Origin: Clostridia bacterium | GTDB taxonomy: Bacteria > Bacillota > Clostridia > UMGS1883 > UMGS1540 | Direction: 5' to 3' | Length of the DNA: 64,000 bases | Assembly: GCA_045656005.1 (NCBI GenBank) | Contig: JAZOQG010000003.1 | Span: forward strand, 2,226-66,225 | Part shown: positions 1-64,000 of the stretch, piece after piece | Layout of the letters: the number at the start of each line of letters is the position of its first letter | How positions within the stretch are numbered: the stretch's first letter is position 1 | Program-made: the position numbers and the translations under genes | Notes under the pieces: model-generated | The model's database searches: none | Seen by the model: only the letters and a program-made list of their open reading frames with translations | Told to the model about the DNA's origin: nothing

Positions 1-2130
1 TATTATGCGGCGAAGCGGTCTCGCACCGTTTTTGGGGTCATAACCCTTTTCAAGAAGGAGTGAGAGTGCATCCTCGGTGATTTCAAATTTTATATCACGT
101 TCCATAAGTTTTTCGGAAAATTCACCCACAAGTTTTCTCAAAATTTCCAGAAGGACATCTTTGGAAAGAGAATTAAATGTAATTATCTCATCAATTCTAT
201 TGATAAATTCGGGTCTGAAATACTCTTTAAGTGCGGCTTTTACCTTGTCCTCCGATGCCTTAGCTTCGTTTATGGTGTAGCCGGGGGCATTGCCTTTATG
301 GTCGCTTCCCGCATTTGATGTCATTATTATAATAGTATTTTTAAAGCTGACAACCTTTCCGTGGCTATCGCATATTCTTCCGTCTTCAAAAATCTGCAGA
401 AGAATATTTAAAACATCTGCATGAGCCTTTTCAATTTCATCAAGTAAAATTATGGAATATGGTTTTCTTCTTACTTTCTCGGTAAGCTGACCTGCATCAT
501 CATACCCTACATATCCCGGAGGCGCTCCTATAATTTTGGAAACGGCATGTTTCTCCATGTATTCCGACATGTCAAGGCGGATTAAAGCTTCTTCGCTATC
601 AAACATTGCTTCGGCAAGGGAAAGTACCAGCTCTGTTTTTCCGACACCTGTGGAGCCTGTAAAAATAAAGGATACGGGTCTCTCTTTCTTGGAAAGACCG
701 ACGCGGTTTCGGAGAATTGCCGCAGAAATTGCGTCAATCGCCTTATCTTGTCCTTTTACTCTTTTGCGAAGTGTTTCAGGGAGTGACAAGAGCTTTTCGT
801 TTTCACCCTTTGTAATGCTTGCGGCAGGTATTTTTGTCCATTTTTCTATTACCTTTGCAACATCTTCGGTAGTAAGGGCGGGGGTTGTAATTTCGACTTC
901 AAGCAGTTTCTTTTCGTCTTCAAGACGGCAAAGATTCATGCGAAGTTCTGCAATTTTTTCATATCCGTTCTCTTCGCCCGACGCTTCTTCGAGCTGTGCA
1001 TTGATTTTTTCAATGTCGCAGTTTATGTTGTAAAGTTTTGAAAGAGAAGTGTTTTTAAGATTTGCGCGCGATGCCGCTTCGTCTATTATATCAATTGCTT
1101 TATCGGGAAGATATCGGTCAGTAATATATCTTTCACTTAATTTTGTGGCAGAAATTATAACCTCGGTTGGAATTTCTACCTTGTGAAATTTTTCATAGTA
1201 CGGGCGAAGTCCTTTTATAATTTCAATAGTTTCGTCTATTGTAGGCTCATCCACCATTATTGGCTGAAATCTTCTCTCTAAAGCAGTATCTTTTTCAATA
1301 AATTTTCTATATTCTGTGGTGGTTGTTGCGCCTATTATCTGAATTTCGCCTCTTGCAAGAGAGGGTTTTAATATATTTGCGGCACTCATTGCCCCGTCAG
1401 CATCGCCTGCGGCAACAATATTATGAATTTCGTCTATAACCAAAATTATATTGCCTGCTTTTTTTACTTCTTCCAGAATTGACTTGAGTCTCGCCTCAAA
1501 CTGCCCGCGAAACTGAGTTCCTGCGACAATAGAAGTAAAATCAAGAAGGTAAATGCGGTGATTTAACAGTTTTTCGGGAACTGTGCCTGCGGCAATGCGA
1601 AGGGCAAGTCCTTCTGCAATTGCAGTTTTGCCGACACCCGGCTCACCAATAAGGCAGGGGTTATTTTTTGTGCGTCTGTTTAAAACCTCAATGCACCTTG
1701 TAATCTCGCTTTCTCTTCCTACAACGGGGTCAACAAGTCCTTCTGCGGCACGTTTTGTAAGGTCTGTGCCATAAGAATCGAGAAGGCTTTTCTTTTTCTT
1801 CTTTTCTTTTTTGCCATTTTCTTTTTTAGATGTTTCTTCTTCTGCGTTTCCGCCTGCAAGTTTGAAAAAGCTCTTAATGGGATTGTCATCGTCATCATCA
1901 ACAAAAGACTCCATCATATCCCCGGGCATACCAAAAAAGCCTGCCATCTGCTCTTCAAGATTATCAAAATCCTCGGGGCTTATTCCCATGGCTTCCATAG
2001 ACTTTGAAACATCAATCCCAAGCTCTTTTGCGCAGGGAAGGCAAAGACCTTCATTTATCGTTTTTCCGTTTTCCATTCTTGTAACAAATATAACTGCAAG
2101 ATTTTTTTTGCAGTGTGAACACATCATCAT
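1..2130 (-). CDS. clpE: ATP-dependent Clp protease ATP-binding subunit, ClpE-like (N-terminal CxxC...CxxC zinc ribbon, two AAA+ modules). C-terminus runs off the window.
   Basis: Minus-strand translation begins MMMCSHCKK...CLPCAKELG. It contains two Walker A sites ([15 protein letters not shown] and [20 protein letters not shown]) and ends GARPLRRII at the window edge. The ORF track shows only short antisense ORFs here because the gene is partial. Confidence 0.8.
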
Positions 2131-2214
2131 TAAAACCAAATCCTTAAAATTATTGTGCAAGGCACTAAACTATATTGTAACATAAAACTTTAAATAAGTT
2201 TATTAACATTCTGT

Positions 2215-2243
2215 AAAAAATCTGCCAAAAGGCAGATTTTTAT
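2215..2243. terminator. Bidirectional rho-independent terminator downstream of the L,D-transpeptidase gene
   Basis: aaaaaatctgcc-aaaa-ggcagattttt: an 8-bp perfect stem flanked by an A-run and a T-run. Confidence 0.6.
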
Positions 2244-2278
2244 TACATATGGTCAGGGCTGTGCATTTTATCACATTC

Positions 2279-3418
2279 CTAGTAAACTATAACTGTTGTG
2301 TTAAATGGCATGTCTCTTTCCATCCATCTTACATCATCATCATACATTCTTATACACCCGTGTGATGCAGGACGGCCAATGGTGGCATCAATGAGTGTTG
2401 AGCCATCGGGAGTATAAAGTCTTGAATGAAATGCAAGTCCTCTGTAAAGTTCAAAATATAAAATGGGGCGCACCTGATAATCGGGTTTTACCCATTTATC
2501 TTCTCTTGCAATGTATTTATAAACTCCCATGGGTGTAGGAGTTGTGTTTGCACCTGTAGCGCAAGAGAAAGATTTTAAAATCTTCCATTTAAAACGGCTT
2601 CCTACAAAAATATTAACTTTCTGCCTTCTGGGGTTAATCCAGATAAGGTAACCTGTCTGGCTGTCGTAACCTTTTGCATTTACAAAAATTTCTTTCTCGT
2701 CATTTGTATAGTCACCCGACTCTGTAAAGTTTGAGGAAGAAATGCGAACACTGCCATATGGCACCCATACATATGTTGCATCGGGAAGCTGAATGTAAGC
2801 AGAATATTCCTCGTTATGGTCATAATATATAACGGAAGTGCCTGCCGCAACTGTTCCCACTTTATTTGTAAGGGAGCTGTTTCCGTATGTAGCAGAGGAA
2901 GAAGTTACTGTGGCTCTTATCTGCATCGGCTGAACAAGTTCCAAAACCCTTTGTACCTCGGTGTCAATATAAGTGTCAGGGCTATAGGGAATTGTGATAA
3001 GCTCTTCTCTTATAATTCCGTCAACTGCAATATCCACACTTACTCCTGTGGAGCCTTTAGGAGAATAGTAGGGCAAAAGTCCCTGATAGCTTATGGTAAT
3101 CCCTTCGTAAAGGTCGATATTGCTATAGTATCCGTCAGAAAGAGGAACGCCGTCTTGCTTCCACTGAAGGGACGCTGTGGTGCCTTCGGGAACATTTGTA
3201 ATTTTCATTTCAACCATTACGGGCTGATTTTTCATAAGGCTTTCGCTATGAGATGTAAATTCCACTCCGAGGCTTTTAACAACGCTCGGCGGTGCTGCGG
3301 GGGGACGCGGGTATGCACCCAGTGCCCTTATAACCTCAAGCTCCCTTGCAGATGCAGGAGCATAAAGTGTACATATTGTGATTGTAATTGCAAGAATCAA
3401 AGTAATAATTTTTTTCAA
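2279..3418 (-). CDS. L,D-transpeptidase (YkuD-family) with signal peptide
   Basis: N-terminal signal peptide and a C-terminal catalytic motif GRPASHGCIRM (H-G-C of LD-TPase). Confidence 0.7.
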   Translation of the reverse strand: MKKIITLILAITITICTLYAPASARELEVIRALGAYPRPPAAPPSVVKSLGVEFTSHSESLMKNQPVMVEMKITNVPEGTTASLQWKQDGVPLSDGYYSNIDLYEGITISYQGLLPYYSPKGSTGVSVDIAVDGIIREELITIPYSPDTYIDTEVQRVLELVQPMQIRATVTSSSATYGNSSLTNKVGTVAAGTSVIYYDHNEEYSAYIQLPDATYVWVPYGSVRISSSNFTESGDYTNDEKEIFVNAKGYDSQTGYLIWINPRRQKVNIFVGSRFKWKILKSFSCATGANTTPTPMGVYKYIAREDKWVKPDYQVRPILYFELYRGLAFHSRLYTPDGSTLIDATIGRPASHGCIRMYDDDVRWMERDMPFNTTVIVY

Positions 3419-3490
3419 TATAATCCGCCTTTCGGAAATTTTTAAATCAATTAATTATACAGCCACAATCTCTGGTTGTCAACTGAAAAA

Positions 3491-4360
3491 TTAAGGAAAA
3501 ATCAACTCATTTTGAGGCAAAGCAGAAAATGAAAAGCACTTATGTGCTCTTTTAAAGTGGGAAACAGCTTTTTTTGCTTCCTTTTGCGAGTTAAAAATGC
3601 CGAAAACTGCTGAGCCGCTTCCGCTCATGCAACTGCCAAGAGCACCAAAGGACAAAAGCTCACTTTTATATTTTACGAGGTCTTTATATCTGGGCTCTAC
3701 GGCTTTTTCCAAAACATTGAAGGCTCTTATGGAAAGTGCGTGCAAATCCTTCGAGTTAAGTGCTGAAATTATGCCATCTGTATCGGGGTGATATTCACAT
3801 TCTGAGAGCGAAAAGTTTTCAAAAACTGTTTTGGTGCTTATAGAAAGAGAAGGTTTTATAAGCACGATATGGCACTCGGGCATAGATGGAAGGGGAGTTA
3901 AAATTTCGCCCACACCTTCTGCAAGGTGAGTGCCGCCCCTCATGCAGAAAACGACATCTGCTCCGCAAGATAGCCCTATTTTTTCCAAGTTTTCACTTTC
4001 TATGGGGAAACCATGCATTTTATTAAGTCCCAGAAGAGCGGCGGCGGCATCTGCACTTCCGCCTCCAAGTCCTGCTCCCATCGGGATTTTCTTGTCAATA
4101 TATATATCTGCTGCAGGATTTTTTCCTATTTCTGCATAGAAAAGCTCCGCAGCTTTAAAAACAATATTCCGTCTGTCGCAAGGAAGATAGGAAAGGTTTG
4201 ATTTTATGCGTATTCCGTCATAATCAGTATTTATAAAAACCTTATCGTGAAGGCTTACCGACTGCATAACCGATTTAAGATTATGATAGCCGTCAGCCCT
4301 TTTTCCCACAACGTCAAGAGAAATATTTATTTTTGCATAGGCTTTAAAACATTCTCTCAT
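3491..4360 (-). CDS. ispE: 4-diphosphocytidyl-2-C-methyl-D-erythritol kinase
   Basis: GHMP kinase motif PMGAGLGGGSADAAAALLGLN. N-terminus reads KINISLDVVGKRADGYH. Confidence 0.85.
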   Translation of the reverse strand: MRECFKAYAKINISLDVVGKRADGYHNLKSVMQSVSLHDKVFINTDYDGIRIKSNLSYLPCDRRNIVFKAAELFYAEIGKNPAADIYIDKKIPMGAGLGGGSADAAAALLGLNKMHGFPIESENLEKIGLSCGADVVFCMRGGTHLAEGVGEILTPLPSMPECHIVLIKPSLSISTKTVFENFSLSECEYHPDTDGIISALNSKDLHALSIRAFNVLEKAVEPRYKDLVKYKSELLSFGALGSCMSGSGSAVFGIFNSQKEAKKAVSHFKRAHKCFSFSALPQNELIFP

Positions 4361-5229
4361 TTATTTTCTCCGACTAATTTTTTAAGATATTCCATAAATT
4401 CGTCTTTGATGTCATCACGGCGAAGTGCCTGCTCAACAGTGGCCTGCAAAAATCCCATTTTATTACCGACATCATAGCGCTTGCCAATAAAATCATAGGC
4501 ATAAATAGGTTGTTTGGCTGAAAGCATGGAAAGTGCATCTGTAAGCTGAATTTCTCCGCCTGCACCAGGGGTTACATTCTCGAGGCACTCAAAAATTTCA
4601 GGAGTTATGATATATCTTCCCAAAACTGCAATGCGGGAAGGTGCATCTTCTTTTTTTGGTTTTTCAACCATATCCAAAACTCTGTAAACTCGGTCTGAAA
4701 CGGGACCTGGTTTTATGATTCCATATTTTGAAACGTCGTTTTCAGAAACTGTCTGAACACCTAAGATACTGCAGGAATATTTTTCGTAAACGTCAATCAT
4801 CTGTTTAAGGCATGGGGTTTCGCTGTGAACTATATCGTCACCCAAAAGTACTGCAAAAGGCTCATGACCTACAAAAGATTTTGCACAGTGGATGGCATGT
4901 CCGAGTCCGAGTGCCTCTTTTTGTCTTACATAATGAATGTTTGCGAGAGAGGAAATTGGTTCAATCTGCTCTATAAAATCAAATTTACCTGCTCTTTTAA
5001 GCTCGTTTTCAAGCTCGTAGGATTTATCAAAATGGTCCTCAATAGCTCTTTTTCCGCGACCTGTTATAATGAGAATATCCTCAATACCTGATGACGCTGC
5101 CTCCTCAATAATGTATTGCAAAGTAGGAGTGTCAACTATGGGGAGCATTTCCTTCGGAACTGCTTTTGTAGCAGGGAGAAATCTTGTTCCCAGTCCTGCT
5201 GCAGGGATAACCGCTTTTTTGATTTTCAT
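4357..5229 (-). CDS. galU: UTP--glucose-1-phosphate uridylyltransferase
   Basis: N-terminus KKAVIPAAGLGTRFLPATKAVPKEMLPIVD is the canonical GalU signature. Its stop overlaps the ispE start. Confidence 0.85.
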   Translation of the reverse strand: MKIKKAVIPAAGLGTRFLPATKAVPKEMLPIVDTPTLQYIIEEAASSGIEDILIITGRGKRAIEDHFDKSYELENELKRAGKFDFIEQIEPISSLANIHYVRQKEALGLGHAIHCAKSFVGHEPFAVLLGDDIVHSETPCLKQMIDVYEKYSCSILGVQTVSENDVSKYGIIKPGPVSDRVYRVLDMVEKPKKEDAPSRIAVLGRYIITPEIFECLENVTPGAGGEIQLTDALSMLSAKQPIYAYDFIGKRYDVGNKMGFLQATVEQALRRDDIKDEFMEYLKKLVGENK

Positions 5230-5248
5230 AATAACAAATCCTTTCTTT

Positions 5249-5959
5249 TTAATTTATTTTCCAGTCGGGCAACGTATCTTTTATTGCGGTGAAAACTCTT
5301 TCGGAAAGTCCGTGGTTTTCACTATTTAATCTTTTGAGAAGGTTTTTCATATCCTCTCTTTTTGTATTTCCGTCAGCAGGGCATGAGCTTTTTACTGTCG
5401 GAATATCATTTCTGTTCATAAAACCAATAACCTGATGCTCTGTCATATAAATAAGAGGTCTTATCACGTGAATGTCTTTTCTGTCAAGATATGTTACTGG
5501 ACTAAAGCATCCTATTCTGCCTTCATAAAAGAGTGAAAGAAAAAAGGTTTCGATAACATCATCAAAGTGATGGCCGAGTGCCACTTTATTGCATCCATGT
5601 TCTTTTGCGGCATCATGAAGTGCACCGCGGCGAAGTTTTGCACAAAGAGAACAGGGACTTTTTTCCTGCCTTATATCAAAAACTATTTCGGCTATGTTTG
5701 TTTTCTGAATTACAAGGTCTATTCCTGCGTTTTTGAAGCACTCTGTAAGGGGAGAATAGTCCATGCCGGGAAAACCCATATCAAGGCTTATGGGGACTAT
5801 CTCAAATTTTTGCGGATAAAAACGCTTTAAAGCATTAAGACCAAGGGCGAGGGTGCTGCTGTCTTTCCCGCCTGAAATGCCAACGGCAATGCGGTCACCC
5901 TCATTTATCATTTTATAATCATCCACCGCTCGGCGGATATAGCTTAAAACTCTTCTCAA
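5249..5959 (-). CDS. ttcA: TtcA-family PP-loop ATPase (tRNA 2-thiocytidine synthetase-like)
   Basis: PP-loop SGGKDS, a CSLC motif and a second Cys cluster. Length 236 aa. Confidence 0.6.
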   Translation of the reverse strand: MRRVLSYIRRAVDDYKMINEGDRIAVGISGGKDSSTLALGLNALKRFYPQKFEIVPISLDMGFPGMDYSPLTECFKNAGIDLVIQKTNIAEIVFDIRQEKSPCSLCAKLRRGALHDAAKEHGCNKVALGHHFDDVIETFFLSLFYEGRIGCFSPVTYLDRKDIHVIRPLIYMTEHQVIGFMNRNDIPTVKSSCPADGNTKREDMKNLLKRLNSENHGLSERVFTAIKDTLPDWKIN

Positions 5960-5965
5960 TATTCT

Positions 5966-7243
5966 TTACCTCGAAGTCTTTCTTCTGCGTCTGCGTCTCC
6001 TGCGTTGTCTTTTAAAAGAAGAATAAAGAAACCAAGTTACAAATGCAAACACTAAAAGAATATAAAATACTGCTGATTTAAAAAGTTTGTAAATGGGTTT
6101 AAAAATAAAGGCAAGCGGGATTTTTGAATAATCGGAAACAGAAAGCATATCACACTCTCCTACCTTTACTCCGTCATACCAGTATTCCATTCTGCCAAGT
6201 TTTTCACCAAGTTTTACGGGTGCCTTAACAGTTTGTTTTATGTACTCTTTCTTTTCGATTTTCTTGGGGTCTGCGCCTTTTGGTAAAATGAGATTGACAG
6301 TTTGAGACGCAGTTAAAATTGCCTCATCAGAAAAACTGCTTTTTATTGGGATAGAGCTTATTATGTCATCTTTTTTTGCGACAGTATGAGCATCATGGTT
6401 TTCAAAGCCATACTTTAAAAGTTTTTTACTGTCAACAAAAGACGAAGTTTCTGTGTCATCAGGTTTTGCACCTAAAACTGCGGATATATATTTTTCGTTT
6501 CCGCTTTCGGCACATGCAACAAGGCAATAGCCTGCATGGCTTGTATATCCCGTCTTTATTCCTGTTGCATACTGATAATAATATTTTGATTTTTTATCAA
6601 GAAGGTGATTTGTTGAGTGCAAAATGCGTTCCTCGTCCATTTTATTTGTGGGAGGAATGGTGTGTTTTGTCATTTTAACGGCTTCTGCAAAAAATGGAAG
6701 TTTCATTGCATACACTGCGATTTTTGAAAGGTCCTTTGCAGTTGTGTAATGGTTTTCGTCATGAAGTCCGTGGGGGTTTGTAAAATGGGTATTTTCACAT
6801 CCGAGTTCCTTTACTTTTTTGTTCATAAGCTCAACAAAACCTTCTGGGGTTTTGCTTATATATTCTGCGAGAACATTTGCCGCATCATTTGCAGAGGCAA
6901 TTATAAGAGAATAGAGCAAGTTCTCAAAGGACATTTTTTCCCCTTCGGAAAGATTTATTTTACTGCTGTCATATTCTATACTGTTGACAGCATAAAAACT
7001 AGCTGTGAGCATTTCGTTTTTTTCGAGTCCGCCACTTTCAATTGCTAAAATTGCGGTAACAATTTTTGTGGTTGAAGCAGGGTACATCTTTTTATCCGAA
7101 TTTTTTTCAAAAAGAGTAAGCCCTGATTCGCCGTCAACCAAAACTGCTGACGGGGATTTTAATGATATTTCAGCTGAACATACGCAGGTAAACGCAAGGA
7201 TAAATGCCAGAGTGAGTAAAATTATTTTTTTAAAGTAACTCAT
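5966..7243 (-). CDS. D-alanyl-D-alanine carboxypeptidase (serine-type, PBP5/DacF-like)
   Basis: Signal peptide, SxxK motif (ASTTK), C-terminal membrane anchor, then an unusual KRQRRRRRRRRK tail. Confidence 0.75.
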   Translation of the reverse strand: MSYFKKIILLTLAFILAFTCVCSAEISLKSPSAVLVDGESGLTLFEKNSDKKMYPASTTKIVTAILAIESGGLEKNEMLTASFYAVNSIEYDSSKINLSEGEKMSFENLLYSLIIASANDAANVLAEYISKTPEGFVELMNKKVKELGCENTHFTNPHGLHDENHYTTAKDLSKIAVYAMKLPFFAEAVKMTKHTIPPTNKMDEERILHSTNHLLDKKSKYYYQYATGIKTGYTSHAGYCLVACAESGNEKYISAVLGAKPDDTETSSFVDSKKLLKYGFENHDAHTVAKKDDIISSIPIKSSFSDEAILTASQTVNLILPKGADPKKIEKKEYIKQTVKAPVKLGEKLGRMEYWYDGVKVGECDMLSVSDYSKIPLAFIFKPIYKLFKSAVFYILLVFAFVTWFLYSSFKRQRRRRRRRRKTSR

Positions 7244-7301
7244 AAATTGCTCCTATCTTATCGGTAGTAAAAAAGTATATAAGTATTTTTTGTCAAAAGT
7301 G

Positions 7302-7330
7302 TTGAAAAAATTTCTATTATATTATATAAT
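7302..7330 (+). promoter_or_regulatory. Sigma-A type promoter (TTGAAA-17-TATAAT) for comEA / two-component operon
   Basis: ttgaaa 7302-7307, 17-nt spacer, tataat 7325-7330. Confidence 0.5.
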
Positions 7331-7380
7331 ATAACAAAACTTCTGTTGTGGCAAGTAATTTTTTTATTTGAGGATAAATT

Positions 7381-7938
7381 ATGTTAAAAATACTTGAAAA
7401 GTATAAAGAAAAAATTATTTCCATTTCCATTTGCATAATGGTGCTTTTAATACTTGGCATGGTTTCTGCAAATTATTTAAATGAGACGGCAGACAGAAAA
7501 GAGTTGGAAGCGATGCTTTCGGAAAATGACAAAGCGGGAACAATAGAGGTTGAGGTCGGTGGTGAGGTTATAAACCCCGGAAGATACTCTCTTAAAGAAG
7601 GCTCCCGTGTGGGTGATGCCATTGAGGCGGCGGGAGGCTTTACGGAAAATGCAAACAGAAAAATAAACATTGCTTTTTTACTTAGAAATGGAGAAAAAGT
7701 AATTGTTGCGGACAGGGAAAGCGAGCCGAACTCAGGCATTGCATACAAGGTGAATTTAAACACGGCAACGAAATACGAACTTATGTCTATTGACGGCATA
7801 GGAGACAAAACGGCAGAAAGAATATTGGCGTACAGAGATAAAATGGGTGGTTTTTCTTCCCCACAGCAAATAATGGAAGTCAGGGGAATAGGTGAAAAGA
7901 TGTATGATGAAATAAAAAATATTATTGTGACAGAATAA
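7381..7938 (+). CDS. comEA: ComEA-family competence protein (SLBB + tandem helix-hairpin-helix)
   Basis: N-terminal TM segment. C-terminal NLNTATKYELMSIDGIGDKTAERILAYRDKMGGFSSPQQIMEVRGIGEKMYDEI is a HhH_3 domain. Confidence 0.75.
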   Translation: MLKILEKYKEKIISISICIMVLLILGMVSANYLNETADRKELEAMLSENDKAGTIEVEVGGEVINPGRYSLKEGSRVGDAIEAAGGFTENANRKINIAFLLRNGEKVIVADRESEPNSGIAYKVNLNTATKYELMSIDGIGDKTAERILAYRDKMGGFSSPQQIMEVRGIGEKMYDEIKNIIVTE

Positions 7939-7963
7939 ATTATGAAACGGAGTGAAATAAGAG

Positions 7964-8647
7964 TTGAAAATACTTATTGTTGATGACGAAAAGTTATTGG
8001 TTAAAGGAATTAAGTTTAATTTCGAACAGGAAGGTTTTGAGGTTGAAACCGCTTATGACGGCGAGGAAGCCTTGAAACTTGCGAGGGACAAAAGTATTGA
8101 CATTATTATTCTCGACCTTATGCTTCCTAAAATTGACGGGCTTGCGGTATGCCAGAAAATTCGCGATTTTTCAAAGGTGCCCATCATTATGCTCACGGCT
8201 AAAACTGATGACATGGACAAAATTTTAGGTCTTGAATATGGGGCGGACGATTATCTTACAAAGCCTTTTAACATTTTAGAGCTTAAGGCCAGAGTTAAAG
8301 CTATTCTCCGCAGAACAGGAAGCGGAAATGACGGAGGAAGAAAAGGTCAGCGAGGTGGCGCAGGGCTTGAGCTTGACTACAATCTCAGAAAACTTCGCAT
8401 AGACGACAAGTGGATAGAGCTTACATCAAAAGAATTTGACCTTATTGACCTTCTTGTAAGCAACGCAGGAAAAGTATATTCAAGAGAACATCTTCTTGAC
8501 ATTGTGTGGGGATATGATTATCCGGGAGATATCAGAACGGTTGACGTTCATGTGAGAAGACTCCGTGAAAAAATCGAGCCTGACCCGGCAACACCAACAT
8601 ATATACTCACCAAATGGGGGGTAGGTTACTATTTTAAAGAAAACTAA
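7964..8647 (+). CDS. OmpR-family response regulator (TTG start)
   Basis: Receiver domain KILIVDDE...DLMLP. C-terminal winged-helix TVDVHVRRLREKIE and YGYRF-like motif. Confidence 0.8.
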   Translation: MKILIVDDEKLLVKGIKFNFEQEGFEVETAYDGEEALKLARDKSIDIIILDLMLPKIDGLAVCQKIRDFSKVPIIMLTAKTDDMDKILGLEYGADDYLTKPFNILELKARVKAILRRTGSGNDGGRKGQRGGAGLELDYNLRKLRIDDKWIELTSKEFDLIDLLVSNAGKVYSREHLLDIVWGYDYPGDIRTVDVHVRRLREKIEPDPATPTYILTKWGVGYYFKEN

Positions 8648-8699
8648 TGCAGTTATAGGCAGTATAAAATGGCGCCTTGCGGCAACTTATGTTCTCATA

Positions 8700-10097
8700 A
8701 TGCTTGTGACACTTGTACTTATCATGGGATATGTTTTAAACCTTGTGAGCGAGTATTCTTTTAACGAAAGAAAAGTTGACCTTCTGACAAAGGCAAATAT
8801 TATTGCCAACTTTGCTGCACAGAGTAATTTTGAACAACTCAGGGGAATAAAGGAATTTAAGCAAACCATAGAAATGGTGGGCGATGCCAGAGTAATGTTC
8901 CTTGATGAAGATGCAAAGGTTTTGTTTGATACTTCGGAGGCCGCAAACCTCGTTGGAAAAACAATGCTCGTATCCCAGGTTGCAAAATCTCTTGAAGGGC
9001 AGGAAAGTGTTGAAAAAACAACTGAAAATGACAGAAACTACATTATAGTATCAGTTCCCGTAAAAGAGCAGGGAATGGTAGTGGGTGTGATTTACCTTCA
9101 GGCATCTTCTGACAGTATGGTAGAGTACCATGAGCACATGAGAAAAAATCTTCTCATTTTATCAGGTGTTATTTGTATCATCGTGGGAATTTTGAGCCTT
9201 GCGCTTTCAAATCTTTTTACAAGACCTATTTCAAAAATAAAGTCTAAAATTAAAGATATGAGCGACAGCAAGGTCAGAAAAACTATTGATTACAGAAGTG
9301 TTAATGAAATAAATGAACTTATTGAAGAGTTTAACAAAATGGTTGACCGCATAAATATAGTAGAGGAGAGAAGACAGCAGTTTGTGTCAAATGCTTCTCA
9401 TGAGCTTAAAACACCGTTAAGTTCTTTAAAACTTATTTGTGACTCGATTTTGCAAAATCCTGATGTGGATATGGAGGTTGTGCGTGAGTTTTTGTGCGAC
9501 ATGAATGACGAGGTTGACCGTCTTACAAGAATTACGAACAAACTTTTAAGCCTTACAAAGATGGATGCATCGGCAGAAGAAACAGAAATGGTTGAGCTTT
9601 CCGTTATAAATCTTAAGGGGCTTATGCGAAGGATTGTAAAATCATTAAAGCCTCTTGCGGAAGAGAAAAAAATTGACTTTGAGGTTTTGCTTCCCGAGGA
9701 CGTTTACGCAACTGTTGATGCAGATAAACTCTGGGAGGCGGTTTACAACATTGTTGACAACAGCATAAAATACACTCCTGATGGAGGCTGGGTTTATGTT
9801 GAAATGTACAGAGACAAGCAAGAGGTTTATATAACCGTTGCAGACAGCGGTATAGGTATGCAGGAAGAGGAAACCGAAAAAATATTTGACCGTTTTTACA
9901 GAGTTGACAAAGCAAGAGCAAGAGAAACGGGCGGAACGGGACTTGGTCTTTCTATTGCACAATCATCAGTTCAGCTTCACGGCGGAAGAATTTTTGTTGA
10001 AAGCCGTGAGGGAGTGGGAAGTCTTTTCAGAATTATTATTCCCACAGTTGCAAATTTAGGTGACGACAAAGAAAACAAAGAAGAGTCGGAAAAATAG
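8700..10097 (+). CDS. Sensor histidine kinase (HAMP-HisKA-HATPase_c). N-terminus may extend upstream through a non-ATG start.
   Basis: H-box FVSNASHELKTPL. N, G1, G2 boxes DNSIKYT, DSGIGM, GGTGLGL. The in-frame upstream sequence GSIKWRLAATYV looks like a kinase N-terminus, but no ATG, GTG or TTG precedes it. Confidence 0.8.
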   Translation: MLVTLVLIMGYVLNLVSEYSFNERKVDLLTKANIIANFAAQSNFEQLRGIKEFKQTIEMVGDARVMFLDEDAKVLFDTSEAANLVGKTMLVSQVAKSLEGQESVEKTTENDRNYIIVSVPVKEQGMVVGVIYLQASSDSMVEYHEHMRKNLLILSGVICIIVGILSLALSNLFTRPISKIKSKIKDMSDSKVRKTIDYRSVNEINELIEEFNKMVDRINIVEERRQQFVSNASHELKTPLSSLKLICDSILQNPDVDMEVVREFLCDMNDEVDRLTRITNKLLSLTKMDASAEETEMVELSVINLKGLMRRIVKSLKPLAEEKKIDFEVLLPEDVYATVDADKLWEAVYNIVDNSIKYTPDGGWVYVEMYRDKQEVYITVADSGIGMQEEETEKIFDRFYRVDKARARETGGTGLGLSIAQSSVQLHGGRIFVESREGVGSLFRIIIPTVANLGDDKENKEESEK

Positions 10098-10122
10098 ACA
10101 GAGCAAAAGGAGGAGAGATAAT

Positions 10123-11031
10123 ATGAAAAAAGCATTATTCCTTTTGATGTGCTTTATACTTTGCTTTGGTACAGGATGTCAGAAAAGTGAAAAACAGGGT
10201 GAAACTGTAACACTTTATTTCCCCGACAGCGAGACAAAAAACATGGTAACAGAAGTAAGGAATGTTCCTGCGGAAGAGGAAAACTTACTTATGTTTGCGG
10301 TAAATGCCCTTATTTCGGGACCGCAGGGCGAAGGACTTAAAAAAGCAATGCCTGACGGAACGAGAATTTTGGGAATCGAGCTTTCCGATAATATTGCAAC
10401 TGTAAATTTATCGGCACAGTTTAACACGGGCACAAGAATAGAAAAGCTCTGGAGCAGATATGCTCTTATCAGCACTCTTTGTGATATAGAGGGTGTGAGT
10501 AAAACTCAAATCCTTGTTGAAGGAGAAATGATTACTTCGATTTCCACAAACGAGCCTTTGGGCCCCATGGGCAAAGATGACATTGTGACGGATATAAGTC
10601 AGGTTACAAGCGATACGACTGTTGCAACTCTCTATTTTGCAGATGAAAATGCAATGTATCTGGTTCCTGAATCCAGGGAAATCGTTTTAAAGGAAGGCGA
10701 AAAACTTGAAACAGCTGTTGTTGGTGCGCTTCTCGCAGGCCCTAAAAATGACAGGCTTTACTCTGTGCTTCCTCAGGGGGTAAAAGTTTTATCAACAGAA
10801 ACAAAAGACGGAATTTGTTTTGTAAACCTTTCTGCCGCTTTTACTTCAAATGGTATGGGCGGTTCAACAGAAATGCTTGCGGTGTATTCTATTGTAAATA
10901 CACTTTGTGAGGTTGAGGGTGTTGAAAAGGTGCAAATTCTTGTTGAAGGCAAAAAAATTGACGAATTCGGACATTTAAGCCTTTCTGAATCCCTTGAAAG
11001 AAACAAAGATGTTTTAAATTCTAATCAGTAA
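10123..11031 (+). CDS. gerM: GerMN-domain lipoprotein (GerM-like sporulation/germination protein)
   Basis: Lipoprotein signal LLMCFILCFGTGC. Two repeats of the GerMN-type motif (AVNALISGP..., VVGALLAGP...). Confidence 0.6.
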   Translation: MKKALFLLMCFILCFGTGCQKSEKQGETVTLYFPDSETKNMVTEVRNVPAEEENLLMFAVNALISGPQGEGLKKAMPDGTRILGIELSDNIATVNLSAQFNTGTRIEKLWSRYALISTLCDIEGVSKTQILVEGEMITSISTNEPLGPMGKDDIVTDISQVTSDTTVATLYFADENAMYLVPESREIVLKEGEKLETAVVGALLAGPKNDRLYSVLPQGVKVLSTETKDGICFVNLSAAFTSNGMGGSTEMLAVYSIVNTLCEVEGVEKVQILVEGKKIDEFGHLSLSESLERNKDVLNSNQ

Positions 11032-11043
11032 CGGAGAGACATT

Positions 11044-12387
11044 ATGAAAGAAACTTTTAATGAATTTTGTGAAATAATAAAAGAAAATTATAAGATAAGC
11101 CCTGAACTTTACGGGAAATACAATGCGAAAAGAGGACTTCGTAACGAAGATGGAACGGGTGTTTTGGTGGGTCTTACAAATATTGGTAATGTTCATGGAT
11201 ATATCTTTGATGAAGGCGACAAAGTTCCTGATGAAGGATGCCTAAGCTACAGAGGTGTTGATGTTTCCGAGCTTATCGCAAACTGCCAGAAAGAGGGCAG
11301 GTTTGGTTATGAAGAAGCGGCATATCTTCTTCTTTTCGGAAAACTTCCGTCTGTGGAAAAACTTGAAAACTTCAAAAAACTTATAGGAAACAACAGAGAA
11401 CTTCCAGCAGGCTTTACCGAGGATATGATTTTAAAAGCTCCAAGCAGCGATATAATGAACAAACTTGCAAGAAGCGTTCTGGTTTCATATTCGTATGATG
11501 ACGACCCTGACAATACTGAGATTTCCAATATGCTTCGTCAGTCCATTGAGCTTATTGCAAGATTTCCTACCATGGTAGCTTACGCACAGCAGGCAAAACT
11601 TCATTACTATGATAAAAAAAGTCTTGTTATTCATTCGCCTCAGCCACATTTGTCAACTGCTGAAAACTTTTTGTACATGCTGAGGCAGAATAATGAATAT
11701 ACTCCTCTTGAGGCAACTGTTTTAGATACGGCCTTGATACTTCATGCAGAACACGGCGGCGGTAACAACAGCGCATTTACAACACACGTTGTATCTTCAA
11801 GCGGAACTGATACATATTCTGCAATCGCAGCGGCGGTAGGCTCGCTTAAAGGACCAAAGCACGGCGGTGCAAATAACCGTGTAATGTCCATGATGGAAGA
11901 AATTGAGGAAAATGTAAAAGACTGGTCAAACGACGAAGAAGTAAGACGTTATCTTATTAAAATACTCAACAAAGAAGCATATGACAGAAGCGGACTTATA
12001 TATGGAATGGGTCATGCTATTTACACAAAGAGCGACCCTCGTGCAACAATTTTAAAGGCGCAGGCAAGAGAACTTGCTAAGGAAAAAGGCTGTATGGAAG
12101 AATTTATGCTCTATGATGCTATCGAGAGACTTTCGCCAGGTGCTTTTGAGGAAATAAAGGGAGCAAAAAAGGTTATGTGTGCGAATGTCGATATGTATTC
12201 GGGATTTGTTTACAAAATGCTCGGAATCCCAAAAGAACTTTACACACCTATTTTTGCGATTTCCAGAGTTGTTGGCTGGTGTGCTCACAGAATCGAGGAG
12301 GTTACTGTCGGAGGTAAGATTATACGTCCTGCTTACAAAAGTGTTACAAAGAAAACAGACTATGTGAAAATTGAAGACAGAATTTAA
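11044..12387 (+). CDS. gltA: Citrate synthase
   Basis: Signature GMGHAIYTKSDPRA and HGGGNN active-site region. 447 aa. Confidence 0.8.
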   Translation: MKETFNEFCEIIKENYKISPELYGKYNAKRGLRNEDGTGVLVGLTNIGNVHGYIFDEGDKVPDEGCLSYRGVDVSELIANCQKEGRFGYEEAAYLLLFGKLPSVEKLENFKKLIGNNRELPAGFTEDMILKAPSSDIMNKLARSVLVSYSYDDDPDNTEISNMLRQSIELIARFPTMVAYAQQAKLHYYDKKSLVIHSPQPHLSTAENFLYMLRQNNEYTPLEATVLDTALILHAEHGGGNNSAFTTHVVSSSGTDTYSAIAAAVGSLKGPKHGGANNRVMSMMEEIEENVKDWSNDEEVRRYLIKILNKEAYDRSGLIYGMGHAIYTKSDPRATILKAQARELAKEKGCMEEFMLYDAIERLSPGAFEEIKGAKKVMCANVDMYSGFVYKMLGIPKELYTPIFAISRVVGWCAHRIEEVTVGGKIIRPAYKSVTKKTDYVKIEDRI

Positions 12388-12559
12388 ATGATAGTTTTCG
12401 GTGAGTATACATGCTAAATAAAAAAATAAAAATTTTTTCAAAAAACTGTTTACTAATCCTAAATTTTGTAGTATCATATAAATAGTGGTTTTTGTTTGCA
12501 GGACTAAAAGGTGCATGTTTTCGACAAAAAAGCCCCGTAAAACTTAAATAATGACAGTT

Positions 12560-12592
12560 TAAATTAAAAACTGTCTATTTACGTATTTGGGG
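12560..12592 (+). terminator. Putative terminator after citrate synthase
   Basis: gacagttt-aaattaaa-aactgtc hairpin (8-bp stem) followed by a T-rich stretch. Confidence 0.4.
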
Positions 12593-12716
12593 TTTTGGTG
12601 TAAAATATAATCACAAAAGTCGGTCCTTGCGGACATTAAAGTTCGGATGCCTTTGAGGTTTCCGAAAGACAAAAAATAAAAAAGGGGGAAACGCAGGAGT
12701 TTTCTTGCGGAAAAAA

Positions 12717-13691
12717 ATGAGTCAAGTTAAAGCAGCAAAGTCGGCTGTGCCGACAACAAAGAAATCTTGGCCTGCATTGGTTAAGAAAGATTTCCGTCAG
12801 AACTGGAGCCTTTACGTAATGATACTTCCGGTTTTGGCATTCTACATTACCTTTATGTACGCACCTATGTATGGTGCACTTATCGCATTTAAGGATTACA
12901 GACCGAGAACAGGTATTTTGGGAAGTCCGTGGGCGCAACCTTTTTACAAGCACTTCTATACCTTCCTTACAAATCCTTACTTCTTCCGTTTGCTTAAGAA
13001 CACACTTACAATCAGTATTTCATCACTCGTGGTAGGCTTCCCTGCTCCGATTATACTGGCGCTTCTTATAAACGAGCTTAAGAGCAAATGGTTTACAAAG
13101 ATTACACAGACTATTACATACTTACCTCACTTCGTGTCAATGGTTGTTATCTGTGGTATGATTCACACATTTACAGCCCGTGACGGTTTTATCAATGATA
13201 TTATTGCACTTTTTGGCGGCGAAAGAACAACAATGCTTAACCATCCCGAATATTTCGTGCCGGTTTACGTTATAACAGGTGTATGGCAGGAAGTAGGTTG
13301 GGGTTCAATTATTTACTTGTCAGCTCTTGCAGGTATTGACCAGGAACTTTACGAAGCTGCAAGAATCGACGGTGCAGGAAGACTCAGACAGACATGGCAT
13401 ATTACACTTCCGGGTATTTTGCCTACAGTTGTAATTATGCTCATTCTCAGAATGGGAAGTCTTTTGAGCGTTGGTTACGAAAAGATTATTCTTCTTTACA
13501 ATGCAGGTACTTATGAAACTGCCGATGTTATCTCGAGTTACGTTTACAGACAGGGTCTCGGCGGCGAAGGCGGAGCAAATGCTTATTCCTTCAGTACAGC
13601 GGTTGGTATTTTCAACTCAATCATCAATTTGATTTTGGTTATCACATCTAATAAAATCAGTAAAGCGCTTACTGAAACGAGCTTGTGGTAA
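12717..13691 (+). CDS. ABC transporter permease, polysaccharide/sugar type (LplB/MalF-like)
   Basis: Six-TM permease with the EAA-like loop ARIDGAGRLRQTWHITLP. An alternative TTG start lies at 12705. Confidence 0.75.
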   Translation: MSQVKAAKSAVPTTKKSWPALVKKDFRQNWSLYVMILPVLAFYITFMYAPMYGALIAFKDYRPRTGILGSPWAQPFYKHFYTFLTNPYFFRLLKNTLTISISSLVVGFPAPIILALLINELKSKWFTKITQTITYLPHFVSMVVICGMIHTFTARDGFINDIIALFGGERTTMLNHPEYFVPVYVITGVWQEVGWGSIIYLSALAGIDQELYEAARIDGAGRLRQTWHITLPGILPTVVIMLILRMGSLLSVGYEKIILLYNAGTYETADVISSYVYRQGLGGEGGANAYSFSTAVGIFNSIINLILVITSNKISKALTETSLW

Positions 13692-13753
13692 TACGATTTG
13701 ATTAAAAAATTGGAAAGGAGAATATGGTATAACTAGTACCATTAAAAAATATT

Positions 13754-14641
13754 ATGCATATTAAAGAAAGTCCAAGCAGAAAGGCTTTTAACATATTTAA
13801 TATAGTGTTTATGCTTTTCATGGTTGTGATTACATTATATCCTATTTACTACGTTGTAATGGCATCTTTCAGCCAGAGCAACGAACTTATGAGACATCAG
13901 GGCATTTTGCTCAAACCCGCAGGTTTTTCATTTGCGGCATACAAGGAGGTTTTCAAAAACCCTAACATCTGGACAGGTTACAAAAACACTCTTATCGTTT
14001 TGGTTGCAAGTACAGTAGTAAGCATGGTGCTCACATCACTTTGTGCATACGTTCTTTCAAGAAAGAATGTGCTTTTCAATGCACCAATTACACTTTTTAT
14101 TATGTTCACAATGTACTTTGGCGGCGGTATGATTCCTACATACCTCATTGTAAACGGACTCGGTCTTACAAATACATATTGGGCTCTTATCCTTCCGACT
14201 GCAATTTCAACATACAATATGATTATTATGAGAACCGGATTTTTGGGTATTCCCGATAGCCTTGAAGAATCAGCAAAAATCGACGGTGCAAGTCACTGGA
14301 CAATACTTTGGAAGGTTGTAATTCCGCTTGCGAAACCTACCATGGCAGTTATCCTTCTTTACTATGCGGTTTCCTGCTGGAACTCATGGTTTAATGCTAT
14401 GATTTATCTTCAGAAGAGAAGAGATTTGCAGCCACTTCAGTTGGTGCTTCGTGGTATCCTTATTGAGAATGACACAGCCAGCATGATGGAAAGCGGCGGT
14501 AACATGGGTGACCAGGAAGGTGTTGCTGAAACAATTAAATATGCGGTTATCGTGGTTTCAACACTTCCTATATTGTGCGCTTACCCATTCCTTCAAAAGT
14601 ACTTTGTAAAAGGTATTATGATTGGCGCCGTAAAGGGTTGA
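13754..14641 (+). CDS. ABC transporter permease (LplC/MalG-like)
   Basis: EAA motif region SAKIDGASHWTILWKVVIPL. A TM-rich 295-aa protein. Confidence 0.75.
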   Translation: MHIKESPSRKAFNIFNIVFMLFMVVITLYPIYYVVMASFSQSNELMRHQGILLKPAGFSFAAYKEVFKNPNIWTGYKNTLIVLVASTVVSMVLTSLCAYVLSRKNVLFNAPITLFIMFTMYFGGGMIPTYLIVNGLGLTNTYWALILPTAISTYNMIIMRTGFLGIPDSLEESAKIDGASHWTILWKVVIPLAKPTMAVILLYYAVSCWNSWFNAMIYLQKRRDLQPLQLVLRGILIENDTASMMESGGNMGDQEGVAETIKYAVIVVSTLPILCAYPFLQKYFVKGIMIGAVKG

Positions 14642-14659
14642 TTATTAAAAATACAAAAA

Positions 14660-14690
14660 GGCTACACGGATTTCATGTAGCCTTTTTTGC
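14660..14690 (+). terminator. Rho-independent terminator after the permease pair
   Basis: aggctaca-cggatttca-tgtagcct followed by tttttt. Confidence 0.55.
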
Positions 14691-14725
14691 GTGTATATAT
14701 ATAAGAATTTTACTTGGTGAGTCAG

Positions 14726-17074
14726 ATGAAGCTGCTTGAAAAACTTTTTCGCAAAACTGAATATAAAACAGCACGTGTTTTAGGGTATGGTGAAAAAAGT
14801 GCAGGAAAAGATTTCCGTATAAAATCCTACTACAATTATTTCTTTTCCTATTTTATCATTATTCTTATATTGATTATTATCAGCACTGTGACTTATGTTT
14901 ACGCAATCGGAATGATGCGTGAAAGCGCTATTGCAGAAAACAATGGTTATTTAAGTGCGCTTAAATATGATGCAGACGAAACTGTGAAACAGATGATGAC
15001 TTCGGCTATGGAAGCATCTTTTGATGAAACGCTTAAGGATTTTTGTAAAATAGGGAGAGAAGAAATAGAGAATAATACATCATTGCTTCATGATGCAGAG
15101 CAGGTATTTTCTTCTTACAAAGACAGACTTTCGGAAAATTCGTTTTTCTTTTCGGGGAAAAGTGACACTGTTTTAAGTTTTGACGGTACAGCTGAGACAA
15201 AAAAGTATTTGCTTGAAAAAATCTCTCCCAAATATGTTCTTGAAGTAGAAAAGTATTTAAGAAGTGATGAAAAATCCACATTTTTGCCGGTTAATACTTC
15301 AGGGGGAAAAGAAATTTTACTTTTCTTCTGCAATATGAACGAACTTCGATATGACGGGAGAATTGGCAAAATTGTTTCCGTAATAGACACCAAAACTTTT
15401 TATGATTTGATGGAAACAGTAACAAAATCAACCAAGGGTGCATGGTGTTACATTGAAAGTTCTTCCTTTGCAATAAACCCGCCGGAGGGGGACAGACATA
15501 GTCTTTCTTCCATGGGCAGGGGAAACGGATTTTACATGACAGAGGTAGAGGAAGACATTATAACAGCATATAATTCAAGAATTGCTGACTGGAAATATGT
15601 CTGCGTAACACCTAAACACATTATGTTTAAAAATGCAAGCACCATGCAAATTCTTGTCATTGTAAATATAATTTTGATGCTCCTTCTCGGAATGGCAGCA
15701 ACAATGCTTTTAGTGCGCCAGAATATGAAGCCTCTGAAAAAACTTGTAACGGTGCTTGAGGATATGGGGCTTAAAACAGGCAGTGTTAAAAATGAGTTTG
15801 ATTTTATACAAAATGTGGTTTCAGCTGCTTTGAAGGAAAAAGAAGAAATAGGAGAGATTGTATATAGGCAAAACAAAGCTCTGAAACAATCGTTTTTGCA
15901 GAATTTAATAAGAGGAAGAATAAAGGGAGGAGATGAATTTAAGGCATCTCTTAAAGCCTTCGACATAAACCTTGTATCAAACAGTTTTTCCGTCGGTGTG
16001 TTTTATATAAAGGATTTAAATAATCTTTTTAAAGAGGAACAAAGTCTTGATGTCAGTGAAAAACAGAGAATGGCATCAATAATTATGGGGAATATTTTAG
16101 AAGAGCTTATCGGCAAACATCACCTTTGCTTTTCGGCAGAGATAAGCGACATGCAGGTTTGCCTTGTAAATGTTTCGAAGGAAAGGGTGGCATTTTTCTA
16201 TAGCGACATGGAAGAGGCTGTGTCGGTTGCAAAAGAAAATATAAAAAAATATTTTTCCATAGATTTTTCTGCATCATTTGGTAATGTGTATTCATCAATT
16301 AAATATATTCCCAAATCCTATGATGAAGCTTTGCAAACGCAAAACTATAAAAACATTGTGGGAATGGACGGGATTTTTAAATACGGGGATATCATGGATA
16401 ATGAGGATGCGGGTTACGAGTATTCTGACGAATACGAAAGAGAAGTTATCAGTAGCATAAAGTGCGGCAAAGCGGATAAGGCAAAGGAACTTGTTTTAAG
16501 AACAATAGACGAAAATATCCTTACAAAAAGAATTTCCGGCGGAGAAGTTTCGGAACTTATGGTAAGCATCAGTGCATCACTTTTAAAAGCAGTGAATATC
16601 ATAAACGAAGGAGAAAAACAAAAATACTTTACCGAAATCAACTCTATTTTAAAAATGGTTGGCAATTCAACTGTTGATGAGCTTAAAGAGAAAATAGTTT
16701 TTGTTATTAATTCACTTTGTGCATCTGCTCAAGACGAAATTAAAATAAAAATAGGAACTTTGGGCGAGAAAGCAATCAGGTTTATTGAAGAAAATTATAC
16801 AAACAGTAACTTAAATGCTTCAGCCGTTGCAGAAAGCATGGGGGTTCATGCGGCATACCTTTCAAAGAAGTTTAAGGAACAAACGGGCGAAGGGCTTCTT
16901 GAATATATAAATAAAGTAAGGGTTCATAATGCAAAAAGAATTTTGCTTGAAGAGAATGTGTCGGTTGAAGATGCGGCGCTTTCTGTAGGAATTGCAAGTG
17001 TCCGAAGTTTTGCCAGAATATTTAAAAAATATGAAGGCATGGCACCCGGTGAGTGGCGCAATGCCATAAAATGA
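14726..17074 (+). CDS. Membrane-anchored AraC-family transcriptional regulator with a large sensor region
   Basis: N-terminal TM helix (FFSYFIIILILIIISTV) and a second TM (ILVIVNIILMLLLGMAATMLL). The C-terminus is an AraC HTH_18 (AVAESMGVHAAYLSKKFKEQTG...VGIASVRSFARIFKK). Confidence 0.7.
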   Translation: MKLLEKLFRKTEYKTARVLGYGEKSAGKDFRIKSYYNYFFSYFIIILILIIISTVTYVYAIGMMRESAIAENNGYLSALKYDADETVKQMMTSAMEASFDETLKDFCKIGREEIENNTSLLHDAEQVFSSYKDRLSENSFFFSGKSDTVLSFDGTAETKKYLLEKISPKYVLEVEKYLRSDEKSTFLPVNTSGGKEILLFFCNMNELRYDGRIGKIVSVIDTKTFYDLMETVTKSTKGAWCYIESSSFAINPPEGDRHSLSSMGRGNGFYMTEVEEDIITAYNSRIADWKYVCVTPKHIMFKNASTMQILVIVNIILMLLLGMAATMLLVRQNMKPLKKLVTVLEDMGLKTGSVKNEFDFIQNVVSAALKEKEEIGEIVYRQNKALKQSFLQNLIRGRIKGGDEFKASLKAFDINLVSNSFSVGVFYIKDLNNLFKEEQSLDVSEKQRMASIIMGNILEELIGKHHLCFSAEISDMQVCLVNVSKERVAFFYSDMEEAVSVAKENIKKYFSIDFSASFGNVYSSIKYIPKSYDEALQTQNYKNIVGMDGIFKYGDIMDNEDAGYEYSDEYEREVISSIKCGKADKAKELVLRTIDENILTKRISGGEVSELMVSISASLLKAVNIINEGEKQKYFTEINSILKMVGNSTVDELKEKIVFVINSLCASAQDEIKIKIGTLGEKAIRFIEENYTNSNLNASAVAESMGVHAAYLSKKFKEQTGEGLLEYINKVRVHNAKRILLEENVSVEDAALSVGIASVRSFARIFKKYEGMAPGEWRNAIK

Positions 17075-17187
17075 GAACAAAGTGTAAAGAATTTGTGTTT
17101 GAAAGAAAAAGTGTTGTTTTTAAATGTATAATATGATATACTTTTATGTAATGATACTTAAAACGCTATTGTTTTGGAGGAATATAA

Positions 17188-19916
17188 TGAGTATATTCAA
17201 AAAGATTTTCGGGGACTACAGCTCCAGAGAGATTAAAAAAATAAACCCGATTTTACAAAAGGTTTTATCATACGAAGATGAATTCCGTGCACTTTCCGAC
17301 AGTGCACTTAAAGAAAAAACAAACGAATTTAAAAAGAGAGTAGCGGAAGGCGAAAGTCTTGACAATATTTTGCCTGAGGCTTTTGCGGTTGTGAGAGAGG
17401 CGTCTGACAGAGTGCTTGGAATGCGTCATTTTCCTGTGCAGATAATAGGTGGAACGGTGCTTCATCAGGGCAGAATTGCCGAAATGAAAACGGGTGAAGG
17501 TAAAACACTTGTGGCAACACTTCCTGCGTATCTTAATGCTCTTTCGGGTAATGGTGTTCATATTGTAACCGTTAATGACTATCTTGCAAGGCGTGACAGC
17601 GAGTGGATGGGCAAGGTTTATAGATTTTTGGGTCTTTCCGTTGGACTTGTTGTAAACGGAATGGAAACACCTGAAAGGAAAAAAGCCTATGCGGCAGATA
17701 TAACCTATGGAACAAATAACGAAATGGGGTTTGATTATCTGCGTGATAATATGGTAATTTATAAAAACCAGATGGTACAACGCGGGCACAATTTTGCCAT
17801 TGTGGACGAAGTTGACTCCATTTTGATAGATGAGGCAAGAACACCGCTTATTATAAGTGGCATGGGTGACAAGTCAACAGAGCTTTATAGCATTGTAAAC
17901 CAGTTTGTAAGAGGTCTTAAGAAGTTTAAAATAGTTGAACTTGACAGTAAGGTTCACCATGATGATATTGATGCAGACTATATAGTTGATGAAAAGGCAA
18001 AATCTGTAACACTTACTGCATCGGGAACAAAAAAAGCGGAGGCGGCTTTCAATGTTGAAAACCTTGCTGACCCTGATAATATGACACTTTCTCACCATAT
18101 AAATCAGGCTATAAGAGCGCATGGTATTATGGAAAGAGATAAGGACTATGTTGTTAAAGACGGTCAGGTTCTTATAGTTGATGAGTTTACGGGCCGTATC
18201 ATGATAGGCAGAAGATATAGTGACGGACTTCATCAGGCAATAGAAGCAAAGGAAGGGGTTAGGGTTGAAAGAGAAAATAAAACCTTGGCAACTATTACTT
18301 TCCAGAACTATTTCCGTCTTTATAAAAAACTTTCGGGTATGACGGGTACCGCCAAGACAGAAGAAAGTGAATTTCAGACAATTTATAATCTTGATGTTGT
18401 TGAAATTCCAACAAATAAACCTCTTTTGAGAGAAGATGCAGCAGACAGAGTTTATAAAAATGAGGTTGCAAAACTTCGTGCAGTTATAAAAGAGATTGAA
18501 GAAAGACACCAAAAAGGTCAGCCGATACTTGTTGGTACTGTAACAATAGAAAAATCGGAGCTTTTAAGTTCGCTTCTTAAAAGAAGCGGAATAAAGCATG
18601 AAGTTTTGAATGCTAAAAACCATGACAAGGAAGCACAGATTGTAGCACAGGCGGGAAAATTCGGTGCAGTTACCATTGCAACAAACATGGCGGGAAGAGG
18701 TACTGATATTGTGCTTGGCGGCAATGCTGAATATCTTGCCAAAAACGAAATGGAAAAAATGGGTTACACAGACGAGCTTATTGCCGAGGCAACGGGTTAT
18801 GCTGAAACTGACAATCAGGATATTTTAGAGGCAAGAGCAAAATTTGCAGAGCTTTATAAAAAGCATAAAGCGGATGTTGATGTGGAACACGAAAAAGTTA
18901 TAGAAGCGGGCGGTCTTTGCATAATAGGTACGGAAAGGCATGAATCAAGACGAATTGACAATCAGCTTCGTGGTCGTGCCGGCAGACAGGGTGACCCCGG
19001 ACTTTCAGTTTTCTATATTTCACTTCAGGATGATTTGATGCGTCTTTTTGGGTCAGAAAGGCTTGAGGGCGTTGTAAATGCACTCGGACTTGGTGATGAC
19101 GATGTCATTGAACATGGCATGCTCACAAAAGCTATCGAAAATGCACAGAAAAGAGTTGAAGGAAATAATTTCCAGGCAAGAAAATATGTACTTCAGTATG
19201 ATGACGTAATGAATCAGCAACGCGGAATTATTTATAGTCAGAGACAAAAAGTGCTTGACGGTGAGGATATAAAAGATGTTATCCTTAAGATGGTTCGAGA
19301 TGTTGTAAGTGATGCTGTGGCAAGAAGCACGGCAAACAGCGATTTTCCTGAAGAGTGGAGCCGCGAAAGTCTTTTGGATTATTTCAACAATCAGTTTACC
19401 ATGGTACCACCGCTCGAAATTTCGGCTGACGAAATCCTTGATTTCACAAAAGAAAAGCTTTCGGATTATTTGACAGAAAAAGCCCTCGAAAGATACGAGA
19501 AAAAGGAAAAAGAGTGTGGCAGCGAGCTTATGCGTGAAGTTGAGAGAGTTATTCTCCTTCGTGCAGTTGACAGTAAGTGGATGACTCATATTGATGAAAT
19601 GGAGCAGCTTAAACACGGAATTGGTCTTCGTGCTTATGGGCAGCATGACCCTGTTTCAGAATACAAATTTGCCGGATTTGATATGTTCGAAGAAATGATT
19701 GCGGCTATAAGAGAGGATACGGTTAAGTATATTTTCCGTGCAAGCGTTGAGCAAAAAATTGAACGTGAGCAGGTGGCAAAGCCTACGGTAGCATCGCATG
19801 GTGACGGAAGCGAAAGCAAGAAACCCGTTAGGCGCGGCGAAAAAATAGGCAGGAATGACCCTTGTCCTTGCGGCAGCGGCAAAAAATATAAAAAATGTTG
19901 CGGAATTAATGAGTAA
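17188..19916 (+). CDS. secA: Preprotein translocase subunit SecA
   Basis: [19 protein letters not shown]-terminus, DEAD-like motor motifs, and a C-terminal zinc finger [14 protein letters not shown]. The 17124 upstream extension proposed by the ORF track is probably not used. Confidence 0.9.
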
Positions 19917-19928
19917 AGGATTGATATT

Positions 19929-21050
19929 GTGCTTGAATTTGAGCAGTATAAATTAGAACTTTCGGGAATGGAAAGCGAGCTTTCAGAACTTTATAAAGCA
20001 CTTGGCATCGAAAACGAAAAAGAAAAACTGGCAGCTTTAGAGAAGCAGAGCATGGAGCCTGATTTTTATAGCAATATCGAAGGTTCACAAAAAGTGCTTC
20101 AGCAGATAAAACAATGCAAAGTTGCGATTGAGGGATATCAGAATCTCTATGACAAGTGGGAGGAAACCTTAACTCTTACAGAGCTTGCCATGGAAGAAGA
20201 GGATGACAGCGTTCTTGACGAAGTAAAAACGGGTTTTAATTCTCTTTTGAAAGAACTTGAAAACGTTAAACTTTCGGCACTTTTGTCAGGACCTTACGAT
20301 AAAAGTAACTGCATTATTTCCGTTCATGCGGGCGCGGGCGGAACAGAGGCGCAGGATTGGGCACAGATGCTTCTTCGCATGTATCAGCGCTTTGCCGAAA
20401 GAAGAGGATATAAACTTACAACACTCGATTATCTTGACGGAGATGAGGCAGGCGTTAAAAGTGCTACTATATTAATAGAAGGAACTAATGCTTACGGATA
20501 TTTGAAATGCGAAAAAGGTGTTCACCGACTTGTTAGAATTTCACCCTTTGATGCTTCAAGCAGAAGGCATACTTCCTTTGCATCGATTGACGTAATGCCT
20601 GACCTTGATGAAAGTATTGATATAAAAATTAATCCTGAGGATTTGAAGGTTGACACTTACAGGGCGAGCGGTGCAGGCGGTCAGCACGTTAATAAAACGG
20701 AGTCTGCAATAAGAATTACGCACATTCCCACAGGGGTCGTGGTTTCTTGTCAGAATGAACGTTCGCAGCACAAAAACCGTGACTTTGCGATGAAAATGCT
20801 CAAAGCAAAGCTTGTTGAAATTGCGGAACGCGAACAAAAAGAAAGAATAGAAGACATTAAAGGTGAACAGAAGGAAATTGGTTGGGGAAGCCAGATAAGG
20901 TCTTATGTGTTCCATCCCTACAGCATGGTTAAAGACCATAGAACTTCTTACGAGGTTGGAAATACCACCGCCGTTATGGACGGAGATCTGGACGGCTTTA
21001 TAAACGAGTATTTAAAAGCGGCGAATTTGGGAGAACTTAATCTCAAATAA
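19929..21050 (+). CDS. prfB: Peptide chain release factor 2 (GTG start; no programmed frameshift)
   Basis: SPF tripeptide (RISPFDAS) and GGQ motif (RASGAGGQHVN). The N-terminus aligns to RF2 in a single frame. No CTTTGAC shift site lies upstream. Confidence 0.85.
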   Translation: MLEFEQYKLELSGMESELSELYKALGIENEKEKLAALEKQSMEPDFYSNIEGSQKVLQQIKQCKVAIEGYQNLYDKWEETLTLTELAMEEEDDSVLDEVKTGFNSLLKELENVKLSALLSGPYDKSNCIISVHAGAGGTEAQDWAQMLLRMYQRFAERRGYKLTTLDYLDGDEAGVKSATILIEGTNAYGYLKCEKGVHRLVRISPFDASSRRHTSFASIDVMPDLDESIDIKINPEDLKVDTYRASGAGGQHVNKTESAIRITHIPTGVVVSCQNERSQHKNRDFAMKMLKAKLVEIAEREQKERIEDIKGEQKEIGWGSQIRSYVFHPYSMVKDHRTSYEVGNTTAVMDGDLDGFINEYLKAANLGELNLK

Positions 21051-21091
21051 AGTTACCGTCAGGTAATTTAAAATAAAAAGGAGAGATAAAG

Positions 21092-21709
21092 ATGATTAAA
21101 AAAACTTTAGTAGTGGCACTTGCTATGATGCTTTTGTTAAGCGTTGGAGCTTTTGCTGAAACAAAACCTTCGGCTTGGGCAGAAGGTGAAATTGGCTCTG
21201 TATATCCCGAAATGTTTAAATCGATGCAGATTGATTTGGATTATCAGCGCCCCATAACAAGAGCAGAGTTTGCAATGCTTGCATTTTCTGTTTACAAGGA
21301 CATAAACGGAGGACTTCCACAGATTCAGGCACAGGATGTTTTTGATGATATCGGAGCTGAAACTGTTGATATGTTCGTTCCTATGGCGGCGGCAGTTGGT
21401 ATTGTAAGAGGTGTGTCGGCAACAGAATTTTTGCCCAGAAACCCAATTACAAGACAAGAGCTTTGCACAATGCTTACAAGAATTTTTGCACAGCTTGATG
21501 CTTCTTATGCTGCAGACAGCGCGGCAGCAGCAGGCAGTACCTTGAAATTTGCAGATAACTCATCCGTTGCAGAATGGGCAAAAGTACCGGTTGAATACTG
21601 CGTTTCCAAAGGCATAATCAAAGGTGTTTCCGAAACAGAACTCGCACCGCTTTCAAATGTTTCTGTGGAACAGGCAATGGTAATGTGCAACAGAATAGTT
21701 ACAAAATAG
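21092..21709 (+). CDS. SLH-domain secreted protein
   Basis: Signal peptide and SLH-type repeats (ITRAEFAMLAF..., ITRQELCTMLTRIF..., LAPLSNVSVEQAMVMCNRI). Confidence 0.6.
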   Translation: MIKKTLVVALAMMLLLSVGAFAETKPSAWAEGEIGSVYPEMFKSMQIDLDYQRPITRAEFAMLAFSVYKDINGGLPQIQAQDVFDDIGAETVDMFVPMAAAVGIVRGVSATEFLPRNPITRQELCTMLTRIFAQLDASYAADSAAAAGSTLKFADNSSVAEWAKVPVEYCVSKGIIKGVSETELAPLSNVSVEQAMVMCNRIVTK

Positions 21710-21756
21710 TTTACTCGATAAAATTTACAAACCATATTTAATTAATATGTTTAATA

Positions 21757-21790
21757 AAACCATTCGTTATCAGCGGATGGTTTTATTATT
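21757..21790 (+). terminator. Rho-independent terminator
   Basis: aaaaccattcg-ttatcag-cggatggtttt hairpin with T-rich tail. Confidence 0.5.
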
Positions 21791-22013
21791 AATGTTATGA
21801 TAAGGGAATTTGATACATATAATTAATATATAAATAGGTAGAAATCCCGTAAAAAAGAAAAAAATGGAAATAAAAAACATAAAAAATTGTCGTAAAGCAT
21901 TGACAAATTGGAAAAATTAAGGTAAACTGTAGTATGGTAATAGGAATATCTGTACTTTTATGGCACTTCTGTGAAAGCAATTTTACAGTTTTGTTACAAC
22001 TGCAAAAAGTGCA

Positions 22014-22042
22014 TTGACGTACTTTGAAAGCGGTGTTATAAT
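22014..22042 (+). promoter_or_regulatory. Strong sigma-A promoter with extended -10 (TTGACG-17-TGtTATAAT) for the S-layer gene
   Basis: ttgacg 22014-22019, 17-nt spacer, tataat 22037-22042 preceded by TGt. Confidence 0.6.
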
Positions 22043-22090
22043 CAAGTCATAAGAGGAGCAGTATTTCTGTTTCTCGGCACGGTCGCATAT

Positions 22091-22128
22091 GAAAGAGATG
22101 CGGCAGGTGCAAATCCCACATCTCTTTC
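22091..22128 (+). promoter_or_regulatory. 5'-UTR stem-loop (10-bp perfect stem) in the S-layer mRNA leader
   Basis: GAAAGAGATG-cggcaggtgcaaatccca-CATCTCTTTC lies between the promoter and a strong RBS (AAGGAGG) and has no U-tract. Confidence 0.5.
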
Positions 22129-22161
22129 ACAATAAATATTTTTAAGGAGGATTTGAGAATT

Positions 22162-25100
22162 ATGAAAAATCTCAAAAAGGTTCTGGCATTTGTAGTTGTA
22201 TTTGCAATGATGCTTACAAGCGCTGTATCCGCGGCTTCTTTCCCGGATGTTGCTGACGATGCATCTTATGCAGAAGCTGCTACAATCTTGTCCTCACTCG
22301 GTCTTATGATTGGTGATGACATGGGTAATTTCAACCCCGACAAAATTTTAACAAGAGCTGAAGCTACAGCACTCATCATGAGAGCTAAAGGTCTTGAGAG
22401 CGCATCAGCAGGTGCTGCAGGTGCAACTCAGTTCACAGACGTAGCTGCAGATCACTGGGCATCCGGATACATTAACCTCGCTGCACAGAGCAACGTTGTT
22501 GCAGGTTACGGCGACGGAACATTCGGTCCTGAAAACGAAGTAAAATACGAAGAGTTTGTAAAAATGGTAGTAGCTGCTCTCGGTTACACACCTAAAGCAA
22601 ACACACTCGGCGGATATCCTTCCGGATACCTTATCATTGCTTCACAGGAAAACATCACTAAAGGTGCTGCAGGTGCTGCAGGTCAGCCCGCTCCAAGAAG
22701 CACAGTTGCTCAGCTTCTCTTCAACTCACTCGACGTTTTCATTATGGAACAGACAGTATTCGTTGAAGGCGAAGAAAGATTTGAGCCAAGCGAAACAAAA
22801 ACACTTCTTAACACATACCTTGGTGTTAACAAATACGAAGGTTATGTAACAGAAGTTAATCAGGTTCCTGTTGCTTCTGACGAAGAAACAACAATTGACA
22901 TTGATGTTGTAAAAGTTGACAAGAAAGCTGTTGAAAAAGCAAGCACAACTTATGACATTAACGACCTTGTAATCGGCGAATGTGCAAACGCTGCTACACT
23001 TCTTGGCTACTATGTAACAGCATATGTTGGCGAAGATGAAATCACAGGCGGCGATGTTCTTAAAGCTATCGCTCCTAAGACAGGTAAAAATGAAGTTGTT
23101 ACTGTAGATTACAGTCAGATTACTGACTTTACACCTGCTACAGGTGCTACAGAAAGCGCAGATGTAGAAATTATTTACTACCTCGAAAATGAAACAGACA
23201 GAGCTGAAAAAGAACTCGAAGTTTCTGCTGCTGCATGGTACTTCAATGGCGATGCAGATACTACTGATTATGCACTTTCTTTCCTCGAAGAAGGTACTCC
23301 CGGTGTTATCACATTCCTCAGCAACGATGGTACTGAAGGTTATGAATATGCATTTGTAAAAGCTTATGGTGCTAACTACCTCGTTGGTGAAGTTGATGCT
23401 GAAAACAACATTCTTATCGACAAAGATAACAACCCAATTGATATTGATATCGAAGATGAAAACGTTGTTTACACATTCATCAAAGATGGTGTTGTAGTTT
23501 CTTATGACGACATCAAAGCTGGCGACGTTCTCACACTTGCTGAATCAGTACTTGGTGATTTAGTAACTGTTTACGTTTCTGACGCAGTTGTTGAAGGTAC
23601 TGTTACAGAAATTGGTTCTGCTGACGGCGAAGCAACATATGCTATCGGCGGCGAAGAATACAAAGCTGTTTCTTCAAGCGTAACAGGTCTTAAGATGGGT
23701 GCTGAAGGTAAATTCTACCTCAACGTTGACGGCAGAATTGCTTTTGCAGAAGCTATTAGCTCTGCTTCCGATAACTATGCTTACCTCCTCGATGCTGATG
23801 TTACAGCAGGTCTTGGCGGTGACGTAATCGAAGTTAAATTTATCAACGCTGCAGGCGAATGGAGCATTGCTGAATTTGCTTCTAAAGTAACTGTAAATGA
23901 TGGTGACGCAATCGACGTAACTGCTTCTAGTGCTGATTTTGGTATCATCACAAAATCCGGTGAGTCCGTTACTATTGATGAAGATAACAGATTCTTCACA
24001 TTTGAACTTAACAGCGCTGGCAAAATCAGAAAGATCTATACTGCAGTAGATGGTTATGATGTTGACAGATTCTCACTTGATGCTGACGGCTCAGCTGAGT
24101 GGAAAGCTAGCACAAACAGACTCGGTAACATTTACCTTACAGAGAATACAAAAATCTTCTACGTTGATCAGAACTTAACTGCTGAAAATGAAGCAGATAG
24201 AATTCCTAAAGAAGAAAAAGACATCCAGGTTGGAACTATTTCTTCCCTTATCGATGGCGAAGAGTATGATTCTGTAATGTTCTACGACAGAGATTCTGAA
24301 ATGTATGCAGGTGCAGTTGTTATTCTTAACTCCAACCCAGGTATCAGCGATGCAATGCACCCAATGGTACTCACAAAAGTATCCACAGGTACAAACGATG
24401 CAGGCGCTAAAGTTATCAAACTTTATGGTTACCAGAATGGTGAAGCTGTAACAGCTGAATGCAATGAAGATGTTGCATCAGTTTCTGCTGTAGCTGGTGA
24501 CGTTATCCTCTTTAACGTTGATGCTGAAGGTAAAGTTGATGAAATCAGTGTTATCATGACAGCTGCTGAAGCTAAAGAGGCTACTATCGACGATGCATAC
24601 TATGCTTTCGACGCTGCTAATGGTGATAAAGAAGTTCTCCACCACTTTGGTTTGGTAGAGAAGAAGAGTGGTAACATTGTAACACTTAAAGGTGCTGATG
24701 ATGTACTCCTCAAAGGTTCAAACCTTAACTTCTACGTTGTAAATGTTAACAGAGATACTGCTGTTGTAAGCACAGGTTCTTACAATGATATTACAGCTGA
24801 ACCTACAAGAACAGGTAACAAAGTTGCTACAGTATTGTTCGTTCGTGAATTTGAAGGTGAGCCTGTAATCGCTGTTGCTTACCAGATGACATACAGCGAA
24901 GCTGTTAAAGAGGCTTGGGCTCCAATTACAATTGATGCAAAATACTTTGCTGATGCTGAAGATGCTACAGAATATTATGGTACAGATTGTGCTGATTTAA
25001 CAATGGGTATCAAGGCTTCCAAAGCACTCAATGCTGTTAAACACTTTGTTGTTATCGAAAACGAAGATGGCCATAAATGGGGTATCAAATTTACTCCTGC

Positions 25101-25314
25101 TGGTTCAAAGACAGGTGCTATTTGGACATTTACTGCAGGTTCAGGTGCAACATTTGATGCTTATAGCGAAGGCGAATTGTCTGCTGCTTATGGCGCACCC
25201 GCAGCTGGTGAATATACAGTAACATTGTATGAATGCATTGATAATTCTGCAGTTTTTGCTGATTATACAGATGCTACTCCTGTTGCTGTAGATACTGTTA
25301 CTATTGCTGAGTAA
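22162..25314 (+). CDS. S-layer protein with N-terminal SLH domains (about 1050 aa, Ala/Thr/Asp/Val-rich)
   Basis: Signal peptide, then SLH motifs (FPDVADDASYAEAATILSSLGLMIGDDMGNFNPDKILTRAEATALIMRA; FTDVAADHWASGYINLAAQSNVVAGYGDGTFGPENEVKYEEFVKMVVAALGY). Strong RBS and promoter. Composition is acidic and low-complexity. Confidence 0.7.
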   Translation: MKNLKKVLAFVVVFAMMLTSAVSAASFPDVADDASYAEAATILSSLGLMIGDDMGNFNPDKILTRAEATALIMRAKGLESASAGAAGATQFTDVAADHWASGYINLAAQSNVVAGYGDGTFGPENEVKYEEFVKMVVAALGYTPKANTLGGYPSGYLIIASQENITKGAAGAAGQPAPRSTVAQLLFNSLDVFIMEQTVFVEGEERFEPSETKTLLNTYLGVNKYEGYVTEVNQVPVASDEETTIDIDVVKVDKKAVEKASTTYDINDLVIGECANAATLLGYYVTAYVGEDEITGGDVLKAIAPKTGKNEVVTVDYSQITDFTPATGATESADVEIIYYLENETDRAEKELEVSAAAWYFNGDADTTDYALSFLEEGTPGVITFLSNDGTEGYEYAFVKAYGANYLVGEVDAENNILIDKDNNPIDIDIEDENVVYTFIKDGVVVSYDDIKAGDVLTLAESVLGDLVTVYVSDAVVEGTVTEIGSADGEATYAIGGEEYKAVSSSVTGLKMGAEGKFYLNVDGRIAFAEAISSASDNYAYLLDADVTAGLGGDVIEVKFINAAGEWSIAEFASKVTVNDGDAIDVTASSADFGIITKSGESVTIDEDNRFFTFELNSAGKIRKIYTAVDGYDVDRFSLDADGSAEWKASTNRLGNIYLTENTKIFYVDQNLTAENEADRIPKEEKDIQVGTISSLIDGEEYDSVMFYDRDSEMYAGAVVILNSNPGISDAMHPMVLTKVSTGTNDAGAKVIKLYGYQNGEAVTAECNEDVASVSAVAGDVILFNVDAEGKVDEISVIMTAAEAKEATIDDAYYAFDAANGDKEVLHHFGLVEKKSGNIVTLKGADDVLLKGSNLNFYVVNVNRDTAVVSTGSYNDITAEPTRTGNKVATVLFVREFEGEPVIAVAYQMTYSEAVKEAWAPITIDAKYFADAEDATEYYGTDCADLTMGIKASKALNAVKHFVVIENEDGHKWGIKFTPAGSKTGAIWTFTAGSGATFDAYSEGELSAAYGAPAAGEYTVTLYECIDNSAVFADYTDATPVAVDTVTIAE

Positions 25315-25456
25315 TCAGTTTGTGACGGTACTCTAATGTACTGAATAGTAATTGAGACGCACTCAAAACAGTGCGGCGCGTTATTTTATAATAAAAACCA
25401 CCCACAGGCGGATATTTATAAACATTGAGAATCTTTCGAAAAAATGGAACTAATTA

Positions 25457-26158
25457 TCACCCATCACATGCAAATTCATTTCGTATTTTTTCGAGAAGCT
25501 TTTTTTCGATTCTTGAAACCTGCACCTGGCTAATACCAATAATTGCGGAGGTTTCTTTTTGTGTTTTGTCTTTAAAATATCTTAAAAATAAAATTTTTTG
25601 CTCACGTGGCGCAAGAGCATCAAAAACTTTCTTGATAACAAGTTTTTTTGCCGTGTCTTCTGCAAAGTCTCCTTCTGCCATGAGAGTGTCGGCAATGGTC
25701 TGTCCATCGTCATTTTCCTTGTAAATCGAACGAGGTTTTATTGAGGCGGAAAAAGCACTTGTAATTTCTTCGGGTGGTATACCACTTAAAGCGGAAAGTT
25801 CATTGAGAGTAGGTTCTCTTCCATTTTGTTCTTCAAATGCTTTTTTATGGGCATTTACTTTATATAAAACCTCTTTTAAGTGCCGGCTTACCTTTATTAT
25901 CCCGTCATCACGCAGAAAGCGCCTGATTTCACCCATAATAAGAGAAGTGGCGTAAGTTGAGAATGAGAACCCCAGGTCTGCGTTAAAGCGTTTGGAGGCA
26001 TTTATAAGCCCTATTGAGCCTATCTGAACCAAATCCTCATACTCTGCACCTCTTCCTATAAATCTTCTTGCTATGCTATGTACCAGAGCAATATTATCAC
26101 ATATCATGCTTTCAAAATTTTCATTCCCCGAAGTTTTTAAAATTTCGCTTTCTGTCAT
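25457..26158 (-). CDS. sigF: Sporulation sigma factor SigF
   Basis: Sigma-70 regions 2 and 4 (YEDLVQIGSIGLINASKRF; TQKETSAIIGISQVQVSRIEKK). Last gene of a spoIIAA-spoIIAB-sigF arrangement. Confidence 0.85.
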   Translation of the reverse strand: MTESEILKTSGNENFESMICDNIALVHSIARRFIGRGAEYEDLVQIGSIGLINASKRFNADLGFSFSTYATSLIMGEIRRFLRDDGIIKVSRHLKEVLYKVNAHKKAFEEQNGREPTLNELSALSGIPPEEITSAFSASIKPRSIYKENDDGQTIADTLMAEGDFAEDTAKKLVIKKVFDALAPREQKILFLRYFKDKTQKETSAIIGISQVQVSRIEKKLLEKIRNEFACDG

Positions 26159-26160
26159 AG

Positions 26161-26577
26161 CTATAAAATCCTTTTGGTCATTGTAACCTTTGTTCCTTCT
26201 CCGGGTTTTGAAACTACTTTTAAGCTATCCATGAAACTTTCCATAACTGTAAACCCCATCCCGCTTCGTTCCATGTCAGGCTTTGAAGTGTAAAGAGGTG
26301 TCATAGCACGGCGGACATCTTCAATCCCACGTCCTGCATCTGATATTGTTACGCTGAAAATGTTATCTGTAATTGTCATGCTCATTGAAACAACGCCACT
26401 TAAACCTTCATAACCATGAATGATAGCATTTGTAACTGCTTCGCTTACGGCGGTTTTTATATCTGAAAGTGTTTCAAGGGTAGGGTCAAGCGGTGAAACA
26501 AAAGCTGCAGCCGCCATTCTTGCAAAGCACTCATTTTCTGACCTTGATGAAAATTTCAGGGTTGCACTGTTTTTCAT
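26161..26577 (-). CDS. spoIIAB: Anti-sigma F factor SpoIIAB (Ser kinase, HATPase_c)
   Basis: 138 aa with a GHKL ATPase motif region ([19 protein letters not shown]). Confidence 0.85.
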
Positions 26578-26912
26578 ACTGCACCTCCCAAGGCCTCATC
26601 TATGCTTTTGTAAATGGGAATTATTTTGTGTATTCCCGAAAGCACAATTAGTCTTTTGGCGGTGGGGGTGGGGGCAGCTATAAATGTTTTTCCGCCAATG
26701 GCTGAAACTGCTTTATATCTGCCAATAAAAATTCCCAGTCCGCTGCTGTCCATAAATTCAAGTTTTTGTAAATTAAACACAATATTTTTGGTTTTTGCAT
26801 CAGCAAATTTCCTGTCAATATCTTCACGTACAGATGCGGCGTTATGATGGTCAAGTTCTCCGTCAAGGGAAACCAAGAGTGTTTTTCCGCACTTTTTAAA
26901 TCGAAGTTCCAT
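26574..26912 (-). CDS. spoIIAA: Anti-sigma F factor antagonist SpoIIAA (STAS domain)
   Basis: 112-aa STAS protein with the phosphorylatable-Ser context (FMDSSGLGI). Its stop overlaps spoIIAB. Confidence 0.85.
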
Positions 26913-26952
26913 TTAAATCACCTTTCATAAAAATTTTGCGCTTTATAGATTT

Positions 26953-27005
26953 ATTCAATGTTTTTTTCATAAATCCTTCGAAGAAAAATGACAACCTTTG
27001 TCGAT
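26953..27005 (-). promoter_or_regulatory. SigH-type promoter (GAAGGATTT-11-ATTGAAT) plus Spo0A-box-like ATCGACA for the spoIIA operon
   Basis: On the minus strand, gaaggattt is the reverse complement of 26971-26979. An 11-nt spacer precedes attgaat (rc of 26953-26959). The 0A-like box tgtcgat lies at 26999-27005. Confidence 0.5.
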
Positions 27006-27112
27006 TGGGAATAATTGCAAATTGACATGCATATTTTTGAAAAAAACTTCAATCTAATTATGTAAACCATTTTTGATTTTTTAAAAACGGCTCTTCTTTT
27101 TATGCCACAAAA

Positions 27113-27209
27113 TTATCCACAGAAAAACGCCCTATTTTAGGGTTATACACCGAGTTATCCACATAATCCACATATATTTTTGTCAGTTACTGTGGAATAT
27201 GTGGATAAC
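27113..27209. promoter_or_regulatory. DnaA-box cluster: three perfect TTATCCACA boxes plus two one-mismatch boxes
   Basis: TTATCCACA at 27113-27121 and 27155-27163. TAATCCACA at 27164-27172. tgtggaata (rc TATTCCACA) at 27191-27199. tgtggataa (rc TTATCCACA) at 27201-27209. Confidence 0.7.
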
Positions 27210-27339
27210 TTAAATAAGCATAAAAACGGCAAAAATTGAGGTTTACAAAATTAGGTTGTATTTTTTGCGGCACATATTTTCAGACCAGAAAAATCGCTCG
27301 ATAAAAAAACCGAAATTACGGCATTTTTTAAAGTTTTTC

Positions 27340-27368
27340 TTGCAAAATTTTACCTAATGTACTATAAT
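27340..27368 (+). promoter_or_regulatory. Sigma-A promoter TTGCAA-17-TATAAT for pgsA
   Basis: ttgcaa 27340-27345, 17-nt spacer, tataat 27363-27368. Confidence 0.5.
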
Positions 27369-27399
27369 AATATAATATAGATATTTTTTAGAAAGCTGA

Positions 27400-27951
27400 G
27401 TGAAAAAAGTGAATTTGCCAAATATATTGTCCGTCATACGGCTTTGTATGATTCCTGTTACTGCAGTTTTATTTGCAAAGGAAAAAATAACAGCCGCTGT
27501 TATAATTTTTATTACTGCCTGCCTTACGGACATGCTTGACGGATATATCGCAAGAAAATATAATATGATTACCGATATCGGAAAGGTTTTAGACCCTCTT
27601 GCTGACAAAGGTATGCAAATTACAATGCTGGTGTCAATGGCGGTTTGTGACCTTATGCCCTGGGTGCTTGTTATGCTTTTGTTTTTAAAAGAACTTTTAA
27701 TGTGCATAGGCGGAGCACTTTTATACAAAGCTAATACTGTTATTGCTGCAAACAGCTACGGAAAAATTTCAACTGTTGTAACTTCAAGCTGTGTCGTGCT
27801 TATTCTTTTGCTTCATAACTTCCTGCCACCTTATCTTATGCTTTTTCTGCAATGGCTCCCTGTGGTGTTTGCGTTATATGCATTTATAAGATATACATGT
27901 CTTTTTGTGACTTGGAAGAAAGAAAACAAAATTTTCGGAAAGGAAGCATAA
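27400..27951 (+). CDS. pgsA: CDP-diacylglycerol--glycerol-3-phosphate 3-phosphatidyltransferase
   Basis: CDP-alcohol phosphatidyltransferase motif DMLDGYIARK...G...DPLADK. The 183-aa protein has multiple TM helices. Confidence 0.8.
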   Translation: MKKVNLPNILSVIRLCMIPVTAVLFAKEKITAAVIIFITACLTDMLDGYIARKYNMITDIGKVLDPLADKGMQITMLVSMAVCDLMPWVLVMLLFLKELLMCIGGALLYKANTVIAANSYGKISTVVTSSCVVLILLLHNFLPPYLMLFLQWLPVVFALYAFIRYTCLFVTWKKENKIFGKEA

Positions 27952-28638
27952 ATGAAAGAACATATTTACACTATTGCACTTACTGATGCCCTGGAAGAGG
28001 ACTCGGAGTGCCTTTTATGCAGTATAGAAAAGAAAACTGATGAGGATGCTGTTTCGTATTACACGGGTGCTGCAATGATGGAACCCGACGTAAGGTGTGA
28101 AACGAATAAAAAGGGATTTTGCCCTGTACATTATCAGAAAATGAAGGAAGCGGGCAATACTTTAAGTGTTGCATTAGTGCTTCAGACGAGAATTGCGGAA
28201 ATATCAAAACTTCTTACTTCAGATGAGAAAACGAAAAAAGGAATTTTCGGGAAGAAAAATGAATCTTCGGTAAACGAAGAGGTCTCTTCTGCTATGGGAA
28301 GCTGTGCTGCGTGCGAAAGAGTTTCGGGAAGAATGGAAGACTGCATTGACAATTTTTTATATCTTTTGTCTTCGGAAGATGAATTTAAGAAAAAGTTTTT
28401 TGCTTCTAAGGGACTTTGTATGAAGCATTTTGAAAAAGTGCTTTCAAAAGCACGCGGAAATCTTTATAACGAGCTTGTGAGTTTTCAAAAAAAAGAGATG
28501 GAAAGAATGCTTTCCGAAGTTAACAGATTTATAGAGAAATTTGACTACAGAAATGCAGATATGCCGTGGGAAAATGCAAAGGATGCACCTGATAGGGCAA
28601 TACTCAAATTAAGAGGTGACTATGATGGAAAATTTTAA
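27952..28638 (+). CDS. Hypothetical Cys-motif protein (three CxxC-type pairs). Function unknown.
   Basis: CLLC, C...C, CAAC and C...CMKH motifs in a hydrophilic 228-aa protein. The start abuts the pgsA stop. Confidence 0.4.
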   Translation: MKEHIYTIALTDALEEDSECLLCSIEKKTDEDAVSYYTGAAMMEPDVRCETNKKGFCPVHYQKMKEAGNTLSVALVLQTRIAEISKLLTSDEKTKKGIFGKKNESSVNEEVSSAMGSCAACERVSGRMEDCIDNFLYLLSSEDEFKKKFFASKGLCMKHFEKVLSKARGNLYNELVSFQKKEMERMLSEVNRFIEKFDYRNADMPWENAKDAPDRAILKLRGDYDGKF

Positions 28639-29437
28639 TGAAAATGTACCTGAAAGAGAAAAACGAGGATTTTTTAAAGTTTTTGATATTTGTTTTCACC
28701 GTTTTTCAAAACTTATAGGTGTAAATCTTTTATACACGGTTTGTTCTCTTCCGGTAATACTTATTTACTTTTTGCTTTCATCTGTTATTTCGAGTTCCTT
28801 AATTCCTGTAGGGATTGAAAATTACGAAACAACAGTTTCGGCACTCAGCGGTACCATTGCAATTTTTATATTTATGGCACTTGGAGGAGGACCTTTGGCA
28901 CCTGGATTTATTTATGTTATAAGGAACTTTTGCAGAAGAGAACATTCCTTCGTTGTGAGCGATTTTTTCGAGCATGTTAAAAAGAATTTTAAACAAAGCA
29001 TAGTTGTTTTTCTGATTGATATTTTATTTGTTTTACTTATTCTTTTTAATTTAAATGCAGTATTTACAAACTCCGAAATGTTTTTTGGTTATCATATGCC
29101 TTATGCATTCGTAATGGGTGTAATTTCTGTTTTGTATATTGGGGCAAGGCTTTACCTGTATCCATTGATGGTAACCTTTAAATCACCCCTTAAAACAATT
29201 TTTAAAACCTCGGTACTGCTTTGTATGTTAAAGTTGCCTCAAAGTGTTTTAATGGTTATTTTAACTGCTTTGATATTTTATGCAGTGTCGCTATTACCGT
29301 TTGTGTTTTTTGCTTTTTTTGTTACACCAATATTTTTAATATCTTTTACAGGTGTTATTAATATGGTGTTTGCCTATGAAATTATAAAGAAAAATATAGC
29401 AATGGACAACGAAAATTACGAAAACAAGCCGTTTTAG
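28622..29437 (+). CDS. DUF624/YesL-like integral membrane protein
   Basis: Polytopic membrane protein beginning MENFNENVPEREKRGFFKVFDICFHRF. It overlaps the upstream gene by about 17 nt, which suggests translational coupling. Confidence 0.5.
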   Translation: MMENFNENVPEREKRGFFKVFDICFHRFSKLIGVNLLYTVCSLPVILIYFLLSSVISSSLIPVGIENYETTVSALSGTIAIFIFMALGGGPLAPGFIYVIRNFCRREHSFVVSDFFEHVKKNFKQSIVVFLIDILFVLLILFNLNAVFTNSEMFFGYHMPYAFVMGVISVLYIGARLYLYPLMVTFKSPLKTIFKTSVLLCMLKLPQSVLMVILTALIFYAVSLLPFVFFAFFVTPIFLISFTGVINMVFAYEIIKKNIAMDNENYENKPF

Positions 29438-29513
29438 GTAATATGACGGATATGCTTGTGAAAATTTGGTAATAAGTAACATAATATTTTTTTAATTTCA
29501 TACAAAATATATA

Positions 29514-29542
29514 TTGCATTTTCTTGAAAGTTGTGGTATTAT
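29514..29542 (+). promoter_or_regulatory. Sigma-A promoter TTGCAT-17-TGgTATTAT (extended -10) with no downstream CDS
   Basis: ttgcat 29514-29519, 17-nt spacer, tattat 29537-29542 preceded by tgg. Confidence 0.45.
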
Positions 29543-29549
29543 AGTATAG

Positions 29550-29631
29550 TACCATAACCAGTACACAAAACTTTTTTCATTTTCCCTCCTTTTTGCAGAC
29601 CGTTCCACCAAACGGTCTGTAAATCTTTTTA
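29550..29631 (+). ncRNA. Candidate small RNA of about 80 nt with a CCCUCCUUU motif and a 3' hairpin plus U-run
   Basis: Promoter to hairpin: cagaccgtt-ccaccaa-aacggtctg, then taaatcttttt. No ORF on the plus strand. On the minus strand the same segment reads AAAGGAGGG + ATG + a 13-aa micro-ORF. Confidence 0.3.
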
Positions 29632-29639
29632 GGGACAAT

Positions 29640-29671
29640 TATTAAGATAAAAAAATAAACCGCCTGGCGGA
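29640..29671. terminator. Bidirectional terminator downstream of rarA
   Basis: aaaaaataaaccgcc-tg-gcggattattttttt. Confidence 0.55.
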
Positions 29672-30934
29672 TTATTTTTTTATTTTATCCCAATATTCTT
29701 TTGTTGCAGTTTCAATTTTATTAGTGCCATATTTATAGTATTTTTTATCTTTTATCTTATCGGGCAAATACTGTTGTTTTACATAGTGACCCGGAAATGC
29801 GTGAGGATATTTATACTCTGTTCCTCTGCCTATCTTTGCAGCACCGCTATAGTGAGCATCTTTAAGATGCTGAGGGATATCTCCGCATTCGCTTTTTCTC
29901 ACATCATCAAGTGCTGCCCATATAGCCTCAGCTGCTGAATTTGATTTCGGGGCTGTTGCAAGCAAAATTGTAGCCTCCGAAAGGGGCAACACGGCTTCTG
30001 GGAAGCCTACCTGAAAAGCACTGTCAACACATGCTTTAACAACGGAAATTGCAGTAGGGTGTGCAAGGCCTATATCCTCTGCTGCTATAACTACAAGACG
30101 GCGGCAGATAGAGATTAAATCTCCACCTTCGCAAAGCCTTGCAAGGTAATGGACTGCCGCATCAGGGTCACTCCCCCTGATGGACTTTTGAAAAGCACTT
30201 AAGATATCATAGTGGCTATCACCGTCACGGTCATAGCGAAAGGCTTTTTTGGAAGTACATCCTTCAAGGGTTTCTATTGTAATATTTATATTTCCGTCTT
30301 TATCCGAGAGGGTGCTTATTGCCGCAACTTCCAAAGTGCCGATTGCTTTTCTTACATCACCACCGCATGATGTTGCAATAAAAGAAAGAGCATCATCTGA
30401 AATTGAGAGGGGCATCCCGTCACTTTTTAAAATATCAATACTGCGGCGAAGCGCTTTTTCTATTTCTTCTGACGGAACTTCTTTAAATTCAAACACAGTT
30501 GAGCGTGACAAAATCGCATTATAAATATAGAAGTATGGATTTTCCGTTGTACTTGCAATCAAAGTTATTTTTCCGTTTTCGATAAACTCCAGAAGAGACT
30601 GTTGTTGTTTCTTATTAAAATTTTGTATCTCGTCAAGATAGAGCAAAACTCCATCCATTCCGTCAAATCCGTTAAGGTCTGAAATAATTGTTTTGATATC
30701 GGAAACCGATGCATTTGTTGCATTAAGTTTATAAAGTTTCTTCCCGCATTTTTTTGCCGCAATATTTGCAACCGTTGTCTTTCCTGTACCCGAAGGACCA
30801 TAGAAAATCATGTTAGGGATTGTTCCGCTTTCGATTATTTTTCTCAAAATACCAGTTTCGGACAACAGATGCTGTTGTCCGAAAACTTCTGATAAGCTTT
30901 GAGGCCTTATACGGTCTGCTAAAGGTTTGTTCAT
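29672..30934 (-). CDS. rarA: Replication-associated recombination protein A (RarA/MgsA AAA+ ATPase)
   Basis: LADRIRPQSLSEVFGQQHLL, Walker A GPSGTGKTT, 420 aa. Confidence 0.85.
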   Translation of the reverse strand: MNKPLADRIRPQSLSEVFGQQHLLSETGILRKIIESGTIPNMIFYGPSGTGKTTVANIAAKKCGKKLYKLNATNASVSDIKTIISDLNGFDGMDGVLLYLDEIQNFNKKQQQSLLEFIENGKITLIASTTENPYFYIYNAILSRSTVFEFKEVPSEEIEKALRRSIDILKSDGMPLSISDDALSFIATSCGGDVRKAIGTLEVAAISTLSDKDGNINITIETLEGCTSKKAFRYDRDGDSHYDILSAFQKSIRGSDPDAAVHYLARLCEGGDLISICRRLVVIAAEDIGLAHPTAISVVKACVDSAFQVGFPEAVLPLSEATILLATAPKSNSAAEAIWAALDDVRKSECGDIPQHLKDAHYSGAAKIGRGTEYKYPHAFPGHYVKQQYLPDKIKDKKYYKYGTNKIETATKEYWDKIKK

Positions 30935-30961
30935 AAGCTCACCTTACTTTAATACTAACTG

Positions 30962-31053
30962 ATTGGGGAATAGGGAAAAATGTTCAGAACGGACAAACTG
31001 AAACGAAGCTGTATATAGATACTGCGATGTTGAAGTTTGTTCGTAGCAAAAAG
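30962..31053 (+). repeat. Interspersed structured repeat, copy 1 (conserved 5' block ...CAGAACGGACAAACTGAA and 3' block GAAGTTTGTTCGTAGCAAAAAG)
   Basis: Near-identical to the reverse complement of 38691-38777. The termini can form a 10-bp stem (ACGGACAAAC / GUUUGUUCGU). Confidence 0.7.
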
Positions 31054-31180
31054 GCTTTAAATCTTAGAAAAATCGAACTTGGTGAGATTTTTCATCGAGG
31101 ATAGCACAACGATGGTTTTCTGCTATCAAAGTTTATCTTTTTCCAGCCTTTTTGCGGTCTGGACTTTTTTCTTCATTCCC

Positions 31181-32419
31181 TTATTTATACAAAGGATATT
31201 TTTCGCAAAGTGCTTTAACCCCTGCACGAACTTCGTCCGCTTTGTTTTCAAAATCAAATATTGTCATAGCAATAAGATGTGCAATTACTTCCATGTCTTC
31301 TTCTTTCATGCCGCGTGAAGTAACTGCGGGAGTACCGATTCTGATACCGCTTGTGATAAATGGGCTCTTTGTATCAAAAGGAATGGCATTTTTGTTACAT
31401 GTAATATTAACTTCATCCAAAAGTGCCTCAACCTCTTTACCTGTTTTGCCTGTGTCTGTAAGGTCAACGAGCATAAGATGGTTATCTGTTCCGCCTGAAA
31501 CAAGTTTTAAGCCTTCTTTAATAAATGCTTTTGCCAATGCATCAGCATTTTTAACAATCTGTTTCTGGTATTCTTTAAATTCATCAGAAAGTGCTTCTTT
31601 AAAGCAAACTGCTTTTGCGGCGATGATGTGCATTAAAGGTCCGCCCTGAATACCGGGGAATATAGCTTTATCAATAGCTTTTGCATGCTCTTCCTTACAA
31701 AGAATAAGACCACCACGCGGACCGCGGAGTGTTTTATGTGTTGTAGTTGTAACGAAGTCTGCATAAGGTACGGGATTTGGATGAAGACCTGCTGCAACAA
31801 GACCTGCAATATGTGCCATGTCAACGAGGAAGTATGCACCAACCTCTTTTGCAATTTCAGCAAACTTCTCAAAGTCGATTGTTCTTGAGTATGCACTTGC
31901 ACCTGCGAGGATAAGTTTTGGTTTATTTTCAATAGCAAGACGTCTGATTTCATCATAATCAATTTTGCCGTCTGCTTCGGAAACTCCGTAAGGAACAATA
32001 TTGAAGTATTTACCTGACATATTAACGGGGCTGCCGTGGCTTAAATGTCCGCCGTGTGCAAGGTTCATACTAAGCACTGTGTCGCCAGGGTTTAAAACTG
32101 CAAAAAATACTGCCATGTTAGCCTGTGCACCTGAGTGAGGCTGAACATTTGCATGGTCTGCACCAAAGATTTTGCAGGCTCTTTCGCGTGCCAAAGTTTC
32201 TACAACGTCTACATGTTCGCAACCGCCATAGTATCTTTTGCCGGGGTAACCCTCGGCATATTTGTTTGTAAGAGGTGTTCCCATAGCTTCCATAACCGCG
32301 GGACTTACAAAGTTTTCAGATGCAATAAGCTCAATTTTGTTCTGCTGACGTGAAAGCTCGTTTTCTATTGCAACTGCAACTTCGCTGTCAAACTTTTTGA
32401 TTTCATCAATATGTAACAA
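31181..32419 (-). CDS. glyA: Serine hydroxymethyltransferase
   Basis: 412 aa with an SHMT N-terminal signature ([39 protein letters not shown]) and the PLP-Lys region [14 protein letters not shown]. Confidence 0.9.
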
Positions 32420-32521
32420 AAAAATTCATCCTTTCAAAAAATAATAATATATTCTATTATACAGCTTTTTCTTTACTTTTTCAATAGTTTTTGATAAAAT
32501 TAATTCATGAGAGGTGTTTTT

Positions 32522-33154
32522 ATGACAAATAAGGAAAAATACAAAAAAATTCAGGAGATTTTTGACGAAATTTACAGTGATGCAGATTGTTCACTTGACT
32601 ATAAAAATCCATTTCATTTACTTGTTGCGGTTCAGCTTGCCGCGCAGTGCACAGATGCGAGAGTAAATATGGTAACACCAAAGCTATTTGAAATTTTACC
32701 CGACCCTAAGGCTTTTGCCGAAGCTGAGATTCCGCTTATTGAAGAGCTTATAAAATCAACGGGTTTTTATCACAATAAAGCTAAAAATTTAAAGGCATGT
32801 GCAAAAAGGCTTCTGGAAGAATTTGATGGAGAGGTTCCTGATAATATGGACGACCTTTTAAGTCTTCCGGGAGTAGGGAGAAAAACTGCAAATCTTATTA
32901 TGGGCGATGTTTTCCATAAAGGCGGAGTTGTGGTTGACACGCATTGCAAGAGAATAACGAAAAAGATTGGGTTTACAAAAAATGATGACCCGACAAAGGT
33001 TGAATTTGATTTGATAAAAATAATTCCAAAGGAAAATCAGTCCCGTTTTTGCCATCAGATTGTGTGGCACGGGAGAGAAATATGTATTGCAAGAAGACCT
33101 AAATGCATGGAGTGTCCCATAAGGGAGTATTGCAAAGAGGGTATGAAGTTATAG
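32522..33154 (+). CDS. nth: Endonuclease III (DNA-(apurinic/apyrimidinic site) lyase)
   Basis: HhH-GPD motif LPGVGRKTANLIMG and a C-terminal 4Fe-4S cluster CxxxxxxCxxCxxxxxC (CIARRPKCMECPIREYC). Confidence 0.85.
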   Translation: MTNKEKYKKIQEIFDEIYSDADCSLDYKNPFHLLVAVQLAAQCTDARVNMVTPKLFEILPDPKAFAEAEIPLIEELIKSTGFYHNKAKNLKACAKRLLEEFDGEVPDNMDDLLSLPGVGRKTANLIMGDVFHKGGVVVDTHCKRITKKIGFTKNDDPTKVEFDLIKIIPKENQSRFCHQIVWHGREICIARRPKCMECPIREYCKEGMKL

Positions 33155-33213
33155 TTTTTGTTGATATTTTAAAAACATCTGCCTGCTTTACAAGAGAGGC
33201 GGTTGTTCTTTTG

Positions 33214-33516
33214 TTATTTAAGACTTTCAATTTTTTCGTTTATTTCAAATCCCATTTTTATGCCCGAAAGCAAACCTATTTCAAAATATACTTCCTCGTA
33301 TATTGATGTCTGCTCATCAAAAAATGTTAAAATTTTATCAAGTTCTTCAGAATTGTGGAATTTGTTTTTGAAAAAATCTGTTATATTTTTATTTGCATCT
33401 CTAAGTCTTTGAGAATAAGAATGGGTGTCGGGTTTTACATAGCTTTCAACACCATATTTCAAAAAGGTTTGAATTGAGTATAAATCTGCACGTTTTAATA
33501 AGTTTTTAAAATCCAT
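33214..33516 (-). CDS. Hypothetical small helical protein (100 aa)
   Basis: ORF with a plausible RBS. No recognisable motif. Confidence 0.35.
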   Translation of the reverse strand: MDFKNLLKRADLYSIQTFLKYGVESYVKPDTHSYSQRLRDANKNITDFFKNKFHNSEELDKILTFFDEQTSIYEEVYFEIGLLSGIKMGFEINEKIESLK

Positions 33517-33721
33517 AAATATCGTACCTTTCTTTCGCAGAGTATATTTTTATGACGATGTAAGTATATCATATAATTTTTGAATTGTGTGGATTTATCT
33601 CAAATTGTGATATAAATTCTTTGGCAATGAAAGATTGATAAATATTTGTATCTCTACGAGGTGTGACTTTCGGCAGTCAAAAGAAAATTTTATAAAAACG
33701 TCAGTTTGTGCGATTATCGGG

Positions 33722-33829
33722 GGCGAAGAAAAAATAGTGCAGAACGGACAAACTGAACCAAGCGGAGCTTGGGTTAGCCGAAGGCGTACTAAAGTACGTC
33801 GAGAGGTGAAGTTTGTTCGTAGCATAAAG
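33722..33829 (+). repeat. Interspersed structured repeat, copy 3 (same conserved ends, different and longer core carrying two internal hairpins)
   Basis: 5' gaagaaaaaatagtgCAGAACGGACAAACTGAA, core ccaagc-gga-gcttgg and cgtac-taaa-gtacg, 3' GAAGTTTGTTCGTAGCATAAAG. Confidence 0.65.
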
Positions 33830-33842
33830 CAATTAAAATAAA

Positions 33843-33871
33843 AACATTCGCCAGAAAGCGAATGTTTTCTT
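33843..33871. terminator. Bidirectional rho-independent terminator
   Basis: aaaaacattcgc-cagaaa-gcgaatgtttt. Confidence 0.6.
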
Positions 33872-33949
33872 TAAATGGAAATTATCAAATAGAAATGCAC
33901 ATATATTAGGTCATGTATTAGTATTTGCTTTATGCGGTCTGTACATTTT

Positions 33950-34489
33950 TTAAAGCCCATAATATGCCCTGCTGCCGCCTATATATTTAGGTCTTGTTTT
34001 TGCAAAGGTTGTATGTGCCTGACCGATTTTATTTATGGAAAGACGAAGGGGAACTGCAACATGACGAAGGTGCATGCCTATAAAAGTATCGCCAATGTCA
34101 ATACCTGCGTGTGCTTTTACAAATTCAACAACTACAGGGTCTTTAAATTTTTTGTAAGCACTTGTTCCTGCAGAGCCACCTGCTTTAGGTTGAGGAATAA
34201 CAGAAACTATTTCAAGGCCATATCTTTCTGCGGCCTCTCTTTCAATTACAATTGCACGGTTTAAATGCTCACAGCATCCTACTGCAAGATATATTCCGCT
34301 TTCTCCGATTGCACTAAGAGCACCATCTATCACTTCGTCACCAAGCTCAAACACCGAGCCTTTGCCTATTTTATTTCCGGCTATTTCGCTTGTGGAACAA
34401 CCCATTATGAGTATTTCCCCGCTTTTTATACCGGATTCTTTTATAAGTTCATTGAGTGCAAATTTTACTTCATTTTGTATATTGTTCAT
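33950..34489 (-). CDS. UPF0340/DUF436-family protein (YwlG-like)
   Basis: 179 aa carrying GEILIMGCSTSEIAG and VGCCEHLNRA motifs typical of the UPF0340 family. Confidence 0.55.
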   Translation of the reverse strand: MNNIQNEVKFALNELIKESGIKSGEILIMGCSTSEIAGNKIGKGSVFELGDEVIDGALSAIGESGIYLAVGCCEHLNRAIVIEREAAERYGLEIVSVIPQPKAGGSAGTSAYKKFKDPVVVEFVKAHAGIDIGDTFIGMHLRHVAVPLRLSINKIGQAHTTFAKTRPKYIGGSRAYYGL

Positions 34490-34538
34490 TTTTCAGCAGT
34501 CCTTTTTGTTTTCATTTTATCACTTTGAGATAACTGTG

Positions 34539-36086
34539 TCAAGTGGTAGGTATAAGCAGTCTGGTGCCGGGTGACAAAGGAGTTGTTCGTGACACGGAAT
34601 TAAGTGTGGAAATTTTTTCAATACTTGTTCTATATTTTTTGGCAACACTCCAGAGTGTATCCTCAGGCTGTACAAAATAAATAATTATTGATGATGAAGG
34701 CTCTTTTTCACATTCTGAAATATTTATTTCATCTATTACGCTTACATTTTCACTACATATAATTTTGACAGATGCATTCATGTTTGCTCTTATATTAATT
34801 GTGTGTTCATCAGGAAGAGTGTAGCTTAAGCTTTCGCTGTGAATATGGCAGTCAACCATAAAATCTGTGCACGAGTCGATGTTTACGGAGTGGGTAAAGG
34901 GAACTGTGTCCTTAAAACTGCACACAGGAATTTCAGGGTCTCCCGTAAGATACAAAACAGAAAGTTTTAAAATGCCCTCAAGTCTTATCAGGTTATCTTC
35001 GTGAATAACTTTTTCGATATATGGTTTTGAGGAAATGTTGCAAATTCTTGAAACGCTGGGATAACCTTCGGGAACAGAAATGTCTCCTTTTGCAGAAATC
35101 TGCGGATTTGCCATCTTTTCAATTCTGTCAATTTTAAGCAGTTTCCGGCTTACAGAAATGTCGCAATCAGGACTATAGCAGTCGCTTAAAACGGTTGCGG
35201 TTTGTTCGCCTGTTATATTTAAAGACGCACACATCTTAATTTCTACACCGATTGCACATATGCCGTTCTCGTCTTCATCCGTCTCATAATATGTGCTGAA
35301 GATATTAAAGTCTATGTCCGCATCCATGTCCTCTGCGGCACCGGGTGCATCTAAAACTTCGGTAAAAGGAATTTCGTGTTCCATAAATTGAATTTGCATA
35401 TCGCTTTGGCTTACATATAGAGTGCTTACAGAGCAAATTCCTTTTAAAACACACTTGTCGGAAAGAAGTTTTGCATTATATTCTGTAACAGTCGGAGAAA
35501 TTTTTAAAATATCTGCAGCATTTTTTCCTGCAGGAAAATCAAGTCTGTCGGAAACTATAATCTCATAGTCCTCGTCAAGCTGTCCGCAAAATGCCTTGAT
35601 GTCACTCGTTAATGTTTCAACAGGGGTATCACCTTCTGCTCCGCAGATAAACTCCGCCATGCCGCTTTTGCTTGCTTTGATTTCGGTGTGAACTGTGGCT
35701 TTTACTCCTATTTTACGGCTGTTTATAAGGCTATAGTCAATGGAAGAAACATCCGCGATGGAGTGGATTTTCATTTCAGGCATTACGCCTTGCGCCTGGC
35801 ATACATCGGTGAAGCTCGCAGTAGTGATTATGCTTTTGGCAGGCGAGTTGCTCATTTGAGGGTCGGGGGTATAAATCACAGTAATCAGGACTTCTCCTCT
35901 TAAAATTACTTTATCTCCGCCTACTTCTTTTTCTTTTATGTGGGCTGTGGCATCAAGCTGAAGAATTTCGGCAATGTCAGGATGCTCCCCGGGCAGAATG
36001 ATATCGGCTTCCGCTAAAACTTCCGAGCCGCAACCTATAATAACTTCATCAAATTTTATGCCGTCTTTTTTTGCTTCTATGTTCAT
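34539..36086 (-). CDS. LysM-domain protein with a long N-terminal repeat region (DUF3794/SipL-SpoVID-like candidate)
   Basis: C-terminal LysM (YFVQPEDTLWSVAKKYRTSIEKISTLNSV...LLIP). The most probable start is the ATG at 36086 behind a GGGAGG RBS. Sporulation context. Confidence 0.5.
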   Translation of the reverse strand: MNIEAKKDGIKFDEVIIGCGSEVLAEADIILPGEHPDIAEILQLDATAHIKEKEVGGDKVILRGEVLITVIYTPDPQMSNSPAKSIITTASFTDVCQAQGVMPEMKIHSIADVSSIDYSLINSRKIGVKATVHTEIKASKSGMAEFICGAEGDTPVETLTSDIKAFCGQLDEDYEIIVSDRLDFPAGKNAADILKISPTVTEYNAKLLSDKCVLKGICSVSTLYVSQSDMQIQFMEHEIPFTEVLDAPGAAEDMDADIDFNIFSTYYETDEDENGICAIGVEIKMCASLNITGEQTATVLSDCYSPDCDISVSRKLLKIDRIEKMANPQISAKGDISVPEGYPSVSRICNISSKPYIEKVIHEDNLIRLEGILKLSVLYLTGDPEIPVCSFKDTVPFTHSVNIDSCTDFMVDCHIHSESLSYTLPDEHTINIRANMNASVKIICSENVSVIDEINISECEKEPSSSIIIYFVQPEDTLWSVAKKYRTSIEKISTLNSVSRTTPLSPGTRLLIPTT

Positions 36087-36232
36087 AGATAGTCCTCCCA
36101 TAAAATGTTCTATAAAATTTATATGAAAGGGTTTTCTTTTATAGTACAACTTTTTCTTGTTTATTTTGGAAACTTGCGTTATACTATAATAAAGTGCTGA
36201 ATATTTTATAATACCATGGGAGGTGTTATAAA

Positions 36233-36631
36233 ATGAAGAAAATCATCATTGTTGTTTGTGTGATTTTGATTCTTTTGATGACAATGGGAAATGCCGGAAA
36301 TAATGAAAAAACAGATTATATCAAACAGTTTGGCTGGGTTATTGATGAAAAAAGTGAGGTTTGTGAGGAAGTTTTGATACCAAATCCTTTGAGTGACGTT
36401 TATGAGAAATATAATGAGCTTCAGAAAAAACTGGGATTTGACTTATCAGAATACTGCGGAAAAAAAGCAGAAAGATATACATATAAGGTTTTAAATCACA
36501 AAAGCGGGAGCGGGGTTTTTGCAAACGTTATTATATATAAAGGAAAAATAATCGGTGCAGACATTATGTCAAGAGCTATTGACGGATTTATGCATGAAAT
36601 AAACAGAAAGGAATTTTTAAATGCGTCTTGA
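36233..36631 (+). CDS. Hypothetical membrane-anchored or secreted small protein (132 aa)
   Basis: N-terminal hydrophobic segment. No catalytic motif. Its stop overlaps the rsuA start. Confidence 0.4.
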   Translation: MKKIIIVVCVILILLMTMGNAGNNEKTDYIKQFGWVIDEKSEVCEEVLIPNPLSDVYEKYNELQKKLGFDLSEYCGKKAERYTYKVLNHKSGSGVFANVIIYKGKIIGADIMSRAIDGFMHEINRKEFLNAS

Positions 36632-37322
36632 TAAATATGCGGCTTATGCCGCAAAGAGCAGAAAAGAGATAAAAAAGCTTATAACAGGCGGCAAAGTAAG
36701 TGTTAACGGAAAGATAATAAAAGATGCAGGCTATAACGTAAAGGAAGATGACATTGTATTGGTTGACGGTGTACCTTTTAAATACAGGGAGTTTATTTAT
36801 CTTCTTATGAATAAGCCTGAGGGAGTGGTAAGTGCAACTTATGACCCTAGGCAAAAAACTGTTATTGACTTACTTTCCGAAGAAGACAAACGTTTTGAGC
36901 CTTTTCCTGTCGGAAGGCTTGATATCGACACTACGGGAATGCTTATCCTGACAAATGACGGAAAAATAGCGCATGCACTCCTGTCGCCTTCAAAAAAGGT
37001 TCCGAAAAAATATGTGGCAGAAGTTGATGGTGATATAACTGATACGGACATTAAAGAATTTGAAAAAGGCATTTTACTTGATGACGGATACAAAACACTA
37101 CCTGCAGTTTTAAAGCCTTTAAGCGAGAGAGTTGCTGAGGTTACAATTTCAGAAGGAAAATTTCATCAGGTTAAAAGAATGTTTGCTCATTGCAAAAAGC
37201 ATGTTTTAAATCTTCGCAGAGTGGAATTTGCATCTCTTAAGATGGATGAGAGTTTAAAAGAGGGCGAGTACAGGCATCTGACAGATGAAGAATTAGCGGT
37301 TTTATATAACATTATGCAATAG
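36621..37322 (+). CDS. rsuA: 16S rRNA pseudouridine synthase (RsuA/RluB family)
   Basis: S4 domain (MRLDKYAAYA...KVSVNGK) and the catalytic motif GRLDIDTTGMLILTNDG. Confidence 0.8.
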   Translation: MRLDKYAAYAAKSRKEIKKLITGGKVSVNGKIIKDAGYNVKEDDIVLVDGVPFKYREFIYLLMNKPEGVVSATYDPRQKTVIDLLSEEDKRFEPFPVGRLDIDTTGMLILTNDGKIAHALLSPSKKVPKKYVAEVDGDITDTDIKEFEKGILLDDGYKTLPAVLKPLSERVAEVTISEGKFHQVKRMFAHCKKHVLNLRRVEFASLKMDESLKEGEYRHLTDEELAVLYNIMQ

Positions 37323-37444
37323 TGCTAAAGAAATCCCGATTTTTTTGTGTGTTTCGCGTATTTTCAAAGCTGAAAAAATGTGTTAAACTATAGTATGTGA
37401 TTAAAAAGGGTGCCTTTGCGGCACAAATTAGGAGGATATTTTAA

Positions 37445-38554
37445 ATGGCAAGCTTAAGCTTAAAAGGAATTTACAAAAGATACTCTGGCGGAGTTACCGC
37501 TGTAAGTGATTTTAACCTTGAAATCGAAGACAAAGAATTTATAATATTCGTTGGTCCTTCCGGTTGTGGTAAATCAACAACACTTCGTATGATTGCAGGT
37601 CTTGAAGAAATTTCGGAAGGTGAACTTTACATCGACGACAAACTCGTAAACGACATGGCTCCAAAGGACAGAGATATTGCGATGGTTTTCCAGAACTACG
37701 CTCTCTATCCTCACATGACAGTTTTCGAAAACATGGCATTCGGACTTAAACTTCGTAAAACTCCAAAGGATGAAATTAAGAGAAGAGTTGAAGAAGCAGC
37801 TAAAATTTTGGATATCGACCACCTTCTTGACAGAAAGCCAAAGGCTCTCTCCGGTGGTCAGCGTCAGAGGGTTGCGCTCGGTCGTGCAATCGTTCGTGAA
37901 CCTAAGGTATTCCTTATGGACGAACCTTTATCAAACCTCGATGCTAAACTTCGTGTACAGATGAGAACAGAAATCGGTAAGCTTCACAAAAAGCTCCAGA
38001 CAACATTCATCTACGTAACACACGACCAGACAGAGGCTTTGACAATGGCTTCGCGTATCGTTGTTATGAAAGACGGTATCATTCAGCAGGTTGCAGCTCC
38101 TCAGGAACTTTATGATAATCCTTCAAACGTATTCGTTGCAGGCTTTATCGGTTCACCTCAGATGAACTTCATCGATGCTGACATCGTTGAAGAAGACGGC
38201 AAAATCAACCTTGTATTCGGAACTCAGAAGGTTACACTTCCTGAAGGCAAGGCTGCAAAACTTGACAAGGCTTACATCGGTCAGAAAGTTATACTCGGTA
38301 TTCGTCCTGAAGACCTTTATGATGACGAGGCTTATATCGCAGCAGCTCCTGATTGTGTAATTGATGCAGAAGTAACAATTACTGAAATGATGGGTGCTGA
38401 AACATATCTTTACATGGATGTTGAGGGTAAACAGTGCGTTGCAAGAGTTAACCCAAGAACAACAACAAAAGCAGGCGACAAGATTAAGCTCGCATTTGAT
38501 GGTAATAAAATCCACATCTTTGACAAAGATACTGAATACGCAGTACTTAACTAA
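37445..38554 (+). CDS. msmX: Sugar ABC transporter ATP-binding protein (MsmX/MalK-like)
   Basis: Walker A GPSGCGKST, signature LSGGQRQRVALGRAIV, and a C-terminal TOBE/MalK regulatory domain. Confidence 0.85.
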   Translation: MASLSLKGIYKRYSGGVTAVSDFNLEIEDKEFIIFVGPSGCGKSTTLRMIAGLEEISEGELYIDDKLVNDMAPKDRDIAMVFQNYALYPHMTVFENMAFGLKLRKTPKDEIKRRVEEAAKILDIDHLLDRKPKALSGGQRQRVALGRAIVREPKVFLMDEPLSNLDAKLRVQMRTEIGKLHKKLQTTFIYVTHDQTEALTMASRIVVMKDGIIQQVAAPQELYDNPSNVFVAGFIGSPQMNFIDADIVEEDGKINLVFGTQKVTLPEGKAAKLDKAYIGQKVILGIRPEDLYDDEAYIAAAPDCVIDAEVTITEMMGAETYLYMDVEGKQCVARVNPRTTTKAGDKIKLAFDGNKIHIFDKDTEYAVLN

Positions 38555-38653
38555 CATTAAAATCAAGCGGAAATGTAAAAAAGTCCAGACCGCAAAAAGC
38601 AAAATAAATTTATTAATTTTATTTGCGCATGATATTATTTATAGTGTATAGTG

Positions 38654-38681
38654 AAAACATCCGCATCAGCGGATGTTTTTC
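38654..38681. terminator. Bidirectional rho-independent terminator
   Basis: aaaacatccgc-atca-gcggatgttttt. Confidence 0.6.
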
Positions 38682-38690
38682 TTTTATATG

Positions 38691-38777
38691 CTTTTTGCTA
38701 CGAACAAACTTCAACATCGCAGTATCTATATACAGCTTCGTTTCAGTTTGTCCGTTCTGAAACATTTTTCCTATTCC
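38691..38777 (-). repeat. Interspersed structured repeat, copy 2 (reverse complement of copy 1, near-identical including the core)
   Basis: ctttttgctacgaacaaacttcaacatcgcagtatctatatacagcttcgtttcagtttgtccgttctgaa matches the rc of 30985-31053 almost exactly. Confidence 0.7.
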
Positions 38778-38783
38778 CTTTGT

Positions 38784-39239
38784 TTATATGATACTCTTCA
38801 TATATTCCAAAAGTGCAGTACATCCCTTCAGTACATCGTTATAAGTATCATCAAAATTTCCCGTGTACCATGGGTCTGCGATATTTCCGCCATCGGCAAA
38901 GTCGAGAAGGAGGGAAATTTTATCTTCTGCACTTTTTCCCAAAATGGAGTGCATATTTCGAAGGTTTGCGTTGTCCATACCGATAAAAAAGTCGTATTTA
39001 TCGGCATCTGAAGGCATTAATTTTTCAGAATATTTTCCTTTGCAGGAAATTCCGACTTCGGCAAGTTTTCTCGCTGTGCCGCGGTGTACGGGATTTCCTA
39101 TTTCTTCATAGCTTGTGGCTGAGGATTTTATCAGGAATTTGTCACCAAGTCCTGCCTTTTCCACCATATCACGAAAAACAAATTCAGCCATAGTAGAACG
39201 GCATATATTTCCGTGACACACGAACATTATTTTAATCAT
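38784..39239 (-). CDS. Low-molecular-weight protein-tyrosine phosphatase
   Basis: CX5R(S/T) P-loop CHGNICRS near the N-terminus (MIKIMFVCHGNICRSTMAE) and a C-terminal DP motif. The ORF track extension to 39290 is probably not translated. Confidence 0.75.
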   Translation of the reverse strand: MIKIMFVCHGNICRSTMAEFVFRDMVEKAGLGDKFLIKSSATSYEEIGNPVHRGTARKLAEVGISCKGKYSEKLMPSDADKYDFFIGMDNANLRNMHSILGKSAEDKISLLLDFADGGNIADPWYTGNFDDTYNDVLKGCTALLEYMKSII

Positions 39240-39407
39240 TTTTATCACCCAAATTATTATATCGCAATATAAAGTATTTGTAAATACCATAAAAGAAACA
39301 AACCCATATTTTTTATATATTTTTTAACATTATTTGGTTTTTTACTTGAAAACTAATTGGGAATATGCTATGATTTACATTGTACTTTTTATTGGGAGTG
39401 ACAAAAA

Positions 39408-40322
39408 ATTTGTATTTTAGTACCAAATTATTATAAAAAATTTAAGTGTATTGCAGACAAATGCAATCACAGCTGTTGCATAGGTTGGGAAATTGACATT
39501 GACGAGAAAAGCATGTGCCGATATAAAAGCCTTGATGGAGAAAATGGGAATTGGGTGAGAGATAAAATTTCAAAAGACGAAGTTCCTCATTTTATTCTTT
39601 ACGAAAAGGAGAGGTGTCCTTTTTTAAATGACGATGGACTTTGTGACATGATTTTAAGGCTTGGTGAAAATGCTCTTTGCAACATCTGTGCCGACCATCC
39701 GAGGTTTCGTAATTTTTATTCTTCTTTTACGGAAATGGGAATAGGAATTTGCTGCGAAGAGGCGGCAAGAGTGATTTTAAATTCAGATGAGCCTTTTTCG
39801 CTGGAAGTTTTTAAAGGGGACGAAAATATAGAGATTGATGAAGAGGAAGAATATTATTTAAACCTTCGTGAACAGATTTTTGACATTCTCTGCGAGAAAA
39901 ATATAAGCATTTTACAGAGATTTGAGTTACTTTCAGAAAAATTCGGCTTTAAATTTTCAGATTTTTCTCTTTATGAGCTTTGCGAAAAATATATTTCTCT
40001 TGAAAGACTTTGTGGAGATTGGGGAGATATACTTAAAAAAGCAAAAAAACATGTTTTTAATTTTAAAATATTTGAAAAGGAAGAATTTCAAAAGCCGTTT
40101 GAAAATTTAGCGTGCTACTTTGTTTTCAGACATTTTTGTGATGCAATGTGGGACGGAGAGATAAAGACGAGAGTAAAATTTATTCTTGCTGGCTGTTTTA
40201 TGATTGGAGCTTTATGTTCCGCCTTGGGAGAAGATATAGAAGAAATTGCACGCATGTATTCTTCTGAAATTGAGTATTCAGAGGAAAATACTGCGGAGCT
40301 TATAGATTTTTTGGGGGACTAA
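39408..40322 (+). CDS. YkgJ/FliB-like CxxCxxCC zinc/iron-chelating domain protein. Annotated start is a non-canonical ATT, and the canonical ATG at 39513 would truncate the Cys motif.
   Basis: In-frame upstream of ATG 39513 the sequence encodes FKCIADKCNHSCCIGWEIDID (a C-x4-C-x3-CC motif). The frame is open back to 39402. The only RBS-spaced initiator is ATT at 39408, behind GGGAG at 39393-39397. Confidence 0.5.
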   Translation: MCILVPNYYKKFKCIADKCNHSCCIGWEIDIDEKSMCRYKSLDGENGNWVRDKISKDEVPHFILYEKERCPFLNDDGLCDMILRLGENALCNICADHPRFRNFYSSFTEMGIGICCEEAARVILNSDEPFSLEVFKGDENIEIDEEEEYYLNLREQIFDILCEKNISILQRFELLSEKFGFKFSDFSLYELCEKYISLERLCGDWGDILKKAKKHVFNFKIFEKEEFQKPFENLACYFVFRHFCDAMWDGEIKTRVKFILAGCFMIGALCSALGEDIEEIARMYSSEIEYSEENTAELIDFLGD

Positions 40323-40323
40323 G

Positions 40324-40494
40324 ATGGAAACAAAATATTACACACTTACAAAAATAGAAGGGGAATATGCTTATCTTACCGACAAGGAAAGCGGAAACGA
40401 GGTTTTTATTGCCCTGGCGCTTTTGCCTGAGGGCGCGGACATAGGAACTAATTTAAAATATGAAATGATGGAATACACAATAGAGGGAGAGTAA
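40324..40494 (+). CDS. Small hypothetical protein (57 aa), translationally coupled to the downstream EamA transporter
   Basis: ATG at 40324, two nt after the upstream stop. It ends at TAA 40492-40494, two nt before the EamA ATG. Below the 60-aa cut-off of the ORF track. Confidence 0.4.
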   Translation: METKYYTLTKIEGEYAYLTDKESGNEVFIALALLPEGADIGTNLKYEMMEYTIEGE

Positions 40495-40496
40495 AA

Positions 40497-41411
40497 ATGA
40501 AAAACAAATTACTTACAAACACATTTATGGTAGGGCTTATAGCTATATTTTGTTGTGCTCTTTGGGGAAGTGCAACGCCGTTTATTAAAATAGGGTATCA
40601 GCTCATACTTCCGCAGAAAAATGTGCCGTCAACAATTTTGTTTGCAGGAATAAGATTTATGTTTGCAGGAATTATTACCGTTCTGATTTACAGTATCGGC
40701 AGACGTAAATTTTTATACCCCAAAAAAGAAAATTTTGGAAAGGTACTTCATGTAAGTGCTTTCCAGACCATACTGCAGTACATATTCTTTTATGTTGGAC
40801 TTTCAAACACATCAGGTGTGAAAGGAACAATTTTAAGCGGAACAAGTGCATTTTTTGCACTTATTATTGCAAGTGTTATATTCAAACAGGAAAAACTTAC
40901 ATTCCGCAAAATATTTGGTTGCATTCTGGGATTTGCAGGTATAATTTTAATAAATCTTGACGGGCTTGAGTTTACTATGAATTTCACAGGTGACTGCTTT
41001 GTGTTATTTTCTGCTGTGGCACTTGCGTTTTCCTCGGTGCTTATGAAAAAGTATTCAAAGGACGAAGACCCTGTTGTGATAAGCGGGTATCAGTTTATTA
41101 TCGGCGGAATAGTAATGATAATTGTGGGTCTCTTATTCGGCGGAGTTATAAAAATTGAAAGCGGGAAAGCTATGGCTGTGCTTACATATCTTTCGTTTTT
41201 ATCGGCAGTTGCATATGCGCTTTGGGGAATGCTTTTAAAACACAACAACGTGTCAAAGGTTACAATTTATAATTTTATGACACCTGTATCGGGAGTTATC
41301 CTTTCAAATTTACTCCTTACGGAGCAAAGCGGTGTTTCTGCACTTAATATTCTTTTAACTTTGGTGCTCGTTTGCTCGGGAATAATACTCCTTAATTACA
41401 AAAAAGAGTAA
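40497..41411 (+). CDS. DMT-superfamily transporter (two EamA domains)
   Basis: Ten predicted TM helices arranged as a duplicated EamA domain. Confidence 0.7.
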   Translation: MKNKLLTNTFMVGLIAIFCCALWGSATPFIKIGYQLILPQKNVPSTILFAGIRFMFAGIITVLIYSIGRRKFLYPKKENFGKVLHVSAFQTILQYIFFYVGLSNTSGVKGTILSGTSAFFALIIASVIFKQEKLTFRKIFGCILGFAGIILINLDGLEFTMNFTGDCFVLFSAVALAFSSVLMKKYSKDEDPVVISGYQFIIGGIVMIIVGLLFGGVIKIESGKAMAVLTYLSFLSAVAYALWGMLLKHNNVSKVTIYNFMTPVSGVILSNLLLTEQSGVSALNILLTLVLVCSGIILLNYKKE

Positions 41412-41418
41412 AAAACTC

Positions 41419-41447
41419 TTGACAAAAAGAGGAAATGCCTTTATAAT
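41419..41447 (+). promoter_or_regulatory. Sigma-A promoter TTGACA-17-TATAAT for rpsF-ssb-rpsR
   Basis: ttgaca 41419-41424, 17-nt spacer, tataat 41442-41447. Confidence 0.55.
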
Positions 41448-41461
41448 AGATAAGTATCCTT

Positions 41462-41479
41462 GCTCTGCACGGGCAGAGC
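41462..41479 (+). promoter_or_regulatory. rpsF leader hairpin (candidate S6:S18 autoregulatory element)
   Basis: gctctgc-acgg-gcagagc, a 7-bp perfect stem between the promoter and the RBS. Confidence 0.4.
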
Positions 41480-41505
41480 CATTAGTCCAAAAGGAGGTGT
41501 AAATA

Positions 41506-41793
41506 ATGAACAAGTACGAAACAATCTTTGTCCTTGACAGTGCCCTTTCCGAAGAAGAAATTACAGCTTTGCAGGAAAAATTTACAAACCTTATCTCCAA
41601 GGCGGGCGAAATTGAGAGCGTAGATGTATGGGGAAAACGCCGTTTGGCTTATCCTATCAACTACAAGACAGAAGGTTACTACGTATTGGTAAACTTCAAA
41701 AGTCAGCCTGATTTCCCGAAGGAGCTTGAGCGTGTTTACGGCATAACAGAAGGCGTTTTGCGCACAATTGTTGTTCGCCGTGATGAAGAGTAA
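41506..41793 (+). CDS. rpsF: 30S ribosomal protein S6
   Basis: MNKYETIFVL...GKRRLAYPINY is the S6 signature. 95 aa. Confidence 0.9.
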   Translation: MNKYETIFVLDSALSEEEITALQEKFTNLISKAGEIESVDVWGKRRLAYPINYKTEGYYVLVNFKSQPDFPKELERVYGITEGVLRTIVVRRDEE

Positions 41794-41810
41794 TGGAGGT
41801 TTGAGAAATT

Positions 41811-42239
41811 ATGCTTAATAAAGCAATCCTTGTTGGAAGACTTACTCGTGATCCCGAGCTTAAGTCAACAACCAACGGCACTTCTGTATTAAACTTCACG
41901 GTAGCCATTACAAGAAAGTATAAAGACGCAAACGGCGAAAGACAGAGCGATTTTATAAATTGCGTGGCTTTCCGTCAGACTGCTGAATTTATTAACAATT
42001 ACTTTAAAAAAGGTAATATGATTTCTATTGATGGCACAATTCAGACCCGTACATGGGATGACAATGAGGGTAAACGTCACTACGTTACCGAGGTTATGGT
42101 AAATGATGCAGGATTTATCGAAAGCAAAAGAGAAATGGATGCAGGCGGTGCTCCGGCACGTGAGGCTGCAACAGATACTCTGCCTGATATGCCCGCAGAA
42201 TTTTCTGCCGATGTAACTGATGACGATTTGCCGTTCTAA
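41811..42239 (+). CDS. ssb: Single-stranded DNA-binding protein
   Basis: OB-fold N-terminus [16 protein letters not shown] and an acidic C-terminal tail DDDLPF. Confidence 0.9.
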
Positions 42240-42265
42240 AATTTTTGAAAGGAGCGAGTCAATCA

Positions 42266-42513
42266 TGGAAAAGGAAAAGAATGAAAGAACTTTCCGCGCA
42301 AGAAAGGCAAAGAAAAAAGTTTGTGCTTTCTGTGCAGATAAAGTTGAACATATCGATTACAAAGATGTTGCACGTCTTCGTCGCTATATTTCAGAAAGAG
42401 GAAAGATTTTACCTCGTCGTATAACAGGAACATGTGCAAAACATCAGCGTCAGTTGACACTCGAAATCAAAAGAGCTCGTCACATCGCACTTCTTCCTTA
42501 CTCATCTGAGTAG
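42266..42513 (+). CDS. rpsR: 30S ribosomal protein S18
   Basis: CAFC, IDYKDV...[18 protein letters not shown]...KHQRQL. Start ATG 42266 behind the RBS AAAGGAG. Confidence 0.9.
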
Positions 42514-42527
42514 GATTTAACTAATTC

Positions 42528-42570
42528 CAATGAAAAGCAGGGTGTAAAAAAGAGTTTTTTTACACCCTCT
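42528..42570 (+). terminator. Rho-independent terminator after rpsR
   Basis: ggtgtaaaaaa-gag-tttttttacacc. Confidence 0.6.
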
Positions 42571-42629
42571 TGTTTATTACGTTTCTTGCCCTTTGTGGTC
42601 TGGACTTTTTTACATTCCATTATGAGTTT

Positions 42630-42704
42630 GTCTCGGTGGTCTAATGGATAAGATAGGGGATTCCGGTTCCTCTGATACGGGTTCGATTCCTGTCCGGGAC
42701 GCCA
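42630..42704 (+). tRNA. tRNA-Arg (anticodon CCG)
   Basis: Manual cloverleaf: acceptor GTCTCGG/CCGGGAC, D-arm, anticodon stem GGGGA/TCCTC with loop TTCCGGT (CCG), T-arm ACGGG-TTCGATT-CCTGT, 3' GCCA. Confidence 0.75.
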
Positions 42705-42705
42705 G

Positions 42706-42744
42706 AAAATAGCGTAGATTCCATCAAAATCTACGCTATTTTCA
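42706..42744. terminator. Bidirectional terminator after tRNA-Arg
   Basis: aaaatagcgtagat-tccatcaaa-atctacgctatttt (12-bp perfect stem). Confidence 0.6.
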
Positions 42745-42817
42745 ACGAAGTTGATATTTCACTAAAAATAATTTAAATCCATAAAAAAGCACCAAACATA
42801 CTTTTGTATATCTGGTG

Positions 42818-43018
42818 TCATTCTTTTTCAAATTTAATAATATCTTCAACGTTACAATCTAAAACATAGCAAAGAGCATCCAAGGTTTTGGTGCTGATTG
42901 CTTCACCTTTTTTAATTCTGTGAATTGTATTGGCAGAAAAACCTTGTTTAAATATCAGGTAATATTCAGTTAATCCTTTTTTAAATAGTGTGTTGTAGAA
43001 AGGTTTATAACTAATCAT
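42818..43018 (-). CDS. XRE-family (Cro/CI-type HTH) transcriptional regulator, about 66 aa
   Basis: MISYKPFYNTLFKKGLTEYYLIFKQGFSANTIHRIKKGEAISTKTLDALCYVLDCNVEDII is an HTH_XRE domain. The upstream Met codons are probably not used. Confidence 0.65.
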   Translation of the reverse strand: MISYKPFYNTLFKKGLTEYYLIFKQGFSANTIHRIKKGEAISTKTLDALCYVLDCNVEDIIKFEKE

Positions 43019-43054
43019 TTCCATCACCAACATAATTTTATCATACTTAAAGTA

Positions 43055-43083
43055 TTGACAATACTCAAAATATTGAGTATAAT
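43055..43083 (+). promoter_or_regulatory. Perfect consensus sigma-A promoter TTGACA-17-TATAAT with a 20-bp palindromic operator in the spacer
   Basis: ttgaca 43055-43060. Palindrome ATACTCAAAATATTGAGTAT at 43061-43080 (one mismatch). tataat 43078-43083. Confidence 0.6.
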
Positions 43084-43152
43084 TATTGTGCGGAATTGGT
43101 ATAAATAATACCTGTAATTTACATAACAACGTTCAGAATAAGCGGGGAAAAA

Positions 43153-43725
43153 ATGAGAACATTATTAGTATTGACAACAATTATAACAATATTATTTGTA
43201 GTTATTATATTAAAACTTTTGTTAAAAATTCGTATTCTTACTGAAAAAAATAAATATGTTGATGAAGCAAATATGTGGCACAAACTTGCGGTCACAGATG
43301 ATTTAACGGGAGTTTATAATAGGAATGCATACAATTTGTATATTGATAAAAATATGAAAAACATTCAAAAAAAATCAAGAGGGATTATTCTTTTTGATAT
43401 TGATGATTTTAAAATGATTAATGATACAAAAGGGCACTTGGCGGGAGATGAAGTGCTGAAGAATGTTGCAAAAAATCTTTTAAAGGTTTTTCCTGAACCC
43501 GAACATAGAGTCTTTCGGATAGGGGGAGATGAATTTTCAGTTTTAACTGAAGGTATTTCTGAAAATGAAATTATAAGACGTTTAATTCGCTTAAAAAAGT
43601 ATCTTGCTATTGATGGTAATATAGGCTTATCAAAAGGCTATTCAATTATTAAAAATACTCCTGAAGAAGCGTTTGAGTTTGCAGATGAGATGCTTTATGC
43701 AGATAAGCTATCTAAAAAACCTTGA
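43153..43725 (+). CDS. Minimal membrane-anchored diguanylate cyclase (single TM + GGDEF domain)
   Basis: N-terminal TM LLVLTTIITILFVVIILKLLL, then DDLTGVYNR and the active-site motif RIGGDEF. 190 aa. Confidence 0.75.
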   Translation: MRTLLVLTTIITILFVVIILKLLLKIRILTEKNKYVDEANMWHKLAVTDDLTGVYNRNAYNLYIDKNMKNIQKKSRGIILFDIDDFKMINDTKGHLAGDEVLKNVAKNLLKVFPEPEHRVFRIGGDEFSVLTEGISENEIIRRLIRLKKYLAIDGNIGLSKGYSIIKNTPEEAFEFADEMLYADKLSKKP

Positions 43726-43750
43726 CAAAACCTTCAAAAACTTTTATAAT
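43722..43750 (+). promoter_or_regulatory. Perfect consensus TTGACA-17-TATAAT promoter for glnA
   Basis: ttgaca 43722-43727 (overlapping the stop of the upstream gene), 17-nt spacer, tataat 43745-43750. Confidence 0.55.
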
Positions 43751-43779
43751 TTAACTATGATTTTTATTGGAGGTAGAAT

Positions 43780-45204
43780 ATGGGAAAAACAGTTAAGGAT
43801 ATTTTAAACTTAATCAGCAAAAACAACATTAAAATGGTGGATTTTAAAATGGTTGACATTAACGGTCAGTTCCGCCATGTAACAATTCCTGCAGGGAATT
43901 TTTCCGAAGAAGTTATGAAAAACGGAATAGGGTTTGACGCTTCAAACTATGGTTATGCTGTTGTTGAAAAAAGCGACATGGTATTTATTCCTGACCCTGA
44001 CACCGCTATTATTGACCCATTTTGCCAGATACCCACTTTATCAATGACAGGTAATGCAATGATTATTGATAAACCTGAAAACCGTCCTTTAGCACAGTAT
44101 CCAAGAAACATTGTGCTTTCAGCAGAGAAATATATGAGAGATATGGGCATTGCAGACAAAATGCTTATTCTCCCTGAATTTGAATTTTATCTTTTTGATG
44201 AAGTTTCGTGGGATGTAGCTCCAAACAGCATAGGCTTTAATGTTGATGCCGTTCAGGCGCACTGGAACAGCGGATGCGAGGGAAGCGGTCTTGTTGTTGA
44301 AAAGCAGAAAAACTACCACATTGCAAAGCCTTTTGACGTTTCTTATGAAGCAAGAAGCGAAATGTGCATGCTTATGGAAGAGATGGGCATAAAGCTTAAC
44401 TACCACCATCCTGAAGTTGGTGCGGCAGGTCAGTTTGAAATTGAGCCTCATCTTGGCGAAATGTCAAAAATGGCTGACGCTACAATGATGATTAAATATA
44501 TAATCCACAACACTGCAAGAAAATATGGTCTTTCCGCAACATTTATGCCAAAGCCTGTAATGGGTGAGGCGGGAAGCGGTATGCACGTTCATATGCAGCT
44601 TTTCAAAGACGGCAAGCCCGTGTTCTCCGATGACGCAGGATATGCAGGTTTAAGCCGAGATGCACACTACTTTATGGGCGGACTTTTAAAACACATTTCC
44701 TCCCTTTGTGCACTTACAAATCCAAGCACAAACTCCTTCAAACGTCTTGTTCCAGGATTTGAAGCACCTGTTACAGTTGGTTATGCAACTTCAAACCGCA
44801 GTGCGGTAATTCGTATTCCTGCTTATGCAAAGGATGAAAATTTAAGACGTTTCGAGCTCAGAAATCCTGATGCTACATGTAACCCATATTTCTGCTATGC
44901 TGCAATACTTATGGCAGGACTTGACGGTATCAAAAATAAAATAGACCCGCATGAAAACGGTTGGGGACCTTACGACTTTAACCTTTACAAGTTAAGCGAT
45001 GAGGAAAAGGCAAAGTTAAGCCACTTGCCCACTTCACTCGATGAAGCACTCACTGCCCTTGAAAATGACCATGATTATCTCACGGCGGGCGGTGTATTCC
45101 CAGAGGAAATGCTTACTAAATTTATTGAAACAAAGAGAGCAGAGTGCAGAGCTTTGTCGGCAATTCCGCATCCTGCTGAATTTGATAAGTATTATAATTT
45201 ATAA
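43780..45204 (+). CDS. glnA: Glutamine synthetase (type I-like, 474 aa)
   Basis: Gln-synt N and C domain motifs, including the ATP-binding region (KPVMGEAGSGMHVHMQL) and the NPY...GLDG region. Confidence 0.8.
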   Translation: MGKTVKDILNLISKNNIKMVDFKMVDINGQFRHVTIPAGNFSEEVMKNGIGFDASNYGYAVVEKSDMVFIPDPDTAIIDPFCQIPTLSMTGNAMIIDKPENRPLAQYPRNIVLSAEKYMRDMGIADKMLILPEFEFYLFDEVSWDVAPNSIGFNVDAVQAHWNSGCEGSGLVVEKQKNYHIAKPFDVSYEARSEMCMLMEEMGIKLNYHHPEVGAAGQFEIEPHLGEMSKMADATMMIKYIIHNTARKYGLSATFMPKPVMGEAGSGMHVHMQLFKDGKPVFSDDAGYAGLSRDAHYFMGGLLKHISSLCALTNPSTNSFKRLVPGFEAPVTVGYATSNRSAVIRIPAYAKDENLRRFELRNPDATCNPYFCYAAILMAGLDGIKNKIDPHENGWGPYDFNLYKLSDEEKAKLSHLPTSLDEALTALENDHDYLTAGGVFPEEMLTKFIETKRAECRALSAIPHPAEFDKYYNL

Positions 45205-45217
45205 TTTGGCTTTTTAT

Positions 45218-45250
45218 GGGCTGTGACAAAAATTGTCACAGCCCATTTTT
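45218..45250. terminator. Bidirectional terminator
   Basis: gggctgtgacaa-aaa-ttgtcacagccc, a perfect 12-bp stem. Confidence 0.6.
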
Positions 45251-45252
45251 AA

Positions 45253-45675
45253 TTACTGTTCATGAGAACATCCTGCAACACAAAGTGTTAAACATGCAGT
45301 TTCAGAAATTGTAAGTGAAAGGAAGAAAAGGAGAGCACCGGTTATAATTGCGCCTATTATGCTTGTAGCTGCAAATGTTATAGCAAGAAGAATTACGGAT
45401 GCTAAAGCTGTTCCGAGTATTCCCAAAAGAAGGGCGGGAAGAACATCGCAAATGCATCTTCGCACATCATAGCCTCTCACAAGAGCACTCGTAAGAAGCA
45501 CTACGGCAAGGTAAACCAAAGCAATACCCAACGTTACCCACAAAAATGCAGGGGTTACTGTTATTACAGCAGTTATTGTTAAAAATGCCGTAATGATACC
45601 TATAATAAGTGATGCTATAACTGCCAAAGCTGTGCAACCATTATTGCATCGGCAACTGCAATTAAAGTTTGACAT
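45253..45675 (-). CDS. Hypothetical Cys-rich polytopic membrane protein (140 aa)
   Basis: N-terminus MSNFNCSCRCNNGC, four hydrophobic helices, C-terminus ACLTLCVAGCSHEQ. Confidence 0.4.
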   Translation of the reverse strand: MSNFNCSCRCNNGCTALAVIASLIIGIITAFLTITAVITVTPAFLWVTLGIALVYLAVVLLTSALVRGYDVRRCICDVLPALLLGILGTALASVILLAITFAATSIIGAIITGALLFFLSLTISETACLTLCVAGCSHEQ

Positions 45676-45819
45676 TAATAAATCACCTCCATACCCAATA
45701 TATGCTTAAATTTCATTTTAGTGCATTTATGAGGTTATGAATGGTTTCTGTTCCTTATATTACATTTGATTTAATAATGCTAACATGTTATTATAAATGT
45801 ATGGAAAGGAGAAATCACT

Positions 45820-46425
45820 ATGAAAAAAACAATTAAAAATGCAATTATAATTACTGTGGCGGGAGCGGCTTTGTCTGCAAATGTGGTGGCGGCAAGCCAC
45901 AAGGTATCAAAAGGAGATACCATGTGGAAGATTGCCATGAAATATCAGGTTGGTGTCAGCGAGCTTATAAGTGCAAATCCGCAGATAGAAAATTTTGATT
46001 TGATATATCCCGGTCAGATGATTAATATTCCCTCTGTAAGCTCTGATGTGCAAAAATATGAAAAAGAGGTTATAAGGCTGGTAAATGAAATAAGACGCGA
46101 AAATGGACTTTCGGCACTTTCGGAAAATTGGGAGCTTAGTCGCGTGGCAAGATATAAGTCACAGGACATGAAAGACAACAATTACTTTTCTCACACATCT
46201 CCTACATACGGCTCGCCGTTTAAAATGATTAAAGATTTTGGCATTTCGTATAAAAGTGCAGGGGAAAATATTGCAAAAGGATATAAAACACCTCAGGCGG
46301 TTGTAAATTCGTGGATGAATTCATCAGGACACAGAGCGAACATTTTGAATTCGTCATACAATACCATAGGTGTCGGATATGTGGCAAGCGGAAACTATTG
46401 GACACAAATGTTTATAAAAAAATAA
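45820..46425 (+). CDS. LysM + CAP/SCP (YkwD-like) domain secreted protein
   Basis: Signal peptide, LysM (HKVSKGDTMWKIAMKYQVGVSELISANP), then CAP-domain motifs (GHRANILNSSYNTIGVGY). Confidence 0.65.
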   Translation: MKKTIKNAIIITVAGAALSANVVAASHKVSKGDTMWKIAMKYQVGVSELISANPQIENFDLIYPGQMINIPSVSSDVQKYEKEVIRLVNEIRRENGLSALSENWELSRVARYKSQDMKDNNYFSHTSPTYGSPFKMIKDFGISYKSAGENIAKGYKTPQAVVNSWMNSSGHRANILNSSYNTIGVGYVASGNYWTQMFIKK

Positions 46426-46468
46426 AAATAAATCCCGCAATACGCGGGATTTATTTTTATTTATACTA

Positions 46469-47152
46469 TTATCTGTTTAAGATAAGCTTTGTAAGTTCAA
46501 CGGGTTCAACAATTTTACCGTCTTTATAAACACGCATGTTACCTGATGCAATTTCGTCAATCAAGATAACTTCACCGTTATTATAACCGAATTCGAATTT
46601 GATATCCCAAAGGTCAAGACCGATTGATTTTAAGTCATCAGCAACAATTTTTGTAATTTTAAGTGTCTGCTCTTTCATGCTTTCAAAAAGCTCGGGAGAC
46701 ATAACACCAAGAGCTGCAAGACCTTCACCTGTTACGAGGGGATCGCCCTTTTCGTCATTTTTAAATGTACATTCAACGTATCCGCCTTCAAGGGGAGTTC
46801 CATCTTCAATGTATTCACCATATCTGCGGATAAAGCTTCCTGTTGCAACAAGACGGCAGATAACTTCAAGACCATGTCCGAATACTTTGCCCGGCAAAAC
46901 TTCCATTGTTGCATTTTCAACATCCGCACTTACATAGTGAGTTTTAATTCCTGCTTTTTTGAGAAGCTCGAAATAGAGAACGGAAGTTTCGAGGTTTGCT
47001 TTTCCTATACCTTCGATTGTAAGACCAACGCTGTTTTCACCGGGATCGAAAACGCCGTCTTTTCCTGTGCAGTCATCTTTGAATTTAAGCAATACGTTTC
47101 CGTTTTCAAGTGAATAAACGTCTTTTGTTTTTCCTTCGTAAATCTTCTTCAT
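46469..47152 (-). CDS. purC: Phosphoribosylaminoimidazole-succinocarboxamide synthase
   Basis: [14 protein letters not shown]-terminus, LIDEI.SGN motif, 227 aa. Confidence 0.85.
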
Positions 47153-47387
47153 TTACAGCACTCCTTTTAAATCTAATAGAAATATTTTACCACACTTTTT
47201 TTTATATGTATAGTTTTTTTTGAAAAAAATTTTTATTTCTTTAAATTTTAACAAAAAAACATTTATTTTTTGCTCTTCGTATGTTATACTTAAGGCGGGA
47301 GATGAGAGAAATTGAGACTTTTTAAAAAGTTTTGTGTGTTTTGGGATAACTTACTAAATCCAATAGCAGAGGGCAGAATAAGATAAA

Positions 47388-48140
47388 ATGATAAATATTA
47401 TTTATAAAAAAGAAACAAATTCTACGAATACTGATGCCAAAGAGCTTGCAAAAAATGGTGCCTCAGAGGGCACTGTGGTAATCGCCGACAGGCAGACGGC
47501 AGGAAGAGGCAGAGTGGGGAAAAGTTTTTTTTCGCCCGATGCCACAGGTCTTTATTATTCCCTTATTTTAAGACCGCAGTTTTCTCTTGAGGAGATTACC
47601 TTTATAACAAGTGCTGCTGCAGTTTCTGCGGTGCGTGCCATAGAGGGGGTTTTGGGCATAAGATGCGGCATAAAATGGGTTAACGACCTTTATCTTGAAG
47701 GGAAAAAGGTGTGCGGAATTTTATGCGAAGCAACGCCAGATTTCTATGGCGGAGCGGAGTATGTAATTTTAGGGATAGGCATAAACCTTTTGCCGCCCGA
47801 GGGCGGTTTCCCTGAAGACATAAAAAATGTTGCAGGGGCAGTTTTGTCTGAGTGTGAAAATATAAGAGATGTAAAAATGAGTCTTGCAAATAGCATAACT
47901 GAAATATTCTTTGAATATTTCAGGGATTTTGAGAGTCACAGTTTTGTAAAAGAATATCAGAAGTTTTCTGTTATGGACGGAAATCCAATTACGGTTTTGG
48001 GAAATACTCCTTATAATGCAACTGCACTTTTTGTTGATGACGAGTGCAGACTGCATATCAAAAAAGAAAGCGGAGAGCGAGCCGTGCTTTCCTCAGGAGA
48101 AGTAAGCATCAAATTTAATAATCTTTATGAGCCGATATAA
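47388..48140 (+). CDS. birA: Biotin--[acetyl-CoA-carboxylase] ligase (group I, no N-terminal HTH)
   Basis: BPL signature QTAGRGRVGKSFFSP (GRGRxGxxW-type), catalytic-domain region KWVNDLYLEGKKVCGIL, and a C-terminal SH3-like domain. Confidence 0.75.
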   Translation: MINIIYKKETNSTNTDAKELAKNGASEGTVVIADRQTAGRGRVGKSFFSPDATGLYYSLILRPQFSLEEITFITSAAAVSAVRAIEGVLGIRCGIKWVNDLYLEGKKVCGILCEATPDFYGGAEYVILGIGINLLPPEGGFPEDIKNVAGAVLSECENIRDVKMSLANSITEIFFEYFRDFESHSFVKEYQKFSVMDGNPITVLGNTPYNATALFVDDECRLHIKKESGERAVLSSGEVSIKFNNLYEPI

Positions 48141-49530
48141 TCGGCTTTATTTTTTTGCCATAAATTTTGCGTTCAATATAATTATTTGTAATTTTTGAAA
48201 CAGTGCCTGAAAGGACAATTACTGCAACAAGGTTTGGAATTGCCATAAGAGCATTTAAAGTATCAGAAATTTCCCATACCAATGTCAGATTTAAGGTGGC
48301 ACCGGGCAAAACTGCGAGTGAATATATAATTTTATAAAGAGTTAAATATTTTTTTCCTGTAATATATTGAAGTGCGGATGTGCCATAAAAAGACCACCCG
48401 ATTATAGTTGAAAAAGCAAAAAGCGACATGCTTACAGCCAGAAACACACCTGTATATTCACCAAAAACAGTAAAAAAAGCATTATGCACAACCTCAGCGG
48501 CATTTTCTCCCTCAAAAATTACCCCGCTAGATAAGATTGCGGTGGCTGTAAGAGTACAACTTACAATAGTATCAAAAAACACTTCAAAAATCCCCCACAT
48601 ACCTTGTTCACAGGGCTCCTTTGTGTCTGACTGGGCATGCACAATTGTAGATGCTCCAAGTCCTGCCTCGTTTGAAAAAATACCTCTTTTAAATCCGATT
48701 GAAATTATGCTTTTAAGACCTGTTCCTACTGCGGCGCCATACATCGCCTTAAAACCAAAAGCATTTTTGAAGATGCTTTCAAAAATCTGTGGAAGAACAT
48801 CGCGGTTTACAAATATAACAGTTATGCAGGCACCGGTATATAAAACAGACATAAGAGGAATAAGTCTTTCGGTTACATTTACTATGGATTTTAAACCTTT
48901 TATAATAATTATAAAAATAATTATTGAGGAAAAAATCCCTGTGTAAAAAAGCGGAATTCCCCATGTGCTTTTTAAAATATTTGAGACACTGTTTATCTGC
49001 ACCATGTTGCCAACACCAAAAGATGCTCCAAGGCAAAAAAGAGAAAACAAAAAAGAAAGGGGTTTCCCTAAAGGGTTTAAAAGGCAGTTTGCAGAAAGGC
49101 CGTTTTTTATATAATACATAGCACCGCCCTGCCATTCTCCTTTTTTATCTTTTTGTCTATAATATATTGATAGAACATTTTCTGCATATTTTGTTATCAT
49201 GCCGAGTATGGCTGACACCCACATCCAGAAAATTGCACCGCTTCCGCCCACCGAAAGAGCCGCCGCAACACCTATTATGTTTCCTGTTCCCAAAGTGGAG
49301 GCGAGAGCTGTTGAAATTGCCTGAAAACGGCTGATTGATTTTGAAGTTTCGGATTTTAAGGTTTCACTTTTAAAAAGAGAAAAAAGGGTACATTTTAAGA
49401 CATGGCCAAAATATCTTATTTGAAAAAAGTTTGTTTTAACCCCCAAAAAAAGACCTGTCAATATAATTAAACCCATCATGGGAGTTCCCCAAAGAATATT
49501 TAAAAGAAAATCATTTACATTTTTTATCAT
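48115..49530 (-). CDS. Sodium:alanine symporter (AGCS family)
   Basis: Polytopic 471-aa permease with an AGCS-type N-terminal segment (LWGTPMMGLIILTGLFLGVKTNFFQIRYF). Confidence 0.7.
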   Translation of the reverse strand: MIKNVNDFLLNILWGTPMMGLIILTGLFLGVKTNFFQIRYFGHVLKCTLFSLFKSETLKSETSKSISRFQAISTALASTLGTGNIIGVAAALSVGGSGAIFWMWVSAILGMITKYAENVLSIYYRQKDKKGEWQGGAMYYIKNGLSANCLLNPLGKPLSFLFSLFCLGASFGVGNMVQINSVSNILKSTWGIPLFYTGIFSSIIIFIIIIKGLKSIVNVTERLIPLMSVLYTGACITVIFVNRDVLPQIFESIFKNAFGFKAMYGAAVGTGLKSIISIGFKRGIFSNEAGLGASTIVHAQSDTKEPCEQGMWGIFEVFFDTIVSCTLTATAILSSGVIFEGENAAEVVHNAFFTVFGEYTGVFLAVSMSLFAFSTIIGWSFYGTSALQYITGKKYLTLYKIIYSLAVLPGATLNLTLVWEISDTLNALMAIPNLVAVIVLSGTVSKITNNYIERKIYGKKIKPIISAHKDY

Positions 49531-49617
49531 ATATTTTACCTGCTTTTGGTATTAAAAAATTCTTTTTGTACAAAATATATGTATGAAACTTTGATTTTAT
49601 GAAAAGAGGTTAGATTA

Positions 49618-51501
49618 ATGGGGAAAAAAGCACCCGTGGAAATAACAAAAGCAAGCATTACGGCAGGAATACTTATGGCAATTCTTTTTGGCGGGGCTAA
49701 TGCGTATCTCGGACTTCGAGTTGGAATGACCGTGTCCGCATCAATCCCTGCCGCTGTAATTTCCATGGGGATTATGAGGGTTATTTTAAAAAGAGACTCG
49801 ATACTTGAAAACAACATTGTGCAAACCATAGGTTCTGCAGGAGAGTCGCTTGCGGCAGGTGCAATTTTTACTCTTCCCGCACTTTTTATGTGGGCAGCTG
49901 AAGGAAAAAGTAATTCGCCGTCATTTTTAGGGATTACATTTGTGGCACTTTGCGGAGGTATTCTGGGAGTTCTTTTTATGGTGCCTTTAAGAAACGCGTT
50001 AATAGTTAAAGAAGACGGAACTCTGCCTTATCCTGAAGGGCGTGCTTGTGCGAAGGTTTTATCGGCAAGCGAGGGCGAAGTGAATAAATCCTCCTGTGTA
50101 TTCTGGGGGCTTGGGATTTCAGGTATTTACAAGTTTTTGGCTGACGGCTTAAAACTTTTTCCAAGCGAAATTGATTTTAGCGTACCCGGGTATAAAGGCG
50201 GTTTTGGTGCAGACATATTGCCTGCACTCGCGGGAGTGGGTTACATTTGCAAAATAAAAATTTCAGCATATATTTTTGCGGGCGGGGTTATGGCATGGCT
50301 TGTACTTATTCCGCTTATCTCTTTGTTCGGGGGAGAGAATATTATTTTTCCGTCAGCAGTTATGATTTCGGAAATGGGAACGTGGGAAATATGGCAAAGC
50401 TATATCCGTTACATCGGTGCAGGAGCAGTTGCGGCAGGGGGAGTTATGAGCCTTTTAAAAACTATGCCCCTTATAATAAGCACGTTTAAAAAGGCTTTGG
50501 GGGCATTTTCAAAAAGTGAAACAGAAAATGAGCGTACCTCACTTGATATTTCAATGAAATGGGTGCTTGGTGGAATTTTTATTATTGCACTTTTAATGTG
50601 GCTTGTACCATTTGTCCCCGTGACATTTTTCGGTGCGATGGTAATAGTAATATTCGGGTTTTTCTTTGCAACTGTATCTTCTCGTATGGTAGGGCTTGTT
50701 GGAAGTTCCAATAATCCCGTTTCAGGTATGGCGATAGCAACGCTTTTAGTGGTAAGCGTTATACTGAAAGCAGGTGGCGATAGTGTGGGAGAAGCAATGG
50801 TTTCGGCTATTACGATAGGCTCTGTTATATGCATAATTGCCGCAATGGCAGGGGACACATCACAGGATTTAAAGACAGGTTATATTTTAGGAGCAACACC
50901 CAAAAATCAGCAGATAGGAGAAATTTTGGGGGCAGCAGTATCTGCCCTGACAATTGGTGGTGTTTTATATCTTTTAAACCTTGCGTGGGGGTTTGGCTCT
51001 CATCAGCTTCCTGCACCGCAGGCAATGCTTATGAAAACATTGGTTGAAGGTGTTATGGGCGGAAATCTTCCATGGGGACTTGTAACTATTGGTGTATTTA
51101 TATCCGTAGTGGCTGAAATTCTGCATCTTCCCGTATTGCCGTTTGCAATAGGACTTTATCTTCCAGTTCACTTAAGCACTCCCATTTTCCTTGGTGGAGT
51201 TTTAAGATATATAACAGAAAAGAGAAAATACAAAAAAGAAAGTGGTGCGAGTGAAGCAGTTGAAAGAGGTGTTTTATACACTTCGGGGCTTATTGCGGGA
51301 GAGGGGCTTATTGGTATTTTACTTGCAATTTTTGCTATTATTCCAATAGGTACAAAAACTTTAGAAGAATTTATTTCACTCCCTGACAGAGGGGTTTCAT
51401 TTGGTAATGGAGGGGCGGTAATATTTTTTGCACTTTTACTTTTAAGCATACTCAAAGCGGCATTTGGCGGAAAGGAAAATAGAGGTGGAAAACTATCTTG
51501 A
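49618..51501 (+). CDS. OPT-family oligopeptide transporter
   Basis: 627 aa with about 16 TM helices. OPT-like N-terminal segment (ITKASITAGILMAILFGGANAYLGLRVG). Confidence 0.7.
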   Translation: MGKKAPVEITKASITAGILMAILFGGANAYLGLRVGMTVSASIPAAVISMGIMRVILKRDSILENNIVQTIGSAGESLAAGAIFTLPALFMWAAEGKSNSPSFLGITFVALCGGILGVLFMVPLRNALIVKEDGTLPYPEGRACAKVLSASEGEVNKSSCVFWGLGISGIYKFLADGLKLFPSEIDFSVPGYKGGFGADILPALAGVGYICKIKISAYIFAGGVMAWLVLIPLISLFGGENIIFPSAVMISEMGTWEIWQSYIRYIGAGAVAAGGVMSLLKTMPLIISTFKKALGAFSKSETENERTSLDISMKWVLGGIFIIALLMWLVPFVPVTFFGAMVIVIFGFFFATVSSRMVGLVGSSNNPVSGMAIATLLVVSVILKAGGDSVGEAMVSAITIGSVICIIAAMAGDTSQDLKTGYILGATPKNQQIGEILGAAVSALTIGGVLYLLNLAWGFGSHQLPAPQAMLMKTLVEGVMGGNLPWGLVTIGVFISVVAEILHLPVLPFAIGLYLPVHLSTPIFLGGVLRYITEKRKYKKESGASEAVERGVLYTSGLIAGEGLIGILLAIFAIIPIGTKTLEEFISLPDRGVSFGNGGAVIFFALLLLSILKAAFGGKENRGGKLS

Positions 51502-51531
51502 CTTAATACCTAAAAAGAATTATAATTGGAA

Positions 51532-51790
51532 AATGAGGGAAGGAAAAGCTGTTGTGATTATGCCGCACAAGGGTTTTTGGGCATGGGTGGCGCATAATTT
51601 TTTCGGCACTCCTCAAAAAAGCTATATTGCACTTGATGATGTGGGAACTTTTGTATGGCTTTTAATTGACGGCAAAAATACTTGCAGTAATATCGCGGGT
51701 ATGGTTTTTGAAAAATTTCCTGAAAATATTTCAAACGGAATTTACGAGTACTTTGAAATTTTGAAAAGAAACAAATTTATATGCTATTGA
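51532..51790 (+). CDS. PqqD-family (RiPP recognition element-like) small protein. Start uncertain (TTG 51464 or ATG 51532).
   Basis: YIALDDVGTFVWLLIDGKNTCSNIAGMVFEKFPENISNGIYEYFEILKRNKFI matches the PqqD-fold consensus. Confidence 0.5.
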
Positions 51791-51800
51791 AGGTGATTTT

Positions 51801-53228
51801 GTGATTAATGCAGAAAAAGTTTTTGAGCGTTTTGAAGATATTTTAAAAATACCACATGGCTCAGGCAACATGAAGGAAATCAGTCGTTTTTGTATGGACT
51901 TTGCCACAAAGCACGGACTGCGTGCTGAATGTGATGATATTGGCAATGTTATCATTTACAAAGAGGGAACATTTTCTCTTAAAGATGCAGAGCCGCTTAT
52001 TTTGCAGGGGCATCTTGATATGGTGTGTCAAAGAACTTTGGGAAGTGATTTTAATTTTGAAAAGGACAGTATCAAAGTATACAGAGACGGTGATTTTATA
52101 AAGGCAGACGGCACTACTCTCGGTGCCGACAATGGTATCGGGGTTGCCATGATTTTAGCAATACTTGAAAGCGATTCTGTAGAGCATCCTCCAATTGAAG
52201 CGGTTTTCACGGCTGATGAGGAAATTGGAATGCTCGGTGCATCAGCACTCGATTTTGAAAAGCTGACTGCCAAAAGAATGATAAATCTTGACTCGGAGGA
52301 AATGGGTGTTTTAACCGTTTCCTGTGCGGGCGGATGTGATTTTAAAACAGAAATAACATTCGAGAGAAAAAATGCAAAAGGAAAAAGAGTTGATATTAAT
52401 ATCACGGGGCTTTTGGGAGGTCATTCGGGAGTTGATATAAATAAGTGCAGACAAAATGCCAACATAGTTATGGGAAGAATTTTAAATCATTTAAAAAGTG
52501 TTTCTGATTTTCATATTATGGCAATAGCAGGCGGAGACAAGGGAAATGTTATCCCGCCTGACTGCACCGCAAAGCTTCTTGTATCAGATGATGAGCTTTT
52601 TTGCCGTGAAGCGGAAAAAATTTTTGAAACTATAAAGAAAGAAATATGCGATTGTGAACCATATTTTTCTGTGTCAATTTCTGCTGACGGAGAGGGAGAG
52701 TTTCAGGTAATTGACAAAAAGGCAGAAGAAAGCCTTATTTTCCTAATTACATGTGCACCAAACGGAGTAATGGAAATGAGTGCAAAGATTGAAAACCTTG
52801 TTGAAACGTCACTAAATCTTGGTGTTCTGAAAACGGAAGGAAATAAAATTACTGCTCTTTACACCCTTCGCAGTAATAAGGAAAGTGCACTTTCCGCACT
52901 TTGCGAGAAAATGACCAAGGTTTCATCATCCATGGGACTTCTTTGTGAAAGCTCAGGATTTTATCCTCCGTGGGAGTTTAAGGAAAATTCGTATCTTCAA
53001 AATCTTTGCGAAAAAATCTACGAACAGAAATTCGGGACTTTGCCTAAAATTGAAGCAATCCACGCAGGACTTGAATGTGGCATTTTTACATCAAAAATTA
53101 AAGATTTCGATTGTGTTTCTATGGGACCTGATATGTTTGACGTTCATTCCGTTAATGAAAGACTTTCTGTTTCTTCCACAGAAAAATTTTTCGATTATCT
53201 TTTGGAAATTATAAAAAATATGAAATAA
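51801..53228 (+). CDS. pepD: Aminoacyl-histidine dipeptidase (PepD, M20C family)
   Basis: M20 metal-binding motifs (HLDMV, ADNGIGVA, TADEEIGMLGA, HAGLECG). 475 aa. Confidence 0.8.
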   Translation: MINAEKVFERFEDILKIPHGSGNMKEISRFCMDFATKHGLRAECDDIGNVIIYKEGTFSLKDAEPLILQGHLDMVCQRTLGSDFNFEKDSIKVYRDGDFIKADGTTLGADNGIGVAMILAILESDSVEHPPIEAVFTADEEIGMLGASALDFEKLTAKRMINLDSEEMGVLTVSCAGGCDFKTEITFERKNAKGKRVDINITGLLGGHSGVDINKCRQNANIVMGRILNHLKSVSDFHIMAIAGGDKGNVIPPDCTAKLLVSDDELFCREAEKIFETIKKEICDCEPYFSVSISADGEGEFQVIDKKAEESLIFLITCAPNGVMEMSAKIENLVETSLNLGVLKTEGNKITALYTLRSNKESALSALCEKMTKVSSSMGLLCESSGFYPPWEFKENSYLQNLCEKIYEQKFGTLPKIEAIHAGLECGIFTSKIKDFDCVSMGPDMFDVHSVNERLSVSSTEKFFDYLLEIIKNMK

Positions 53229-53360
53229 GGTGAATTGTTTTTTGCAATTATTCATATAATATACTAAAAGTAAAACTTTTTTAAAAAAAGACTTTACAAA
53301 TTTATAATTGTATGTTATAATAAGATACGTTCTGTGAAAGGACATTGCAAAATTCAATAT

Positions 53361-53437
<77 letters not shown>

Positions 53438-53440
53438 AAG

Positions 53441-53474
53441 TAAAAAGAGAACACCGTAGGGTGTTCTCTTTTTG
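53441..53474 (+). terminator. Terminator, copy A of a duplicated roughly 45-nt terminator block
   Basis: aaaaagagaacacc-gtag-ggtgttctcttttt, then gctttaaatgt. Confidence 0.6.
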
Positions 53475-53626
53475 CTTTAAATGTGAGAGCTGGAACTGAA
53501 TTTGTGATTATGGGGTTATGAGACCGACAGTCGGGCGAATAACTTGATTTACCACCGAGCGCTCGCAGTGCGAGATAAAGCGAGGCGGGAAATGTGCAGA
53601 GGTCAAAATCTTTGATTTTGGGCACC

Positions 53627-53655
53627 TCAAGGTGTGGTCGTTGGTTCAAATACAA
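53627..53655 (+). pseudogene. tRNA 3'-half fragment (duplicate of the tRNA-fMet T-arm region)
   Basis: aaggtgtggtcgttggttcaaatacaac matches aaggtcgttggttcaaatccggcc of the adjacent tRNA-fMet. No complete cloverleaf upstream. Confidence 0.45.
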
Positions 53656-53706
53656 CTTAAAAAATGCAAATTAATAATTAAACTGTCACGTTTGTGGTAG
53701 TTTTTC

Positions 53707-53735
53707 TTGCAATTTTCTTTGAATAGTGATATACT
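53707..53735 (+). promoter_or_regulatory. Sigma-A promoter TTGCAA-17-TATACT driving a structured leader
   Basis: ttgcaa 53707-53712, 17-nt spacer, tatact 53730-53735. Confidence 0.5.
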
Positions 53736-53739
53736 AAAA

Positions 53740-53905
53740 TTGCGACATGATTTGAAAGTATCCACATATATACCACAAGTGTGTATTTTTTACCAATTTG
53801 GTAAAAATGCATGCTCTATTTTCGCATACTTGTGGTTTGTGGGAAATTGTGTCGCAACAATTGGAGTTATGCATTTTTCGTGCGTGGCTTCGGTTGCGCA
53901 CTTTT
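53740..53905 (+). promoter_or_regulatory. Riboswitch-like structured leader: nested long-range helices plus an intrinsic terminator upstream of an RBS and small ORF
   Basis: P1 ttgcgaca (53740-53747) pairs with tgtcgcaa (53848-53855). P2 ccacaagt (53773-53780) pairs with acttgtgg (53827-53834). Internal hairpin tttttacc-aa/tt-tggtaaaaa. Terminator gtgcgtggc-ttcg-gttgcgcac + ttttt (53879-53905). Confidence 0.5.
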
Positions 53906-53926
53906 TATTTATAGGGGAGAAGTATT

Positions 53927-54090
53927 ATGCCTGATTGCAAAAATATGTATCTCAATTTATTCCGTTCGGTTACTGATGCAATTGAAATATTGTCTGATGC
54001 TCAGAAAAAAGCGGAAGAAACTTTTATTAATTCTTCCAAAGAAGAGGAAGAATTAATAAAAAACATAAAGATAATCAAGCCAAAAGAATG
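53927..54090 (+). CDS. Small hydrophilic protein (54 aa) of unknown function
   Basis: RBS AGGGGAGAAG 6 nt upstream of ATG 53927. TGA at 54088-54090 is immediately followed by a terminator. Not in the ORF track (<60 aa). Confidence 0.45.
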
Positions 54091-54091
54091 A

Positions 54092-54125
54092 AAGAACACC
54101 ATGGGGTGTTCTTTTTTTACTTTAA
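54092..54125 (+). terminator. Terminator, copy B (near-duplicate of 53441-53474)
   Basis: aaagaacacc-atgg-ggtgttcttttttt, then actttaaatgt. About 85% identical to copy A, flanks included. Confidence 0.6.
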
Positions 54126-54154
54126 ATGTACAGTTTTCATGGTGTGGAAGTTGG

Positions 54155-54658
54155 TTATATATAAACTCCAAGAATATGCAAAACTCTGTAGTTTGCAAAA
54201 TTATATGATGACAGTTTCCGTCTTGAGGCATTTAGTGTATGTGCATTTACTAAAACATTATCTTCGTCAGGCTCTTCTTCTGTTTCGACAACAAATAGAG
54301 AATGATAATATCTCTCGCCGTTATAAAGCTGAATGACATCGCCTGCTCTTACTGAGGAAATATCAACTTCTGCGGCAAAAGGACCTCGGGTGGAGTTGTT
54401 TATGAGAAATTCGTAGAGAAAATCAACTCCCGTCCATGACGGAGAACGATTGTCAACACTGATATAGTACCACCCTGTTTCAGGGGTATAATTCATAATG
54501 CCGCTCCCTGCATAAAGGCATTGTGAAACAAAGTTTGTGCAGTCACCGCCAATTGCCGAAAAATCATAATAGGCGGGATTTCTCTCGTATGCCCACCTGT
54601 TTGCATATGCCACCGCTTTTCTCCTGTTATATCCAATATTAAAAGGCATCTTAATCAC
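54155..54658 (-). CDS. Putative amidase-domain protein (Cys peptidase-like, PF12671-type)
   Basis: AYANRWAYERNPAYYDF...GGDCTNFVSQCLYAGSG is typical of the clostridial putative-amidase domain. 167 aa. Confidence 0.5.
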   Translation of the reverse strand: MIKMPFNIGYNRRKAVAYANRWAYERNPAYYDFSAIGGDCTNFVSQCLYAGSGIMNYTPETGWYYISVDNRSPSWTGVDFLYEFLINNSTRGPFAAEVDISSVRAGDVIQLYNGERYYHSLFVVETEEEPDEDNVLVNAHTLNASRRKLSSYNFANYRVLHILGVYI

Positions 54659-54695
54659 TCCTTATATATAGAGTATTAAAATGCCTTAATTTTTG

Positions 54696-56054
54696 TTACT
54701 GAACTTTTTGTGTGGGATTTTCCTTAAACTTTTTGAGTGCCTCTTCAAGCTCAGAAAGTTTTGATTTTTTCATGAAGAACTGAATTACTCCGTTTTTCTC
54801 GACTGCCACATTCAAATCATCATACGGGAAAAATTCGAGAGAAATAGTTTCGCCGTTATTAAGCACATATTCTATCGTTCCATACGATGCTATCTTGGTA
54901 ATCGGTTTTGCAATCACTCCGTCAATACTAAGTGCTACGATTTTCTGATAAAGTGATTTGAAAGCAGTTTCTTCAGCATATTTATTATTATAGAAATACT
55001 TTGTTACTTCTTCGCTTTCCTTTTTGAGAGTGAGTGTGCCTGTGACATTTGGAGTGCTTACAGTTACGGATTTTAGCTCTGTAAGCTGAGGAAGGGCGAT
55101 AAGTCTCTGAATGAGGTCAAATCCACGCACTTTCGAAAATGCAATGGAACTTGCGGAAACCGAGTATAAAATCTTTTTGTCCGCTCTGTATGCATAATTT
55201 ACTCCGTTTGCAGAGCCTGTGCGAAGGATTATATTCTTGTCGGGGGTTTTAATGGTGACAGATGTATCAAGCCCGTATTTTGAAAGAGATGAAGGACTAT
55301 CCTCAATTACTGCCTCTGCAATTACTGAAGATGCAGGTGTTACGAGTTTTTCAACAACCTTTTCATTTTCTGCCTTGTGAACAAAGGGAGATGTTATATC
55401 CCAAATACTTAAAGTGTTATAGGGATTTTCTTCTCCTTCTTTTAAGGGGGAATAATCAACCTTTAAAGTTTCCGAGGGAGATGAAATTTCAAATCCTAAA
55501 ATATCAGTTACTTCAAGCGCCACTACATTTAAATCCCTTACAGATGATGGGGTTTTAAAGAAAATGTCGGCTGTATATTCGGAAATTGTGTAAACATCAT
55601 CTTTGTCTGCGAGTTTGAAATAATAGTAATTATCGGTTGGAGTTTTACTTCCCAAAAGCATCTGCTGGCTATTGTCGCCAAAGAAAACTGTAACGGAAGA
55701 TGATGGCTTATCAAGACCGAAATCTCCAAGGTTTTCTGCATTTTTTATTTTGCTCACAGCAGAAATATATGCCGCGTTATATGTTATTGAAAGTGCTTTA
55801 TCCTGCAAAATCTCAACGTTTTTGCCTTCAATTGACCATGTTTCACCATTTTTTATGAGGGTGAAGGGCATATCGTTTTCAAACTGAATTTTGGTAATAG
55901 ATGAACTGTCATTTTCAAAAACTACAATGCTTTCTGTTGGCTTATCGGGGGTTGGGGTATCAGTTGCAGGGTTATAGTTTACTGCAAAAACATAAGCTCC
56001 GATAAGAAGGACAAGCACTGCACAAATAATTATTATATTGCGCTTTTTCATCAC
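54696..56054 (-). CDS. DUF4340-domain protein (GldG-associated auxiliary component)
   Basis: N-terminal TM, long extracytoplasmic region. Last gene of an ABC-2/GldG-like operon, as is typical. Confidence 0.5.
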   Translation of the reverse strand: MMKKRNIIIICAVLVLLIGAYVFAVNYNPATDTPTPDKPTESIVVFENDSSSITKIQFENDMPFTLIKNGETWSIEGKNVEILQDKALSITYNAAYISAVSKIKNAENLGDFGLDKPSSSVTVFFGDNSQQMLLGSKTPTDNYYYFKLADKDDVYTISEYTADIFFKTPSSVRDLNVVALEVTDILGFEISSPSETLKVDYSPLKEGEENPYNTLSIWDITSPFVHKAENEKVVEKLVTPASSVIAEAVIEDSPSSLSKYGLDTSVTIKTPDKNIILRTGSANGVNYAYRADKKILYSVSASSIAFSKVRGFDLIQRLIALPQLTELKSVTVSTPNVTGTLTLKKESEEVTKYFYNNKYAEETAFKSLYQKIVALSIDGVIAKPITKIASYGTIEYVLNNGETISLEFFPYDDLNVAVEKNGVIQFFMKKSKLSELEEALKKFKENPTQKVQ

Positions 56055-57436
56055 AGGCGCCTCCTTTTAAACCATACATAGACACCTGCTGTCAAAACCA
56101 ATATAGGGGGGAGAATACCAAAGATAATAGCATAAAGTATTATCTGACCCTGATTGAGTGTAAGATAATTTACTGCAACGTTTTTAGGTGTTATGGAGAA
56201 GGAGGTTATCTCACCGCCGTGAAGGAAGTTATAGGAATTTATAACGAAATCGCTGTTTGCTGCACTTGCTTCCTGCAAAAACATATTTGCTGCATAAAGT
56301 GAGGAGCCAACGGCTACCACTCTTGCCTTTTTCCCCGTACTTCCTACAACATTTGCCGCCATGCCAAGAACGTATTTTGCAGGAACATCACCGCTTTCAA
56401 CCTGAGGTTTTATTTCAGCGGCTCCGCTTTTTGCAACTGCGCCTTCGCTTGTTGAAAGCAGTATGTGTTTTTCAACGCCTACTTTTTCTGAAAGAGTAAG
56501 GCTTCGCGTTTCGGGAAGAATTACTGCAAGTTTTTTGCTTTCAAAATCCTTTGTTATATCATGCTCACCCGGTGTGGGAATGATATAAAAGGGATTATTC
56601 ATAAGAATATGACTATTATCTGTTTCCATGATAATGTTATTGTCAAAGCTGATGCCGTAGTATTCGTTCATAAACTGGTTTAAAAGGGGCAGGTCATTAC
56701 CATAGTCAAGAGAAATATTAAGTGAACCGCCGCCGTTTACAAATGCCTGAACTTTAGCGATTTCATCACTCGAAAAATCTCTTCTTGGTCCAATAATATA
56801 AAGTACGGCTGTGTCTTCGGGAATATCTGCTGATTTTAAGTCAACTTCCGAAACTGTTGCATTTTCTTTATCTAAAATATTCTGGAAAAATGCCATGCCG
56901 ACTTCTTCGTGACCTGAAGTGAACAAAACGTTAATGTCTTCATCCTTCAAAACATATTCGATAGCACCTGTAAGCCTTGCTTCAAGCTCAAAGGACACGA
57001 TGCCCTGTTTCTGGAAGGTTGTATCATAAAGAGTTGAAGCATCAACAATTTTCATTCTGTCGCCTGATTTTACTACAACGGAATTATCGCTGATTTCTAC
57101 GCCAAGGCTTTTAACGAAAGCAGGGTCTTGTGCAGGGTCTTTCTCTGTGAAATGAATTTTGCTCTGATAACCTTTGTACATGTCAACTGTTTGTTTTACA
57201 TAAAGGTTTTCATTTCCGCTTGTCACAAAGTAATATACATCAACATCTCTGTCAACATTTTTTAAAACGTTTATCGTTTCATCACTAAGCTGAAATACTT
57301 CATTTCCCGTAAGGTCAAGTTTTAAGGGAAGTTTATCAGCCAAAGTAGCAGTGATTAAATTTACAAAAACTACTGCTATGATTACTGCGAGTGCCATAAA
57401 ACGATGATATGTTTTAATTTTAAGTTTATCTTTCAT
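56051..57436 (-). CDS. GldG-like ABC-transporter auxiliary component (ABC_transp_aux)
   Basis: N- and C-terminal TM anchors. Flanked by an ABC-2 permease and a DUF4340 gene. Gly-rich core VNGGGSLN. Confidence 0.55.
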   Translation of the reverse strand: MKDKLKIKTYHRFMALAVIIAVVFVNLITATLADKLPLKLDLTGNEVFQLSDETINVLKNVDRDVDVYYFVTSGNENLYVKQTVDMYKGYQSKIHFTEKDPAQDPAFVKSLGVEISDNSVVVKSGDRMKIVDASTLYDTTFQKQGIVSFELEARLTGAIEYVLKDEDINVLFTSGHEEVGMAFFQNILDKENATVSEVDLKSADIPEDTAVLYIIGPRRDFSSDEIAKVQAFVNGGGSLNISLDYGNDLPLLNQFMNEYYGISFDNNIIMETDNSHILMNNPFYIIPTPGEHDITKDFESKKLAVILPETRSLTLSEKVGVEKHILLSTSEGAVAKSGAAEIKPQVESGDVPAKYVLGMAANVVGSTGKKARVVAVGSSLYAANMFLQEASAANSDFVINSYNFLHGGEITSFSITPKNVAVNYLTLNQGQIILYAIIFGILPPILVLTAGVYVWFKRRRL

Positions 57437-57453
57437 AAATTAATCACTCCTTT

Positions 57454-58158
57454 CTATTTAAACCTGCGGCTTTCAAGTGCGTGGCAGGTGAGATACAAAA
57501 ACAGAGCCGTTACGCTTAAATAGTAAACCACGGGCACAATACTTAAAACACCAAGGTTAAATTCGTTAAATCTTGTGGTTATGGAAAGAGCCGACAAGAT
57601 AGGGGAAATTACAGGTATTCTAACCATATCTTTAAGAGAATCCATAAGATAGAGCACAATAAAGAGGACAAATGTTATAACAGCCGCAACTATCTGATTT
57701 TCAGTAAGGGATGAAATAAAAAGTCCAATGGAGATAAATGTAATTCCCAAAAGTGCAAATCCTATATAGTTACAAAGGGTTTGCAGATATGCGGGCTCTC
57801 CGTGCATGCCTATTACAACGAGATACAAAAGTGTTAAAACGAGTGTAATCATATAAATTGTGCATGCCGCAAAAAACTTTCCGAGCACGATAGACGGAAC
57901 TGATGCGGGAGAAGTTAATAAGAGCTGGTCTGTCTTTTTATTTTTCTCTTCGCTTAAAAGTCTCATGGTAAGAATAGGTATCAGAAACATGAAAACTGAC
58001 AAAAGACTATATAGAACAGTATCAATTGTGGGATAGCCTGAAAGCAGGGTATAAATTATAAAGTAAAAAGCTGAAATCAGCAAAAACATACCTATAAAAA
58101 TATATCCCACGGGAGTTTTGAAATAAGCCTGAAGCTCTCTTTTAAATATCGCTTTCAA
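57454..58158 (-). CDS. ABC-2 family transporter permease (GldF-like)
   Basis: 234 aa with six TM helices. Immediately downstream of the ABC ATPase. Confidence 0.65.
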   Translation of the reverse strand: MKAIFKRELQAYFKTPVGYIFIGMFLLISAFYFIIYTLLSGYPTIDTVLYSLLSVFMFLIPILTMRLLSEEKNKKTDQLLLTSPASVPSIVLGKFFAACTIYMITLVLTLLYLVVIGMHGEPAYLQTLCNYIGFALLGITFISIGLFISSLTENQIVAAVITFVLFIVLYLMDSLKDMVRIPVISPILSALSITTRFNEFNLGVLSIVPVVYYLSVTALFLYLTCHALESRRFK

Positions 58159-59112
58159 TTACAAAACCTCCTTTTTTGCGCCTGTTGTAATTTTAATAAA
58201 TGTTTCTTCGAGTGATGTTTCTCTTGGACGCATACCAAGTAGCGGTGCATTAATTTCCGCCATTTTATAGAAAACATCTTCTCTTATATCGCGCTCTGCC
58301 TCAATACCGAGGTCATAAATTCCTGCCTCATCTGCAAGGCGTGGATTTATGCGGATGATACCTTCGATGCTGCGAAGAGCATCAACTATAGTATCTTTTT
58401 CGCCTTTGATGCGAGCGATATATCTGTGAGCTTTGCTCTTGGTTTGTGAAAGATTTTCAGTTTTGTCAGAGGCTACGATTTTACCCTCATTTATAATTAC
58501 AATTCTGTCACAAACTGCGCTGATTTCGCTTAATATATGCGAACTTAATATAACTGAGTGGCCACGGCCTAACTTTTTGATTACGTTTCTTATTTCGATA
58601 ATCTGTCCGGGGTCAAGACCTACTGTAGGCTCGTCCAAAATAAGGATTTTGGGGTCACCTATAAGTGCTGCCGCAAGACCTACTCTCTGCTTATAACCTT
58701 TGGAAAGGTTTTTAATGAGTCTGCCTGAAACATCATTTATTTTCACTTTGTCGCAAATTTCGGTTATATGTTCCTTTTGGTTTCCTGAAACGCCTTTAAG
58801 CTCGTACACGAAATTTAAGTATTCCTCCACAGTCATATCAAGATAAAGGGGAGGGAGCTCGGGAAGATAGCCTATGTTCTTTTTTGCCTCGCTACCAAGG
58901 TTTAAAACATTTTCGCCGTCAATTAAAATTTCACCGTCGGTTGAGGAAATATATCCGCAAATCATATTCATTGTAGTGGTTTTTCCTGCACCGTTAGGTC
59001 CCAAAAGACCTACAATTTCATTGTCGTCAACGGAAAAGCTTATGTCATCAACGGCTTTTTTAATGCCGTTTTTGCCTTTATAATGCTTTGATAAGTTTTT
59101 AATTTCTATCAA
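58159..59112 (-). CDS. ABC transporter ATP-binding protein (GldA-like)
   Basis: Walker A GPNGAGKTT, signature LSKGYKQRVGLAAAL, Walker B ILILDEPTVGLDP. Confidence 0.8.
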   Translation of the reverse strand: MIEIKNLSKHYKGKNGIKKAVDDISFSVDDNEIVGLLGPNGAGKTTTMNMICGYISSTDGEILIDGENVLNLGSEAKKNIGYLPELPPLYLDMTVEEYLNFVYELKGVSGNQKEHITEICDKVKINDVSGRLIKNLSKGYKQRVGLAAALIGDPKILILDEPTVGLDPGQIIEIRNVIKKLGRGHSVILSSHILSEISAVCDRIVIINEGKIVASDKTENLSQTKSKAHRYIARIKGEKDTIVDALRSIEGIIRINPRLADEAGIYDLGIEAERDIREDVFYKMAEINAPLLGMRPRETSLEETFIKITTGAKKEVL

Positions 59113-59175
59113 GGTTTTTTACTCCTTTCCATAAAAATGCAGGACAGAAAAGTTGTTTTCCTGCCCGCATTTATA

Positions 59176-60963
59176 CTATTCTTCGTCTTTTTTAATTATC
59201 GCAATGCCAAGTTCCTCAAGCTGTTTTTCGTCAACTGTGTCGGGGGCATGTGTCATAAGCTCTGATGCGTTTTGGACTTTGGGGAACGCAATTACGTCAC
59301 GGATTGACTTACAACCGCAAAGAAGCATAACAAAGCGGTCAAGACCATATGCCATACCGCCGTGAGGAGGTGTGCCATATTTAAATGCTTCAAGAAGGAA
59401 GCCAAAGCGGTTCCATGCTTCTTCTTCGCTCATGCCGATGGCCTTAAACATTTTTGACTGAAGAGACTGATTATGAATTCTTATACTTCCGCCGCCAAGC
59501 TCTGTACCATTTAAAATAATGTCATAAGCCTTTGCAAGTGCCTTTTCGGGAGCAGTTTCAATAAGCTCCATATCTTCATCACGGGGTGAAGTGAAGGGGT
59601 GGTGCATTGCAACAAAGCGGTTTTCTTCCTCGTCATATTCAAAGAGCGGGAAGTCTGTAACCCAAAGAAGGTTAAATTTATTCTCGTCGATAAGACCCAT
59701 TTTTTCTGCAACATGAAGTCTTAAGTTGCCAAGTGAGTCAAATACAACTTTATCTTTATCTGCAACAATAAGTATAAGGTCGCCTTTTTCTGCTTTTGCG
59801 GCGGACAATATGGCTGAAAATTCTTCTTCGGAGAAGAATTTCGCGATGGGGCTCTTAACTTCTTCTTCCTGCCATGAAATCCAGGCAAGACCTTTTGCCC
59901 TGTATGTTTTTGCAAATTCGCCGAGTGCATCTATTTCGCGGCGTGTAAAGCTGCCTGCGCCGCCTTTAACTGTAATACAGCGAACACTTCCTCCATTTTC
60001 TACTGCGTCAGCGAACACTTTAAAGCCGCATCCCTTTACTGCATCTGAAAGGTTTATAAGCTCCATTTCAAAACGTGTGTCAGGTTTGTCGGAACCGTAG
60101 CGCTCCATTGCCTCTTTATAAGGCATTCTCTGGAAAGGAACTGAAATGTCAATTCCCTTGATTTCTTTAAATACTCTCTGAATAAATCTTTCGTTAACTT
60201 CCATAACGTCATCTGCGTCAACGAAAGACATTTCAAGGTCAATCTGAGTAAACTCAGGCTGACGGTCTGCTCTTAAATCCTCGTCACGGAAGCATTTTGC
60301 AATCTGCATATATCTGTCAAAGCCTGAAACCATAAGTATCTGCTTATAAAGCTGGGGTGACTGCGGAAGTGCGTAAAAGCAACCGCTGTGAACTCGGCTC
60401 GGTACAAGGTAATCTCTTGCACCTTCAGGTGTACTTTTTTGAAGAATTGGAGTTTCGATTTCTGCAAAGCCGTTCTGGTCAAAGAAATCTCTCGCAATTT
60501 TTGCAATTCTGTGGCGGATAAACATGTTCTCCTGCACACAGGGACGTCTTAAATCAAGGTATCTGTATTTAAGTTTTACATCGTCACGAACATTTACATC
60601 GTCAACTATTGCAAAGGGAGGAGTTTCCGACTGTGACAAAATACGAATTTCGGAAACCTTAACCTCGTATGCACCTGTTTTCATATCAGGATTTACCATG
60701 TCAGGCTCTCTTTTTACCAAAGTTCCTTTTGCCGCAACAACAAATTCGTTACGGAGTTTCTCTGCAAGAGCATAATTTTCTTTATCATTTTCGTCAACTA
60801 CAAGCTGCAAAAGACCTGATTTGTCACGAAGGCTTACGAATATAAGCGCACCTAAATTTCTTGCACGCTGTACCCAGCCCATTACAACAACTTCTTTTGA
60901 CACATCGTTTTCGGAAACTTCTGTACAAAGATGAGTTCTCTTTAGTCCCTTAAGTGTATTCAT
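59176..60963 (-). CDS. aspS: Aspartate--tRNA ligase
   Basis: 595 aa. N-terminal OB fold (RTHLCTEV...GWVQRARNLGALIFVSLRD) and class II motifs (FRDEDLRADRQPEF; GGGSIRIH). Confidence 0.9.
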   Translation of the reverse strand: MNTLKGLKRTHLCTEVSENDVSKEVVVMGWVQRARNLGALIFVSLRDKSGLLQLVVDENDKENYALAEKLRNEFVVAAKGTLVKREPDMVNPDMKTGAYEVKVSEIRILSQSETPPFAIVDDVNVRDDVKLKYRYLDLRRPCVQENMFIRHRIAKIARDFFDQNGFAEIETPILQKSTPEGARDYLVPSRVHSGCFYALPQSPQLYKQILMVSGFDRYMQIAKCFRDEDLRADRQPEFTQIDLEMSFVDADDVMEVNERFIQRVFKEIKGIDISVPFQRMPYKEAMERYGSDKPDTRFEMELINLSDAVKGCGFKVFADAVENGGSVRCITVKGGAGSFTRREIDALGEFAKTYRAKGLAWISWQEEEVKSPIAKFFSEEEFSAILSAAKAEKGDLILIVADKDKVVFDSLGNLRLHVAEKMGLIDENKFNLLWVTDFPLFEYDEEENRFVAMHHPFTSPRDEDMELIETAPEKALAKAYDIILNGTELGGGSIRIHNQSLQSKMFKAIGMSEEEAWNRFGFLLEAFKYGTPPHGGMAYGLDRFVMLLCGCKSIRDVIAFPKVQNASELMTHAPDTVDEKQLEELGIAIIKKDEE

Positions 60964-62222
60964 TATTTATCCTCCTCAATAAAACGGGCGATAGCTTCGG
61001 CAGTTAACGAAACTTCATATCCTTCGCCGTTTTCCATGTTTTTAAGTTTTATTTTTCCAGATGCGACTTCATCACCGCCGACCACAACGGAATATCTGGC
61101 TCCCATTCTGTCAGCATTTTTCATCTGTGCTTTAAGGCTTTTGCCCTCAAGGTCACACATTGCATGAATTCCTGAATTTCGAAGTTCTGAAACAATTTTC
61201 AAAACTGCATCAAATTCGCCCATAGATGCAACATATATATCGGGCTTTGGTGCATCGGGGAAGGTTACTCCCTGAGCCTGCATTACGAGAAGTATTCTTT
61301 CAAGTCCCATTGCAAAGCCGATGCCGGGGGTTGGGTTTCCGCCGAGGGACTCTACAAGGTTATCATATCTTCCGCCGCCGCAAACTGTGCCTTGTGCGCC
61401 TATATCATTTGAAACAAATTCAAAAACTGTTTTTGTGTAGTAGTCAAGTCCTCTTACGATTGAAGGGTCAACATTGAAGGAAACTCCCATATCGCCGAGG
61501 TATTTTTTTGTTTTTTCAAAGTGGTCACGGCAATCATTACAAATACTGTCAAGAATTGAAGGTGCGCCTGCCGCAACTTCCTTACATGCAGGGTTTTTAC
61601 AGTCAATAATTCTCATTGGGTTTTTGTGAAGTCTTTCATGGCAGGTGGGACACAAGGTGTCAAGATGCTCTGAAAGATAATCTGTAAGTGCCTTGTGGTA
61701 AACCTTTCTGCACTCGGGGCAACCGATACTGTTAATATTTAAGGTAAGTCCCTTAAGACCTAAATTTTTGAAAATCATATCAACAAGTGCAATTATTTCT
61801 GCATCCATTGCAGGAGAGTCACTTCCGTAGCTTTCAACACCAAACTGGTGAAACTCTCTCATTCTGCCTGCCTGTGGTTTTTCATAGCGGTAGCAGGTCA
61901 AATCATAATAAAGTTTTACGGGAGCGGGAAGAGCATAAAGAGAATGTTCGATATATGCTCTTGCGGCAGATGCCGTGCCCTCAGGGCGAAGTGTAATACT
62001 TCTGCCTGCTTTATCCTCAAAAGTGTACATTTCTTTCTGAACAACATCGGTAGTGTCACCGACACCTCTTAAAAACAGTTCTGTGTGTTCAAAAACAGGT
62101 GTTTCAATTCGGCTATATCCGAAAAGTGCTGCCGTTTCAGCGGCAACTGTGCGCAAATGGCGCCATTTATGTGAATCGTCGGGCAGTATGTCCGCAGTTC
62201 CTCTGGGTGCTTTTGTAAGCAT
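60963..62222 (-). CDS. hisS: Histidine--tRNA ligase
   Basis: PRGTADILP, class II motif 2 (RYEKPQAGRMREFHQ) and motif 3 (GGGRYD). Its stop overlaps the aspS start by 1 nt. Confidence 0.9.
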   Translation of the reverse strand: MLTKAPRGTADILPDDSHKWRHLRTVAAETAALFGYSRIETPVFEHTELFLRGVGDTTDVVQKEMYTFEDKAGRSITLRPEGTASAARAYIEHSLYALPAPVKLYYDLTCYRYEKPQAGRMREFHQFGVESYGSDSPAMDAEIIALVDMIFKNLGLKGLTLNINSIGCPECRKVYHKALTDYLSEHLDTLCPTCHERLHKNPMRIIDCKNPACKEVAAGAPSILDSICNDCRDHFEKTKKYLGDMGVSFNVDPSIVRGLDYYTKTVFEFVSNDIGAQGTVCGGGRYDNLVESLGGNPTPGIGFAMGLERILLVMQAQGVTFPDAPKPDIYVASMGEFDAVLKIVSELRNSGIHAMCDLEGKSLKAQMKNADRMGARYSVVVGGDEVASGKIKLKNMENGEGYEVSLTAEAIARFIEEDK

Positions 62223-62337
62223 ACTGATTCCTCCTTTAAAAAAATTGCATTATAAAAAAAGCCATATTATATTGTACATTATTTTATATACTAATGTCAA
62301 GTTTTTTATTATTTATATGGGGAGAATCACAGAAAAA

Positions 62338-62817
62338 TTAACAAAGACACAGATTAATAACTTGTTTATTTTGTTTTCTGGCATATTTTAAGGCGGATGC
62401 AGTACCACCAGAGCTTTCTTTGGAGTAAAAAATAACAAGGTCACTTCTGTCAATCATTTCGTGATTTCGGATGGTAATTGCGGATTTAAAATGAGAGGTG
62501 CGTGACGAGTGACATATTTCAATTGAGTCATAATATTCCTCGAAATATTCGGCGCTGTTTTTATATTCTGCAGTAGGATAGGGGAGAACGAGAGTGAGAC
62601 AAGTGTAAAAATCATCTTCTCTTTCTTTCAGTATGCGTTTTATAACGGAAGTGGCAAAGGTGTCAAATTCGCCGTTTCTGCCGATAAGAAGATTAATGTA
62701 TGTATGAGAAGAGAGAACAGAGCGGATAATTTCCTCTAGTTTTTCTTCGTATTTCGAGTGTTCACAAAAATCTCTGTGACCGAAAAAAGTTACTGTAAAT
62801 GTATCCATGTTTATCAC
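62338..62817 (-). CDS. Hypothetical Rossmann-like protein (possible SLOG/YpsA-DprA-LOG superfamily)
   Basis: FTVTFFGHRDF...LLIGRNGEFDTFA...SGGTASALKYARKQNKQVINL. The Gly-rich phosphate-binding-like motifs resemble SLOG domains. Low certainty. Confidence 0.3.
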   Translation of the reverse strand: MINMDTFTVTFFGHRDFCEHSKYEEKLEEIIRSVLSSHTYINLLIGRNGEFDTFATSVIKRILKEREDDFYTCLTLVLPYPTAEYKNSAEYFEEYYDSIEICHSSRTSHFKSAITIRNHEMIDRSDLVIFYSKESSGGTASALKYARKQNKQVINLCLC

Positions 62818-62944
62818 CTTCGTTTAAAATAGATATTTAACTAATTATATCTAAATAAACTGGACATGTCAATTGAAATTAATGAATAAACCAAACTAAA
62901 ACAAGGGCAACATATAGTACAATTAGACACAGAGGAGTGGTGAC

Positions 62945-63253
62945 ATGGAGAAACATGAATTTAGTTTAAGACTTTCAAAATTGCGTTTAAACAAAGGCGT
63001 TTCAGCAAGAGATATGAGTTTATCCATAGGTCAAAGTCCTGGTTATATAAATAACATTGAAACAGAAGTTAATTTTCCTTCTATGACAGTTTTCTTTTAT
63101 ATTTGTGAATACCTTGGAGTTACACCTGCTCAGTTTTTTGATGAGGGAGTATCAAACCCTACAAGAATTAGTGAAATTACTGAAAAAATTAAAAAACTTG
63201 ATGATAAACAACTTGATATTATTTTAGCACTTGTAAATGATATGATAAAATAG
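62945..63253 (+). CDS. XRE-family HTH transcriptional regulator (102 aa)
   Basis: LRLSKLRLNKGVSARDMSLSIGQSPGYINNIE is an HTH_XRE domain. Confidence 0.65.
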   Translation: MEKHEFSLRLSKLRLNKGVSARDMSLSIGQSPGYINNIETEVNFPSMTVFFYICEYLGVTPAQFFDEGVSNPTRISEITEKIKKLDDKQLDIILALVNDMIK

Positions 63254-63462
63254 ACGAGAGTAGAAAAATGCAAACTATGGTTTTTGAAAAAAATTCTTTC
63301 GACTGCCGAAAAATTGCCAATAACTTTTACTGCTGCTGAATTGGCAATTTTAGATGTGCATGTCGCTATGTGCGACATTCTCATCAGCGGCATAAAGAAA
63401 GAATTTTTTCAAAAACAAAATCCGCTAATATTACATAAACTGCTCGCAATAATTTTACGCCC

Positions 63463-63542
63463 CTGCGAGGCCGTTGGGGTTGAAGGGGGAATCGGAACCC
63501 CCTTCGTTTTGGTGACTTTTGCGCCAAAAGTCACACCTCGTA
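63463..63542 (+). ncRNA. Candidate structured RNA element (three-way junction: closing stem plus two perfect hairpins)
   Basis: Closing stem cgagg/cctcg. Hairpin 1 gaaggggg-aatcggaa-cccccttc. Hairpin 2 gtgacttttg-cgc-caaaagtcac (10 bp). Lies inside a weak 177-aa ORF of low-complexity hydrophobic sequence. Confidence 0.3.
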
Positions 63543-63934
63543 GAGAAAGAATAAAAAAATATTGGCAAAAACAAAAGTTTGGTATTTGTGACTTGTTTTG
63601 CCTTTTTGTGATCTGTGCATTTTATCAAGCCCTTTTACATTATTTTTTCTCTTCGTCTATGCTTTCCCCATCCCATATACTGTCAAGCTTCATTTTATGT
63701 GTCATTTCAGGGTTTTCATGTTCCATTTGTGCATTATGGTATTTCGGGAGATTAATATTTCTTGGGTCTTTGCCTTTTGCCTGTTTTTTCAAAAAAATCA
63801 CCATCCTTATAAATTAGTATATCAACTTTTAGGAGAATTTTGCATTAAAATTTAATTTTTTTGGAAGGGTTTTGGGAAATGTTGTTGAATACATATTAAG
63901 AATACATATTTTGTAATTTGGAGGTTTAGTACAA

Positions 63935-64000
63935 ATGACTTTAAAGGATTTTAGTTTGGAAGGTAAAGTTGCACTTATTACAGGTGCTTCTTACGGAATA
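63935..64000 (+). CDS. SDR-family oxidoreductase (N-terminal fragment; runs off the window)
   Basis: RBS GGAGG. MTLKDFSLEGKVALITGASYGI is the TGxxxGxG Rossmann motif. Confidence 0.6.
   Translation, partial: MTLKDFSLEGKVALITGASYGI

Follow-up and report, generated by a model that had tools for sequence, protein, structure and literature searches.

What is a cluster of DnaA boxes doing between a spoIIA operon and a pgsA-like gene, and to which of the two, if to either, does it belong? The question is raised by a stretch of 64,000 nucleotides of clostridial DNA (64 kb, called the window here, always at its full length). Spore formers must have exactly two complete chromosomes at asymmetric division, and to our knowledge the coupling of replication and sporulation in Clostridia is poorly understood. 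In Bacillus, DnaA enforces chromosome status indirectly, through sda (PMC4285326, PMC8203912). The reading put forward here is that the window carries a lineage-specific, origin-external cluster of DnaA boxes, a putative binding site, for which the chances of being part of the upstream control of spoIIA are about even. The material consists of contigs derived from metagenomes (uncultured MAGs), and the results are inferred from sequence.

The genes and promoters that frame the cluster are the following:

25457-26158, minus strand: sigF (NCBIfam TIGR02885)
26161-26577, minus strand: spoIIAB (NCBIfam TIGR01925)
26574-26912, minus strand: spoIIAA (NCBIfam TIGR02886)
25457-26912, minus strand: the spoIIAA-spoIIAB-sigF operon, the gene set that accompanies the DnaA-box module
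26953-26979, minus strand: SigH-type spoIIA promoter (GAAGGATTT, 26979 to 26971; 11-nt spacer; ATTGAAT, 26959 to 26953)
26997-27004, minus strand: Spo0A-type box, TTTGTCGA, which reads TCGACAAA on the spoIIA strand
27340-27368, plus strand: sigma-A-type promoter of the divergent pgsA-DUF6062-DUF624 operon (TTGCAA, 17 nt, TATAAT)
27400-27951, plus strand: pgsA-like CDP-alcohol phosphatidyltransferase gene (NCBIfam)

A preliminary description of this DNA had claimed a SigH-type promoter and a Spo0A-like box for spoIIA. Both are present on the minus strand and both are kept in the alignment columns of the relatives: eight of the nine positions of the Spo0A box are invariant in an eight-sequence alignment, and the distance from this box to the -35 core is a constant 18 nt in every relative. 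The core motif of a Spo0A box is TGTCGAA, of which Spo0A requires C4 and G5 (PMC3485338). The cluster had also been placed upstream of a divergent pgsA promoter, and such a promoter could be located; it is probably a neighbour that lies outside the module. The boxes overlap neither promoter. They sit 134-229 bp upstream of the -35 element of spoIIA, and in this they differ from the boxes of DnaA-regulated promoters of the sda, dnaA and ywlC type, which overlap or adjoin the core promoter, and from those of repressed B. subtilis targets.

Boxes and arms of the module

The elements between the two promoters are best given one by one, with their conservation in the relatives described below:

27057-27252, no strand: the conserved module in full (left arm through right arm, 196 bp)
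27056-27068, minus strand: left arm, GGTTTACATAATT on the minus strand; 11 of 13 positions invariant in 8 relatives
27113-27121, plus strand: DnaA box 1, TTATCCACA, perfect; 8 of 9 positions invariant
27143-27151, plus strand: weak DnaA box, TTATACACC, one mismatch to TTATNCACA; 6 of 9 invariant
27155-27163, plus strand: DnaA box 2, TTATCCACA, perfect; 8 of 9 invariant
27164-27172, plus strand: DnaA box 3, TAATCCACA, one mismatch, abutting box 2; 7 of 9 invariant
27191-27199, minus strand: "box 4", the fifth box of the preliminary description, TATTCCACA, two mismatches; 2 of 9 invariant, degenerate
27200-27208, minus strand: DnaA box 5, a perfect TTATCCACA in the opposite orientation to boxes 1-3; 8 of 9 invariant
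27240-27252, plus strand: right arm, GGTTTACAAAATT; 12 of 13 positions invariant

Could such a cluster have arisen by chance? The 64-kb window holds exactly three perfect copies of TTATCCACA, at 27113 (+), 27155 (+) and 27200 (-), where dinucleotide-preserving shuffles give an expectation of 0.67 per 64 kb; a Poisson estimate from the shuffle rate gives a probability of about 1e-5 that some 97-bp stretch of the window would contain three of them. A chance origin of the cluster is excluded, because all three perfect boxes of the 64 kb fall within 96 bp.

As for the number of boxes, the three perfect ones reported earlier stand, as does one of the two that had been reported with a single mismatch (TAATCCACA, 27164). 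The other, box 4, has two mismatches, and it is not conserved in the relatives. The earlier list lacked the conserved weak box, which lies 3 bp from box 2 and reads TTATACACA in two of the relatives (L091 and L095). Box 3 is itself perfect in L088 and L092. Boxes 4 and 5 mirror boxes 2 and 3: the two pairs make up an inverted repeat of 20 nt, whose spacer measures 18 nt.

Would DnaA bind here? In B. subtilis, the eight stably DnaA-bound regions are exactly those in which A exceeds 0.3, where A is obtained by adding up the affinities of four boxes in a row and dividing the sum by the mean spacing (Ishikawa et al., PMC2533591). A cluster was accordingly defined as at least four closely spaced boxes within one mismatch of TTATNCACA with A > 0.3, a B. 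subtilis criterion applied to clostridial DNA. The two four-box sets in 27113-27208 reach A = 0.59 and 0.53, and the rest of the 64-kb window stays at A ≤0.02, apart from sets that include some of these boxes. In the relatives that keep the spoIIAA-pgsA arrangement A is 0.34-0.87. By box number and A score alike, then, the window cluster is one of the B. subtilis origin-external type. The residues with which DnaA reads its boxes are conserved in Clostridia (PMC7561715). It is predicted that DnaA binds the cluster, and this is very probable.

The boxes do not stand alone. On either side of them lies one copy of the motif GGTTTACAWAATT, the two copies forming an inverted pair: the left-arm block AATTATGTAAACC is exactly 44 nt to the left of box 1, and the right arm begins exactly 31 nt after box 5, a spacing constant in all relatives. 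From arm to arm the module measures 196 bp in nine of the ten distinct loci; L095, at 197 bp, is the exception. The invariant arms and the constant length are, as the alignments have it, the signature of a fixed-geometry protein-DNA complex, in which some factor other than DnaA is probably involved at the arms. Which site could the arms be? They resemble no protein site that could be named. As sigma-A promoters they fail, since the alignments of the relatives show no second hexamer conserved at a distance of 16-18 nt. As Spo0A boxes they fail too: their TGTAAAC is without the C4 and G5 that Spo0A needs (PMC3485338). Nor are they a regulon motif, for the window and the related loci hold no other exact copy, except for one stray copy in L094.

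Conservation, and the question of an origin

Nine further distinct loci were gathered through PgsA homologues and exact-protein look-ups. Their PgsA proteins are 56-97% identical to that of the window, their SigF proteins down to 46%, and SpoIIAB identity within the clade is 63-91%. In all ten distinct members, including L220 with its different neighbour on the other side, the module lies upstream of spoIIAA. The start-to-start spacing of the boxes is identical in all relatives (42 nt from box 1 to box 2, 9 nt to box 3, 36 nt to box 5), and this strong conservation answers the earlier proposal to look for the boxes in relatives. The spacers are saturated with changes: in the eight-sequence alignment the invariant positions number 0 of 44 between left arm and box 1, and 6 of 21, 3 of 18 and 5 of 31 in the other spacers. 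The boxes are thus conserved with a candidate target gene across species, as are those of sda, dnaA and ywlC.

How far does the module extend beyond these loci? It was compared with 80 diverse Firmicute spoIIA loci, whose SpoIIAB proteins are 52-66% identical to that of the window, a range that overlaps the one within the clade. A perfect box upstream of spoIIAA is missing from all 80, and so is a pgsA nearby; in the 74 loci whose upstream sequence extends to 400 nt or more, the maximum A is ≤0.01, with no cluster. These 74 rule out the cluster as a general feature of spoIIA. Because the spoIIA loci compared from outside the clade are without it, the cluster is, by this comparison, an evolutionary novelty of a single clade of uncultured Clostridia. 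Species-specific clusters of DnaA boxes are indeed to be expected (PMC3245932, PMC2533591).

A cluster of DnaA boxes brings to mind an origin of replication, and the simplest objection to the preliminary description was that a dnaA-dnaN pair might lie next door, the cluster being simply oriC. This is not the case: with clostridial DnaA and DnaN queries the best tblastn match in the window has E = 0.06, the ORF lists agree, and neither gene is found from 27 kb before to 37 kb after the cluster, nor in 12 related loci. The statement that the cluster is far from any dnaA thus holds, as far as the window and these loci reach. There is no GC-skew switch at the site, the skew being positive on both sides, and next to the boxes there is neither an array of three or more DnaA-trios nor a GC cluster nor an AT tract that stands out; the most AT-rich 27-mer is at the pgsA promoter. 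With no dnaA or dnaN, no skew switch and no DnaA-trios, the site is therefore not oriC, nor a secondary origin.

Related to this is whether the module could be the relic of an origin, a mobile element (MITE) or an invertible switch bounded by inverted repeats. The boxes are in fact flanked by 27-nt inverted repeats that are 85% complementary, and single-strand folding of the module is strong (z = -6.5). Against such readings stand the missing marks of an origin and an arm motif that has no other copy in the window, and the position of the module, which is orthologous and in the same orientation in all 15 assemblies (10 distinct sequences), with no recombinase gene beside it and no conserved promoter inside it. 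A switch or MITE is rejected on the last grounds, and this group of readings as a whole is very improbable. The strong folding also raises the question of a structured RNA or riboswitch. Neither is retained, because covariation is lacking (the covariation term is an unfavourable +1.31, the paired columns being invariant) and because a search of the module against Rfam returned sub-threshold hairpin matches only and no family.

Two observations on origins may be added. At about 6-7.3 kb in the window (5966-7938) both the GC skew and the orientation of the genes switch, between a minus-strand D-Ala-D-Ala carboxypeptidase-like ORF, which ends in RQRRRRRRRRKTSR, and a plus-strand comEA-like ORF. 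This region is probably not oriC, because it holds a single one-mismatch DnaA box (7369-7377). In the most distant relatives with the spoIIAA-pgsA arrangement (L095/L096:1213-4027), the neighbours of the spoIIA operon are holB, a PSP1/yaaT-like gene and a gene for a c-di-AMP receptor. Genes of these three kinds are origin-proximal in B. subtilis, which hints that the module may be origin-proximal in some members of the clade.

The partner operon and a possible mode of action

The module lies between two divergent operons: which of them does it serve? One possibility is that it regulates the pgsA-DUF6062-DUF624 operon, alone or together with spoIIA, and so ties acidic phospholipid synthesis to DnaA. 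It does lie upstream of a conserved sigma-A promoter in nine of the ten loci, and E. coli DnaA is reactivated by acidic phospholipids (PMC3645759, PMC3535390). The arrangement of the more distant loci speaks against it. L097 and L098 (PgsA 51% and 49% identical) keep the pgsA operon with no spoIIA adjacent, and upstream of their pgsA there is no cluster (A ≤0.1). Conversely, in L220 (SpoIIAA 58% identical) the spoIIA operon follows mgtE, there is no pgsA, and the whole module persists upstream of spoIIAA, aligning without gaps from arm to arm. Its boxes, TTTTCCACA, TTATCCACA, CTTTCCACA and TTTTCCACA, are weaker, with A = 0.05 under TTATNCACA, and TTTTCCACA fits the relaxed consensus TTWTNCACA. 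In L094, the first gene on the pgsA side is a fumarate hydratase gene, and the genes downstream of sigF vary among the loci. Through all these changes, spoIIA alone stays with the module. This association rests on one spoIIA-only and two pgsA-only loci, which may go back to a single ancestral rearrangement.

Some minor features of these loci are worth recording. The pgsA-DUF6062-DUF624 operon, whose last product is a YesL-like membrane protein (27400-29437 in the window), remains conserved at PgsA identities as low as 49%, also in loci where no spoIIA adjoins it. The additional gene in L094 (5459-6010), which lies between the DnaA module and pgsA, encodes a fumarate hydratase beta-subunit (Fumerase_C), and in the same locus a spurious 79-aa ORF has been called across the boxes (5012-5251).

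The distances between the module and the two promoters point in the same direction as the gene order. Between the Spo0A box and the module lie 19, 29, 30, 40, 52, 86 or 88 nt. In a test of 5-7 values against random linkers, these lengths gather on one phase of a period near 11.4 bp (R = 0.90, P = 0.0035); the period was fitted, with the maximum taken within 10-11.5 bp. When each clade contributes a single value, P is 0.013. A value of about 11 bp is the helical repeat seen in vivo in looping assays. On the other side, the sigma-A promoter lies 59, 87, 88, 92, 158 or 181 nt away from the right arm, with no helical phasing (P = 0.54). The phasing lends moderate support, moderate because the sample is small, to a physical interaction of the module with the promoter complex of spoIIA. 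Control of the pgsA operon is, all things considered, improbable. A link to spoIIA is favoured both over a link to pgsA and over a free-standing reservoir, because L220 keeps the module, L097 and L098 are without it, and a register is kept with the Spo0A box only.

The reservoir deserves a closer look. The cluster might be no more than a site that titrates DnaA or controls its activity, like the origin-external clusters of B. subtilis or datA and DARS of E. coli, its place beside spoIIA being historical. With its fixed geometry and the candidate auxiliary sites at its flanks, the module calls to mind datA and DARS2 and their IHF and Fis sites; it shares with them a few DnaA boxes in mixed orientation and conserved sites at a fixed distance, a layout that suggests a defined higher-order complex. 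There is no sequence homology between them, the module is tied to a promoter, and, as far as we know, IHF and Fis are not Firmicute proteins. It also fits titration that the cluster passes the A > 0.3 threshold, that its boxes stay clear of both promoters, and that B. subtilis clusters of this kind lower the frequency of initiation even when they are moved (PMC3245932). However, such clusters adjoin different genes in different species (PMC3245932, PMC2533591), whereas the module has stayed with spoIIA down to a SigF identity of 46% and through changes of both neighbouring genes, and a pure sink would not need the helical register with the Spo0A box. Titration as the whole explanation is therefore rather unlikely, and the same low probability is given to a titration role of any kind, be it the sole one or one alongside regulation.

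If the module acts on spoIIA, how might it do so? Consensus boxes 1, 2 and 5 would be the high-affinity anchors of DnaA. The weak box, 3 bp from box 2, and box 3, which abuts it, would be filled cooperatively when active DnaA is abundant, as one may suppose because E. coli and B. subtilis behave in this way; E. coli DnaA prefers closely spaced pairs of sites (PMC11317965). The GGTTTACAWAATT arms, at their fixed distances, would bind a putative partner protein, or complete the complex in some other way. The resulting 196-bp nucleoprotein unit would keep a constant helical face towards the Spo0A box and the SigH promoter, and would in this way modulate the transcription of spoIIA that depends on Spo0A~P and SigH. 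The favoured sign, a best guess, is that spoIIA would be dampened as long as DnaA is competent for initiation, and that sigma-F would then be made only if replication status permits, as in the DnaA-Sda checkpoint of Bacillus; dampening is preferred because of the analogy with that checkpoint (PMC4285326).

These propositions are not equally firm. Regulation of spoIIA by the cluster is evenly balanced between true and false. That the sign is repression is a tentative suggestion, which leans on the Bacillus analogy, and the helically phased 196-bp complex of DnaA and a putative arm-binding protein, gating the sigma-F operon directly, is likewise a doubtful if possible one. The module may well be a direct link between chromosome replication and the commitment to sporulation.

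What in all this is already known, and what is new? Origin-external clusters of DnaA boxes are known, and so is DnaA as a transcription factor linked to sporulation; the new element is a cluster tied to the sigma-F operon. Among the papers of the library searched in full text, none joins DnaA boxes with spoIIA. With the origin-external clusters of B. subtilis the module shares its intergenic position, at least four boxes, several of them perfect copies of TTATCCACA, A > 0.3 and a location away from dnaA; with the regulatory clusters among them (sda, ywlC, yydA) it shares conservation together with a neighbouring gene. In contrast to the B. subtilis clusters, it belongs to a clostridial lineage and adjoins spoIIA, which is absent from the list of the B. 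subtilis DnaA regulon (PMC8203912), and it has two invariant inverted flanking motifs and a fixed length of 196 bp, features not described for the clusters of Bacillus.

The closest parallel in function would be the DnaA-sda checkpoint, where, as would be the case here, DnaA acts as a transcription factor that couples the status of replication initiation to the entry into sporulation. In Bacillus, the DnaA boxes are at the sda promoter, and Sda blocks KinA and KinB, so that the action is indirect and upstream of Spo0A. The boxes of the module, on the other hand, lie directly upstream of the promoter of the sigma-F operon, downstream of Spo0A in the pathway. A module tied to spoIIA and in phase with its promoter gives a concrete hypothesis: DnaA would act directly on the sigma-F operon. 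If true, replication would be checked directly at the first compartment-specific sigma factor, a task that in Bacillus falls to the Sda route, upstream of Spo0A. The arms and the strict 196-bp length stand out in the comparison, and the invariance of the former points to a further partner of DnaA at origin-external sites.

Similar box arrangements elsewhere in Clostridia

Another question concerns the protein that reads the boxes: is it truly DnaA? Metagenomes were scanned with the pattern TCCACNTNNTCCACAT-N23-27-ATGTGGA, and at least 120 loci matched. The core arrangement, two abutting head-to-tail boxes, about 25 nt and one inverted box, recurs in them, and the Pfam contexts of representative matches are dnaA-dnaN (oriC2), murC followed by a gene with a DnaB_2 domain (dnaD/dnaB-like), and a hydrolase gene facing rsmG-mnmG. 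In B. subtilis, rsmG is in an operon known to be regulated by DnaA (PMC8203912). Because the same core arrangement occurs at known DnaA target genes, the scan supports the prediction that the boxes of the window are true DnaA sites. The modules of these three contexts share the core arrangement with the spoIIA module and differ from it in their genes. In the first 80 of the at least 120 matched loci, tblastn found neither spoIIA nor pgsA nearby; the other 40 matches listed are of the same core types and have no arm motifs. Among the matches listed there is no further copy of the spoIIA element and no pair of arms at 196 bp.

These data also bear on the reading in which the conserved 9-mers are bound by another protein, Spo0A or some other regulator, and DnaA is not involved. 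Read on the opposite strand, a DnaA box looks much like a Spo0A box, and Spo0A boxes overlap DnaA boxes in the oriC of B. subtilis. The arms, with their probable non-DnaA factor, would also agree with another binder, and so would the sequence TGTGGAA at 27192-27198, which is one mismatch from TGNCGAA and reads TGGCGAA or TGTCGCA in relatives. But conservation extends over all nine positions of TTATCCACA, including its TTA, for which a Spo0A site has no need, and the boxes are without C4, where Spo0A requires both C4 and G5 of TGTCGAA (PMC3485338); moreover, dnaA-dnaN and other DnaA targets have boxes in an identical layout. That DnaA plays no part is hence quite improbable, even a little more so than control of the pgsA operon.

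DnaA remaining the predicted reader of the boxes, a Spo0A site may still be embedded in its module. The column of box 4 is within one mismatch of TGNCGAA in several relatives: it reads TGTGGAA in the window, TGGCGAA in L088, TGGCGGA in L091 and TGTCGCA in L095. This is offered as a lead.

Two of the other box arrangements have features of their own. In many gut Clostridia, the one behind murC (TTATCCACWTTATCCACAT, about 25 nt, ATGTGGAT) begins directly after the murC stop codon (L144:7716-7770; likewise in L173, L169, L116, L130, L135, L122 and L103) and lies about 270 nt upstream of the dnaD/dnaB-like gene with the DnaB_2 domain. Its inverted boxes, together with a run of T, resemble a terminator hairpin of murC, and a second run of two to three tandem boxes is found about 190 nt beyond it. 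Several of these murC-dnaD modules have GTTTACATAA about 7 nt past the inverted box, a sequence that resembles the arm motif of the window. The other arrangement consists of perfect palindromic double-tandem DnaA boxes between an alpha/beta-hydrolase gene and rsmG-mnmG (L150:3245-3304, L100:6627-6686, L161:1232-1291 and L159:2866-2925), and it parallels the B. subtilis cluster near trmEF-rsmG-noc.

Follow-up and report, generated by a model that had tools for sequence, protein, structure and literature searches.

A 64,000-nucleotide stretch of a Clostridia bacterium genome (hereafter the window) contains three full units and one right-arm remnant of an intergenic repeat that folds into a three-way junction, and further copies are found in more than 100 loci in at least 48 assemblies of uncultured gut and rumen Clostridia. 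The structure is under selection, and on one strand. The best explanation, to which we would give an even chance, is an uncatalogued family of 210-250-bp non-coding, non-autonomous mobile structured intergenic repeats that have been co-opted as terminator cassettes; in kind, the family resembles MITE, REPIN, ERIC, and bcr1 elements.

If this explanation is correct, a clade of abundant uncultured gut and rumen Clostridia has dozens of unannotated structured elements per genome, and the element reshapes gene 3′ ends, supplying terminators and sometimes the stop and last codons, and splitting tight operon junctions. With its covariation, an invariant non-canonical helix that looks like a protein handle, its loop expansions, and its stop-codon polarity, it is a clean test case for research on RNA and mobile elements. 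There is a practical side as well: many copies lie at contig ends, and the repeats thus break metagenomic assemblies; they should be masked or modeled in annotation.

Copies in the Window

An earlier note on this DNA had described a segment of 70-90 nt behind glyA with an inverted, near-identical twin behind msmX. The twins are real: they make up an inverted repeat of 96 nt (30966-31061 with 38683-38778) with 93% complementarity, and by eye the two copies differ by only three 1-nt indels up to ...GTAGCAAAAAG. They also have the same orientation relative to their upstream genes, as had been proposed, copy 1 lying downstream of glyA and copy 2 downstream of the msmX/MalK-type ATPase gene. The 5′ block CAGAACGGACAAACTGAA and the 3′ block TGAAGTTTGTTCGTAGCA, both named earlier as conserved, occur exactly three times each within the window, so a third copy exists (Table 1); shuffled sequence gave approximately 0.1 matches to the blocks, and none of 100 shuffles reached three. 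The proposed length, however, was too short. A third conserved block, CTTTTTGCGGTCTGGACTTTTTT (in copy 3, GCTTTATGCGGTCTGTACATTTTTT), lies approximately 95 nt downstream of each copy, so the full unit measures 210-240 nt, and the block of approximately 90 nt is its left arm.

Copy 1 is placed between the glyA stop codon (TTA, 31181-31183 on the plus strand) and the start of mgsA/rarA (30934), antisense to both genes. Its stem P3 encloses 90 variable nucleotides that include a weak hairpin of A/U only at 31067-31093. Copy 2 begins 5 nt beyond the LMW phosphatase stop codon and extends at its right end to within approximately 15 nt of the msmX stop codon (38554). Copy 3 has the same blocks as copies 1 and 2 and a longer, different core, with both a P2a and a long P2b hairpin; the 3′ strand of its closing stem P1 contains the stop codon (33950-33952) and the last two codons of the convergent DUF436 gene. 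A search of the window with a covariance model of the P2 domain returned these three copies only. Behind rpsR, the solo right arm GCCCTTTGTGGTCTGGACTTTTTTACATTCC is a decayed fourth copy, and the small perfect hairpin at 42538-42569 is probably the rpsR terminator.

The core of the unit is 28-64 nt long in different copies and its length does not vary in multiples of three, so the unit is non-coding. A small open reading frame from an ATG or GTG in the P1 5′ strand was rejected as a candidate: neither its frame nor its length is conserved, and copies 1 and 2 would give products of 12 and 50 amino acids. A 13-bp perfect palindrome (30856-30884) that resembles the P2 stem and lies 80 nt from copy 1 was likewise set aside, being inside mgsA, where it encodes the conserved FGQQHLLSE motif.

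Table 1. Positions of the repeat units, their parts, and neighboring genes in the window, and of variant forms in family loci (designated L)
Feature	Position	Strand	Remarks
Copy 1, full unit, 216 nt	30965-31180	+	Fold -82.7 kcal/mol, z = -7.35; CM R1 65.5 bits
Copy 1, P1 5′ strand GGGGAATAGGGAAAAATGTTCAGA	30965-30988	+	Pairs with 31158-31180 (MFE fold)
Copy 1, P2 domain	30989-31045	+	Helix ACGGACAAACU/AGUUUGUUCGU, tandem G·A pairs, short-type P2b hairpin; core of the element of the earlier note
Copy 1, P3	31046-31155	+	GCAAAAAGGC (31046-31055) pairs with GCCTTTTTGC (31146-31155)
Copy 1, P1 3′ strand TCTGGACTTTTTTCTTCATTCCC	31158-31180	+	Directly abuts the stop codon of glyA
Copy 2, full unit, 210 nt	38569-38778	-	Fold -63.6 kcal/mol, z = -6.15; CM R1 65.5 bits
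Copy 2, inner hairpin GAAAACATCCGC-ATCA-GCGGATGTTTTT, then CTTTT	38653-38680	+	Intrinsic terminator by scan, on the msmX strand
Copy 3, full unit, ~240 nt	33719-33958	+	Fold -83.3 kcal/mol, z = -7.48; CM R1 90 bits
Copy 3, inner hairpin	33840-33869	-	Intrinsic terminator by scan, on the strand of the DUF436 gene
Solo right arm GCCCTTTGT-GG-TCTGGAC-TTTTTT-ACATTCC	42589-42619	+	Between rpsR and a tRNA gene (42630)
Small perfect hairpin CAGGGTGTAAAAAA-GAG-TTTTTTTACACCCTC	42538-42569	+	N5-TGT-A(n)...T(n)-ACA-N5′ class; behind rpsR (42265-42513)
Empty purC site, bidirectional terminator hairpin AAATCCCGC-AATAC-GCGGGATTT	46426-46468		Between the CAP/LysM gene and purC
MgsA/RarA	29672-30934	-	Pfam
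SHMT/glyA	31181-32419	-	Pfam
DUF436 gene	33950-34489	-	Pfam
MalK/MsmX-type ATPase	37445-38554	+	Pfam
LMW phosphatase	38784-39290	-	Pfam
Units of two subfamilies against the orthologous purC stop	L013 7141-7391; L053 2872-3111		
Head-to-tail arrays, 2-4-nt spacers	L016 6523-6885; L021 3287-3800; L074 2667-2970 (-); L098 3088-3572; L002 7658-8000		
Long forms	L003 (-); L023 3655-3900; L028; L046; L116; L044; L055; L012; L035		P2b loop replaced by 170-300 nt of extra hairpins
Small perfect hairpins near full units	L004 3424-3456; L022 666-700; L024 4426-4460; L033 7196-7225; L053 2828-2863; L071 3432-3463; L085 2665-2697; L086 286-315; L087 7590-7616		

A Conserved Three-Way Junction

All three copies in the window fold into one common closed three-way junction, with z-scores of -6.15 to -7.48 relative to shuffled sequences. 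The closing stem, P1, is segmented and approximately 24 nt long (GGGGAT..AAAAAA..GTTCAGA with TCTGGAC..TTTTTT..ATCCCC). P2 is composed, in order, of the helix ACGGACAAACU/AGUUUGUUCGU, tandem G·A pairs, an optional hairpin P2a, a CC/GG step, a CGAA/GAGA internal loop, and hairpin P2b; the helix, of 10-11 bp, is the inner pairing with one G·U that had been pointed out earlier, and it is seen in every minimum-free-energy fold. P3, a 10-bp stem that begins directly after ..CGTA, encloses 80-100 nt that cannot be aligned among copies and that open with a terminator-like hairpin. The P2 helix is nearly invariant and the CGAA/GAGA internal loop invariant, although the family sample was picked by an exact 18-mer and the apparent conservation of the P2 5′ strand is therefore inflated.

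The same junction was returned by RNAalifold from 20 full units, without input on our part, with 42 pairs, 20 of which show compensatory changes. Among 48 distinct P2 domains, 97.9% of cells are paired, a value matched by none of 500 shuffles and compared with 32-41% in slid controls, and nine pairs are changed on both sides. Divergent members retain P2 through compensatory changes (e.g., CAGAATGG.../...TTCATAG). For P1c and P3 together (73 distinct composites) the paired fraction is 95.1%, with double changes in all ten of the P3 pairs. There are 35 distinct P3 sequences among 85 units, whose pairs comprise 819 Watson-Crick, 10 G·U, 3 A·C, and 18 other combinations. Cognate strands pair more strongly than non-cognate strands, at -12.7 versus -6.3 kcal/mol for P3 and -15.4 versus -10.7 kcal/mol for the outer part of P1. 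Since P1 and P3 both covary freely, they need only pair.

Wobble pairs identify the folding strand. They are frequent and conserved on the strand that is the plus strand of copy 1, with G·U in P2 in 43 of 48 domains, and one P1c pair is UG in 35 sequences and GU in 30, forming a tandem 5′-UG-3′/3′-GU-5′ motif. In 86 of 90 units this strand is more stable than its complement, by a mean of 10.8 kcal/mol. Compensatory covariation together with strand-specific wobble pairs is what is expected of structured RNA in general, and it fits RNA and single-stranded DNA alike. C(GNA)G triloops predominate among the P2a loops (21-31 of 47); this motif is known for unusual stability in DNA mini-hairpins rather than in RNA. 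Several known RNA motifs were compared by eye and rejected; for the K-turn, the hammerhead, loop A of the hairpin ribozyme (AGAA/GUC), and the sarcin-ricin motif (CGAGAGG), either the necessary bulges or unpaired cores are absent or the bases fall in covarying helices.

Distribution and Variant Forms

The 18-mer scan of species-representative genomes yielded at least 116 stretches, and a covariance model of P2 found 106 copies in the first 100 loci. Among the matches listed, the hosts are all metagenome-assembled genomes of uncultured gut or rumen Clostridia, Oscillospiraceae, or Monoglobaceae, except for approximately 12 chance matches to the 18-mer in unrelated phyla, which lack the rest of the element. 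Single assemblies contain up to seven or more copies, counting the fetched blocks alone. The family thus bears out the earlier suggestion of a small structured interspersed repeat, its copies occurring in more than 100 loci of 48 assemblies between unrelated flanks.

Units also occur as head-to-tail arrays, as internally deleted copies, as right arms alone, and as long forms (Table 1). The long forms share a stem of the CCCCAAAAAG..CTTTTTGGGG type between a pyrimidine-rich and a purine-rich strand. In at least ten loci, a small hairpin of the form N5-TGT-A(n)-loop-T(n)-ACA-N5′ is located 2-17 nt to the left of a full unit, and its 3′ half is the outer right arm of the unit. These hairpins could be derivatives consisting of P1 only, precursors, or a preferred landing site.

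Position behind Stop Codons

Genes in the family loci were called with a crude ORF finder; on these calls, 74 of 82 units have a convergent gene on the 3′ side of the fold strand. The distance from P3 to the stop codon of this abutting gene is 13-48 nt, which usually puts the codon 0-4 nt from where P1 ends; P1 contains the stop codon in 12 of 70 cases, copy 3 among them. The fold strand is antisense to both neighbors in 31 of the 63 units for which both were called, and the intergenic regions comprise 24 of convergent, 31 of tandem antisense, 7 of tandem sense, and 1 of divergent type. Unit orientation tracks the abutting gene even where the majority of genes around it lie on the opposing strand, which argues against an explanation by replication strand.

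The inner hairpin begins approximately 10 nt after the 5′ strand of P3. The 9 nt before it on the fold strand contain on average 4.6 A, and the 9 nt after it 2.0 T, so that it is the better intrinsic terminator for the abutting gene. A terminator scan called the hairpins of copies 2 and 3 as intrinsic terminators on that gene's strand; the weak inner hairpin of copy 1 was not called. Terminators had earlier been described as canonical and distinct neighbors of the element, a view that has to be revised, as the hairpin sits within the unit, inside P3. Copy 1, between glyA and mgsA, leaves only 26-30 nt to the mgsA start codon, so read-through is probably needed there; some other units lie at what appear to be junctions within operons, and a terminator in such a place would uncouple the gene that follows. 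Neither the scan nor inspection by eye revealed a sigma-70 promoter inside the unit or at its left edge on either strand, and the upstream flanks of units are unrelated to one another and have no conserved promoter.

Proposed Mobility and Site Occupancy

Several observations suggest that the units have moved. Between copies with unrelated flanks, similarity runs through the whole unit (interior 72-91% identical, left arm 87-97%), and filled and empty versions of orthologous sites were found in three pairs of loci (L056/L088, L052/L099 with two sites, and L006/L014). The window itself provides a further case: its purC site holds a simple bidirectional terminator hairpin, whereas units of two subfamilies stand against the orthologous purC stop codon in two other species (L013 and L053), reflecting either repeated insertion at one spot or an old insertion later lost in the window. 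Copies 1 and 2 of the window share their arms and not their interiors, and the tandem pair in L074 has identical P3 and interior sequences with different P2 cores and is thus a mosaic; these two patterns point to mosaicism or gene conversion.

No consistent target-site duplication was found, the lengths of direct repeats being close to those in shuffled flanks; there is a slight excess of flanking 4-5-mers (6 observed vs. approximately 1.6 expected), and the comparisons of filled and empty sites are not clean. To the left of the unit, the flank is rich in T and terminates in (T)TAA. In approximately 0.9 Mb of family loci, neither a transposase nor any other recurrent partner gene was found near copies, nor any autonomous or longer element with a shared left end. 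An AraC-type regulator and a large secreted or surface protein recur by eye as neighbors, which we take to be unrelated to mobility. At orthologous sites, in a sample selected by the exact 18-mer, the arms are 90-99% conserved while the mostly coding flanks are 75-95% conserved, a difference more readily explained by a local function of each copy, or by gene conversion, than by pure selfishness.

In the mechanism that we propose, units spread, or once spread, by way of a trans-acting factor that would be encoded elsewhere. The factor would read the folded single strand, with P2 serving as the sequence-specific handle and P1 and P3 having only to pair. Copies that persist may do so because the inner hairpin terminates transcription of the abutting gene and shields it against convergent transcription. 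The two readings of the fold, as RNA and as single-stranded DNA, are in our view about equally likely. RNA is favored by the gene-linked orientation, the tandem UG/GU motif, the loop expansions, and the non-canonical loops, which are invariant; single-stranded DNA is favored by the promoterless unit, the antisense position of half of the copies relative to both neighbors, the terminator hairpins close upstream of some units, the C(GNA)G triloops of P2a, and the lack of target duplication.

Comparison with Known Elements

No catalogued family of RNAs or repeats was found to match the element. With Rfam 15 at the gathering threshold, only tRNAs were returned for the complete window and for 17 loci, among them long forms, and in E-value mode copies 1 and 3 gave only terminator-like noise (E >= 0.02), so the Rfam check recommended in the earlier note matched no family to the element. 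Plasmid and phage collections gave no match; one IMG/VR contig with the 18-mer, IMGVR_UViG_3300029860_000340 (L117), contains two copies (2774-2840 and 7464-7530) and is probably host DNA or a prophage region. A literature search by sequence did not find the element, and exact-protein look-ups of glyA and DUF436 for strain variants returned none on record.

The closest known system is bcr1 of the Bacillus cereus group (group A bcr), an interspersed intergenic non-coding repeat of approximately 155 bp, flanked by 5-bp direct repeats, whose cruciform-like fold is made of a closing stem and two independent stem-loops; its structure is preserved by compensatory changes, and its distribution over the genome differs from strain to strain (PMC3184786). 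Both are interspersed intergenic repeats of Firmicutes with a cruciform-like or junction fold held by compensatory changes. By description, the unit differs from bcr1 in its length (210-250 bp), in the lack of a detected duplication, in the terminator within one arm, in its stop-codon polarity, and in its hosts, which are uncultured Clostridia. ERIC/IRU and the Correia-type MITEs are imperfect intergenic palindromes of 100-160 bp that exist in long and short forms and fold as RNA when co-transcribed (PMC3184786). ERIC and Correia elements fold as a single hairpin and carry terminal inverted repeats and a TA duplication; in the unit no duplication was found, and the fold is a three-way junction whose inner helix is invariant in sequence.

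Of the general features of MITEs, the unit is small, non-coding, dispersed in multiple copies, and present or absent at orthologous sites. It also has terminal inverted repeats, the P1 strands GGGGATAGGAAAAAATG.. and ..TTTTTTTACATCCCC, which are imperfect, approximately 24 nt long, and covary between subfamilies rather than being fixed. No consistent target-site duplication was detected, and no parent insertion sequence sharing its ends turned up in the approximately 0.9 Mb of family loci. REPs and REPINs, which have a GTAG 5′ of the stem, are mobilized by RAYT, an IS200-like enzyme, of which group 1 occurs in Clostridia (PMC5581495). Like them, the unit is non-autonomous, forms hairpins, and is present in many copies at gene 3′ ends; REPs and REPINs rely on an enzyme with a single gene at another place in the genome. 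Most copies of the unit have a GTAG in front of P3 (...CGTAG-CAAAAAGGC), a match of only four bases. REPs, however, are GC-rich palindromes of approximately 35 nt and REPINs simple doublet hairpins of these in inverted orientation, quite unlike a 220-nt three-way junction, and no RAYT gene was seen in the window or in the fetched loci. The orientation of the unit is set by the abutting gene, unlike that of IS200/IS605-type single-strand transposons.

The pneumococcal SPRITE is a repeat that resembles a Rho-independent terminator and probably acts as one (PMC3184786). In the unit, by contrast with SPRITE and ordinary terminators, the terminator takes up only approximately 30 of 220 nt, and the rest is a conserved junction beyond it. 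In the attC sites of integrons, the strand that folds is antisense to the ORF; these sites touch or overlap its stop codon, and their paired bases are conserved near the foot, with a variable top. The unit is alike in folding antisense to the abutting ORF at its stop codon, and in being conserved near the junction and variable in its distal parts; it differs in that it is much larger, has an embedded terminator, and has no R and L core sites, nearby integrase, or cassette array. Four features set the family apart from all of those compared: the junction with its invariant helix, the enclosed terminator, the stop-codon polarity, and the structured loop expansions.

Competing Explanations

One possibility, which we would place on the unlikely side, is that the units are multicopy functional non-coding RNA genes or domains whose fold strand is transcribed, as an sRNA or as the 3′ UTR of the left gene, and whose dispersal is secondary; P2 might then bind a cellular protein or carry out catalysis. 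Covariation in five helices around invariant internal loops agrees with this, as do the conserved wobble pairs in P1c, the structured expansions of 170-300 nt in the P2b loop, such as occur in large RNAs, the excess conservation of the arms over coding flanks at orthologous sites, and an orientation tied to the gene and not to a proxy of replication. Yet such genes would have to be expressed without a conserved promoter from unrelated upstream flanks, often antisense to both neighbors (in the case of copy 1 starting 26-30 nt from the mgsA start) and, in at least ten loci, from just behind a terminator hairpin; the prevalence of GNA triloops also weighs against RNA, and the copy number, truncations, and presence/absence pattern are the behavior of a mobile repeat. 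A related and more doubtful proposal is that the junction is the working part of a new mobile structured nucleic acid, either an RNA, which might be protein-guiding, self-processing, or retro-mobile, or an attC-like folded single-stranded DNA site for an unrecognized recombinase. In either form, its targets would be the nucleotides directly following stop codons, and it would bring its own terminator, a mode of mobility and targeting that, to our knowledge, has not been described for bacterial repeats.

It is improbable that the units are folded single-strand recombination sites of the attC or HUH-target kind, in which the bottom strand behind genes would be read by a recombinase. By analogy with such sites, the antisense folding strand, the contact or overlap with the stop codon, the conserved pairing near the junction with variable distal parts, the absence of target duplication, and the predominance of GNA triloops agree with this, but on inspection the attC cores RYYYAAC and GTTRRRY are absent, no integrase or other recombinase lies nearby, the units far exceed attC in size and hold a terminator, and their flanks are housekeeping genes in conserved order (glyA, purC, msmX, rpsR) rather than cassette arrays. 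Also very improbable in our view is that the unit is no more than an elaborate terminator or, as suggested earlier, a cis-acting 3′-UTR element in the sense mRNA of glyA and msmX. The constant position of the unit just 3′ of a gene in fixed orientation would suit it, as would an inner hairpin that could plausibly terminate transcription of that gene. However, the strand that folds runs antisense to glyA and msmX, so that in the sense transcript the wobble pairs turn into A·C mismatches and the fold is weaker by the mean 10.8 kcal/mol given above; sense transcripts would reach the inner terminator and stop before P2, the most conserved part, and the 130 nt of conserved junction beyond the hairpin would be needless for a terminator. 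Of the earlier pair of readings, MITE/REP-like repeat or 3′-UTR element, the dispersed structured repeat therefore stands and the sense 3′-UTR element is unlikely. Chance similarity, or the local segmental duplication named beforehand as what would undo the repeat family, has almost no probability left: all three full copies do lie within 8 kb of one another, but their flanks are unrelated, none of the 100 shuffles gave three matches to the blocks, and 48 other assemblies together contain over 100 copies.

Follow-up and report, generated by a model that had tools for sequence, protein, structure and literature searches.

What kind of unit keeps its two terminal blocks around a core that differs from copy to copy, and what holds such a unit at the ends of genes? 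The question is raised by 108 bases (33722-33829) of a 64,000-nucleotide stretch of DNA from a Clostridia bacterium, called the window below, which a preliminary description had presented as the third copy of a repeat family. We found that these bases are the left part of a larger folded unit, about three times the size given there, belonging to a family that is absent from some matching sites of close relatives and present at many unrelated ones. Our preferred reading, to which we give a probability of about 0.6, is that of a non-autonomous mobile element resembling MITE and REP sequences, tolerated by its hosts and perhaps useful to them as a portable 3'-end or terminator module.

Extent, modules and predicted fold of the unit

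The common terminal blocks reported for the three copies are borne out. The left block CAGAACGGACAAACTGAA occurs exactly at 30985 (+), 33740 (+) and 38759 (-), three matches against 0.09 expected, and the right block GAAGTTTGTTCGTAGCA(A/T)AAAG at 31032 (+), 33808 (+) and 38712 (-), three matches against 0 expected. The A-rich 5' flank of copy 3 is also present, as are its two perfect hairpins, ccaagc-gga-gcttgg (33758-33772) and cgtac-taaa-gtacg (within 33783-33800). The length of 70-90 nt given for the repeat covers the left module alone: a second conserved block, TTGCTTT(T/A)TGCGGTCTG(G/T)AC(T/A)TTTTT, lies 91-97 nt downstream of each window copy and pairs with the left module, and the full unit, which is non-coding and typically about 215-245 nt long (205-260 nt over the family), takes it in. 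Copy 3 as a whole runs from 33719 to 33958 (+), as delimited by its fold, by nhmmer (match 33719-33960, E 3.8e-51) and by alignment with 75 other units. Copy 1 (30965-31180, +) lies between the glyA stop codon (31181-31183, -) and the mgsA start (30934, -), and copy 2 (38569-38778, -) between the stop of a low-molecular-weight phosphatase gene (38784) and that of a MalK-like gene (38552-38554). The family HMM built from the alignment found these three full copies in the 64-kb window and no others, and an HMM of the right module added two solitary right modules, one at 42586-42618 (+), between the rpsR terminator (42539-42568) and tRNA-Arg (42630), the other at 63598-63633 (+), where a convergent ORF that leaves the end of the window has its stop codon 7 nt away.

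The extended regions of all three window copies fold into a common architecture (z -7.7, -7.5 and -6.6); for copy 3, the fold of 33715-33965 has an energy of -83.3 kcal/mol and a z of -7.5. The predicted fold is a long closing helix, P1, leading to a three-way junction with two arms, P2 and P3, the latter enclosing a hairpin, P4, and a spacer. Along the strand the modules follow each other as P1 5' strand, P2 arm, P3 5' strand, P4 hairpin, spacer, P3 3' strand and P1 3' strand. In P1 the A-rich 5' flank and GUUCAGA are paired with UCUGGAC, a U-run and an outer CCC. In copy 3 the 5' strand of this helix (GGGC..AAAAAAU.GUGCAGA, 33721-33743, +) pairs with 33938-33958, and the pairing is family-wide, with compensatory changes in its outer pairs. 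The P1 arms form terminal inverted repeats of about 22-30 nt, imperfect and present in every unit, and the element ends can be written as GGGAUAGGAAAAAA...UUUUUUACAUCCC.

What had been taken for the termini, ACGGACAAACU/AGUUUGUUCGU, closes the P2 arm. The 5' strand ACGGACAAACU (33744-33754, +), within the left terminal block, pairs with the 3' strand AGUUUGUUCGU (33810-33820, +), within the right one. Inside this arm stands an optional hairpin, P2a (ccaagc-gga-gcttgg, 33758-33772, +), which is absent from copies 1 and 2 and which most family members possess with varied sequence. It is followed by P2b (33777-33807, +), composed of GCC, a GAA internal loop, GGCGUAC-UAAA-GUACGUC, GAGA and GGU. 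The loop sequences CCGAAG and CGAGAGG of P2b are nearly invariant in the family, and its stem pairs alternate between CG, GC and GU or between CG and UA. The P3 arm, with strands GCAAAAAGG/CCUUUUUGC, is preceded by the tetranucleotide GTAG, on the side of its 5' strand only; in copy 3 this strand, GCAUAAAGCAA (33822-33832, +), pairs with 33925-33935. P4 (33840-33869) consists of an A-tract, a GC-cored hairpin of 13 pairs and a T-tract, and resembles a bidirectional intrinsic terminator. Between it and the right module lies a fast-evolving spacer (33870-33924, +), homologous within subfamilies only, and the right module itself (33925-33958, +) comprises the P3 3' strand UUGCUUUAUGC, GG and the P1 3' strand (UCUGUAC AUUUUUU AAA GCCC). 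The distance from P2 to the right block is kept at about 117-123 nt across the family. The DUF436 gene (33950-34489, -) ends with its TAA stop codon (33950-33952, -) within the P1 3' strand, so that the element overlaps the end of the gene.

With this architecture in hand, the interior of copy 3 looks less foreign than it had been described. It is longer than that of copies 1 and 2 by 21 nt (a core of 50 nt against 29 nt), not by 17, and it is related to them: the second hairpin, P2b, with the flanking CCGAAG...CGAGAGG, is homologous to the sole hairpin of the other two copies, and its stem is their compensatory counterpart (GCGUAC/GUACGY in copy 3, CUGUAU/AUACWG in copies 1 and 2). The same holds for P3, in which an A-to-U change in the 5' strand of copy 3 is matched by a U-to-A change in the partner. 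Judging from the alignment, copy 3 is the mainstream form of the family, whereas copies 1 and 2, which lack P2a, represent a minimal one. A small peptide gene (AGGAAAAAATG...) was considered and rejected, as 1-nt indels just past the ATG (ATGTT, ATGTTT, ATGCTT) shift the frame and no ORF is conserved.

The family, its covariation and the strand under selection

A scan of species-representative genomes with an 18-mer gave at least 116 loci. The hosts among the matches listed are nearly all gut or rumen 'Clostridia bacterium' or Oscillospiraceae MAGs, and about 40 assemblies (species-level Clostridia MAGs) stand among the 80 titles listed, often with several copies per assembly; some 12 matches in unrelated phyla contain no other block of the unit and are due to chance. 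In the at least 116 loci nhmmer found 148 matches. We used an alignment of 76 full units including copy 3, in which P2 is invariant because it is fixed by the 18-mer search key, and a second set of 101 units placed on HMM columns. The element has no match in Rfam 15, by gathering score or in E-value mode, in the window or in 8 loci, where the best E-value-mode matches were to a terminator only; a known RNA family was thus ruled out. On the window, ARAGORN reported tRNA-Arg (42630) and tRNA-Met (53361) only. With ARAGORN and the Rfam tRNA model both negative at the element, neither the cloverleaf-like RNA proposed earlier nor a tRNA-derived element is retained. A phage or plasmid origin was likewise rejected: BLAST against phages and plasmids gave no match, and viral contigs contained one exact 18-mer match. 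A full-text literature search returned general MITE and REP papers and none on this repeat family, which appears to be undescribed. Its hosts form a clade of uncultured, Oscillospiraceae-like Clostridia of gut and rumen.

The predicted pairing was evaluated over 41 named pairs in the 76-unit alignment. Paired cells amount to 94.8%, against 85.5% when partners are shuffled (0 of 500 shuffles reached as high), and the covariation score is 0.250 against 0.086; sliding the partners by 1-3 columns leaves only 37-49% paired. Double changes occur in 21 of the 41 pairs, and in P3 all 10 of 10 pairs have them across the family. The outermost P1 pairs also change together (GGGGAU/AUCCCC, GGAGAU/AUCUCC, GGGGUUUG/CAACCCC, GGCACACAAA/UUUGUGUGCC). 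Compensatory changes in P2 are found in incidental and divergent copies: ACGG/UCGU becomes AUGG/UCAU, and AUUGAAC/GUUCAAA, AUGUGC/GCGCAU and AUUCACG/CGUGGAU occur as well. The terminal blocks thus pair and, in copies elsewhere, covary, so that the earlier image of paired, conserved termini enclosing a structured core that varies was right in spirit.

Several observations distinguish the two strands. In the well-aligned helices of the 101 units, G.U pairs number 292 and A.C pairs 25. Wobbles persist at several positions: beside CAGA/UCUG, 49 units have U.G, 40 have G.U and 11 a Watson-Crick pair, and 88 of 101 have G.U at the fourth pair of P2. In 72 of 76 units the forward strand folds more stably than the complement (-78.0 against -67.5 kcal/mol), and it exceeds its shuffles by more (z -7.1 against -5.8). 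The excess of G.U over A.C and the greater forward stability indicate that a single strand is under selection, the + strand in the case of copy 3. What selection keeps is this strand in its folded form. The conserved unpaired nucleotides of junction and loops, the fixed wobbles and the tandem-GA internal loop make the unit more similar to a functional RNA than to transposase-binding repeats, a point against the MITE/REP-like reading.

The place of P4 in the unit bears on what such a strand could be for. The preliminary description had put copy 3 just upstream of a bidirectional terminator; the hairpin at 33840-33869 does score as a terminator, and it lies inside the element, not beyond it. The terminator scan accepts it on the - strand, about 80 nt beyond the DUF436 stop, and copy 3 probably supplies the predicted terminator of that gene. 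Copy 2, flanked by two convergent genes, has an equivalent terminator-like hairpin. P4 is weaker and AU-rich in many members of the family. It is also weak in copy 1, which must be read through, being placed within the glyA-mgsA operon with 30 nt left before the mgsA start. A promoter for an independent forward transcript was looked for upstream of copy 3 and in the solitary right module that precedes tRNA-Arg, and no site was found; an upstream gene reads into the element in 40 of 68 cases.

These data also permit weighing the idea of a small-RNA gene family, in which an RNA of about 130-150 nt (P1 5' strand, P2 arm and P3 5' strand) would end at P4 and act in trans or bind a protein. A branched fold conserved on one strand, a P4 hairpin with U-tract placed after the conserved arm and the frequent reading of the upstream gene into the element are in line with it, as are seven full copies that are preceded, at a distance of 2-12 nt, by a solitary right module. 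Against it, covariation extends to P1 and P3, whose 3' strands are found past P4, no promoter is conserved and the upstream flanks are unrelated, copy 1 leaves no room for a promoter, and copies are gained and lost between close relatives. We consider such a gene family quite improbable.

Mobility, landing sites and the readings they favour

Mobility is shown by filled and empty sites. In the window, the glyA-mgsA spacer measures 246 nt and holds copy 1, and in relatives with GlyA identities of 95% (L117/L118), 89% (L119/L120) and 98% (L202), the same spacer is 9, 17 and 20 nt long, respectively, and the element is absent; in another relative (L203; GlyA 99%, nucleotide identity about 94%), the site is filled and the contig ends inside the element. 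The DUF436 site varies likewise: L204 has a 31-nt gap without the element, in L203 the copy breaks off at the P2 3' strand and is joined straight to the nth flank at an ACAAACT microhomology, and the window has the full copy 3 and in addition about 560 nt with a 100-aa ORF of no known family. Metagenome orthologues of this locus were mostly distant (51-59% identity), with the element absent. Five further filled/empty pairs exist among the loci. Because the element is missing from matching sites of close relatives, it has to be regarded as mobile. What spreads is the whole unit, spacer included, since spacers of the same subfamily, 72-92% identical, occur at loci with non-homologous flanks. The alternative that spacer and P4 are a native terminator caught between two insertions was rejected on this ground and because the empty glyA-mgsA sites are only 9-20 nt long, so the 216-nt unit arrived whole.

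The sites at which it lands are of a particular kind. The gaps are tiny. Some are operon junctions of 9-33 nt, or in one instance an ATGA overlap, and others separate a stop codon from its terminator. At the right end a long ORF stops within -23 to +12 nt in 94 of 119 cases, and within +/-3 nt in 50. In 17 of these right ends the stop codon of the gene is a TAA or TGA within the element's own end, and copy 3, whose right-end-to-stop distance is listed at +11, is among them with DUF436. All three codons (TAA, TAG, TGA) occur among the abutting stops. The left end is unanchored, its neighbour being mostly a few to about 250 nt away and in some cases 350-750 nt. Read forward, the element has its downstream neighbour on the other strand in 64 of 72 cases (64:8), and it is thus antisense to the gene whose stop codon it touches. 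Part of the flushness of the right end is explained by the smallness of the gaps, which leaves the orientation bias unexplained. An orientation set by the replication strand was rejected, as the correlation with GC skew is weak (56:34); an orientation that follows the gene rather than the skew argues against a simple replication-coupled mechanism with single-stranded DNA. Around the window copies the neighbours are glyA, mgsA, nth, DUF436, sipL and malK-like and ywlE-like genes, with synteny kept in relatives, and the families that recur near copies elsewhere are pgk, tpi, nrdD, adhE, rpoD, mnmA, ABC and AraC.

Such a position could mean that the unit serves its host as a cis-acting 3'-end device, kept for its effect on the mRNA of the abutting gene. 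This could happen in two ways: the stable structure that starts at the stop codon may act as terminator and block 3' exonucleases, or it may stall ribosomes, as stop-proximal REP elements do in E. coli, and so tune the upstream gene or the polarity of an operon. REP elements offer a precedent: by a published estimate, 260 of the 496 in E. coli are no more than 15 nt away from a stop codon, and they stall ribosomes there (PMC12306157). The one orientation in which right ends lie a few nucleotides from the stop in most copies, the presence of copies after highly used housekeeping genes, inside operons (glyA-mgsA) and beside glycolytic genes, and the terminator-like P4 speak for a device of this sort. 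So does conservation: between orthologous loci the element is conserved as well as the coding DNA beside it or better, which suggests a function at host level and counts against the MITE/REP-like reading. However, the fold under selection is antisense to the abutting gene, whose mRNA would form a weaker fold containing A.C mismatches; matching sites in close relatives are empty; and if P4 terminates transcription, the left module lies outside the transcript of that gene. We therefore regard the host device as unlikely, though more probable than the other rival readings.

The enzyme that would move the unit was searched for among its neighbours. No transposase, integrase, RAYT or reverse transcriptase is found among the roughly 61 ORFs of the window or in the gene families that recur near copies; the search proposed earlier for a nearby tyrosine recombinase or RAYT thus came out negative in both sets. 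Nor did the window, or the roughly 800 kb of loci, yield an autonomous partner IS with the same ends. The missing partner counts against the MITE/REP-like reading. A TnpB/omega-RNA or IS605 context was considered and rejected, because the candidate neighbours of 412, 369 and 179 aa are GlyA, a MalK-like ATPase and DUF436 by Pfam. The junctions are not uniform: among about six filled/empty pairs, TAA stands at both ends in one (L056 vs L088), and in the remaining pairs no clean duplication is seen, while 12-27 unexplained bases are added on the left side alone. Both element flanks are enriched in TTA/TTAA. The want of a consistent target-site duplication is a further point against the MITE/REP-like reading. 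For the 21 extra bases at the left junction of copy 1, no second copy was found in the window or the loci.

The partial copies are polar as well. Among incidental ones, about 9-12 keep the right end, with varying cut points, and 0-1 the left end alone, a count in which the search pattern biases the sampling of left modules. Several right modules that stand alone remain next to a convergent stop codon. These features invite the reading that the element is RNA-mediated, a SINE-like, RNA-dependent or RNA-guided parasite and not a DNA-transposase MITE. Here the forward-strand RNA would be the active intermediate, copied into DNA from its 3' (right) end at a break just past a stop codon, where transcription and translation uncouple. 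This would account for the flush right and ragged left junctions, the 5'-truncated relics and the antisense orientation. Selection on one strand, the fixed wobbles and the RNA-like motifs (three-way junction and tandem-GA loop) agree with it, and so do the extra bases confined to the left junction and the L203 copy cut at the P2 3' strand. Against this stand the lack of a reverse transcriptase in the window or near copies and of a forward-strand promoter, copy 1 having only 30 nt to the next start codon. Moreover, deletion, combined with selection that retains the end nearest the gene, can produce right-end relics and explains the polar features too; the ACAAACT microhomology in L203 is typical of deletion, and the search-pattern bias in sampling left modules also weakens the case. 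We judge this reading improbable, and the polar features together with one-strand selection keep RNA-mediated or some other polar copying alive as a minority reading.

The MITE/REP-like element that we prefer could work as follows. An enzyme encoded elsewhere in the genome would recognise the folded single strand, as DNA or RNA, and copy or move it. Insertions would survive in the gap between a stop codon and a terminator or the next ribosome-binding site, since the unit brings its own bidirectional terminator and a stable 3' structure and would replace the 3'-end signals of a gene instead of destroying them. Recombination between conserved modules of different copies, together with relaxed constraint, would make the interior look as if it had been swapped.

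If this is true, a large clade of gut and rumen Clostridia harbours an apparently unrecorded mobile family with on the order of a hundred copies per genome. Its members would rewrite the 3' ends of housekeeping genes, split operons such as glyA-mgsA and supply terminators. They would also break metagenome assemblies, as for the relative whose contig ends inside the element, and annotation would otherwise miss them or mis-call them as small ORFs or sRNAs. More than 100 diverse copies are in addition an unusually clean natural data set on how compensatory change maintains a folded single strand. One-strand selection, fixed wobbles and stop-codon anchoring together pose the question of which enzyme moves the element and how gene ends are found.

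Comparison with known systems

Among known systems, integron attC sites were the first to be proposed for this repeat, and they share with it a single-strand fold kept over sequence, strand specificity and a location after genes. Recombination of such a folded DNA strand by an integron-type tyrosine recombinase would be consistent with the preference for structure over sequence in P3 and outer P1 on one strand only, with the position at gene 3' ends and with the right-module/left-module junctions in tandem arrangements. The R''/R' core sites are nevertheless absent: the strands GACAAAC / GTTTGTT break the pattern RYYYAAC ... GTTRRRY. Size and topology differ too, the unit being a three-way junction of about 215-245 nt and the attC site a hairpin with bulges, 57-141 nt long. 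The 64 kb contain neither an integrase nor a cassette array, the neighbours are syntenic housekeeping genes and not promoterless cassettes, and orientation tracks the gene, not replication. We consider an attC-like nature very improbable.

The PATEs derived from IS200/IS605 also resemble it, being small, non-coding elements with hairpins read on one DNA strand, without obligatory duplication and with orientation-specific insertion. They insert 3' of a fixed tetra- or pentanucleotide, in an orientation tied to the lagging-strand template. In the present family, by contrast, the ends are mutually complementary, in the manner of terminal inverted repeats. There is no fixed target of 4-5 nt before one end, the flank being a stop codon (TAA, TAG or TGA) followed by 0-3 variable nt; GC skew predicts orientation only poorly (56:34), and no TnpA/TnpB is nearby. 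The family has the properties that define a MITE in most respects: it is shorter than about 300 bp, does not code for protein and is scattered in many copies (in the window, 3 full and 2 partial ones), with terminal inverted repeats and presence/absence polymorphism, a fixed duplication and a known partner excepted.

With the REP, BIME and REPIN sequences of E. coli and Pseudomonas, mobilised by RAYT/TnpA-REP, it shares the nature of extragenic, multi-copy palindromic DNA conserved in structure and placed at gene 3' ends. Both have gain and loss from strain to strain, and the GTAG before the P3 5' strand recalls REP; in both, a single folded strand would be the acting form. Members of this family lie near stops, and REP elements too are often no farther than about 15 nt from one (PMC12306157). 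The REP/REPIN hallmark itself, a 20-40 nt imperfect palindrome with 5' GTAG, often in inverted doublets, is not seen here: the unit is 5-10 times longer and forms a three-way junction where REP forms a simple hairpin or hairpin doublet. It contains an internal terminator of A-tract, hairpin and T-tract, and its hosts are uncultured Clostridia/Oscillospiraceae (Bacillota), not Proteobacteria. No Y1_Tnp-type protein that could be a cognate RAYT (a Y1 HUH transposase) is found among the roughly 61 window ORFs or the recurrent neighbours.

Finally, there are the non-coding mobile repeats of 100-250 bp whose complementary ends form a long stem: BOX of Streptococcus pneumoniae, Correia or CREE of Neisseria, ERIC, RUP and bcr1. 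BOX is modular (boxA-boxB-boxC), and repeats of the BOX/Correia type lie in transcribed intergenic DNA and can bring terminators, promoters or RNase III sites. The present family has no sequence similarity to them, and no TA or other fixed duplication has been demonstrated in it; its conserved internal arm with invariant loop nucleotides and fixed wobbles is unusual beside theirs, and so is its strong antisense orientation relative to the abutting stop codon. Taken together, these comparisons place the family among the structured intergenic mobile repeats of bacteria, where it works like REP/BIME, BOX, Correia and ERIC, and it is set apart by unusual traits: a branched fold with invariant loops and fixed wobbles, an antisense anchoring at stop codons and the relics that keep the right end.

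Chromosomal surroundings of the full copies

Copy 1 of the element (30965-31180, +) lies between the stop of glyA and the start of mgsA, and the close relative L202 lacks the element at this site. Comparison of L202 with positions 29706-32526 gave a nucleotide identity of 94% for glyA but only 83% for the adjoining mgsA, and this difference points to a recombination breakpoint which coincides with the insertion site of the element. As a separate observation, a terminator-like structure (30856-30884, -), in which a T-rich tail comes after a perfect hairpin of 13 bp, is located about 50 nt within the mgsA-like coding sequence.

Copy 3 (33719-33958, +) is bordered by a stretch of about 560 nt (33160-33715) which has its own promoter-like and terminator-like sites and contains an ORF of 100 amino acids (33214-33516, -) matching no Pfam family. 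Two close relatives do not have this stretch between the DUF436 gene and nth, where the gap amounts to 124 nt in L203 and 31 nt in L204. From these sequences, the stretch seems to have arrived together with copy 3 or beside it.

Solitary right modules and a distinct repeat

The right-hand part of the element, comprising the 3' strands of P3 and of the closing helix P1, is also present alone. One solitary right module (42586-42618, +) is found between the rpsR terminator (42539-42568) and the gene for tRNA-Arg (42630), for which a search for a canonical promoter detected none. This module reads TTGCCC-19 nt-TACATT, and on this basis it might also serve as a weak promoter. The second (63598-63633, +) is preceded by two hairpins; a distance of 7 nt separates it from the stop codon at which a convergent ORF, extending past the window end, terminates. 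A repeat distinct from the element, 19 identical bases (AAGTCACACCTCGTAGAGA), occurs at 33651-33669 (-) and 63528-63546 (+); both copies are situated next to an element copy, each preceded by a GTGACTT...AAGTCAC hairpin, and the repeat was not found in any of the 204 fetched loci.

Variation among family members elsewhere

In the viral contig collection, the sole exact match to the conserved 18-mer of the element was at 2821-2838 of L201 (IMG/VR contig IMGVR_UViG_3300029860_000340), which could represent a prophage border or chance. Among the other fetched loci, the element copies of L003, L023, L116, L028 and L046 carry structured insertions of 180-280 nt, without Rfam match, in the loop of the core hairpin P2b; one and the same insertion is present in L003 and L023, two loci of a single genome. 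These insertions are either nested small elements or the mark of a long subfamily. Finally, a perfect hairpin, GGAGCTGTAAAAAA-n-TTTTTTACAGCTCC, which is composed of two copies of the outer end of the element, stands directly left of the element copies in L004 (hairpin at 3420-3460), L105 and L071; it accompanies one subfamily to three unrelated loci in three species.

Follow-up and report, generated by a model that had tools for sequence, protein, structure and literature searches.

Organization of the locus

The window analysed here is a 64-kb (64,000-nucleotide) stretch of DNA from a Clostridia bacterium. The locus under study includes a tRNA-Arg gene, a small gene of the XRE (Cro/CI) type on the minus strand, a divergent gene for a predicted membrane-anchored diguanylate cyclase, and glnA (Table 1). 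The initial annotation had described a tRNA-Arg with its terminator in front of the module, an AT-rich stretch, a 66-aa Cro/CI-type HTH protein on the minus strand, a textbook TTGACA-17-TATAAT promoter, a 190-aa protein made of one TM helix and a GGDEF domain with an intact motif, and a consensus glnA promoter overlapping the cyclase stop codon. All of these are present. The GC content across positions 42800–43800 is 0.25–0.31, compared to 0.38 for the whole window.

Table 1 Features of the tRNA-Arg–XRE–cyclase–glnA region (positions within the window).
Feature	Position	Strand	Evidence or remark
tRNA-Arg (anticodon CCG)	42630–42704	+	ARAGORN; Rfam tRNA, 53 bits
tRNA terminator, perfect 16-bp stem (42705–20 / 42728–43; hairpin 42705–42743), then TTTTC	42705–42748	+	Inverted-repeat search, sequence
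27-nt piece TCAACGAAGTTGATATTTCACTAAAA	42742–42768	none	Identical to the end of a Gut-1-like element in L019
Intrinsic terminator of the XRE gene	42790–42817	-	Directly after the XRE stop codon
XRE / Cro-CI type HTH protein, 66 aa (MISYKPFY...), predicted repressor	42818–43018	-	Pfam HTH_26
XRE ribosome-binding site, GGTGAT on the minus strand	43023–43028	-	ATCACC invariant in 21 loci
Predicted XRE promoter, TTGAGT (43068–63), 17 nt, TATGAT (43045–40), 9/12	43040–43068	-	Columns invariant, 21 loci
Weak dyad O_L, ATACTTAA-AGTA-TTGACAAT	43043–43062	none	Includes the cargo -35
Cargo (cyclase) promoter, TTGACA (43055–60), 17 nt, TATAAT (43078–83), 12/12	43055–43083	+	Present in every relative
Strong dyad O_R, ATACTCAA (43061–68)-AATA-TTGAGTAT (43073–80), predicted main operator	43061–43080	none	Sequence, conservation
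Predicted cyclase 5' UTR, ~63 nt, RBS GGGG at 43144–47	43090–43152	+	Without Rfam match
TM-stalk-GGDEF diguanylate cyclase (predicted), 190 aa; RIGGDEF at 43516–43536, TGA stop at 43723–43725	43153–43725	+	Pfam GGDEF, E=2.6e-28
Second perfect promoter, TTGACA-17-TATAAT, for glnA	43722–43750	+	Overlaps the cyclase stop codon
glnA (type I glutamine synthetase)	43780–45204	+	TIGR00653, 520 bits

The XRE gene is convergent with tRNA-Arg, and a hairpin equivalent to the one behind its stop codon was found in almost all relatives. No terminator was found between the cyclase gene and glnA; glnA is a neighbour that lies outside the XRE-cyclase module. An Rfam search revealed no riboswitch in the cyclase leader or elsewhere in the window, and no c-di-GMP effector was identified within these 64 kb, which are part of the genome. 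In one relative (L019), a Gut-1-like element separates tRNA-Asn from the XRE gene. Its end is the 27-nt piece listed in Table 1, which is probably a remnant of such an element.

The XRE protein and the cyclase

The XRE protein matches Pfam HTH_26 with E=9e-12 (45.5 bits, cut-off 22). Its closest solved structure is 3tyr (E=0.006) and its closest NCBIfam match is NF000090 (E=1e-4, 22 bits against a family cut-off of 150). No ligand or sensor domain was found in its 66 amino acids. Among the 21 species compared, identity to the XRE proteins of the 20 others is 86–95%, and dN is 0.04–0.10, leaving out one L023 value that had a wrong reading-frame offset, while synonymous sites are saturated (pS 0.64–0.89).

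The cyclase consists of a TM segment (about residues 3–27) within a continuous helix (residues 2–47) that leads into a GGDEF domain (residues 46–188). It scores 99 bits against PF00990 (cut-off 23.8) and 90.8 bits against TIGR00254 (cut-off 37.4). Among 33 family members, no variation occurs at residues D82, D84, K87, N90, D91, H95, D99 and R122, in the GGDEF motif (124–128) or at D184/K185. Canonical cyclases are among the sequence matches, and the alignment to 3ign agrees with intact active-site residues. D99 lies at the position occupied by serine in Hypr-GGDEFs, and an aspartate there points to GTP specificity. The AF2 model (pLDDT 90.8) has one helix over residues 2–47; the best Foldseek matches are PleD, the DgcB coiled-coil-GGDEF (6ttr) and a GCN4-zipper-WspR fusion (3i5c), with E~1e-13 and TM-scores of 0.7–0.77. 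Judged by these sequence features the enzyme appears catalytically competent.

An RxxD I-site is absent: EPEH stands in front of RIGGDEF, and RxxD does not appear in the consensus of the family either. Nor does the cyclase carry a sensor domain, so that transcription is its only evident control. The family comprises at least 228 clusters at 90% identity. Across the 21 species the cyclase is only 65–76% identical, with a dN of ~0.17. Exact-protein look-ups of the window cyclase and of P0001 gave no match.

A bidirectional promoter with two mirror-imaged dyads

The cyclase promoter belongs to the same class as the promoter of the rpsF operon (12/12). The window contains five perfect TTGACA-17-TATAAT sites where 0.02 are expected. 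The initial annotation had placed a 20-bp palindrome in the promoter spacer. A dyad is indeed found there, O_R, as two perfect 8-bp arms around a non-symmetric AATA centre and not as a perfect 20-mer. O_R fills the spacer and the first three nucleotides of the -10 element; its centre lies at -19.5 from the predicted cargo TSS and at -37.5 from the predicted XRE TSS.

A second and weaker dyad, O_L, had been overlooked in the initial annotation. Its centre lies at -19.5 from the predicted XRE TSS and at -37.5 from the cargo TSS, and the two dyads are thus mirror images, each at -19.5 of one promoter and at -37.5 of the other. The predicted XRE promoter has its -35 within the left arm of O_R and its spacer and -10 within O_L.

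Almost all of the ~70 bp between the XRE ATG and TATAAT are invariant in 21 loci, and in these loci conservation collapses immediately past the cargo -10. The cis-element itself is only about 45 bp long and is defined to the base pair. The exact arrangement of promoter plus dyad occurs once at each of the 27 fetched loci of relatives. The arrangement is more than chance, and its conservation supports strong selection on the dyad in the spacer. AGTATTGACAA (43167–77), early in the cyclase ORF, was considered as a third operator half-site and dropped, as its conservation in other species was inconsistent.

Pairing and co-variation of XRE type and operator

Counting the loci with upstream DNA present, an adjacent divergent XRE gene was found wherever the cyclase is at least 62% identical, in 21 of 21 species and also in L165 and L166. 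In a comparison of synteny, as proposed in the initial annotation, the order rpsR-tRNA-Arg-XRE-GGDEF-glnA is the same in the nearest relative (L165, 95% nucleotide identity), and the genes flanking the pair vary among species. Some members of the cyclase family (L030, L031/32, L037, L044 and L049) have no adjacent XRE gene. We also searched for the pair upstream of 80 glnA relatives from a metagenome scan (78–84% identity). None of the 80 has it, and these loci share no rpsR, tRNA-Arg, XRE, GGDEF or 140-aa neighbour. The link of the pair to glnA is therefore not conserved.

Cyclase orthologues at 41–54% identity are paired with other XREs (HTH_3/HTH_19), and their promoters carry other dyads at the corresponding place: TTGACW-TT[TAGACG-N5-CGTCTA]TAAT at seven loci and TTGACG-TT[TATGACG-ATA-CGTCATA]TAAT in L033. 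Both kinds are accompanied by a second dyad further upstream. Three XRE lineages thus go with three dyads at one promoter position, TTGAC-17-TATAAT. Both arms change symmetrically in L040 (TAGAT..ATCTA) and in L019 (ATACTTAA..TTAAGTAT); in L019 it is the C/T and G/A position of O_R that varies.

This co-variation of XRE type and dyad is the best computational evidence for cognate binding. Together with the conserved pairing, it supports a real and conserved relationship of regulator and target between the small HTH protein and the cyclase. The proposal of a strong promoter gated by the repressor likewise draws strong support from the co-variation, the near-invariant 70 bp and the conserved pairing, all of them features read from sequence.

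A putative transcriptional gate on a diguanylate cyclase

We consider it likely that the module forms a self-contained gate, acting on transcription, for a diguanylate cyclase that is itself constitutively active. The XRE protein, presumably as a dimer, would bind the perfect dyad ATACTCAA-N4-TTGAGTAT. As O_R occupies the spacer and the start of the -10, bound XRE would block RNA polymerase at the consensus-strength promoter and keep the cyclase gene silent. The XRE gene would be transcribed from the weaker back-to-back promoter, and the position of its -35 in O_R and of its spacer and -10 in the weak O_L suggests that XRE controls its own level. Since O_R also overlaps the XRE -35, this autoregulation could be either repression or lambda-CI-like activation. 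The two-site mirror layout resembles lambda OR. When XRE occupancy drops, the cargo promoter would fire, and the membrane-anchored cyclase would dimerise through its TM-plus-stalk helix. Since it has no I-site, it would make c-di-GMP without product inhibition, which would then act on putative downstream targets. Unexpectedly, near-identical XREs with the same operator also drive unrelated cargo in other genomes, so the XRE is not specific for the cyclase and might belong to a wider circuit.

Signalling by c-di-GMP is essentially unexplored in the abundant uncultured gut Clostridia (relatives of Oscillospiraceae/Christensenellales), many of which conserve the XRE-cyclase pair. The cyclases found here define a widespread family of minimal enzymes that, having neither a sensor domain nor a feedback site, would be under purely transcriptional control. 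That the same promoter plan was rebuilt with three repressor/operator pairs suggests that tight, probably all-or-none gating has been selected. We found nothing relevant in the literature on XRE-controlled diguanylate cyclases or on GGDEF defence systems. The cassette could also serve as a compact and very tight regulatory part for Clostridia.

Alternative explanations

The initial annotation had suggested an insertion at the 3' end of tRNA-Arg and a phage-defence-like cassette. Such an accessory island, with the cyclase as a defence sensor or signal generator, could explain why the cassette adjoins a tRNA gene, is AT-rich and has variable surroundings, and why the closest relative has a different sequence from the tRNA to the XRE terminator. 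However, no integrase ORF was found at 41–46 kb, and looking around the cassette for direct repeats of the att kind gave short AT-rich matches attributable to chance, with no tRNA-derived repeat. The synteny of the closest relative is identical; the tRNA-Arg/glnA junction is occupied in this genome (L165), the only close relative, and no empty site was found. The saturated synonymous sites imply that the pair is not recent, and long-term purifying selection is evident in more than 20 species. A role in defence fares no better. PADLOC gave no match for the XRE and only TM-region noise for the cyclase (ZorB E=0.008; also 0.096), searches of viral contigs with the cyclase profile and the XRE gave no match, and no effector gene is conserved beside the pair among the relatives' loci. 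In tblastn searches of phages and plasmids, the matches other than one unannotated Subdoligranulum replicon were all distant YozG-like proteins (<45%). The enzyme is moreover a canonical GGDEF protein, not of the mCpol/Cas10-palm type. Neither the insertion nor the defence suggestion is borne out, and we regard an island of this kind as very improbable. An addiction module resembling toxin-antitoxin systems, in which uncontrolled synthesis of c-di-GMP arrests growth and the XRE is a labile antidote acting by repression, seems equally far-fetched. It would account for the tight linkage of XRE and cyclase, for a promoter of maximal strength on an enzyme without I-site and for the very strong selection on the XRE. 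Yet the two genes are divergent, with separate promoters and terminators, where type II toxin-antitoxin genes are co-transcribed; no protease or partner protein is evident; and other cargo behind the same XRE gate, e.g. an LRR surface protein, gives no impression of toxicity.

The transcriptional gate could also be a transferable unit. On this reading, the ultra-conserved XRE and the two-dyad bidirectional promoter/operator are a portable "expression gate" of gut Clostridia, with exchangeable, varied membrane or secreted cargo, anchored preferentially beside tRNA or rRNA genes, at the distal ends of their operons. XREs that are 85–91% identical, with the same recognition helix and the promoter TTGACA-[ATACTYAA-N4-TTGAGTA]TAAT, are found opposite a range of cargo genes. 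L167 encodes an LRR_5 secreted protein there, L168 a 145-aa Zn-ribbon protein, L170 a 65-aa protein and L173–176 a 161-aa TM/Zn-ribbon protein, and L169 has no clear ORF behind the promoter. The commonest cargo found here is the I-site-less cyclase. In the cultured Subdoligranulum variabile (58% GC), an XRE of 61% identity and an AT-rich promoter/operator are kept in front of a 120-aa signal-peptide protein, and the searches returned 1455 matches for the XRE against 228 for the cyclase. Unexpectedly, the XRE side also adjoins tRNA or rRNA genes far above chance expectation. Of 26 distinct cassettes, 12 have a tRNA gene within 650 bp of the XRE stop codon, compared to 2 of 80 glnA control loci (Fisher p=3e-7, with shared ancestry ignored), and the tRNA-adjacent cassettes have at least eight different junction types. 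Anchoring of this kind might reflect a hot spot of rearrangement or insertion, or read-through from stable-RNA operons, which would cross the XRE gene in antisense and enter the cargo in sense direction, although the strong terminator of the window tRNA argues against substantial read-through. Part of the adjacency may instead go back to one ancestral position, the end of a Val-Asp-Phe-Gly-Cys(-Glu-Met) array (L012, L018, L023, L037, L169). The cassette's surroundings showed neither a recombinase nor att or terminal repeats, no recent transfer is visible at the saturated synonymous sites, and no copy occurs in viral contigs and no close one in phage and plasmid records. Portability appears doubtful to us. 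If true, the gate would be a small unit, mobile or prone to recombination, of a kind not described before, or else a bistable switch into which stable-RNA (growth-rate) transcription is fed by read-through antisense to the repressor gene. Should a real mechanism lie behind the exchange of cargo and the attraction to stable-RNA genes, they would matter more broadly for genome organisation.

Comparison with known systems

The predicted gate resembles the OR switches of lambda, 434 and P22 in its small Cro/CI-class HTH protein, its divergent overlapping promoters and its two adjacent unequal dyads, so placed that a dyad in the core of one promoter lies near -37 of the other. The logic of autoregulation combined with repression of a strong promoter, which is predicted here, is also shared. 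Unlike the phage switches, it has no phage context and no Cro-like second regulator behind the strong promoter; there are two dyads instead of three, and the protein, with only 66 aa, has no C-terminal domain for oligomerisation or RecA cleavage.

Controller (C) proteins of restriction-modification systems are XRE-type HTH proteins of ~70–100 aa that bind a strong and a weak dyad side by side at their own promoter, and they give a delayed or switch-like output of a potentially harmful gene. They are co-transcribed with the endonuclease gene and activate it, whereas the genes described here are divergent and no restriction-modification genes are present. As the target promoter is already a consensus promoter, repression is to be expected here. 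VanU of the vanG cluster and the YozG-like HTH_26 regulators share their Pfam family and approximate size with the XRE protein; however, the similarity is only distant (22 bits against the cut-off of 150) and their genomic contexts are unrelated.

Panoptes/mCpol likewise involves a small palm-fold nucleotide cyclase with membrane association, but the enzyme encoded here is a bona fide PF00990 GGDEF protein that has no effector beside it and for which PADLOC and the viral contigs gave no signal. With PleD, WspR and DgcB it shares the canonical GGDEF fold, the catalytic residues and an N-terminal helix that runs straight into the domain. It differs from them in having neither a receiver or sensor domain nor an RxxD I-site. 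Its single TM helix leaves hardly any extracytoplasmic portion, and a length of 190 aa is close to the minimum for a membrane cyclase.

Identification of the predicted XRE-gated cyclase locus

The 66-aa Cro/CI-type helix-turn-helix protein (XRE), the consensus promoter and the 190-aa TM-GGDEF protein (cyclase) of the initial annotation were all located in the window, in a region that is AT-rich as described (GC 0.25–0.31 around the cassette, 0.38 for the window) and is followed by a perfect glnA promoter that does overlap the cyclase stop codon. Position 43018 is the real XRE start, since relatives have no upstream in-frame ATG and the GGTGAT ribosome-binding site is invariant. The spacer and first three −10 bases of the cyclase promoter read ATACTCAA-AATA-TTGAGTAT; the 20-bp palindrome reported there holds as two perfect 8-bp arms, but the 4-nt centre is non-symmetric and no perfect 20-mer is present.

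Features of the locus in the window and in the relatives' loci fetched for comparison (L-numbers)
Locus	Feature	Position	Strand	Remarks
Window	YkuD L,D-transpeptidase gene	2279–3418	−	
Window	Perfect promoter	3454–3482	−	12/12
Window	Perfect promoter	41419–41447	+	12/12
Window	tRNA-Arg(CCG)	42630–42704		ARAGORN and Rfam
Window	tRNA-Arg terminator	directly 3′ of tRNA-Arg		perfect 16-bp-stem hairpin, then T-run
Window	Post-tRNA spacer	42705–42775		swapped in L165
Window	Gut-1 remnant	42742–42768		27-nt identical fragment only
Window	XRE terminator	42817..42790		
Window	XRE gene	43018 (ATG) to 42818 (stop)	−	66 aa; Pfam HTH_26 (Cro/C1 type), E=9e-12
Window	O_L, weak dyad	43043–43062		predicted operator
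Window	Cyclase promoter	TTGACA 43055–60, TATAAT 43078–83	+	17-nt spacer; 12/12
Window	O_R, strong dyad	43061–43080		predicted operator
Window	Cyclase ORF	43153–43725	+	190 aa; Pfam GGDEF, E=2.6e-28
Window	glnA promoter	43722–43750		12/12
Window	Cys-rich multi-TM protein	45253–45675	−	140 aa, no Pfam match
Window	Second unit, driven product	62817..62338	−	159 aa, no Pfam match
Window	Second unit, TTGACA-17-TATAAT	62872..62844	−	12/12
Window	Second unit, HTH_3/HTH_19 protein	62945–63253	+	102 aa
L046	Split cyclase gene	6001–6518		frames 6001–6261, 6258–6518
L015; L019; L027	Cassette-flanking 23S-5S-tRNA-Asn end	144–260; 23–139; 1–371		rRNA operon end, cassette directly 3′
L008; L009; L010; L014	~80-aa XRE and Zn-ribbon/TM pair	6683–7255; 1687–2738; 1213–1748; 1145–1387		just 3′ of cyclase
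L019	Gut-1 (RF01706)	284–357; 376–458	+; −	65 and 45.8 bits
L007; L165	Gut-1 (RF01706)	404–475; 473–540		between tRNA and XRE
L165	Replaced post-tRNA-Arg spacer	417–656		240 bp
L006, L012, L013, L015, L017, L018, L019, L023, L025	~85-nt element	~40–130 nt 3′ of XRE stop	cargo-sense	partial in L067

XRE and the cyclase are a conserved pair

A protein search recovered at least 228 clusters of ~190–200-aa TM-GGDEF proteins, all from uncultured gut Clostridia, and a scan of species-representative genomes yielded ~45 cyclase-family loci (41–76% identity), the named taxa including Candidatus Aphodoplasma, Ructibacterium, Congzhengia, Acutalibacteraceae and Oscillospiraceae. Among loci with a cyclase at least 62% identical and upstream DNA present, a divergent upstream XRE (86–95% identical) was found in 21/21 species plus L165 and L166. 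Clustering of the flanking ORFs left XRE and the cyclase as the only common genes, every other neighbour occurring in at most six loci; the two are a conserved unit and not a one-off. Compared with the window copies, pS is 0.64–0.89 (saturated) and dN 0.04–0.10 for XRE, and pS is ~0.5 and dN ~0.17 for the cyclase, so that both genes are old and under purifying selection, XRE exceptionally so. Judged from the sequences, recent horizontal transfer of the pair can be considered excluded. In L046 the cyclase gene is split in two frames next to an intact XRE and promoter; either the gene is a frameshifted pseudogene or the contig was assembled wrongly.

Predicted operators in the promoter region are under selection and vary with the regulator

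In an intergenic alignment of 21 species, almost all columns are invariant over the XRE start codon, its ribosome-binding site and the minus-strand TATGAT −10 for XRE. The same is true of nearly every column over the −35, strong dyad and TATAAT of the promoter of the cargo (the gene behind this promoter, here the cyclase), and conservation collapses directly 3′ of the −10. The weaker dyad (O_L), ATACTYAA-AGTA-TTGACAAT, is nearly invariant too. Only one arm position varies freely (left C/T, right G/A), and in L019 it is changed on both arms. A mismatch search of the 64 kb revealed O_L as a second dyad and no further copy. If transcription starts 7 nt past each −10, as predicted, the centre of O_R falls at −19.5 relative to the cargo promoter and at −37.5 relative to that of XRE; for O_L the values are −37.5 and −19.5, which makes the two dyads mirror images.

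Cyclase orthologues at 41–54% identity are accompanied by other small divergent XRE proteins of the HTH_3/HTH_19 type, with an unchanged promoter plan and another dyad. Seven loci have ...ATAGACAGAAACTTTCTA-TTGACW-TT[TAGACG-N5-CGTCTA]TAAT, L033 carries ATGACATTATGTCAT...TTGACG-TT[TATGACG-ATA-CGTCATA]TAAT, and L040 has a symmetric change in the two arms (TAGAT...ATCTA). Three XRE lineages, each with a private dyad, are thus found with one dyad position, a near-consensus promoter and one enzyme family. Because these private dyads occupy one promoter position, the comparison provides strong evidence that the HTH protein would bind the dyad and that tight gating would be the property under selection.

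Five perfect TTGACA-17-TATAAT sites were found in the window, where 0.02 are expected from shuffles, and one heads the rpsF-ssb-rpsR operon. As such sites are rare by chance and one serves this operon, the cyclase promoter belongs to the strongest class used by the organism. One 12/12 promoter lies just upstream of the YkuD gene and presumably drives it. A second unit of like design (62338–63253) has a small XRE divergent from another of these promoters; inspection of its promoter spacer revealed no obvious dyad.

The cyclase is predicted to be active whenever made

The GGDEF motif, reported as intact, is present (RIGGDEF), and in an alignment of 33 family members D82, D84, K87, N90, D91, H95, G98, D99, R122, G124, G125, D126, F128 and D184/K185 do not vary, and E127 is kept in at least 90%, one member having GGDKF. 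The RxxD I-site is absent, the residues before RIGGDEF being EPEH. Solved structures matched by the sequence are all canonical cyclases. In the AlphaFold model (pLDDT 90.8) a single helix, residue 2 to 47, comprising the TM segment and a highly conserved stalk, KYVDEANMWHKLAVTDDLTG, runs into the GGDEF fold. The top Foldseek matches were PleD, the DgcB coiled-coil-GGDEF and a GCN4-zipper-WspR fusion, proteins that dimerise through parallel helices and thereby place two GGDEF domains in position for catalysis. No Rfam-type riboswitch was found in the cyclase leader or the window. Lacking a sensor, receiver or feedback site, the cyclase should be active whenever made, which would explain the combination of a maximal promoter with an operator in its core. 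In the mechanism that we propose, XRE would act as a small repressor gating the consensus promoter ahead of this minimal cyclase.

The gate faces varied cargo and is probably modular

A search with XRE returned 1455 matches, the best 120 of which are all at least 85% identical. Several share the recognition helix and the TTGACA-[ATACTYAA-N4-TTGAGTA]TAAT promoter with the window and face quite different cargo: an LRR_5 protein with a signal peptide (L167), a 145-aa Zn-ribbon protein (L168), a 65-aa protein (L170), a 161-aa TM/Zn-ribbon protein in an organism at 59% GC (L173–176), or no clear ORF (L169). A 61% identical XRE also occurs in cultured Subdoligranulum variabile, where the AT-rich element is retained in a genome of 58% GC and the gene faced encodes a 120-aa protein with a signal peptide. 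Since matching gates face varied cargo and cyclases pair with different XREs, the cargo has probably been replaced while the gate stayed constant, and the cyclase has probably moved between gates. Both the components and their logic belong to a known type; what is new is the cyclase family, the repeatedly re-invented plan of a promoter-embedded operator and the exchangeable-cargo gate at tRNA/rRNA flanks.

Four loci also encode, just 3′ of the cyclase, a small XRE (~80 aa, 31–37% identical to that of the window) divergent from a ~90-aa Zn-ribbon/TM protein, and in L002 an HTH_19 protein is convergent with the cyclase and divergent from a 162-aa protein. Pairs of a mini-XRE and a small membrane protein seem common in the clade. 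Among the neighbours at the window's locus, only the 140-aa Cys-rich protein 3′ of glnA recurs, and that loosely: L010 and L020 have homologues close to the cyclase (54–59% identity).

Genomic setting of the cassette

The initial annotation viewed the pair as an insert at the tRNA-Arg 3′ end and as resembling a phage-defence cassette. The locus bears no sign of insertion: there is no integrase, the tRNA 3′ end is not duplicated, and the closest relative, L165, has the same order (rpsR-tRNA-Arg-XRE-GGDEF-glnA) and is 95% identical in nucleotides over the stretch that begins with the XRE terminator and includes glnA, differing only by an unrelated 240-bp spacer 3′ of the tRNA. As to defence, PADLOC gave no credible match, no effector gene accompanies the pair, scanned viral contigs held neither gene, and phage and plasmid records held distant YozG-like proteins only. 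The gating of a minimal cyclase's consensus promoter by a small XRE repressor is well supported by sequence; the same cannot be said of the mobile or defence framing. glnA is a chance neighbour, since 80 glnA relatives (78–84% identity) have no synteny in common with the window.

Whatever the cargo, 12/26 evaluable cassettes have a tRNA no more than 650 bp from the XRE stop, against 2/80 glnA control loci (Fisher p=3e-7, shared ancestry ignored). The junctions are Arg-CCG (window), Arg-ACG (twice, orientations differing), 23S-5S-tRNA-Asn (four times), Met (twice), Lys-CTT, a Val-Asp-Phe-Gly-Cys cluster and Val-CAC. Because the cassette adjoins tRNA/rRNA genes, many MAG contigs end no more than a few hundred bases from XRE. 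A single ancestral location, at the end of a large tRNA array, may account for part of the adjacency; the remainder needs either a hot-spot or a functional cause. In nearly all cases the tRNA has the orientation of the cargo and is convergent with XRE, so that any read-through would cross the repressor gene in antisense and enter the cargo in sense; in the window, however, a strong terminator follows the tRNA.

The tRNA-to-XRE spacer collects small non-coding elements. Gut-1 RNA motifs occur in three loci; the two L019 copies form an inverted pair that looks more like a repeat element than like an sRNA gene. A conserved ~85-nt element, CAATGGTTTGAGGGCTTTTTGCAAAAA.CAGTTTTGAAACAAAAGG.TAGATGCCAAGCGGTTTTGAACCAGACTTGAAC, lies between the tRNA and XRE terminators; Rfam gave no match for this element, and the window lacks it. 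The 240 bp that replace the window's spacer in L165 are rich in CGATATA-type repeats, as also found in L025. Identity between L165 and the window is 95% to the right of this spacer (XRE through glnA) and 86.5% to the left (rpsR-tRNA), which suggests a recombination boundary at the tRNA flank.
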